DNA of 64,000 nt, taken from assembly GCA_963693365.1 (NCBI GenBank), contig CAVNZM010000001.1, forward strand, positions 21,026,125 to 21,090,124, written 5' to 3'. The stretch is from Amoebidium appalachense. Taxonomy: Eukaryota; Protista; Ichthyosporea. Position numbers and translations under genes: made by a program. The notes beneath the pieces are model-generated. The model saw nothing but the letters and a program-made list of their open reading frames with translations, did not search any database and was not told the origin of the DNA. Of this stretch, positions 1 to 64,000 are shown one piece after another; position 1 is the stretch's first letter; every line of letters begins with the position of its first letter.

Positions 1-187
1 AGGCGTAGGGCAGGCCGAAGCATCCTGTGCCTATGATGCAGTTGAGCGCCACGGCCAGCGTAGTCAGCGAGTTGTACGTCTTAAGCCCCAGTGCCCGCGC
101 CTCCCTTTCCGTGCCCTCGTCCTCCGGCTGCACGTGTGGCTCCAGCAGAGGCTGGCTCTCGCTTGGCCGCCGCGTGATTTCTGTCAT
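1..187 (-). CDS. First coding exon (runs off the window) of an amino-acid transporter, AAAP/Aa_trans (SLC38/TMEM104-like), probably vacuolar/lysosomal
   Basis: Manual translation from ATG at 187: MTEITRRPSESQPLLEPH...LTTLAVALNCIIGTGCFGLPYA. N-x-I-I-G-T-G-x-x-x-L-P-Y-A is the TM1 signature of the family; ESQPLL fits the [DE]xxxL[LI] dileucine sorting motif. Confidence 0.75.
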   Translation of the reverse strand, partial: MTEITRRPSESQPLLEPHVQPEDEGTEREARALGLKTYNSLTTLAVALNCIIGTGCFGLPYA

Positions 188-982
188 GGTTGCGCGTAGA
201 AAATGACAGTGTGCGTGCGTGCGTGTGTGTGTATGTGTGCGCCACCGTTGTTGTAAGGGCTATGAGTTAACTTACAAAATAGCCTGTTCAAATCAAGACT
301 TCTGCTTCAAGTCGGCAAATTTAGTTTTCGGGAAAGATTTATCAGTTGGTAGGCATGCGCCCCAAGTTCAACTTTTTACGGTACCAAGGAAAGTCCAAAA
401 GGTAGATCAAAATTGTTTTTAGTGGGGGCACAAATGGAAGAAATATGAAGATTTTGATTGGCGGATGCAGCACCAGGTGTGCGATTGGGTAGACCAATCA
501 GTTGCTTTACTCCTACACCATATGTGGTTAAAGATCTGGCAGTGTGACCCCTGGAGCGAGACGCTCCACATTCAGCTTCCCTACCGTCTCGCGGAGTTCA
601 GTCACCAACACAAACATAACTATTTTAACGAGTTCGTTGTGCAGTTCATTAAAAAAGGTTGCTGATATCTATTGAGTTTCTGGCGACAGAGTGTAGCGAA
701 GTGGAGGACACCAAGACCATGTCTTTTCAATGCCACAGTTCCTGTCGTGACGACGGGCCGGCGCTGGCAGGCGTGCCTGCTTGCGCCGCACTCACGATGC
801 CATATATTTTTTGGTAAACTGTCTCATCTTACAGGTTTATCTCAGCTCACCAGAACAGCTAACGCACATGCATGTGTACACGCCCTTTCCACCACAGTTG
901 ATCAGGCTACGCACGTCGCCACCATCCACTTTCACTCTAAAATACGTTTCTTGCTTCGCGCCTGCGCACACACGTGTATTTC

Positions 983-1034
<52 letters not shown>

Positions 1035-1053
1035 CATCCCCCCCTTTCCTCGC

Positions 1054-1370
1054 AAGAATTATTCTGCAAAAGCGGAATTATTCTGCAAAGCAGATTTGTT
1101 CTGCAAAAGCAGATTCACTCTGCTTTTAGCAAAATTATTCTGCTTTTGGCAGAAATATTCCACATCAAGCAGAATTATTCTGCTTCCGACAGCAAAATAA
1201 TTCTGCTTTTAGCAGAATAATTCTACTTTTAGCAGAATGATCTGCTTTAAGCAGATTGATTCTGCTTTTAGCAGATTCAACTGCTGTCTACAGAATGATT
1301 CGGCGTTTAGCAGAATGATTCTGCTTTTTAGAGAATAATTTGCCTTTTGCAGAATAATTCTGCTCGGAGC
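1054..1370. repeat. Degenerate ~21-bp tandem repeat of self-complementary TTCTGC...GCAGAA units
   Basis: Recurrent ttctgcttttagcagaataa-like units; gcagaat(t/a)attctgc is near-palindromic. Confidence 0.8.
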
Positions 1371-1998
1371 AAATTGACTCAGCCGATGTGGTTAAGCACT
1401 TCGTTAGTTAGTGTGTCGTGAGGGGGGGAAGGGCCGGGGGAGGGAGGGGTTCATATTTTTTCTTATTATTTGCAGGATAATTGGCGTGTGGGTGGATACT
1501 TCCATTTAAATTTTGCTGGCCTGGGGGTAGGTTCTGCACAAATTCAGTCAGTTGGGCATAGTATTACAGGAGCAGGCAAATCCCTCTTTGCCCGCTGACT
1601 ATGCAGGGGCTTCAATCACCGTCAAAGAGCACCAACTAACTATGCGAGCAACTGCAGACACATGCACATGAGCCACACGGGGCACAGCCACCAGACCACG
1701 TGCACGTGCCTGCACATTTGAATACATGGGTCATCATATGTACATCATCACACCCTCCTAATGCGCCTGCATACACAGCTGCATTCACCTTGATGTGACT
1801 GCCTACCCTCACTATCATTACTGTCCTGTGGTGGTCTACCAACCACCACAGGCATACATCCTTGTATCCTAGTTATGCCAGCATGCCTGGCGCAAAAACC
1901 AGCTGTATACAACACTATATCCTAGTATTTACATAACTGACTTCTGACTTCTGTCCACGGCCATACTCCGACTACCCACCACCACAGCCACTCACCAC

Positions 1999-9737
<7,739 letters not shown>

Positions 9738-9739
9738 AG

Positions 9740-10223
9740 TATGCGCCTGCGCCGTCTTCCTGCTGCTGCAGGTAGCGCGCTAGAGCCTCGTCCTCGGCAA
9801 CACCCATCTCTCGCTAGCTAGCCGCGTGATACGTTCCCTTGTGGTTACACACTGCAAACACCACAAACACTGCTGAAAAAAGTTGGCAGTGGGGTGATCA
9901 TTTGGAAGCGGGGTGCAGCTTGGCAAAGATGGCCAATCAGAAAGTGGAAACAAAGGAATGCGCGGGAAGGCGAACGATTGGAAGACTGTTTCAAATGCAA
10001 GCGAATGAAGAAAGAGCCTCGAACACTATATATAGGTACAATGTAAATAGCTTGATTGGTATCACCAATACTGCCTTACGTAAGGGAGCTTCCTGTGATT
10101 ACATCACAGCTCGTCAGCGTCTGCCTGTATCCGGAGAGCTCAGTCACACTTGTCTTTAAGGTAATTTACAGTTTCAAAGTTTTGGGGATAGCACACACAC
10201 TCTGTGAGCACGCACACGGCAGC
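9740..10223. promoter_or_regulatory. Putative bidirectional promoter between MYSM1-like and CWC15
   Basis: About 480 bp between divergent start codons, free of microsatellites, with CCAAT boxes in both orientations (~9931, ~9976, ~10054-10068) and a TATATA run at ~10028. Confidence 0.5.
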
Positions 10224-11177
10224 ATGACTACGGCACACAGACCCACGTGGGCACCCGCCAAGGGCGGTGGAACCGCACGTGACCTGGGGCGCACACAGCA
10301 GTTCAGCAGCAGAGACCTGCCGGGGCACATGAACCTCAAGCTCAGGTGTGTGGTGGACGTCTATGCACACTACGCATCCACACATACCTGCACCCACAAG
10401 CACGCAGGCACGCACGCGTACACACACCTGCAGCCATTCACGTACACATGCACGCATAAACCACACTGTACGCGTTCCCACGCACAGATTTCACACACGT
10501 ATACTCGCGCGCACGCACACACTGTCACGCAAACATACACACCGACACACACACACTTGCACATGGAAAGAAAAATCCTTGCTTTAGACAAACTCCCACT
10601 CGCTGCAGAGTTACGAACAGACAGGTGCGTGGACATATACACCACACACACTCACAGCCATATATACACACAGGAACACACTGCTGCTCCCGAGTTCATG
10701 CAATCACACGCACACGCGAAAGGAACACGCACAGGCTTAACGCACATATACGTGCCTGTGATTGAGGCAGGCACACAGACTTGCACACACGCACAGCTAC
10801 ACACCAAGTCCACTGCAGTACGCGTGAGTCCATGCTCCCACACGCTCCAGTTTACACACACGAAACCATAGGCACCCCTAGTACTCTGAGCCATAACACA
10901 TTCTTGCTGACGGGTATGCACACCCAGACCCAAAGATGCGAGCACCCATTATAAAAGCATATAGTTTCAAAGGATGGCCAGCTGCCAGTTAACCTCTCTG
11001 GTGTTCTGCTCACTTTCCATTTTACGGTCCTGCTCTGTGCTGCTCAATCCCACAACCTGTGCTGTGTCTGACATGGTGCACAGGCAAGCCGAGGAGGAGC
11101 CCGAGACACGTGACCTGAAGGCAGAGCTCAGGCGCAAGGAGGAGGAGGCCCGCAGCAAGAGGCGCCGCCACCACGGT

Positions 11178-11208
<31 letters not shown>

Positions 11209-11745
11209 GGGAGGGGGAGGGGAGAGGGGGCAGTGGGTGAGGTGTTGGTGGGGGGTGGGATGAGTGGGTGGATGTGGTGCGTTTTGTCTCTTCCTTTTCT
11301 TTCTTTCCCTCTTTCTTTCTCTCTTTTCTTTTTTTCTTTTTTTTCTTTTTTCTTTTCTATGGGGGGGGGGGGGGGGGGGGGGAGGGGGGGGGGGGGGGGG
11401 GGCTAGGATGGGAAGGTATGTGTTGGTGAAGGGTTGGGCCATGTGGGCGGCTGGGCATGGATAGGTGCATGGGTGAGTGGGTGGATGGGTTTGTGGGGAT
11501 GGTTGACTGGAGGGGTATAAGAAGGCATTGGTGTGGGGGGGGCGGGGGGGGTGAGTGTGCCTGTGTTTTGCTGTTTCTTTCGTCCTTTCCCCCTCCCCTC
11601 CCTCCCCCCCCATTTTTTTCTTCTTTCAGGTCTTTCTGGTTGTCAATTGGGCTGACTGACACTTGCTGAATTCAGAACCCGAGGAGGAGGAGGAGGAGGA
11701 CACAAAGGCCCCCCGTCTGCTGGATGCAGAGACAGGTGTGTGTGT

Positions 11746-11801
<56 letters not shown>

Positions 11802-12736
11802 AAATATGTACGTGCATAAGGTTACGAGTGTGGGTGTGGGTGGCTGGCATGCAGCCGGATGTGTTGCATGCATGCCCGGTGTGTGTTTCGTGGTAGCGGT
11901 TATGGTTGTGATGGTGTGTGACTCATGCGTGTGGGTAAAGGTGTGTGTATAGGTGTGTGTATTGCACGTTCGTGTTAGATGTCTTCCCCTTCTTTTTTTG
12001 TTCATCTCACCAGGGGGGGGGGGGGGGGAGGGGGGGGAGGGGGGGGGGGGGGGAGGTGAGAAAGAGAGGGGGGGGGAGGGGGGGGGGGTCTGGCTTTTTT
12101 CAGGGGGGCTTTTTCCAATCCTTGTGCTCGGTTTCCTTTGGGCGGCCATGGAAAAAGAGGGGGGGAGGGAGGGGACGGAACACGGGGGAGGTAGCAGCTA
12201 ACGGGATGGTTTTCAGCGGCATTGGATGCAGACGATGCAGACCAGAACGATGATGACGATGACGACAGGTGGGTGCGCACCAGATATGGATATGAGCCAT
12301 ACTTGGATGTATGGATATGTGGATATATATGCACCATACATGGATATGTGGATATGCACCATATGTGGATATGCACCATATGTGGATATGCACCATACAT
12401 GGATATATGGATATGCACCATATGTGGACATGCACCATACATGGATATGCACCATATGCGGACATGCACCATAATGTGAACATGCACCATATGTGGGTAT
12501 GCATGCATGTACACACTAGATGTGGATATGTGGATATGTGTATATTCACCATATGTGGATATGCATGCAGTACACACCAGATGAAGATGTTGTTATGCAT
12601 GCAGTACACACCAGATGAAGATGTTGTTATGCATGCAGTACACACCAGATGTGGATGTTGTGCATGCAGTGGGCACACACATGGGTGGAAATGATCTGTG
12701 TATGGGATTAGTGGATGAGAGGCCGGGGGGGGGGGG

Positions 12737-12805
<69 letters not shown>

Positions 12806-13314
12806 CGAGAGAGGTGTGTGTGTGTGTGTGTGTATGTGTGTGTGTGTGTGTGTGTGTGAGCGTGGATATGTGTGTGTGTGTGTGTGTGTGTTTGGGGGGG
12901 AGGGGAGGGGAGGGGAGGGGGTATTGTGTGTTAGACAAACTCCTACATGCATGCACACGTCATGGCACCCACACTACGTCTTGTGTATGAGCTGACACAT
13001 GCCTATGCTTAAAAACAATGGTGGGTGTGTGTTGGTGGCACACACTGCATTTGGCACTCGCATGCAATTAAGACAGGGCCACGTGTGTTGCCTGGGCACA
13101 TGCACTGACCATCATCCATGTGCTTGTTGCTTAATTTAGAACATACGGCACGAACCAATGAATATTCCAGTATGGTCACGTGCATGCCCTGTTCTGATTG
13201 GTGGGTGCAGTGATGATAGCGATGAGGACGACACGGCCGAGCTTCTAGCCGAGCTGGAACGAATCAAAAAGGAGAGGGCACTGGAGCAGGCCAGAAAGGT
13301 GCGTCTGTGTGTGT

Positions 13315-13346
<32 letters not shown>

Positions 13347-13838
13347 GGGAGGGAAGGTAGGGAGGAAGGCAGATGCCTGGTGTTGGACAGGGGTTGGTTG
13401 TTGTGTGCCGTGTGGCCGCTAATGATTCTGCTACGTGTGGCCGCTAATGATTCTGCTACGTGTGGCCGCTAATGATTCTGCTACGTGTGCATGTGCAGTG
13501 GTGCCTTGCTGTGTGGCAGGACTGTAATGCAAAGGGCACGTGGGCATGGGGGGCAGGCACACTGCATGCACGGGTACGCACACACCCTGCCTGGTGCCCC
13601 GTTCTTATGACCCTGGCTGTGGCTGTGTACACTTGTGTGCTTCGGCCCGTGTGCAGGTTCAAACCCCTACCCCCCCTGACTGCGTGTCTGCAGGAGGCAG
13701 AGGAGGCACAGGCACAGGAGTTGATCCGCACAGAGAATCTGCTGCAGGGCAACCCACTGCTGCACCAGGCAGGAGACTTCACTATCAAGAAGAGGTGTGT
13801 GCTTTTTTTTTTTTTCTTTTGGGGGGGCCTTCCCCCCC

Positions 13839-13869
<31 letters not shown>

Positions 13870-15206
13870 AAAAAAAAAAAATAAAAAATAAAAATAAAAT
13901 AAAATAAAAAATAAAGGAAAGACAAAAAGAGAGAAGAAAAAAAGGGGGAGATTTACGTTCTGGCTTTTCCTCCTGTGGGCTGGGAATGTAACTGGGGTTG
14001 GTGACTCCCCCCCCCCCCCCCAAAACCCCCCCTCCCCCCCCCCCCCCTTTTTTTTTGGGGGGGGGGGGGAGGAGGGGGAGGGGGGGTCCATTGTGTTTGA
14101 ATGTTTCTGTCCACTTTCCTGAGCAAGGAAACAAGAAACATTGTTATGGATGTGTGTGCTGATATGCACTATATATATGTGGGATGATATTCCTTGCTGA
14201 TATGCACTATTTATAGGTGGAATGATATTCCTTGCTGATATGCACTATATATAGGTGGGATGATATTCCTTGCTGATATGCACTATTTATAGGTGGGAAG
14301 ATATTCCTTGCTGATATCCACTATTTATAGGTGGGATGATGTTCCTTGCTGATATGCACTATTTATAGGTGGGATGATGTTCCTTGCTGATATGCAGTAT
14401 TTATAGGTGGGATGATGTTCCTTGCTGATATGCACTATTTATATGTGGGATGATATTCCTTGCTGATATGCACTAGTGATATGTGGGATGATGTTCCTTG
14501 CTGATATGCACTATTTATAGGTGGAATGATATTCCTTGCTGATATGCACTATTTATAGGTGGGGTGATGTTCCTTGCTGATATTCACTATTTATAGGTGG
14601 GATGATATACCTTGCTGATGTGCTATTTATATGTGGGATGATATACCTTGCTGATGTGCTATTTATAGGTGGGATGATGACGTGGTGTTCAAAAACTGTG
14701 CAAGGGGGGTGCCGGACAAGAAGACACCCAGCTACGTTAACGACACAATCCGCAGCGAGTTCCACAGAAAATTCATGAAGAAGTCCGTGAAACAATCACA
14801 CACACATGCACACACAGACATGCATACATGTGCACACAGACATGCATACATGTGCACACAGCATGCATACATGCACACCCAGACATGCATACATGTGCAC
14901 ACAGGCATGCATACATGCACACACAGACATGCATACATGCCCACACAGACATATGCACATGTACACACACACATGCGCACACGTGGACACAAACATATGC
15001 ACAGCGCACACAGACATGCGCACGTGCGCCCACAGACATATGTACACATGCACACAGACACATTCACACATGTACACACAAACATGCACACATGTACACA
15101 CAGATATATGCACACACACACACACACATGCACACATGTACACACAGATACATGCACACACACACACACACACACACACCTATGCACACATGTACACACA
15201 GAGATA

Positions 15207-15237
<31 letters not shown>

Positions 15238-15306
15238 GCACATATCTACACACAGAGATATGCACACACACACACACACATATGCACACATGTACACACA
15301 GAGATA

Positions 15307-15337
<31 letters not shown>

Positions 15338-15636
15338 GCACACATGTACACACAGATATATGCTCACATACACACACACACACACATATGCACACATGTA
15401 CACACAGAGATATGCACACATACACACACACATGCACATGTGCGCACACACCCATGCACACATACACCCCACTCCATATGAGCACATGTATCTACGTGCA
15501 ACCACACCCACAACCACAGGCAATGTCAGGCATGTTTGCACATGCATGTGCATGTGCCACCCACGTACCTCCATCCATGCCCCTCATCCCAATGAGCGTA
15601 CCTTTTTTTTTGTATGCCTATTGCCTTTTGTTTGCT

Positions 15637-15677
<41 letters not shown>

Positions 15678-15777
15678 TTCTGTCTGAGGACATGCTCTGC
15701 CTATTGTGCATAGCTGTGTGCTTTGAGCTCTGCAATGTGTTGTCTGTTGTGCAAGTGTGCTTGTACCTTTTGGCGCA

Positions 15778-15843
<66 letters not shown>

Positions 15844-16128
15844 ACCACCACACCAACAACAACAACAACAACAAAAAAAAGAAAGAAAGAAATAAAGAAA
15901 AGAAAGAAAGAAAAAAAAAGAAAAAGAAAAAAGAAGCCCTCCTCACATTTTCGTTTGTGTCTTGTGATGCCTTGCCTCATCCATCTTCAGGGCACACACC
16001 CACTCTTCCTCTCTGCATAGACTGTTTGTGTGTGGCGAGGGACTGATAAGCACGAGTTGTTCAATGACATATCTGACCTCCCTCCTCGTACACACACGCA
16101 ACACACACACTCCCTCTCTCACTCACGT

Positions 16129-16207
<79 letters not shown>

Positions 16208-16219
16208 TACGTGCAATGA
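10224..16219 (+). CDS. CWC15: Spliceosome (Prp19/NTC-associated) protein CWC15/Cwf15, 8 exons
   Basis: Exon 1 10224-10345 [15 protein letters not shown]...[14 protein letters not shown]; acidic exons at ~11083-11175, ~11676-11734 and ~12217-12268; [19 protein letters not shown] (~13211-13298); GNPLL..F.IKKR (~13694-13794); [13 protein letters not shown]...[15 protein letters not shown] (14669-14782); YVQ* (16207-16219). These are hallmark Cwf15 motifs. Confidence 0.93.
12269..12670. repeat. Intronic degenerate minisatellite (gtggatatgcaccatat-like units)
   Basis: Starts exactly at the donor gtgggtgcgcaccagat and repeats variants of it. Confidence 0.85.
14150..14680 (+). repeat. 38-bp tandem array that copies the CWC15 exon-7 splice acceptor
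   Basis: Unit gtgggatgatattccttgctgatatgcactatttatag, about 13 copies; the last junction tttatag|GTGGGATGATGAC is the real exon start (14669). Confidence 0.93.
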
Positions 16220-16328
16220 TGACGTATACGCGCATTGTCAGTTGATCCGCAGCGATTATGAATGTGAATGACGGCACCCTAGGGGGTGTGGTGGTGAGAG
16301 GGGATGTGTGACGGCGAGGCTGCAGGGG

Positions 16329-16365
<37 letters not shown>

Positions 16366-16831
16366 GCGTGTGTGTGTGTGTGTGTGTGGGGGGGGGGGGG
16401 GGGCAGGTGTGTGTGTGTGTGCGTGTGTGTGTGTGTGGGGGGGGGGGGCAGACTGAAACCTCTGGGCCATACGCCCGTAAGAGTGCCTGGGGCACGGTGC
16501 AGTGGAGAGTGCAGGAAAGGGTAAATGAAAGGGCACCCTGCTGCCTGCAACAGTAAAGGCCTCAGGCCAGCCAATTGATTATTAGCAGTGTGTGTGCACG
16601 GTCTGGCGTACTTATGGGTCCTGGGGGTGCGGATGCATGTCCCAGCCCAGGAGGGAGGGAGGGTGCCCTGAGAAGAATGGACATGGGGTGATGATTTCGA
16701 ACCCTGACGCTGACTGATGTGAGTGCAGCTTGTAACAAGCTGCTGCCTGAAAACTTTGCTTGATCACATACCACCACATGAAGGGTCACGTGGGCTGCTT
16801 GGTGCCCCTTTGTTTTTGTTTTATCAGTAGT

Positions 16832-18358
16832 ATGGCGTGGCTGCTGCTGCCGGCCAGCACTGAACGGCTGCGGCTGCGGCGGCTGACCGACAGTGACCTG
16901 CCCCCTTTTGTGGGCTACCGTAGCTGCAGGGAGGTGGCCAGGCTACAGAGCTGGACGGAAGACTTCGGCCTGGAACAGGCACAGGCCCTGCTCAGGTCAC
17001 AGGACAGCAACAGCTGGGGCCAGCCTGACACGTATGTGGCCTTTGGCTTCCTCGTGCTGTGTGTTTGTGTGTGGGGGGGTGGGTGGGTGGGTGGGTGGGG
17101 GGAGGGGGGGGGGGAGGGGGGGGGGGAGGGAACCAGGCACCTTATTCTGCAGGTTCAGATCCCGTCCCCTTCTGGTCGTTTCCTCCCGCGAGGCTCGACC
17201 TTCCATTTATAGTGTTTTCATTCTACTTCCCGTTTATTCCCTCACAAGCACCCGCTCTTCGATTACTATTTGCTGCATTCTTTCCGACCCCGATACAAAT
17301 TTGACAACACCCACAACTCTTCCTGACCTGATATATCGATATTTTCCCCTTTCCGTTCTTTCCTTCCATCCCACGCCCTCCCGCGTTCCTTTTGCTTCAC
17401 TTGACCTCTTTGTCCCCATATTGCCTTCCCCTCCTTCCGCATCCCCCCTTCCCCTCACATGTAGTTGTAGGTGTTGATTCCCCCCCCCCTCCCCCCACCA
17501 ATTCCTGATTGTACTCCCCGAACTCAGCCTCCCCCCCTCCTCCTCCCCCTCCCCCCTCTCTCCCCCTCGATCCGCCCCCTCCTCCTCCCCCCCCCCCCCC
17601 CCCCCCCCCCCCCCTTTCCACTAAATACACCCACACAATCACCTTCCTCTTCTGCGCACCACGACACGCCTGCCGTTAAAGTCTTGGTTTGGATGGTCGA
17701 CCCCCATACTTCTGTGTATTAACCAAACAGAGTGCTAATGTGCGGGTCACTGAAGGTTCCTGGTGGATGACCTCATGCATCCCTCCTTTCATGTTACACT
17801 AGTGCCCACAAGCGCCCGTGCACAGATGCGTGCCCACATGGAGAAAACCGTCACCCACTTGCTAACACACACAAGTACATAGCCACACATGGATACCCCT
17901 ACCTGCACACAAGTGCACATGCTATTAGAGAGACAAAGAGAAACAGACATGGCAGGCAGGCAGCTGGCCAGGCGCACACAGGAGCTCACAGGCCAACCCC
18001 CAGGTGGTACCAGACGGCCATAGCCGACAAGACAACAGACACCCTCCTAGGCGATATAGCCCTCCACTTCCCCCCTGCTGGCTCCCGTGTGCTTGAGGTT
18101 GGGTTCACTGTGGCCCCAGAGCACCAGGGTAAGGGCTATGCCTCTGAGGCCCTGCGGTGTGTGCTGACTGCAGCAGCAGAGGGTGGGGAGGTTGAAAAGG
18201 TGGTGGCATACACGGACGTGAGGAACACAGCAGCTAGAAGGCTGCTGGAGAGGGTTGGGTTTGTGCAGGAGGGTGAGCCCAGTGAGGCTACGTTCAAGGG
18301 GGAGGTGTGTTTGGAGGTGTGCTACGTCTATGTGGTTGGGTCCTGTCCAAGGGGCTAA
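16832..18358 (+). CDS. GNAT N-acetyltransferase, RimJ/RimL (Acetyltransf_3) type, 2 exons (16832-17031, 18004-18358)
   Basis: TERLRLRRLTDSDL N-terminus, WYQTAIA...LLGDIAL, EVGFTVAPEHQGKGYASEAL (acetyl-CoA motif A) and NTAARRLLERVGF; the GT-AG intron joins in frame. Confidence 0.9.
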
Positions 18359-19092
18359 CATGGTTAACCGGTTCTCATAGTCCTAATATTAGATCTCGTG
18401 TAGAGGGATGTTTTTCCCATATATAGCTGAGGCTTTGTACCAGAAGCATGCGTGTGTGTCTTAATCAAACCTTCAGAAGTAAGCCGTGTTTGCACAGAAT
18501 TTAGCCTGTATGAATGCATCATGACATCGTGCTTGTGTTTGTGTGTGTAAGGGGCATGAAACACGTGTTAGTGTGCACATGCACCTCCGTGCACTTAAGG
18601 GAACGTTTGTGGCGCTTGTTTATCAGCATGCGCCATCTAGACTTCGGGCATCAGTGGAACACTGTGTTGGGCTCCTCATAGACATTACTACTTTAGTGCA
18701 CTATTTACCAGCTGTAGTATGAGACTCAGCACCAAGTATGTATGTGGACACCTAAAATACACTGCGCAGGAAGTGAAAAATAAAGTGACGCCTTCAAGTA
18801 TATATGTATGTGTTGCGTATGTCCAGAGGTGCAGGCTCAGAACGTGTACGTACTGCAGTAAAGCACAAGACTCCCCCATACGTGGCACAGCCAACTCTTG
18901 GGGATCCAGCGCTTATGTATATATCAACAAGTTCAACTGCACACAGCCACACACACACACACACGTGCACAGGCAAAATCCACTGCTGCTGCTGGGTGCC
19001 CAGTTGCTTGGCTGTTGAACCATTCCCAGCCGGCTAACTTCGACCCAGCAGCCACTGAAACAATACGAGTATTGGCCTTGACAGGTCACAGA

Positions 19093-21253
19093 CTACGCGT
19101 GCAGGTGCTGGAAGTAGTATGTGAGGCCCAGCATGACTGCCCCCACGGCCATGGTGGCCAGTGCCATGGGGTCCTGCCCCCTGTGGGGACTCTCCTTGAC
19201 CACCCACTGCACCTCCCCCGCCTCCTTCTCCTTCTTACGCTGGCGCACCTCCCCACCCTCGCCCCCTGCCGCCGCCTTTTTCTTCTTTGCTGGCTTGGGC
19301 CCCTCTGGCTCTGGCACCGCAAACTCGATCTGTGCCCCATCGTCAGCCAAGTGCTTGCGAAAAGAATGCAAACCATCCAAAGAATCCTCCGACTCGTGCA
19401 CACTCTAAGCATCAACTTCATCACCATAGGTAGTGAGACATGTTTGTCTCCAATGCCGTCTCTATATCCAAACCCCCCCCCCCCCCTCCCCCCCCCCCCA
19501 AACCCCTTCTCCCCAAACAAAACTCCAACCTCCACGTATCCAACACACACCCTCTCAACCCACCAGCAAGGCAATTGGCATGTACACACTAGCTAAATCA
19601 AATTAAAGCTGACACACGGGCGTCAAATGCACACGGGCACACGAGCAGGCGGCACGAACAACCACCCATATAAAGACACACGCGCAAGCGTACACAGGCA
19701 GCAAAGCCATGCCCCTGGTAGCAGTAAGGCCCCTCACGCATGCACACGTTTACACACATGTACGGGCATGGATCCGATCACCTCCAAACCATGTAACAAA
19801 GAAATCAAAAAAGGCACACCCGCAGACACTAGCGCACATGCCACCACATGCACACACAAGCACCCACCTCGCCATGGCTGTGGCCGCACGAGCCGCCACC
19901 GTCATGACTATGGCCGTGGTCATCCCCACCGTGGCTATGCCCATGGTCCTCCCCGTCATGGCTGTGTCCATGGTCATCGCCATCGTGGCTGTGGCCGTGG
20001 TCGTTGTCGTCCTGGAAGTGGCCTGTGCACGGCACCCCGTTGTGGCTGTGGCTGTGCCCCCCGGCCTCCTCCTCCGTCTGTATGGTTGCATATGTGAGAC
20101 ACAGACATACCCAACTAGAATGCAGGCCCACAGGCTTGCACCCGTGTCCAGAGGGTGGGGCTAGAAATAACACCCCCACAACCACACACACGACCAAATC
20201 CAACCGTACCTGGCCTGATAAACAAGAAGACACCAGCCTCTACCTGGGTGTCTGTTTGGGGCAACGACACTGCACGTTGCTAAACATAGATTGTCTACTT
20301 GTTGCCAAGCACATCTGCACAGGCTTGCACCTAAACACAACCATGCTCACCTGGACCTGTATGTCCGTATTCTCCTGCATGATCTGCTGCACGTTGCTGT
20401 CAGCCTCTAGCGCGGCCACGGCAGGCACACTGAGCTGGCTGCCGACCTTGATCAACACCACAACCACCACGGCCAGGGGCTTGCGCACCTCCTCCTGCAC
20501 CTGGAAGTACGCAGTAGTGGCTGCCTGCACTAGGCCCCCCTGTGTGTGCATGCGTGTGAGTGTGTGATAGCGTGGGTGTTAGGCGTGCGGTGTGCGGGTG
20601 CATAGGGGGGTGTGAAGGGAGGAGGTAGGGTGTATGGTTGTGTGTGCACGTGCAAGTGCAGCTGCGATTGTGTGGGTGTATGGTTGTGCGTGTTTGTGTG
20701 TGCCTGTGGGTGGGTTGAGATATGTGGGTGCTGGGACGTTAAGGTTGGTTAGAGTGATAGTGATCAAACCTTATGATGCTGGAGACAAGTAGAACAACAG
20801 CTAGAACAACATGTAGAGCAACAAGTAGAGCAACAAGCACAGAAACAAGTAGAGCAACATGTGAGCAACAAGTAGTGTGCATGATGTGTGTAGAGTGGGG
20901 TGCATGGTGGCCAGAGCAAGCTACTGAAGACCAACACACACATTTGACGGACAGCACAGAACTGCCTTAAAAACCCCAGCCAAGGGTTGCCCCTTGTTAC
21001 AACCCTGCACATGCACACAGCACCAACGGACAGCATACCTCGATGAAAGCAGTGCCGATGGTGGGGGGAGACACGGACATGCGGACCAGCAGCATGCACA
21101 GTGGGCCCAGGATTGTGAGGGCAGCTGGGCCGTGGCTGCTAGACCTTGCGTGTTTGCTTATCCAGGCCATCAGGGAGACGGCCCACTTGCAGTCCACTAG
21201 CTTGGCTATCTCCTCGATCACACCGTTGACGTTGGACACCCACAGACCAAACG

Positions 21254-21314
<61 letters not shown>

Positions 21315-21684
21315 GATGGGGGAGGGGGGAGAAGAGGAGGAGGAGGGGGGGGGGGGGGGGGGGGGATGATGAATCAGAATGAGTGATAAGAGTACGAAGT
21401 ACACCTCTTTTTTTTTCCCCCTTTTTGGAGGGGGGGGGGGTTGAGATGGTGTTCAGATACTGTGCAAGCCCAGATCAGGTGTTTGAGAAGGGGGCTTAAT
21501 GACGTGTAATGTACAACGTGCAAATGCAGCTAATAGCAGGATGAAGATATGTGCAAAGAACACATAATGAATTTGCAAACAAGTAGAGCCCATCCTCCAA
21601 GGAAGCCAAGCCACTTGCAGTGCCCGAGGTTCGATCTTTTCACGTCGGAAAGAGGAAGCCCATGCAATTTATAGTAATCATTTT

Positions 21685-21722
<38 letters not shown>

Positions 21723-22126
21723 CAAAGAGAAGTGGGCATGCTGAGGGGAGAGGGGCGGGGAGGGGGGAGGGGGGAGGGGGGGGGGGGTTGAATGCGTCAA
21801 AAAGTACGAAGTACACAAGAACAAACGGATAACACGATGCAGAATGCAAGCCATACATGGGGGGGGGGGGGGGGGGGGGGGGGGGATGGGGGTGAAGGCA
21901 CTGTGTGTGGCGAGCATTGAGCTCTTCCATGCATGTGTGGTGTCTGGATATGTTGTTGGGTGTTGTGCTGATCGTAGGCAATCGAGTGTGCTGCATGTCC
22001 GTGTGTCTCAGGGAAAAGATTGTGTGTCTCAGTGGGGGTGTTTGCATGTGTGTGCGTGGGAATGAGCTTGTGCGTGGATGTGTGCGAGTAAGATTGTGTG
22101 CCTGTTTAGGTGTGTGCCTGTGCCTG

Positions 22127-22158
<32 letters not shown>

Positions 22159-23406
22159 CCTATGTGTGTACCTGTGTGTTCGTGTGCATGCATGCAACAG
22201 TGCCTGCTGTGCCTGTGAGACCGGCTGGATGTCGGTGTGCCTCCACGTGTGCATCCATGTAAGTCTGCATGTGTGCATGTGCGCTCATGCGTGTTCATGC
22301 ATGCATGCCGCCAATGGCATATACCTGTGTGTGCATGTGTGTGAATGCATGTGCCAGTGTGTGGGGCCCTACCTCGACCACATCAGCTATGACCCTAGCC
22401 CAGACGGCATAGTCCGTCTTCACGCTTGTGACCCTGCCCAATGGGAACATGATGCCGGCCTTGAGCATGGCCACGGCCGCCTGGGGGTTTGACCTTCCCA
22501 GCAGGGCCAGTGTGCGGTAGACCAGTGCAGATACCCTGTCATCGACCTTGGCCTCGTGCTCCATGACCTTGACCAGGTAGGCAAACAGTGGCGTCTGCAG
22601 CAGGATGATGCTGTGCGGCAGCTGCTGGAAGGGTGCCCCACACAGCGCCATGGCCAGGCGGCACACAGGCGCCAGTTTGTCGTGGTTCTGGTCCTGTGGC
22701 CTCTCCAATGCAGACACATCTACAAGAGACACAAAGGCTGCAAGGCCGGGGGCCTGCTGCTCCTTCAAGAATGCCTCGAGGAAGGAGGCCTGTGTGTATG
22801 GCTCGGGGTCGAACACGATGGTGCGCGACAGCACACGCGCCGCCTCGCTCTTGCCCTCCCCATCCCCGTGGCCTATGAGGGCCAGGCACATGCTGATGAC
22901 GTCATCGTGGGACCACTTCTGGCCGGCAGCAAACCCGGCCTCGGCCACTGCCCTGTCGTCAGCACCCATGCCCTTCAGCTCGTCGGCATACTCACTGGGC
23001 ACTGGCCGTGGGCCCAGGCCGGCCGCAGGCAGCAGGTCCAGCTCCAGCCTGTCTGTGTCGTCGACCCCCCCACACAGGGCTCCAAAGGCCTTGGCTAGGG
23101 AGAGGCAGTCTGCTAGCTGGGCCTTAGAGGGAGTTCTGCCCCTTGAGGGCACAAACTTGCCCATGGTCTGGGCTGCTGCGGCCATGGCCCCGGCCTTAAC
23201 AAGGGCAACCTTGAGGGCCGGAGACTGCACAAGGAGGGGTAGGGTGCGCAGCAGGAGGCAGCGGAACACAACACCGCCACTGCTGCCCTTCAGTGCACCT
23301 ACAAGCGCATCACACACACCGGCCTGGAGAGGGGAGGGGGAGGGGGGGGGGGGGGAGGGGGGGGAGGGGTTAGGGAAGTGCTGGGGGCACAGCGTGTGGC
23401 ATGTGG

Positions 23407-23447
<41 letters not shown>

Positions 23448-24233
23448 ATGTGGAGGGTGCAGCCTGTGTGTCCGGCCCCCACCCTCCCTTCCCTCCTCCT
23501 CCAACCCCCCCCTCCTCCCCAATCGCTCCCTCATGACGTGGCACAAGCACTCCGGCAGTTTCCTGGCGGAATTTTCACTCGTGTCTCTTGCCTACATCAA
23601 ACCTCTTTTGACTTATTTAGATTGCATAAAACCATCCATCCATAAACTTCCTTTGCCTTATTTAGGCTGCATGCAACCATCATCCACCACACACACCTTA
23701 CGCAGCCTAACCACCCCCCGTGGTGTCTGGGCCACCGCGGCCACGGCTGCAGCCAACTGGTTACGCTGGTCGTCACTACCACTGCTCAGTGACCCAAGCT
23801 TGCTTGAGAGCTCCTGTGGTGAAGGTGTGAGGGGAAAGAAAAGGCGAAGGGGGCTTTTAAAGGGATAAAGTGTGCCAGACAGTCTGGTTGTGTGGTGGGC
23901 TGGTCATAGGTTTATGTGGGGTTAGACAGTGATGTTCAGTGGTGGCCTCGCTAGTCAAGGGTTTATGCGGGGTTAGGCAGTGAGGCTGAGTGATGGGCTA
24001 TGAAATCCAGGGTGTGCCAGACAATGAACAAAATTGAATTCAACAAAATAGAGAACAGATCTCAGGCCAACGTCTTCACACTCAGCACTCTGAGGGATGT
24101 AACGCACCGCCACCGCTGCGGCCTCATCTGCGCCGTCGTGTGCGGGCAGCAGGGTCTTTGCATGTTTGCTCTGCTCCGCCCACAGCTTCTCCTCTGCAGA
24201 CACTGCCGCAGCAGAACTCTTCTTGGGCGGCAT
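19093..24233 (-). CDS. Uncharacterised multi-exon ARM/HEAT-like helical protein with a His/Asp-rich repeat and a C-terminal TM segment
   Basis: ATG 24233 MPPKKSS...; large exon ~23324-22371 with ARM-like helices (ALVKAGAMAAAA, AMLKAGIMFPL); exon ~20092-19868 with (DHGHSHDG)n; last exon ends ALATMAVGAVMLGLTYYFQHLHA*. The ARM assignment is inference. Confidence 0.65.
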
Positions 24234-25644
24234 GCTGCTGTGTTGGCTGCTGAAGCCGTGCGTGTGACAGAGAGAAACAGTCGCTGACCTCAGAAAAAAA
24301 CCCGTTTGGTTGTCACACAAACCACAAAACACCGTCCGCTATATGTGAGCTGAGTGAGGCCCTTGTTTGCTGGGTGCTTGATGCCTGGTAACCAGACAGA
24401 TCCAGGCAAGCCTAAACACATCACGCAGATCACGTCAAATTTAGCCAGTTTCATGGCAATCGCTACAAAAGCCCTCAATGAAGTCCAATTTGATTGAGAT
24501 CAACGATCGTAAATTGCTAACGCTTTATGCGCTAGGCCGGCTACTGCCCACTTGATTCGAGCATTTATGCTCAGGTATGTAAACAAAAGCCTCCTGGGCC
24601 TGCATGACAATTTCAGAGCATGGGCACATGAAAATGAAATTTAAAGTTTGCAAAGAGTCTGCACAGTATTGAGGGCTCATTTTGAGCAGCAAAACTAGGT
24701 ACGTGAGGGAGAGAGTATAAGATCTCAAAAATGCACGAGAGATCCAACGTGTAACACAGAGCAGGTGGGGATGGGGGCCACCAACTGCATGTGCAAGGGA
24801 TCTCAGCATCTCCCATTGAAAGAATCCGCCAAGATCATGTTCATGACCGCACTAGTACTTGCTCAATACCCAGCTGGATTTGGTAGTGTGAACCCTTATG
24901 GCACGTGTATAGCATGTTCCTTCTTGGCACCTGGCAGCATTGCAACGTTAACCTGGCGCTTGGTGTGTGACGGCCAATTAGTGCGCACAGCCAGATGAGG
25001 CCGATGTGCATCAGGACTTATGGGAATTCAATAAGGTTATGCTAGCTGCCAACTGTGGGTGGGTACCAACCAAAAGGGACGCTCACAACTCCGTTAGCCC
25101 TTGCATACAGACTGTGCCCTTTATTCAAAGCTTGTGGTGGGACGTGCATCCAGCGCTTTGGGTCCATCATACAAGCGTATTACTAATTGCCATGTACTGT
25201 TGGGTTCAAAACTCTTTTCATCTGCCCAATCAGGAAAGGGTCATGTTCTGGTCAGTGCTCCGTACATTTAGGTTGGGCGTTAAAAAGGCGGCGGCATAAA
25301 TAAAACACGGCGCTTTCTTACGTTATATCCGACACACGGTGTCCCTAACAAAAGGATCCGGAAGAATTCGACGATGCTACAAAATATAAAATTTTGTGTT
25401 TCTGGAAGGCCCCCAGCACTGATAGCACTTACCAGCTTGGCCTGTTTCACCACACGTGTGGCCCTTTCACGGTTCATTCATGCAGCAATCAGCCACCTAC
25501 TATGATTTATAATGCTAATTGTTGGCAACCTGCTCGATCCCCCCCCCCCCCCCCAAACCAACCAAAACAAAAAAGAAAAAAAAAAAAAAAAAAAAAAGAG
25601 GAAGAAAGAAGAAGGGGAAAAAAAGAAAAGAAAGGAAAGTTCTC

Positions 25645-25675
<31 letters not shown>

Positions 25676-25801
25676 ATTTGCCCATTCTTGCATATACACT
25701 CTCTCCTGCCCCGTCCCCTCCACCCGTTCTTCGTCATGTGCTCAGCATTGCCGGTGTTGCCTGCTGGGTCGATTGTGTCTGCCAGCCCCAGTTGCTGCAA
25801 T

Positions 25802-38880
<13,079 letters not shown>

Positions 38881-40627
38881 TGCCCTGTCGGGCTGCTTTC
38901 AGTGGAAAACTCAGGCAGGTCCGTGAACTTCTGAAGGCCGGCCAGCGGGATGTTCGCGCCAAAATGTAGGCCGGCAACATTTGATTGGCTAGCTTGAAGT
39001 ACTCCCGAGGTTTTGATATGTTCGTTCAACTTCGGGCGCCAAGTTTGTATAGTCACTCTTGAGTGCTGTCTTCCCTGCGGCCTTTTTTTTTTTCTTTTCT
39101 TTTTTTTTTTTTTTTTTTTCTGTCGCCGCCGTGGCGTAGTAGTGCCCGGCCACTTACGTAAGCCAGTGGGTACATATCCTTGGAGACTAGCTAAGTTACG
39201 CCGTCGCCGCTGCCGCGACGCTGGCAGTGCGACCTGCCTCTACTTGTTTGCCTTGTGCCTGCGTAGCCACCACGGTTGTTATCTGCATGCTGCTGACATA
39301 CGGTGCCGTCCAACCAATTGCCTGTGGCCGGCAGCTGACATACGGTGCCGTTCAACCAATTGCCTGTGGCCGGCAGCAAACCAGATGCACAGCCACAACT
39401 GGTCAGTACGTCAGCACGTACAAGCCCTCGGTTTATGCTATGTTTCAGCTGGAACCAACGACGGACACTCTAGTTTACAAAGTCTTGGTTGTCGTGCTTA
39501 CTAAGGCTTGTTGGCCCAGAGGGGGTGGGTAGGGGTGCGGGGGGAGGGGGGGGCGAGGGGCTGGGGAAACAGAAGGGCCGGAGGGGAGGGAGGGGAAGAA
39601 GGGCAGTCTAATAAAAGGCGCCATTCGTTGGATGCTGGGTCAAGCTTAAGCCAGTGTGTGTCAGTCAGTCACCTCACCGTAAGTGCGTGTGAGATGGTTG
39701 TCTGTTTACGTGTGTCATCCTGAAGTAATAGAGTAATAGGATTGTTCTTGGACGTGTGTGCGTGTAGTGTGTGTATGCGTGCGCGTGCGAGCGTGTGTGC
39801 GTGCGTGCGTGCATGTGTGCGTGCGTGCTTGGGTAGGGGTGGGTTGTTTGTGCCAAGGTGTGCGTGTGTGTATCATTGTGTGTATACGTACTGTGACGTA
39901 TGCAGGCAGATGTTTGTGTGTGGATGTGCTAACTTTTGTATTTGTGCGTGTGGTTTTATTACTAGCTATGTTTTTTCGGCCGTGCCTTGCGTTGGGGCGT
40001 CCGGGAATGCCTTAATCAGTGACATGCATGTGACCTGGTAACGATTATGTAGGGTTAGGTTAAATAACGGCGTTTTGACTGATAAACGTGACTAATATAT
40101 TTAGAGACTGCTTCGTGGCGTTGTCCCTGTTTCTAAACTTGAGTTTCTAAAAAATGCTATATTGTGGGGTGTCACGTGTGCCGCACGGTGTGTGTAGCTA
40201 CTATCCTTAGCTTGCTAGAACCGTGACGGGGCGTAGTCATATTGGGTAGCTCCCATCTTGCCTCCAGGCCCTCGGAGGATGCCTGGCAGGTCTCTGAGAC
40301 CTTGTGGCGCCTGCACGGTCAACGGTGGGAGGCCGCTTCGAAGCTTCTGGGAGCTCAGTTCGTGGGGCGGTGACTACATGCGCAGTGCGTACGTACGGTG
40401 GGCCAACGGTGCGCGCCTGGCCACACGTGACACGAGTCACGACCCCAGCTGGTAACAGGGATGCGAGGGACAAGCGAGGCCCTGGAATGGAGGCTTGAAT
40501 GTCCCTAATAATAAGGTCTACCCTGCTACCACACCAGTTACCGGTTCCTTAGCAGGGGCGAAAGCACAGAAGAGCACACCCCTTGAGAAACGGGCGCAGG
40601 CACAGCTAGCATGAATTCGCTTACTCA

Positions 40628-40659
40628 GGCAGCACCTCAGTGATACGGTGTTCCCGCAT

Positions 40660-40721
<62 letters not shown>

Positions 40722-40748
40722 GGAACACCATATCACCAAGGTACTGCC
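40628..40748. mobile_element. 121-bp MITE-like element with a poly-C core
   Basis: 29-bp imperfect TIRs (ggcagcacctcagtgatacggtgttcccg / cgggaacaccatatcaccaaggtactgcc, 25/29 match) flanked by the direct repeat CTTACTCA (40620-27, 40749-56). Confidence 0.8.
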
Positions 40749-40796
40749 CTTACTCAGCTATACCGATCAGAATATGTTTATTCAAGAAATCAAGAT

Positions 40797-41333
40797 GGGG
40801 GTTTACACACTTTTTATTGCGTGGACATTACCGGAGGCCCAGCCACATTCGACGGCCTACTGCGTTTTCCAGCACAGCCAATCAAATGCAGCCAGTGACA
40901 TATGTACATGCTAGGCAACAATGAGCGCCATCGTAGTATCTGACACCCCTATTACATATTATGGGTAAGCAGATGCTAGCATCGGTAGCTCCGAAAGAAA
41001 GTTAAGGCACCGGATCACAATATCATACTGTGCAGCATTAATAAGGTGATCTAGGATAGTCATCTTAAAACGGATATATTGAGGAAGAGAGGAAGAAAAG
41101 AGAATAAAACCGCCAATAACCTCCGGTTCTAATACATTAGCTAACAGGTTGCATTTATTGATAGATATGCAGCCGCGAGTAAACCGCCCCCCACACATAT
41201 TACACATACGAGCAGGAGACACCAGAAACCGATTACACCGCCAAGCCATAATCATCTTTGCGTTTTTACACCACACCACATTACGAATAAACGAATCTAT
41301 GTATGAACGAGACTCTCTAACCGTATCCGCCAT
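40797..41333 (-). mobile_element. 5'-truncated copy (537 bp) of LINE-A, inverted relative to the full-length copy
   Basis: Reverse complement of 47197-47733 with two mismatches noticed; flanked by direct repeat ATCAAGAT (40789-96, 41332-39), overlapping the 5' junction by 2 nt. Confidence 0.93.
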
Positions 41334-42137
41334 CAAGATAATGATCTGATTGGTGTTGCCTTGAAGTTTGGCGCTGGAGTTTCGGGTCGGATTGGTTCCA
41401 CTTAGTAGGAAACGTTTTCCTTCCGGCAGAAAGTTTTGCAAATCGCAGATTTTTGTTTTAATACATAATATGAGTAAATCGGCAGAAAACTTGTTCACTC
41501 TCTAAACCCGCGTGTACAGGGGTGCTACACTAATAGCGCGAAGATCGATTCGCAAAGACTTAGACGGATTCAGTCGGATGCGCCTCTCTACAAAATTTCA
41601 ACATTCCAAAGGCTCAATGCATTATTTGCCCGACCCGAAACTAGCGATCGGAAGAAAATTACGTAATCCTGCCCAAACCAATCAGGAAGCAAGACGTCAT
41701 AAAATAGACAAATTTGGCTACTTTTTAATTTCTATTACTAAGTTACAATCGGGTCACACCAATCAGAATCGGCGTACAGCCATGATGAAAGGCTGCATGC
41801 GAGGCTAGGCTGCAAGCGTGAAGTACCTCCGCACTCGCGAACAAAAAGCCACGTTACTGCTACTATGTATTGATACACACGTTTTTTTCTTTCACACGTT
41901 TTTTTCTTTCTCACACGTTTTTTTCTTTCACACGTTTTTTTCTTTCACACGTTTTTTTCTTTCACACGTTTTTTTCTTTCACACGTTTTTTTCTTTCACA
42001 CGTTTTTTTAGTTTTTTTCTTTCACACGTTGTTTTTTTTTCTTTTTTTTCTTTCTTTACTTTCTCTACTTAGGCATCGGCCTTTACTTAGGCATCCACCT
42101 CTACTTAGGCCCCTTGAGGGGCAGCTAGAACCCACCC

Positions 42138-43286
42138 ATGGCGTCTCAGGATGCATCCTTGTCCCCGGACCCTCCTGGGACACCGCCTGGGAGCCGCAAA
42201 CGTGATACACGGGAAGGAGAATCCCCAGATAAGAGGCTAACTAAACTGAGCCGAGCGGAACAGGTTCCCTTTCCCGAGGTTAAAGCGCCACCGGCCGTGC
42301 CGCCAGCAAGTAGTTTTATTACGAAAGAACAACTGCACTTGATACCCGAGAAGGCTAGGAAATCCGTGCTCAAACTTATGGCGCATCATGAGCAGCTCCG
42401 CACCCAAGTCTCCGACTTAACAACCCAAGTAGCTGAGTATAAAGCCAAACAGGACCACACAGACCTCCTTGTTCAGCAAATGGAGACGCGCTTACGGCAG
42501 CTGGAAGCTGACCGGGCAACCCCCACCGGCCCTGCCCACGCGGGCCCGGCCCCTGCAGCACAGGCAACCCCCGATGGGTTACCCACCCCCCCGGGGTCTC
42601 CCAAGTTCATACCCACAACGAATCCTAAGGTGTACCGCACTACGGTGGACGCCAAGACCGTGTACGTGTCCGAGAAAGTCAAAACGTATGCCGAGTCGGT
42701 GGCCCAGACCCACGGGGCTACCCAGGCTTTGGCAGCCCTTGCCGCAGCGTCAGCACTGCGGGTCCCAACCCGCCGCCCTCGGGTGGCGTCTGACCCTGCC
42801 CCTCAGGGTACCGACGAGTCCGAGTTGACCACTGCAGCCTTCACCATGGTGCCGGCCAACATCAGCACCATGCGTGACCGTCTTTACACCCTCGGTGTCC
42901 TCAACCGAATGATTCCTGACATGCTCTTCATTGGCCGTCGCTACACAGTGTTCCTTGTGCGTGCCGGCTACCGTGATACCCTCATAAACATCATCCAACG
43001 TGCTACCGACGCCACCTTTCTCGCAGACTTCGATCCTACGGCTCCCTACAACACCACACTTAACCGTGTTGATGCAGAGGCCGCTGCCCGGGCCTCTTGG
43101 CAACGCCGGGTGCTTGCAAGAATGGCCAACGCCCACGCATGGGCTGTCAAGGCAGCCACACTTTACCCGGCACACGACAGCCGGGCCAAAACAGCAGCTG
43201 AGGTGCGTGCCTACTGGGAGGCTCAGCACGTGCTGGTCTTCAGCAAGCCCTACGACCCCACCGCCGCACCAGCCAACTCCCAGTAA
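42138..43286 (+). CDS. LINE-A ORF1 protein (382 aa, coiled-coil, putative RNA chaperone)
   Basis: Intact ORF ending 2 nt before the ORF2 ATG; heptad-like stretch HEQLRTQVSDLTTQVAEYK...VQQMETRLRQLE. Confidence 0.85.
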   Translation: MASQDASLSPDPPGTPPGSRKRDTREGESPDKRLTKLSRAEQVPFPEVKAPPAVPPASSFITKEQLHLIPEKARKSVLKLMAHHEQLRTQVSDLTTQVAEYKAKQDHTDLLVQQMETRLRQLEADRATPTGPAHAGPAPAAQATPDGLPTPPGSPKFIPTTNPKVYRTTVDAKTVYVSEKVKTYAESVAQTHGATQALAALAAASALRVPTRRPRVASDPAPQGTDESELTTAAFTMVPANISTMRDRLYTLGVLNRMIPDMLFIGRRYTVFLVRAGYRDTLINIIQRATDATFLADFDPTAPYNTTLNRVDAEAAARASWQRRVLARMANAHAWAVKAATLYPAHDSRAKTAAEVRAYWEAQHVLVFSKPYDPTAAPANSQ

Positions 43287-44659
43287 GCATGCTCTCCTTT
43301 CTTTTCTGGAATGCTCGTAGTCTAAATAAGAGTAAAGCACAGTTTCTTCTTTCGTTACCCCAACAGGAGTTCCCGTTTATTGTTGTCGCAGAAACGTGGT
43401 GGCGAGACCACGCCACACTCCGTCGGTCTGGACGGCTCGTGGGCGAGTCTACTCAGCCTGTGGGCCACAAGCCTCACTCCGGCATAGTGTTCATCGCCGC
43501 CTACCACTTTGTTAACCACTGTTCAGTTATAGCACGTACAATACACACACTCACCATCTCAGTTTGTGGCCATAATTTATATGCACTTTTGTTTATTTTC
43601 CACCTAGCCTTCCACTTCTAGCACTTAAACACGAACTTAACACCATCGCCCCACATAACCCCACACTAGTGTTAGGAGACTTTAATAGCCCGCTAACTAC
43701 CACCCCACACCCCCTACACGGCCACCCACAGGCCCTACTTAAACCCAACCACCCACGCACGCCAACCTTTCACACTTTTGTTACAGCCTTACGCCTTACT
43801 CTTCCATCTGTAGTACAAGAACACCGCACGGACTGGGGGGCAGCCTCTGCAGTGGTCCTTGCACCTTACACATACACCACAACCTACACCCCCCACCGTC
43901 AGACCACCTACCTATAGTCTTTCGCACTACACTTAGCCTTTCTACGCCGTCACCACAACACACTTACAGACTTAACGTACGCGAACTTAGTAAAAGCCAG
44001 CGCGGCCAACCAGACACTCGCTTCTTTTTCGAGACGGTGCAACCGAGTCTATTATCGCTTGTGCGTGATGGACGCCAAACCCCACTACGCACCGACCAGA
44101 CCTTCATCGATAGCGTCCGGTCTACAGTACGAGAAACCTTGTGGGACATAGGTGAATATGCCTGTTTAGGTGCCCAAGTTTACCCACAAGCACGAACTAC
44201 ACACACTCGCGGCCCTCGAGCGAAGGCTGCCTTACGTAAGCCTCTACCGTATCACATGCTATTGGGTAATATTCGGAAGGTTGATCGCGGCGATCATTCG
44301 ATTCGAATAACGGCCGACCCGTCATCCGACCCGGAATCTGCAACCGATTCCTTTTACGGCACCCTGTTTAAACGTAACCCGACATGTATGGCCACGGACC
44401 TGGGGCAGGCGCCCCCTCCTGTTTTTGTTCCACCCTCCGACACACCACCACCACCACACACGGCGTGGCCAGCGGGGCCGGCTGAGTTTGGGGCGGAATT
44501 GGGGGAACTTTTTACCCCAGATGCGGTATGGCAGTTAGTCTCCCGTTACCCGTCCCGCAAAGCGTGCGGGCCGGACGGCATCCCTATGGCACTACTTAAG
44601 GTACTCATCCCACCCCGACCCGAGAAAGACGAAAAGCGTGGCCCGCCGCCACCACTTAC

Positions 44660-44947
44660 TGTTGGAAGATGGTATCGTTATCCAGTCCGATCGCATGAAT
44701 CAGATCATGATCGGCTGGTGGCCTGCGAGATCTTAACCGATCTCGTAGCTCAGTTGGTAGAGCACTCAACCGGAGATAGAGGGGTCGCGGGTTCAAATCC
44801 CGTCGGGATCATTTTTTCTCATCCTCTTCTCGCTGGGGTAAAAGCCAGCACGCCTTTACTGGCGTCATCACAACCATCGGCAGTGGTTAGGTTGTGATCT
44901 CAAGGCTAGCAAGATCGCTAGTCTCTGCACCAGGACAAAATCCAAAA
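44660..44947. mobile_element. 288-bp solo LTR-like insertion carrying a tRNA-like gene
   Basis: Termini TGTTGGA...TCCAAAA (one mismatch from TCCAACA); 5-bp TSD CTTAC (44655-59, 44948-52); excision restores the ORF2 frame. Confidence 0.85.
44739..44811 (+). tRNA. tRNA-like (pseudo-tRNA) Pol III unit, nominal anticodon GGA, body resembling tRNA-Phe
   Basis: Cloverleaf: acceptor GATCTCG/CGGGATC+A, D arm GCTC-AGTTGGTA-GAGC (A box), anticodon arm CTCAA-CCGGAGA-TAGAG (one mismatch, C33), 5-nt variable loop, T arm GCGGG-TTCAAAT-CCCGT (B box), then T6 at 44812-17. Confidence 0.85.
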
Positions 44948-45559
44948 CTTACATGTATTCTTAGCGAGTTGTTTAGCTGGTATTCTGATGTCGGTAAAGT
45001 GCCCTCGGAGTGGCTAGCCACCTTAGTGTTTGTCATCAAGAAAACGGTTGCACAGGGTCCCATCCACGAATTTCGCCCTATCACCCTTACGTCCGTTTTT
45101 CGCCGATTATTCGAAAGTGGCCTTTTACAGGCCTTTTCCCGTAACCCCACCCTTAAGCAGGCTTCCCAGCTGAGCCCTCTTCAGGCGGCGTTTCGGCATC
45201 GACACTCATGTTACGCACAAATCCTCACTCTACATAATGCAACTCAAAGTGATACCGAGCACCTCGTATTTATCGATTTTAAGAACGCGTACGACACGGT
45301 CGACCTCCCTCGCCTGTGGGCCAAGTTGGCCACTCGCGGTGTCCCATTCCAAATGGGTCGGCTACTGGAAGCTATGTTTACGTTTACACGCGGACGAGCG
45401 GTGGTTAATGGGCGGCTATCCCCAGGGTTTACCCGCACGCGCGGGGTACTTCAAGGGTCCCTGCTAAGTCCTCTTCTTTTCAACCTGTATATTGATGATT
45501 TAGCCGACACTCTTTCTGCGGCACAAATTGACGGGGGGTTGCCATCCCAGGCTCCCCCC

Positions 45560-46324
45560 TGTTGGAGTACACTGGTACTCCCGGCTAGCAATGTCTGTTA
45601 GAGAAAGTTTCTGAGCAATTGAATAACTGTTTCAACACTCACTCGAGTGCATAGAGCTTTTGTTTACGGTCATATTCATATATGGTAGTTATATGTTTGA
45701 GCCAAAACTGTACCAATGACGAGCTTCACTAGCAACGTGCTAATTGTGCTCATTAATTAATATTCCCGGTTCAGATGATGTCATGTCTATATTTGCCACA
45801 GGATTCTATTCTTAGAGTGGTAGTGTGCTTTATTCCCGGATATTCTCAGAATATTTTTAGTTGTGTGAAGCAAGATTTACGTTTAACTGCAATTGGTGTG
45901 TTAAACACGTTTATTTGTGTGCTTTAGTGCAAGTTAACTAGCCACTCAACGTGCACAGTTAACTTTTATATCTTTAACGACTTGTTTTCATTGTGCTCTC
46001 TTTTCGGCCATGCTGTACATGGCCCACCACCAGGGTGCACACGAGGCCACCATGAGGTGGCCAACGACTATATAAAGCAGTGCCTCCCATGTCACAAACA
46101 TGGGAAGCAGAACGTTTGATTTACACTTTTCTACTGTCGTTTCCAGTGCACAAAACACATAGACTAGTTACCCATCATACACGACACTATGTCTGACAAC
46201 TTACAGTTGCAGCAACTAGTCCAACTACTGGAGCAGAGGTTGGCCTCACAAGATGCAATCATTTCTGACTTACAGAAGGAACAACGTGCACTAGAACTAG
46301 CTTCTATGAACACAATGTCCAACA
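45560..46324 (+). mobile_element. 765-bp solo LTR inserted just upstream of the RT FADD motif
   Basis: Perfect TGTTGGA...TCCAACA termini; 5-bp TSD CCCCC (45555-59, 46325-29); AT-rich body, TATATAAA at 46069-76, ATG at 46189. Confidence 0.9.
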
Positions 46325-47571
46325 CCCCCGCCCTCTTTTTTGCCGACGATATTGTGCTTATGTCATCCGATCCTCTCGAACTACGGCAATACATTCGTGT
46401 GGTTGAACATTGGTGCCAGCGCAACGATATGCAGATTAATGTCAAAAAGTGTGCCCTTTTATCAAAATCGATACCGGCATGGGACGACGTTTGTATTTTC
46501 GGCAGTCCCCTCCCTCGCCCAATCGAATACAAGTATTTGGGGATTCCGGTGGACGAATGGGGCATATGTTTCAAACGGATGATCGACCGTCGGGTGGAGA
46601 GTGCAGGCAGGTGTCTTCGGTTATTTCGGGATGTGTATCTTGCTACTCTTTCTCATACTGTCCACCTATACAATCGTCTTAGTATATTTCGCACATATAT
46701 TCGCCCTTTGTCGGAATACGGGTTGCCCTTACTAGCTATGGCACCCCCTGATACTGTTACTAATGTCCTCAAATCATTAGATGATTTCCATTACACAACT
46801 TGTTGTAAGTTTCTCACTGGTCTTTCCACACCTATCCCTAGACGCCTTTTTGATTCTCTCTACGCACTCACACCACCATCACAACGCGTACACGAATTAG
46901 CCCTTAAATTTCACGAGCACATCACCCGCCTGTCCGCTTGTGCCCCGGACCACCCGCTCTTCCGGCTACACGCATCCCCGCCGGATTCGCCCCTCTACCT
47001 CTTCCCTTCCCCATCGTCTCTGCCCATCATTGTTGAGCGCTATGTGGAATGGCTGGCGACCACCCCGGAGGTACGGCTAGATCATAGTGTGAATATGAAT
47101 AGTTTCAAGTCTATGGCTGATAGATATCTTTTTACTCTACGTGTTGAGTCCCTTCCGGTGTTAGGACCGCAAAAACACCAATTACTAGTAGCCTATATGG
47201 CGGATACGGTTAGAGAGTCTCGTTCATACATAGATTCGTTTATTCGTAATGTGGTGTGGTGTAAAAACGCAAAGATGATTATGGCTTGGCGGTGTAATCG
47301 GTTTCTGGTGTCTCCTGCTCGTATGTGTAATATGTGTGGGGGGCGGTTTACTCGCGGCTGCATATCTATCAATAAATGCAACCTGTTAGCTAATGTATTA
47401 GAACCGGAGGTTATTGGCGGTTTTATTCTCTTTTCTTCCTCTCTTCCTCAATATATCCGTTTTAAGATGACTATCCTAGATCACCTTATTAATGCTGCAC
47501 AGTATGATATTGTGATCCGGTGCCTTAACTTTCTGTCGGAGCTACCGATGCTAGCATCTGCTTACCCATAA
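46189..47571 (+). CDS. Chimeric ORF (460 aa): ~45 LTR-encoded coiled-coil residues fused to the LINE RT C-terminal half
   Basis: MSDNLQLQQLVQLLEQRLASQDAIISDLQKEQRALEL lies inside the LTR and reads in frame into ALFFADD...YKYLG...; expression unknown. Confidence 0.5.
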   Translation: MSDNLQLQQLVQLLEQRLASQDAIISDLQKEQRALELASMNTMSNTPALFFADDIVLMSSDPLELRQYIRVVEHWCQRNDMQINVKKCALLSKSIPAWDDVCIFGSPLPRPIEYKYLGIPVDEWGICFKRMIDRRVESAGRCLRLFRDVYLATLSHTVHLYNRLSIFRTYIRPLSEYGLPLLAMAPPDTVTNVLKSLDDFHYTTCCKFLTGLSTPIPRRLFDSLYALTPPSQRVHELALKFHEHITRLSACAPDHPLFRLHASPPDSPLYLFPSPSSLPIIVERYVEWLATTPEVRLDHSVNMNSFKSMADRYLFTLRVESLPVLGPQKHQLLVAYMADTVRESRSYIDSFIRNVVWCKNAKMIMAWRCNRFLVSPARMCNMCGGRFTRGCISINKCNLLANVLEPEVIGGFILFSSSLPQYIRFKMTILDHLINAAQYDIVIRCLNFLSELPMLASAYP

Positions 47572-49248
47572 TATGTAATAGGGGTGTCAGATACTACGAT
47601 GGCGCTCATTGTTGCCTAGCATGTACATATGTCACTGGCTGCATTTGATTGGCTGTGCTGGAAAACGCAGTAGGCCGTCGAATGTGGCTGGGCCTCCGGC
47701 AATGTCCACGCAATAAAAAGTGTGTAAACCCCCGCGAATTCATGCTGGAACAGCTCAGGCTGTGAAATTAGGGGGTTTATGTAGGGCCAGATCGATTTAG
47801 AAACATTTTTTCTTTTGACTCGGTTTTAGTGATCCGTTGATGACGGCAACGTGCAGCCACAGGCTACATAACCACCAATAGAACTGAAAAAGCCAAAGCT
47901 ACGAAAGAAAAATAAAGTGACAAGTGACAAAGGACACCAGCGGGCAAAACCTTAAGTGTACGTGTATGCGTGAAACTAGTTTGCTCCAATTAGTCATATG
48001 CATCGATGTTGACCAGACCACACTCCGCAAAGACATCATTAATTACTGCTGCTTCCCAACAGGCCCCCCTCAAAACCTACAAAATTGCCCCCGAAAGCCC
48101 GAAAATTGTCCCTAACTTTTCGAGGTTAGGTCCATCGACTTTTGAGAAATTGGCCCTAACAAGGCCAAATATATAAGAAATTACACCCAAAAACGGTTGT
48201 TGTCTCGATTAGGGCCATCCAGGCTGGTAGAAAGGTAACAAAATGGCAGTAGCCAAAAACAAATTTCACACCCTGGCACAGCTGCAGCTGGCAAAATAAT
48301 TTCACACCCCGACCCAAAGTTGTTACGCGATAGAGATTGGGTCTGCCGACACCCGATTTGGCGATGATAAGAATGGACCGCGTTGATTGGTCGGCTGGCT
48401 GTGACGTCACATACCTTTCCTGTGACGCAAATGCGGGCCGAGATCTAGAAGGATTGACTTAAACAAGCCAGTGTGTGTGTCTGTGCGTGGGTAGTTGTGT
48501 AGGTTATAATACGTACGGGTAACTTAAGAGAGGGCAGGCAGCATATTCTGTTTATTTTGTGGTGCATGTGCTTGTTGTGCAATCAAGTCACAGGTTAAAG
48601 CAGCACTGAACACACGTAGGGCTCCGCCGGGTCAGCAAGAGGACACTTAGCAGGACACATACAGAGATAGACAGGTGACTCTGTGGGTGGGCATACGGGG
48701 CACCTCAGTGGGTTGGGGAGAACGAAACCTTTCGGTAAACCTGGTTGGGTGCTCCTTACTGCTGGCCGACCAGGAGCTAGCATTAAGGTGAATGGCTGGG
48801 GCGTGGCTGTGTGTTGGTGCACCAGTGCTACTTGTGCCAGTCATAGCAGTAAAGAGGGGTCGTGCAGGGATAACAGGTGTAGATGGGCGTGTGTTCCAGT
48901 GCGCTTTGCCCGTCAACATCTCTTCAATCATTCCGTGTCACGCCTCTGGGTCTCTTGGTCAGAATGATTTACGTTAGCTCAGCATTATGCTGTGAACCAC
49001 TTCTCTGTGTGGTGTTGTGAATGCAACACCGTAGCATCTTGGTATATGGAGTACATCAGGATGCTGCGTGTCGTTTGTGTGGCCGCTGGCGGTTCAATGG
49101 CCCAGTCCTGCCTTCTAGCAGCGAGTACGAGGAGCGGCTGGGTGCCCCCTTCTCTGTTCCTGTCGGGTGTAATAACTGGCTTTTGCCTTCCCCTGTGCTC
49201 GGTGCCACTGTGCTCACGCGACCCTTTGGTGTGCCTGCAGGGTGTTGC

Positions 49249-50059
49249 ATGGCCGACACCATGTGTGCCGGGCAGGCCTGCACACCGGCCCACTGTGCTG
49301 TGGCGCCGCTTGTGCCTGCCGGCGACCCAACACCCCCCAAGCGGAAGAGGGGCCGGCCACCCAAGAACAGGCCCCGGCTGGACGTTTTGGCGGTGCCTGT
49401 GGTCGTGCCCACGGTCGAGGTGACGCCGGCCAGGGAGGGGGAAAAGAGGGAGCAGGGGGAGAGCAGCGAGGGGGGGGAGGAGGAGGTCGACCCCATGGCC
49501 CTGTCCCCGGCAGAGGGGGAAGAGGGGCTGGACAGTCCGCAGGGCAGCACAGGCAGGAAGATAGGGTCGAGGGTCAGGAGGGACAGGGACAGGGCCCAGC
49601 GTGCAGGTATGGTGCTTGTTTAACCTTGTTGTGGGAACAGTTTCTTTTTCCAACAGGTGGGGGGGGGTGGGGGGTTGGAAGGTTGCTGGGCCTTCAACCA
49701 CTATGTGCTTGAACTGGCCAGTGCTTTGCACCTGAGTGCAGCCCTTGTTCGGTGTGTGTCAGTGTGCTTGTGCACGTGCTTCTCTCTCTCTGTGGGTTGG
49801 ACCATGCTGCTGCAAGGTGTGTGCAGAGACCAGCAGACTGACAGCCACCTGCAGGGCACCTTATGATGCCCGTACGCAACAGGCTGGGCACAGTGTGGTT
49901 TCGGGGCTACCAAATGGTCGAGGAGGACTATCCTACCGGCATGAACTACTTCCCGGCCATAGTCACACGTGCGTGGACAGGCACACACACACGCACACAC
50001 ACACACACACATGCGCGCGAGCACACACACACACACACACACACACCACACACACACAC

Positions 50060-50136
<77 letters not shown>

Positions 50137-50744
50137 ACATTCCTGGTCATGGCACACAGACACTACTTTCGTGGCATACCACACGTGCGTGTACACACAA
50201 ACACACACACACGTGTCACTTCCCGGTGATGATCACACTTGGATGCACACAGGCACACACACACATACACATACACTCACTCATTCACTCTTCCACTCAC
50301 TCCTTCACTACTCACTCACTCACTCACACATACACACACACACACAAACATAGATTGAGAGAGACACAACCTACTTTCCGGCGTTAATGTCACTTGTTTG
50401 CCCACGCGTGCGCACACACACGTACACACACACACACACACACAGTACTTTCCCGGCCATTGTCGTGCATACCGTGTCACCCGCACATATACAACCGTGC
50501 ATTGATGCCCATAAACAGTCACACGTGCATGCGCCAGCGTGCACACGCACACGCACACACCAGGAAAACAAAAAAAAACACCCACACACACACACACAAA
50601 CAGATATACACACATACAATATTTTCTCCATTACTGCCTAGCCTTAGTCACACGTGCGCACATCCACACAAGCACACCATACTCACCGGACATGGTCCAC
50701 GTGTGTGCATACACACATACTCCCTGTTGCCTATAGTCACACGT

Positions 50745-50798
<54 letters not shown>

Positions 50799-51264
50799 CC
50801 TCCTGGTCATAGTGATGCGTGCACACACAGCCATAATCACAAGTTCGTGCGACCATGCACACACGCGTGTGCGCCCGATTAGATCTCTGACCCCTCATGG
50901 TCAACGTTAGCTCACACAAGTAAACATACACACACTGCCTCCCGCGGGTACATAAAGAAACACGCTTTTGGTGGCGCACGCTTTGTGTAATCCGTCCTAT
51001 GTAAGCAGTTACCTTATAAGGGCATGGGTGGTGTGATCTGATTAGTTGCTGCAGGAGAGGAGCATGAGCGTATTGTGGCGGTAACCAATAGCGTTCCACG
51101 GCAAAAGCGATCCCCGTGGTCTACTGAGGGCCTGGGTGGAAAGTACCAGAAGGTGAGGGAGGGGGAAAAGGGGGGGGGGGGGGGGGGGGGGGCTGACCGT
51201 GTGTGTGGGTATACAGTAACGTGTTCGGTTGTAAGCTGTCGGTTTGGTGGTGGTGGTGGTGGTA

Positions 51265-51302
<38 letters not shown>

Positions 51303-52087
51303 GGGGGGGGGGGGGGGGGGGGGGGGGAGGGAGGAGGGGGGGAGGGTTAGTTCCTTTGTGTGGGAGGTAATGATAATGGGGAGGGGGGGGGGGGTTGTAT
51401 CTGTGTGTGGTGGACTATTATGGTGGGGTGGTGTTCCTGTGCATGTTCTAGGATGTTGATAGGGCTACATTGTACAGGGGCCTCTTGCCTTACATGGTCA
51501 TGCTGCCTCCTGCCTTATATAGGCGTATACCTCTTGCCTGTGCTGACTCTTGACAATCAGGTATATTTCCTCAGCGACGAAAACATCGACACCATCCTGG
51601 TGGGTGCCCCTTTCTCCCCCTCCCACCCTTGGGTCTTTTCGTAGTGTCACTGCATGTGCTCTCCGTGTTGACCAGAGTGGCCATCCAAACCTGCAGTTTG
51701 ACACCGTCACTGTCTGATTTTGTGGAAAATAAACAGACATAGACAAACGGAACACACACACTGCAGCCATACCGAACACATCGATAGGCAGGCAGGCTAG
51801 CATGCTCTTGCACAAGACACGCCAGGCCATATGCATTGTGGTTGTGTGGACACACACAGACACACACAGGGGCTGCGTGTGTTGCCTAGAATTTGCCTCT
51901 GGTCACGTGGCTGACACGTGCACGTGCAGAAGCACGGCTACACATGGAACCAGCGCCGCATGAAGTTCCAGACCATCCACAACCCCCAGGACCACGAGCA
52001 CCCAGGTGACCGAGATCCCCCCCCCTCCCCCCCCCCCCCTGCCTTCACCCACTTCTCTCTCTCTCTCTCTCTCGTTCTCTCTCTCTC

Positions 52088-52131
<44 letters not shown>

Positions 52132-54268
52132 CCCCCCCCCCCCCCCCCCCTCTCTCCCCTCTCCCCTCTCTCCCTCCTTCCCCCCCCCCCCCCCACACAC
52201 ACACACACGCGCGCGCAAGGAGGGCAGATACAAACCTATGCATGTGTCTGCACTCCCACATGTATTGTCAAAACCCTTCACCCCCTGGCCGGCAACCCAA
52301 TTTTAGCATCCTTGGCAAAGGGTGAGTGGCTGTTAAAGACAAATGGAGGGCTCAGAAGACGCACAGGGGCAAGGGCATATTTTCAAGCACCAGCCCAGCT
52401 GGTCTACAAGAAAATGTGTGAGAGCATGCCTGCGTGCCTGTGTGTATGCCTGTGGGTGGGTGGGTGGGTGGGTATGGGTGGCCATGGGGGGGGGTGTGTG
52501 TGTATGCGTGTGTGCGTGTGCGCGTGCGTGCGTGCGTGTGTGTGTGCCTGTGTATTGTGTTATTGTGTATCTGCGCCCGCGCCTTTGGCATGTGTGCCTG
52601 TGTGCATGCATACGTGTGAAAGAAACAAGCCAACCCAAACCAAATCTCCATATTAATGGCTACCCGTCAATTGCCCCTTCTTCGCCCATGCATCCAGCCA
52701 CCCCCTCTGACGTCATGACCTTTGCAGGGGCCGTGCGTCTTCAGGCCGACCCCAACAGAGAGTGGCCCTCAGAGACCCTCACAGACAGAGTCGGCAGGCT
52801 GGCCGCCGTAAAAGCAGGTGGGGATGGGAGGATGGTTTTCTTTTTTTTGATTGCTTTGCAGATGAGAGAAAGCGGCGCAATCATTATGTTTGGCTTGAGT
52901 GTTGGGTAGTGCTTTGATTAGTGATGCCAGTAAGCCTGTGCTGACACTTGTTGGTGGGTGCAGGGCGGTGCCTGGAGCTGGTGGGCATGCAGGCCAACTG
53001 GATGATGGGTGAGTGCCAGTGCACAGACACACACACGCACACACACACACACATGCGGGCGCGCGCACACACACACACACACACACATACCTCTCATAGA
53101 GACATACGAGCCACCCCTGTGTGTTTGGCTATGCATGGAGTGCCCAAGCATTTGTCTATGACACACGAAAGAGGCTGTGGTGGGTCTTCATGTTCGGCTG
53201 TGCTCATTGGCTTATGTGATGACGGTGAATAGCGGATGCAGCCGGGCAGGCCCCCCGGGGGTGGAGGGTGAAGGGGGGGCAACGATTTTCTTGATGCCAC
53301 GGGGCACCCTTATGCAGGTGCTGACTGGCTGGTTTGTGCAGGGACGGACTTCCCGACACACAAGGACCTGCCGTCCAAGGAGGGCTGGGGGGATGTGATT
53401 GCCTGTGTGAGCCTGTGCAGTGGCGGGGATGTGGTGCTGAAAGACCCCGTCACAGACGAGGCCTGGTGCATGTACATAGGCCCACGCGACATGTATACCC
53501 TCAGGTGCGTGTGTGTGCCTTGCAGCACGTGTGCTTGTGTGTGTTGTGTGCCTGCAGGTGTGTGCTTTCTTGTGCAGGGGTCGAGGCTGGTTTTTGGGCT
53601 GCACCGTGAACGAGAACATGCAGTGATGCATTCCCCTAGCAACAAGCACGTGGCTCTCCTTGACCCTTCCTTTTTGCAACCCCCCTCTTGCTTCCCAAAC
53701 AAGCACATAAACCCACCCACACCCCATGTGCCGTTGCGGCTGCATTTATTTGTACACCTGCCATGTTTGAAGTGGACTGCTGCTAAGGCTACAGTGTGTC
53801 GGGCATTTTGGTGGACCTTTGGACACAGGCACAGGCAGGCACATACGCACAAACAGGCACAGGCAGGCACACGCGCACTTACAGGCACAGGCATGTGCAT
53901 GCGCACTCAAGGCACACGCAGTGTGTGCGCACTTACAGGCACGCGCATGTGCGTGCGCACTGACAGGCACAAGCATGCACATATGCACAGACAGGCACAG
54001 GCATGCACATGTGCACAGACAGGTACAAGCATGCACACATGCACAGACAGACAAGCATTCACTTATGCACAGGCAGGCACATACACCGGCACAAGCACGC
54101 ACGTGCACACACTGACGACACGTGCACAGGGACAATGTGCGATGGGAGTGGGAGCACGGGCTTGTTGCCGACGACAACACCAAACGCATCAGCCTGGTGT
54201 GGAGGTTCAGAGAGTACGACCCGACCATCCCCCTGCACTTGCAGCCCGCACGCACTGCTTGCACGTAG
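49249..54268 (+). CDS. AT-hook + AlkB-family 2OG-Fe(II) dioxygenase, multi-exon
   Basis: Exon 49249-49606 KRKRGRPPKNRP (AT-hook); ~49854-49968 GMNYFPAIVT; ~51054-51151 EEHERIV...W; ~51930-52005 HGYTW; ~53342-53504 PTHKD...WGDVIACVSLCS...IGPRDMYTL (HxD); ~54130-54268 VRWEWEHGL...KRISLVWR* (distal His and RxxxxxR). One or two small internal exons and the true start are uncertain. Confidence 0.82.
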
Positions 54269-54300
54269 CACGTGCACACAACACGCGCGAGAACACACAT

Positions 54301-54343
<43 letters not shown>

Positions 54344-55226
54344 ACACGTGCCATGCACGAGCAGTTCCGTAGACACGTGTGGTATAAGGGAGGGCGCCTT
54401 TGCGCCAGATTTTATTGGTTGAAGCACGCGCATTGTCATGCAGAAATCACGTGGCATGTGTGCACGTGCAGGTATCCGGGCGAATGGAAAGTTCTGGGGT
54501 GTTCTGTAGGGGTGGACTGTGCGGCATGGAAAATTGACGAAAATGCACGCGCGCAGACTGAACTGGCTGTCAGTATGTATGATGCAGCACTCACCTGATT
54601 TCGTGTATAAATACTCCGTGCCCCGAAAAGTTTTGTGTGAACAGGGAATGTTTATTTGAAGGGGGGCTGGTGTACACATGTGAGCACATGGCAGGCAGGC
54701 CCTGTACAGAGCATTAAACGGCCCGCCAGCCACGTGGCTTAACAATATCAGAGTATGCACAAGCACCTTCTATGTCTTTCCAGTGCCACGTGGCATGGCA
54801 CAGGCATGACACGATAGCATATGTTACAGGACAGTCATGCACGTGTACACGTGAGTGCATGTGCGCTCAGGCACCCCCCACACCTGTCTTCGTAAACAAA
54901 CACGTACGTTAACCACGAGCACGACCAAGGCGACTGAGCCTCGGAGGGCCACGACCATTACTACCCGGGTCCACGGCCGATATGCAAATGCATGCTTGGG
55001 TCGTTTTATGCCTCTTGCCACCTTGAGCTGAAGCTTTGTAACTGCCGCATGGGCCACTCTGTACACACTATTAAATATATGTGGCATGTGGGCATGCATC
55101 GAACGGGGGTTGCAAGTGTTGCTGCTTGGCCTGGCTCATAGACCTCAGCGCTGCTCTAATTAGATCGATCGGCCCGAATATCAACTAGCCAAGCACATCT
55201 GCCAGTAGCGGCATACATCGGTATTG

Positions 55227-56640
<1,414 letters not shown>

Positions 56641-57109
56641 GCCCCACCGGGCCCTCCTTCCTCTCTCCCTCCCTATCTTCGGCCCTTCTCCTCCCCCCCC
56701 CTCCTTCCCCCCTCTCTCCCTCTCCTCTTGGGATCTGGCTTCTCAATCTTCCGACTCTCTCTCTCTTTTCCTCTCTCTCTCCCCACCCGGCACCCTCCCT
56801 CTCTCTATTTCTCCCTCTGTCTTCGGCCCTTCTCCCCCCCCCCCCCCCTTCCCCCCTCCCCACCCCCCCCTCTCCCCCTCTACTCTTGAGATCTGGCTTA
56901 TCAATCTTCAGATCTCTTTACCTTTAGGGCTCTCTACTATTCAGACCATCCTCCATCCCCCCCCCCCCCTTCCCCCCACCCCCCTCTCTCGGGGCACCTT
57001 CTCCCCCTCCAGGTAGCGGCCTACTAGCTTTCGAGTGCCCTTATCACTCTTTGTGTTCCACACACACCGTGACCCACACCCACAAACCGACACACACCAA
57101 CACCCATAT

Positions 57110-57202
<93 letters not shown>

Positions 57203-57717
57203 TCCCTGGTAGATTCTTCCTACTTCCCCCCTCTCCGAGACCACAGGCTAGGGGCTCTTTTAAAAAGCTTTAAAAAGACCTTGCAGATCCCTACGGGAAG
57301 GGTAGCAGAGCAAGGCTCCTATGTACTAACATAGTTAGTGTATAGAAGGCCTTGAAGCAGGGAGGAGTGGGGGGGGGGGGGGGGGGGGGGGGGGGGAGGG
57401 GGGGGGGCTGGCTGAGGGGGAGATCTGTCAGCAAGAGGGGGCAAGGAAGGCAAGGGGGGGGGGGGGGGGGGAGGGGAGTAGAGAGGTCGAGCTGCTGCAG
57501 AGACACAAGGAGAGAAAGAGAGAGATAAGCTAGAGAGGGGGAGAGAGGGTGATGCATGTGTGTGTGTGTCAGATGACCGACAGAGAAAGAGCAGAGAGAT
57601 AGACCAAGGTGAAGGAGAAAGCAGGGAGAGAGACAGCTGCTGAAGGGTAAGAGAGAGAGCTAGGTCACGGGAGGGTTAACGGAGCCGGGTGAGGGGAGGT
57701 TGGGAGAGAGGATGATC

Positions 57718-58428
57718 CGGAGTGTACGTGTGAATGCGCTTGTGTCCGTATGTCCAGACGAAGTCTTGCTTTTTTTGGTGCACTCCGGAACACGTGCTAT
57801 AGCTTAGTGTACGGAACAGCGTGGTGCACGTGGTTTTCCCTATAAATGCTACGTATACAGCTTGGCCGTGGTATTCTCACATGCAAGTTCTGTAGCGTGA
57901 TCGGCTAGCAGTAGGCTTGCTCATGGGCTAAATCAGCCAGGGAAAAACAAACAAAACAAACCATGTGTTTGCTTGCGTGTTATTCAGAAATTTGCGGCCA
58001 CTTTTGGTAGGTAACCACTAGCGAAGGTATTTTTTTTGCGCCAGGGTGTAGGCGTTTTCTGGCTGCGACAGATATGAAAACGCTCGTATTGTTTTTGCGC
58101 CAGGGTGTAGGCGTTTTCTGGCTGCGACAGATATATATGAAAACGCTCATGTATGAACGGAGCGCTTGGCTAGATGATATTCGATCTGGGCCGCCGCCCT
58201 GAGGTCAATTGGCTCAGAGGCACCCATCCACCCCGCACATGTTGGCTGGCCGGGCATGGTGATTGGCCCATGGTTTTGATGGGTAGGCTTACGTAAATAT
58301 CGTCCCGGTTGTGAAACGGGCCTTGCTGGTACCAGTGGTGGTGGCGGTGGTGAGCATGTGTGCGCGTGTGGGCATGCATCCCCGTGGATGGGTGTGGGTG
58401 TGGGTGGGTGTGTGGGTGAGCCCGGACC

Positions 58429-58481
<53 letters not shown>

Positions 58482-58520
58482 CAGACTGTGTGCCAACAGC
58501 TGCATGCATCGACATATCCG
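57718..58520. mobile_element. Possible ~800-bp non-autonomous insertion interrupting LINE-B
   Basis: Flanked by direct repeat GATGATC (57711-17, 58521-27) with CGGA...TCCG ends; internal ~55-bp duplication at ~58032-58147. Confidence 0.4.
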
Positions 58521-60708
58521 GATGATCATATTCAAACAACGTCATTTTATCCAATTTATATATTCGAGAATGTCTCTCTTCCCGGCCGATGCACCACCCC
58601 CCGCTCAGAAACCTATTGTGTGGCCTGTAGACCCATCTATCCCCATAGAATCGATCCTCCCCTTTTTCAGTCCCGATGCCATATGGTCTGTGATATCTAG
58701 TTATAGCTCTAGTAAGTCTTGTGGACCTGATGGACTCCCTGCTGGGTTTCTTAAAATCCTTATTCCCTCCTACCCACAAAAGGAAAGTGATCGTGCTATT
58801 AAACCTGATCTTACTATCATGTTAAGCTCTCTCTTTTCCTGGTGTGTTAAATGTGGACATGTCCCGTCATCTTGGTTAGATACCTTAGTGATCCCCATAG
58901 TTAAGAAGGACTCTGAGGGCCCCATATCATCCTTTCGCCCCATTACACTAACCCAGGTTGTTCGTAGATTCTTTGAAGCTTGCTTACTTAGGTTATTTGC
59001 ACATCACCCTAGGTTTCAATCTATTCTTCACATACACCCATGCCAATCCGCTTTTCGTAAAAACAATTCATGTTATGTTCAAATAATGGCACTGCACGAT
59101 TCTATGCAAGTTGGTGCACAATATGTTGGCTTTATTGATTGGAAAACTGCTTACGATTCTGTCTCCCCTGGTCTCCTATGGGAAAAGCTTGCTGCACGGG
59201 GTGTACCACACTGCATTGGTGTTCTGTTAGAAGCACTCTTGTCTCAAACCTATGGTAGAGCTGTGGTTAATGGGCATCTTTCATATGGTTTTGCTCGTAC
59301 TAGAGGTCTCTTGCAGGGTTCATTGCTTAGCCCCTTTTTGTTTAACCTATTTATAGATGATCTGGCTGTCAAGATTTACGCCGAAAACGATGACCCTATT
59401 AATAACTTTCCGCCTGCACTTCTCTATGCTGATGATCTGTCCCTCCTTGCCCGTACCCCTAGACGCCTGCAAAGATTGTTCGATGTAGTGTCAGAGTGGT
59501 GCAAGGCAAACCTGATGATCCTTAACATAGACAAATGTGGTGTTCTTGTACCTGATATAGCTAACAATTTACACACATTTACATTATCATCTAAACCTGT
59601 ACCTATAGTTCCAGAATACAAATATCTTGGTGTTCCGGTTGATTCTGTTGGTGTTATGTTTCCCCATATGGTCGAAAAGAGGGTAGAGTCGGCTCGTAAG
59701 CGGTTAGCTTTCTTCTCGGCTAATATTTTTAAAGACACACCCCTCCATCCTTCTATTAGACTTACATTTATTCGCACTTTTGTCTTCCCGGCATGTGAAT
59801 ATGGTTTACCCCTTTTCGCCGCCTGGATCAAGAAAGAGAGAACTAGAGCGCTTAAACCCTTGACAAATTTCCTTGAAGCAGAAGTTGCCTCCTTTCTATC
59901 TAACAACTGTTGTAAACCTGGGCCTGTAACGCTCTCGATATATGGTCTGGTCCCAATAGCTGCTAGAGTATCCTATCTCGCGCTGAAATTCAATAAGCAC
60001 ATAAGCCGCTTAAAGAAGTATTTGCCCTCCCACCCTCTCTTCTCTATCCGACCTGTCCCCTCCTCACCTCTCCCCTCTTTCCTCCCCTCTCTCTCCCCTT
60101 CTCCCCTGGGCACAAATACAAATAAACCCCGCAATAGTGTGTGTGTGACTTTGGACTGCCACTTACTTATTAAACATGTACACAATCACAAGATAATCAC
60201 GCAATATAACAAATGGAAAAAGATACCACACGACACTAGACCCGATGAAAGCATACACCTTGAAAAACTAAGCCTTATGTCTCGTTTTATATATACTGAC
60301 CGCCTCAACCATATTGCCAAATATGGCACTCGCAAGTGTATAACACCTAAATACATATTACCTTCCTGTAGAACTGGTCTTTTTCTAGCTGATGGTATTA
60401 TTGATCAATTACCACGCTTTTACTGTACACGTGCTATACAGTGGAGATCTAATAAGTATAAGATGGCATCATTTGCATGCCCAAACAACACACACACACA
60501 CCAGTTTAACCGGTCATGTATCGCCAAATGTAGTTTGATAGACCACATAATACCGCAACACACACACGTCACATTCACAACAGACACCCAGAAAGACAGC
60601 CTACCTGTAAATTACAACATCCTTGATTTTATACTAAACACGCGTAACTACGACCTGTTTATTAGATGTATTGATTGGCTTGAGAAACACATCACTACAA
60701 AATTATAG
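58504..60708 (+). CDS. LINE-B ORF2 remnant with an uninterrupted reverse-transcriptase domain (734 aa, no APE in this ORF)
   Basis: KSCGPDGLP, FRPITL, FIDWKTAYD, QGSLLSP, YADD, YKYLG and C-terminal CPN...FNRSCIAKC; collinear with LINE-A ORF2 but diverged. Confidence 0.92.
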   Translation: MHRHIRMIIFKQRHFIQFIYSRMSLFPADAPPPAQKPIVWPVDPSIPIESILPFFSPDAIWSVISSYSSSKSCGPDGLPAGFLKILIPSYPQKESDRAIKPDLTIMLSSLFSWCVKCGHVPSSWLDTLVIPIVKKDSEGPISSFRPITLTQVVRRFFEACLLRLFAHHPRFQSILHIHPCQSAFRKNNSCYVQIMALHDSMQVGAQYVGFIDWKTAYDSVSPGLLWEKLAARGVPHCIGVLLEALLSQTYGRAVVNGHLSYGFARTRGLLQGSLLSPFLFNLFIDDLAVKIYAENDDPINNFPPALLYADDLSLLARTPRRLQRLFDVVSEWCKANLMILNIDKCGVLVPDIANNLHTFTLSSKPVPIVPEYKYLGVPVDSVGVMFPHMVEKRVESARKRLAFFSANIFKDTPLHPSIRLTFIRTFVFPACEYGLPLFAAWIKKERTRALKPLTNFLEAEVASFLSNNCCKPGPVTLSIYGLVPIAARVSYLALKFNKHISRLKKYLPSHPLFSIRPVPSSPLPSFLPSLSPSPLGTNTNKPRNSVCVTLDCHLLIKHVHNHKIITQYNKWKKIPHDTRPDESIHLEKLSLMSRFIYTDRLNHIAKYGTRKCITPKYILPSCRTGLFLADGIIDQLPRFYCTRAIQWRSNKYKMASFACPNNTHTHQFNRSCIAKCSLIDHIIPQHTHVTFTTDTQKDSLPVNYNILDFILNTRNYDLFIRCIDWLEKHITTKL

Positions 60709-60715
60709 CGCACGC

Positions 60716-60798
<83 letters not shown>

Positions 60799-60845
60799 CC
60801 AGCTGATACCGAGTGTCCCGAGGGGAGCCCCTTTAAAATAAAAAA

Positions 60846-60888
<43 letters not shown>
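58521..60888 (+). mobile_element. LINE-B non-LTR retrotransposon, 3' part with poly(A)
   Basis: RT ORF, short 3' UTR with (CA)n, AATAAA and a ~40-nt A run ending at 60888. 5' end unresolved; a possible APE relic (DLAY...YSDHPP) lies at ~56890-56955. Confidence 0.85.
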
Positions 60889-60889
<1 letters not shown>

Positions 60890-62451
60890 GGGGAACCCCA
60901 ACTAATTGATTTCTCCTTATAGTCTTTATGGTGTCTCGTAGAGAAAGTAAACCCTGATATATAGTCACCACCCGACATCTATGTACGTGATCATGATATA
61001 CCGCTGAGGGGATATTCCGAGCAAAACCCCCCCCATACCTGAGACTGGTTCTCTTTGCCTCGAGTAAACAGCGTAAACCCCTCTCATCTTTCGTATTGAA
61101 TCACGGAACAGAAATAGTTACTTGCACTTCATCTGATTGATGAAGTTGTAAATTTTAAAGAAAAGAAGATCGAGGCATATGCGCATACTAACTGAATATG
61201 AAACGAGCACGTCTGTGGGTCTTGGGAAGTCACGACAAGACGGCGCATGTTTTCTTGCAAGTTATACGTGAGCTCATATCATACGGTAAGCAATTGCCTG
61301 AGTGTCTGTTGCAAGTGACAAATCTGCACAGACTGACCAGTTGGCGCTGGAATGGTGTGTGTGGATGTTGCTCATAATGACGAGCTGGCGAAGCAGGGAC
61401 AAAGTAGTATGTGGGAAGATGGGATGGAAGGAGTTCTAGTGGGATGGAGGTGAGAGTTTTTGTGTGCCCGAGCAGGGGGGGAGGGGGGGGAGGAAGACGG
61501 GACTCAGGGGGGGGGGGGGGGGGGGGGGGAGGGGGGAGGAGGATAGTAAGCGGTATGTGCTTGCGGTGCAGAGCAACAATGAAAATGCGAAGGAAAGAGA
61601 ATGCAGTTGGCCTATACCATACGGTAACCTTTGGGTATGCAGTTATTTGCACTCCATTTTTATTCATTTAAAGTCGGACAGTCATTTGCCATACTCAAAC
61701 CAGAGAGCAGTCAGAGCCAGATATACATCGGTTGGCGCGTTTCAATCAATAATGGGGTGGGGCTAAGGGATTGACCTTAAACACAAGGAATGAGTATGTA
61801 CTGGGCGAGTATAACAGAGGCCACGTCACAAGGTCCTGCCCAGCAGACAACCACAAAGGCACTTATAATTACATCCGAAGAAAGGTTGAGAGTGCGTATG
61901 AAAGACTACAATACACCAACCAGGCTATGTACACCATGCGTATATGTTTGATTGTTCACGGCAAACCGTGGTTCATTCGAGGGTTTTAACTCAGTGATGT
62001 GTGCAGTGTATGTCACAGTGTATGTATTGTCATCTGCATGTATATGCCCCTGCGCGTGTGCGTGTGTGTGGATGTATGTGCGTGTGTGTGTGTGTGTGTG
62101 CGCGCGCGCGCATGCGTTTGTGCATGTGTGTGTGTACGTGTGTGTGTGTACGTGTGTGTGCGCGCGCATACGCGTGCGCATACAGAAGCCGGACCTGTTA
62201 CCCCGTATAAGCATCTTCAGGTATGTAATATTTGCGCAGAGAAATATTTGAATCATTCACATGCGTGTAACGCATCTGTTAACATCTGTTAAACTGGCTT
62301 GTGTACTAAAGATGAGATCATGCATATACACATCGAACACCCACACCTCCCCGTCTTCTGCCGTCTTTGCTCTATCACGTGGTTCATGCACATTCATTCC
62401 AACCCATCCACAGTCTCCAACTGTCCAAACATGACGCTATGCTCCCTCCAC

Positions 62452-62910
62452 CTACACCCCCACTGCTTCGGGCCTCCACACCCGTCTCTCTGCCAGCCTC
62501 CGCCTCCGTGTCTCCCCTTCTGCACGTGCATGCACCCCCCCTCCTCCCTCGCTTGCATGGGGTGGGGGCCACATTCTCATGACACACTCGACCCTGGCCA
62601 CATCAAACCCCATGCCGCCTTCTGATTGGTAGTTGGGCAGTGGCTCGACCTCGTAAGGCACCACCCGATTGGTCTGTGTGGCCGTGAGGGTTGCCTGGGG
62701 GGTCACGAGGGGCAGGAGTGGTGGGCGCTGTGGGCGTGTGCTGCGCCTCCACTGTGCATCCTTGTAGGCCGTGCGCACCCACCTGCCGGCCACATAGACA
62801 AGCACGGGGGGTGCCCACAGGGGGCTGGCCAGCAGCAGGCACGTGCCCTGCAGCACCCTCAGACCTACCTTGGCCGGGCAGTGGTGGCCTGCCCATGGCC
62901 GCTTGCAGAT
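62452..62910 (-). CDS. Probable terminal exon of an unidentified gene (possibly the RING2 end of an RBR ligase plus a hydrophobic segment)
   Basis: Acceptor ttccgcag|ATCTGCAAG; GC-rich frame ICKRPWAGHHCPAK...CLLLASPLWAPPVLVYV; upstream exons not resolved. Confidence 0.4.
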   Translation of the reverse strand: MCKRPWAGHHCPAKVGLRVLQGTCLLLASPLWAPPVLVYVAGRWVRTAYKDAQWRRSTRPQRPPLLPLVTPQATLTATQTNRVVPYEVEPLPNYQSEGGMGFDVARVECVMRMWPPPHASEGGGGVHARAEGETRRRRLAERRVWRPEAVGV

Positions 62911-64000
62911 CTGCGGAAGGTTGGAGGGTAAGCGGCATGGTAGAGGGGGATCCACTTGGGTGCACAACAATGCATACCAATGTGCCTGTGTGCACGTATG
63001 TGCTTGTGTCTGTGCCTGTGTGTGTCCTTGTGTGTCTGCTGCACACACACACATTTATGTGTAGTTTGTTGCATGTGACGGTCTTCCTGCATGCCATGCC
63101 AACCGTGTGTGTACGTGTGTTTCACGAACATGTCATTGTGCATGGCTGTGTGCACGTGTATGCAAGACTGCGAAAACGACATTGTGTGTGTGTGTGTGTG
63201 TGTGGGTGTGTGTGTGCGTGCGCGCGCACGCATGCGTGCGTGCGTGCATGCATGCGTTCGTGCCTGCGTGGTGTGTGCGTGCGTGCGTGTGCATATATGC
63301 ATACGGGACGACAAAATCGGATAATCGGAAAACGTTTTTGTTAGAATAATCGTCCTGGTATGCACTCTTAGTAGAACAAGCGAATGTTTGCTGTGCTGTC
63401 CTCGTCCGATTCTAAGTCACACTTGAATGGGCATGCAGCGTGTGTGCGCGTAAATGTCTGTGTCTGTGTCTGTGTCTGTGTGTCTGTGTGTGTTTGTGTG
63501 TGTGTGCGTGTGTGTGCATGTGTGTGTGTGTGTGTGCGCGTGTGTGGTGTGTGTGTGTGTGTGTATGTGTGTGTGTGTGCGCGCGCACTTATGTGTGTGC
63601 GTGCGAGCGTGGGTGGGGGTACGTGCGGGCGTGTGCATGTGCATGTTCATGTGCTTGTGCGTGTGCGTGCGTGTATGTATGTGTGCGGGGGTGTGCGTGC
63701 TTTCGCGCGTATGTGTGTATGTCCCATTGTGTGAGCGTGCATACGGGTCGTGCTTTGAACTAGTGTGTAGAAACACAACAATCGATGTGCGTGTATGTGC
63801 TTGTGTTTGCTCTTAGACAACAGCTATAAGATGTCCTCACGAGAAAAGCGCAAAGCACACAGACGACAATCTGGAAGACCGAAGGCAAGGCAACTCAGTT
63901 AGACCACACCACGTCTGTGCAGAGAGTTATTCGATAGCGGCCGGCACTGTGTGCAGGAACAAAGAAGCAGCAAATGGGACACAGTCAAACCGATCATGGC

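What the first reader, a model, noticed from the sequence alone, without database searches (positions are those of the whole stretch)
44660..44947. Solo LTR carrying its own tRNA-like Pol III gene
Seen: a 288-bp insert with LTR termini and a 5-bp TSD whose centre is a full cloverleaf with intact A/B boxes and a T6 terminator. Acceptor, D and T stems are preserved but the anticodon arm is not (A-A mismatch, C33, loop CCGGAGA versus Phe CTGAAGA; GGA without the Ser long arm). It is not a SINE: the tRNA is internal and there is no tail. Known: Cassandra TRIMs carry 5S-derived Pol III units in their LTRs, and I recall rare tRNA-bearing TRIMs in fungi. Inference: a small-RNA-gene-bearing LTR family that makes a tRNA mimic, possibly as promoter, TFIIIC insulator against silencing, or self-supplied RT primer.
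Basis: partly seen in the sequence, partly recalled or inferred. Interest (0 to 1): 0.82.

Follow-up and report, generated by a model that had tools for sequence, protein, structure and literature searches.

The report
tRNA-carrying mini-retrotransposon in animal relative
This is one end-repeat of a tiny jumping element (two end-repeats around 81 bases) that carries a damaged transfer-RNA gene, likely used as its promoter; the type is known from fungi, animals and one plant, and here sits in what is likely a single-celled relative of animals.

Summary
The insert is real: 288 bp, CTTAC duplication, and a 293-bp empty site in 7 of 8 sequencing runs laid. It is the solo LTR of a two-LTR miniature retrotransposon (TRIM). 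Public contigs show LTR end, 81 bp, LTR start; a TGG-starting primer site follows the LTR and a purine tract precedes it (about 660 bp in all). The tRNA-like unit scores 59 bits in Rfam and has A and B boxes and a broken anticodon arm. This is the architecture that defines Helenus (TRIMp3; Kojima 2024), in its fungal, Copia-type form. The host is likely Amoebidium (Ichthyosporea), absent from the Helenus lists, and my searches found no protist report. Pol III transcription is inferred, not shown. Verdict: new member of a known kind in a new lineage; modest interest.

The parts
44655..44659 (+). 5-bp target-site duplication, left (CTTAC)
   Evidence: empty site skips 293 bases
44660..44947 (+). 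Solo LTR of a Helenus-type TRIM (TGTTGGA...TCCAAAA); family copy one base longer
   Evidence: other flanks at both ends, primer site after, purine tract before, LTR-81 bp-LTR joint
44660..44738 (+). U3-like part upstream of the tRNA-like unit (boundary inferred)
   Evidence: position relative to purine tract; folding not above shuffles on + (z -1.08)
44723..44748 (+). Predicted 10-bp leader hairpin that would hide the 5' acceptor strand
   Evidence: not stronger than shuffled flanks (34 of 300 as strong)
44739..44811 (+). tRNA-like unit with broken anticodon arm; likely R region and Pol III promoter
44746..44757 (+). A box
44790..44800 (+). B box
44812..44817 (+). T run: T6 in this copy, interrupted by a C in the family (T2-C-T4 or T1-C-T5)
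44818..44947 (+). Long U5-like part with four stacked predicted hairpins (44832-49, 44850-65, 44867-98, 44903-24)
   Evidence: z -4.45 on +, 0 of 200 shuffles; -2.59 on -
44948..44952 (+). 5-bp target-site duplication, right (CTTAC)
42138..47733 (+). Host LINE (ORF1, endonuclease-like start of ORF2, reverse transcriptase) interrupted by this LTR and by a second LTR
45560..46324 (+). Second, unrelated 765-bp solo LTR (TGTTGGA...TCCAACA, CCCCC duplication), no tRNA; context only

Best explanation
[quoted passage not shown] Shown: the anatomy, the insertion with a 5-bp duplication, several insertion sites, and that the primer site does not match the element's own tRNA. Inferred steps: TFIIIC binds the A and B boxes of the 5' LTR; Pol III starts just before the tRNA-like unit, sometimes reads through the C-interrupted T run, and stops at the same run in the 3' LTR, giving an RNA of about 450 nt whose repeated ends are the tRNA-like unit; a host tRNA (likely the 3' end of initiator Met) primes reverse transcription by an autonomous Copia; integration makes the 5-bp duplication; LTR-LTR recombination left this solo copy inside an LINE. 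Selection would keep the promoter-bearing arms and let the anticodon arm decay, so the RNA is likely not a decoding tRNA. This copy, with an unbroken T6, would at most make a short tRNA-like RNA.
For: Joint 44947 to 44660 with 81 letters between in X7 and X14; the same interior length follows from contigs of X15 and X5 (111 extra letters = 81 + 30 overlap, my arithmetic). Primer site TGGTAGCA directly after the LTR (X16; X7); purine tract GAGTGGGGA directly before it (X16; X1). Unrelated flanks before the start (X15, X16) and after the end (X5). tRNA anatomy. Kojima 2024: Helenus are TRIMs with a tRNA-like unit in the LTR, conserved A/B boxes, discordant anticodon arms, many solo LTRs, no self-complementary primer site; fungal ones have 5-bp duplications and Copia-type primer sites. 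In its Data S1 the same 8-mer opens the interior of 7 fungal families (7 of 11 hits), and the motif attcttttc follows the tRNA unit in 12 of 12 hits; some consensus LTRs also end without CA. Lengths (289/81/659) lie within Table S1 ranges.
Against: No transcript was shown: no holder is on record as RNA and all runs are contigs. Pol III activity is unvalidated for Helenus as a whole. One T run must both be passed and be used as a stop; that is assumed, not measured. The helper was not found: the neighbouring Copia-like LTR has another primer site. The host initiator tRNA was not available (no genome), so the primer identity rests on recalled knowledge and analogy. The joint could also come from tandem arrays or one-LTR circles. 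The 130-nt structured U5 is longer than in the fungal LTRs I read and is unexplained.
Confidence: 0.78

Rival explanations
1. An ordinary Pol II-driven TRIM whose LTR captured a tRNA or SINE head; the unit is a passenger or acts only as a TFIIIC-bound barrier against the host's CpG silencing.
For: Amoebidium methylates transposons, most heavily recent ones (PMC11244446 section 6), so a barrier would be useful; no RNA evidence for Pol III here; a T run directly after the unit would cut many Pol III transcripts short.
Against: No TATA-like or poly(A)-like element is evident upstream or downstream (by eye); promoter arms are intact while the anticodon arm is broken; the unit plus short T run recurs in many independent Helenus lineages. 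A barrier role is not exclusive of the promoter role.
Confidence: 0.13
2. The LTR spreads a functional small RNA: a charged tRNA or a tRNA mimic that acts on the host (decoy for synthetases, processing enzymes or silencing).
For: Full-length cloverleaf with 59 bits, perfect acceptor stem, predicted to fold when nearly free of flanks (acceptor probability 0.89 alone, 0.65 with a 4-nt leader); contigs show few differences across eight runs.
Against: C at 33, a mismatch in the anticodon stem in both the window and the family state, GGA anticodon without a long variable arm; Kojima finds most Helenus units unlikely to be functional; near-identity is explained by recent spread.
Confidence: 0.06
3. 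The tRNA-like RNA primes the element's own reverse transcription.
For: Only the presence of an intact acceptor stem.
Against: Observed primer site TGGTAGCA versus required TGGTGATCCCG: 4 bases shared; the complement of the primer site has no exact match in the LTR (best 6 of 8); same negative result for all Helenus.
Confidence: 0.01
4. A MITE or Ginger-like non-autonomous DNA transposon, or a SINE, with a tRNA inside.
For: Short size, 7-bp imperfect inverted termini, many hairpins.
Against: Primer site, purine tract and LTR-81 bp-LTR joint; fixed ends without a tail.
Confidence: 0.02

Closest known systems
Helenus (TRIMp3), fungal Copia-type families such as Helenus-5_PSt, Helenus-3_PTrit, Helenus-1_CCin, Helenus-1_AmAr (Kojima 2024, PMC10886601)
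   Same: Two short LTRs with a full tRNA-like unit, A/B boxes, short T run behind it, interior under 100 bp with primer site starting TGGTAGCA and a G-rich purine tract, 5-bp duplication, TGTT start, solo LTRs, no self-priming.
   Different: Host likely an ichthyosporean, not listed (Table 1, S1); LTR 288-289 bp, just above the longest fungal one (284); tRNA unit is followed by about 130 nt of stacked hairpins rather than lying near the 3' end; AA terminus; 4 of 6 motifs from this LTR had no hit in Data S1 and the other two hits were generic, so no shared descent is shown.
Animal Helenus (LTR-11_DR, ULTR-1_NVi, bivalve families)
   Same: tRNA-like unit in LTR, primer site for a tRNA 3' end; host is also a holozoan.
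   Different: Animal families make 4-bp duplications and have Gypsy-type primer sites for Lys, His, Leu, Arg and others; this one makes 5 bp and has the fungal-type site.
Cassandra TRIMs (plants; PMC7215508 passages)
   Same: Pol III small-RNA gene inside each LTR; transcript from LTR to LTR is the model for the mechanism; tandem arrays possible.
   Different: 5S-derived (box A/C) rather than tRNA-derived; transcription is validated there, not here.
tRNA-derived SINEs (SINE2)
   Same: tRNA-derived internal promoter with decayed anticodon arm.
   Different: No 5' head position, no tail, fixed LTR ends, primer site and purine tract.

Membership tests
Helenus / TRIMp3 | Two LTRs around a short non-coding interior, total about 311-1263 bp | tested here: met
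   Joint LTR end to LTR start with 81 letters between in 2 of 4 runs; about 659 bp. Whether copies are single two-LTR elements or arrays is not resolved.
Helenus / TRIMp3 | tRNA-derived sequence inside the LTR with conserved box A (TRGCY..YGG) and box B (GGTTC) | tested here: met
Helenus / TRIMp3 | Primer-binding site just after the 5' LTR | tested here: met
   TGGTAGCA after 44947 in X16 and X7; same 8-mer opens 7 fungal Helenus interiors
Helenus / TRIMp3 | Polypurine tract just before the 3' LTR | tested here: met
   GAGTGGGGA before 44660 in X16 and X1
Helenus / TRIMp3 | 4-bp (animal) or 5-bp (fungal, plant) target-site duplication | tested here: met
   5 bp at this one site, with empty site; other sites not paired
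Helenus / TRIMp3 | tRNA-like unit not complementary to the primer site | tested here: met
Helenus / TRIMp3 | tRNA-like unit predicted non-functional (isotype disagreement) | tested here: inconclusive
   Anticodon arm defects shown; tRNAscan-SE isotype models not available
Helenus / TRIMp3 | Transcription by Pol III from the LTR (proposed, validated only for Cassandra) | not testable with these tools
   only contigs available
Helenus / TRIMp3 | Autonomous partner sharing the primer site | tested here: inconclusive
   The only other LTR in the window has a different primer site; no genome to search
Fungal Helenus clade (common descent) | Sequence similarity to described families beyond the tRNA unit | tested here: inconclusive
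   Only exact short motifs could be searched in Data S1; no alignment was possible
Canonical LTR termini | TG...CA ends | tested here: not met
   TG...AA in window and contigs; not required for Helenus, where some consensus LTRs end in TA
Cassandra / Ajax | 5S rRNA-derived unit in the LTR | tested here: not met
   Rfam finds only tRNA
Retrozymes | Hammerhead ribozyme in the LTR | tested here: not met
   No ribozyme family in Rfam scan to E 10; no hammerhead core motif on either strand (motif recalled)
SINE2 | tRNA head at the 5' end and a simple-repeat tail | tested here: not met
   tRNA at LTR positions 80-152, no tail

The most novel reading that the evidence does not exclude
First Pol III mini-retrotransposon from a unicellular relative of animals, in which flanking hairpins form a folding switch: a leader hairpin hides the acceptor stem of the 3' tRNA copy and the long U5 refolds the 5' copy, so the element's RNA escapes RNase P and Z while short terminated transcripts are released as a tRNA mimic; its fungal-type features would then point to an old opisthokont lineage or a transfer from fungi.
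Probability: 0.1. Interest if true: 0.7.

Novelty: new member of a known kind. Interest (0 to 1): 0.36.

Why it matters
It extends tRNA-bearing TRIMs (Helenus) from fungi, animals and Selaginella to a likely ichthyosporean protist, and there the element has the fungal, Copia-type signature although the host is closer to animals; this bears on whether Helenus arose many times or is old. Amoebidium grows axenically and has a mapped methylome, so the untested claim that Helenus LTRs are Pol III promoters, and the idea that they resist CpG silencing, become directly testable. Practically, such LTRs inflate tRNA gene counts: ARAGORN calls this one tRNA-Ser.

Tried and rejected
Expression: no RNA holder listed; X7 and X14 are only guessed to be RNA and are contigs, so their depths were not used as evidence, nor were depths used as copy numbers. 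Anti-cloverleaf switch: the acceptor stem is predicted lost with either real flank, but shuffled flanks do nearly as well (upstream 34 of 300 as strong, downstream 119 of 300), so it is not supported. Parent tRNA: the 20 best of 1736 phage records give Ile, Asp and Phe at 75-82%, plasmids only generic tRNA hits; isotype left open. Ribozyme: none. GATC enrichment as a Dam target: 8 sites against 2.2 expected (0 of 1000 shuffles), but 50 of 600 shuffles have some 4-mer as enriched, and the DAM-retrotransposon preprint has no GATC passage; kept only as a note. Other copies in the window: none. Exact-motif scans of metagenome contigs and viral contigs: 0 matches. Host gene GNAT gave one bacterial hit only. 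Neighbouring 765-bp LTR as helper: different primer site. No own genome and no earlier findings were available. Repbase and Dfam could not be searched, so the family may already sit unnamed in a repeat library.

Full report
Observation. The window holds, at 44660-44947, a 288-bp insert flanked by CTTAC on both sides. It interrupts the reverse-transcriptase ORF of a LINE (ORF1 42138-43286; RVT_1 hits in two downstream frames; similarity to LINE ORF2 proteins on both sides of the insert), and removing it with one duplication restores the frame. ARAGORN and Rfam each find one tRNA in the 64 kb, at 44739-44811 (59.2 bits, E 2.9e-10). Acceptor, D and T stems pair fully; the anticodon stem has an A-A pair, position 33 is C, and the GGA anticodon comes with a 5-nt variable loop. 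The termini are TGTTGGA and TCCAAAA, so the 3' CA is absent. There is no second copy in the window and no genome is held.

The family. Twenty of 24 listed runs hold the region; I laid eight of them, all as contigs. A joint that skips exactly 293 bases (288 + 5) stands in 7 of 8 runs, and the eighth shows the empty site as loose ends. No listed piece bridges this window's LINE-LTR junction, so the filled site is seen only here. Unrelated flanks lie before the start (X15, X16) and after the end (X5), which means other insertion sites. After the last base come the letters TGGTAGCA (X16, X7), a primer-binding site with no spacer; before the first base comes GAGTGGGGA (X16, X1), a purine tract. In X7 and X14 a contig goes from the LTR end back to the LTR start with 81 letters between; contigs of X15 and X5 carry 111 extra letters, which is 81 plus the 30-letter graph overlap (my arithmetic). 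The full element is therefore about 289 + 81 + 289 = 659 bp, a TRIM; contigs cannot tell single two-LTR copies from tandem arrays or circles. Two features of the window copy are private: all 8 runs show G at 44768 (the anticodon stem stays mismatched), and the 7 runs with a row there show a C inside the T run. The tool writes this as T2-C-T4 for plus-strand records and T1-C-T5 for minus-strand ones; I could not settle which, and favour T4.

Host. A second LINE in the window (58579-60705) is 98% identical over 381 residues to a protein filed as Amoebidium parasiticum in EukProt, and a CWC15 exon has its best hit in an entry labelled Ihof (87%; I read this label as Ichthyophonus hoferi from recall), with Sphaeroforma arctica fourth of 39. 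The host is thus likely Amoebidium, an ichthyosporean; the species is not fixed.

How it likely works. Shown: anatomy, insertion, multiple sites. Inferred: the A and B boxes recruit TFIIIC and Pol III in the 5' LTR; some transcripts pass the interrupted T run, copy U5, primer site, interior, purine tract and U3, and stop at the T run of the 3' LTR, giving about 450 nt with the tRNA-like unit as the terminal repeat; a host tRNA primes, a Copia-type helper reverse-transcribes and integrates; recombination leaves solo LTRs. That the primer is the 3' end of initiator tRNA-Met is recalled knowledge plus analogy: Kojima names this primer class for some fungal Helenus, but the figure assigning families is not held. 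Self-priming fails: it needs TGGTGATCCCG. The 128 nt after the T run fold into four stacked hairpins (z -4.45, 0 of 200 shuffles; minus strand -2.59), against z 0.02, 0.87 and -1.94 in three LINE windows and up to -3.26 in six windows of the neighbouring LTR; a packaging or priming signal is a guess. A leader hairpin and the trailer are predicted to break the cloverleaf inside the long RNA, which would protect it from RNase P and Z, but shuffled flanks do about as well, so this stays speculation.

Comparison with what is known. Kojima 2024 (PMC10886601; whole main text read; supplement parts 1, 9, 10, 11 of 11 and two searches; figures not held) defines Helenus as TRIMs with a tRNA-derived sequence in the LTR, in rust and agaric fungi, six animal phyla and Selaginella, 311-1263 bp, probably born several times; fungal ones have 5-bp duplications and Copia-type primer sites, animal ones 4 bp and Gypsy-type sites; none self-primes; Pol III activity is validated only for Cassandra. 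Every structural defining feature that I could test is met. The element resembles the fungal type: the same 8-mer opens 7 fungal interiors (7 of 11 hits) and attcttttc follows the tRNA unit in 12 of 12 hits. Common descent is not shown: 4 of 6 exact motifs had no hit and the other two were generic. Amoebidium, Sphaeroforma, Ichthyospor- and Capsaspora have 0 hits in the supplement. The Amoebidium genome paper (PMC11244446; 12 of 23 passages and section 6 read; supplements not read and they may hold a repeat library) has 0 hits for tRNA and Copia and 1 for LTR. Passages of PMC13570524, PMC12859917 and PMC7215508, and part 1 of 5 plus passages of bioRxiv 2026.05.21.726589, add no protist example. 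Searches (listings only for papers not named above) found no report of a tRNA-bearing TRIM in a protist; Repbase and Dfam were not searchable.

Against my reading. No transcript is shown; the helper was not found (the 765-bp LTR at 45560-46324 has a different primer site); the parent tRNA is unresolved; exact-motif scans of metagenome and viral contigs were empty; the AA terminus departs from the LTR rule, although some Helenus consensus LTRs end in TA.

Verdict. Real, and explained: a new member of Helenus/TRIMp3 in a lineage where it was not listed, with a fungal-type signature and an unusually long structured U5. Interest 0.36, down from 0.82, because the kind was described in 2024 and the most exciting proposal (self-priming) is refuted; what remains is a convenient system for testing the Pol III and barrier models.

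Noticed in passing
window 45560-46324 (+): Second solo LTR in the same LINE, 765 bp, CCCCC duplication, empty site (skip 770) in 4 of 4 runs. Other copies show a primer site starting GGGTTATGGGCCC, like the anticodon-loop type of Copia and most fungal Helenus, and a tract GAGTAGGGG. An ORF starts inside the LTR at 46189 (45 codons, coiled-coil-like) and by my reading stays open into the primer site, as a gag start would.
   Followed up: partly
window 44660 and 45560: Two LTR families with the same first seven bases inserted 612 bp apart, same strand, in one LINE copy: possible shared integrase preference or a tolerant silenced locus.
   Followed up: no
window 40797-41333 (-): 537-bp 5'-truncated copy of the host LINE's 3' end, 99.6% identical, inverted, with an apparent ATCAAGAT duplication; makes a long inverted repeat around the LINE.
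   Followed up: partly
window 40608-40620 and 47734-47746: The 13 bases after the host LINE's 3' end recur in reverse complement 176 bp upstream of the truncated copy; unexplained.
   Followed up: no
window 44689-44916: Eight GATC sites in the 288-bp LTR, the highest of 443 windows and none in the neighbouring LTR; nominally significant, borderline after allowing for all 4-mers.
   Followed up: partly
window 17771-18355 (+): Intron-poor GNAT acetyltransferase whose only hit is bacterial (Shewanella, 51%): candidate horizontal transfer.
   Followed up: partly
window 26857-27336 and 29923-30402: 480-bp perfect direct repeat about 3 kb apart: possibly the LTRs of another element.
   Followed up: no
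window 58420-60705 (+): Second LINE family with a long open RT frame, 98% identical to a transcriptome protein of Amoebidium parasiticum.
   Followed up: partly
PMC10886601 Data S1, Helenus-2_SyJa-LTR and Helenus-2_SyUm-LTR: By eye these wasp LTRs carry a hammerhead-ribozyme-like core downstream of the tRNA unit, which the paper's text does not mention; motif recalled, not tested.
   Followed up: no
window about 5000-9800 (-) and 12000-14800 (+): Exons of a Myb plus MPN (MYSM1-like) gene and of CWC15 amid long poly-C/G and CA microsatellite introns; MYSM1 label is from recall.
   Followed up: partly
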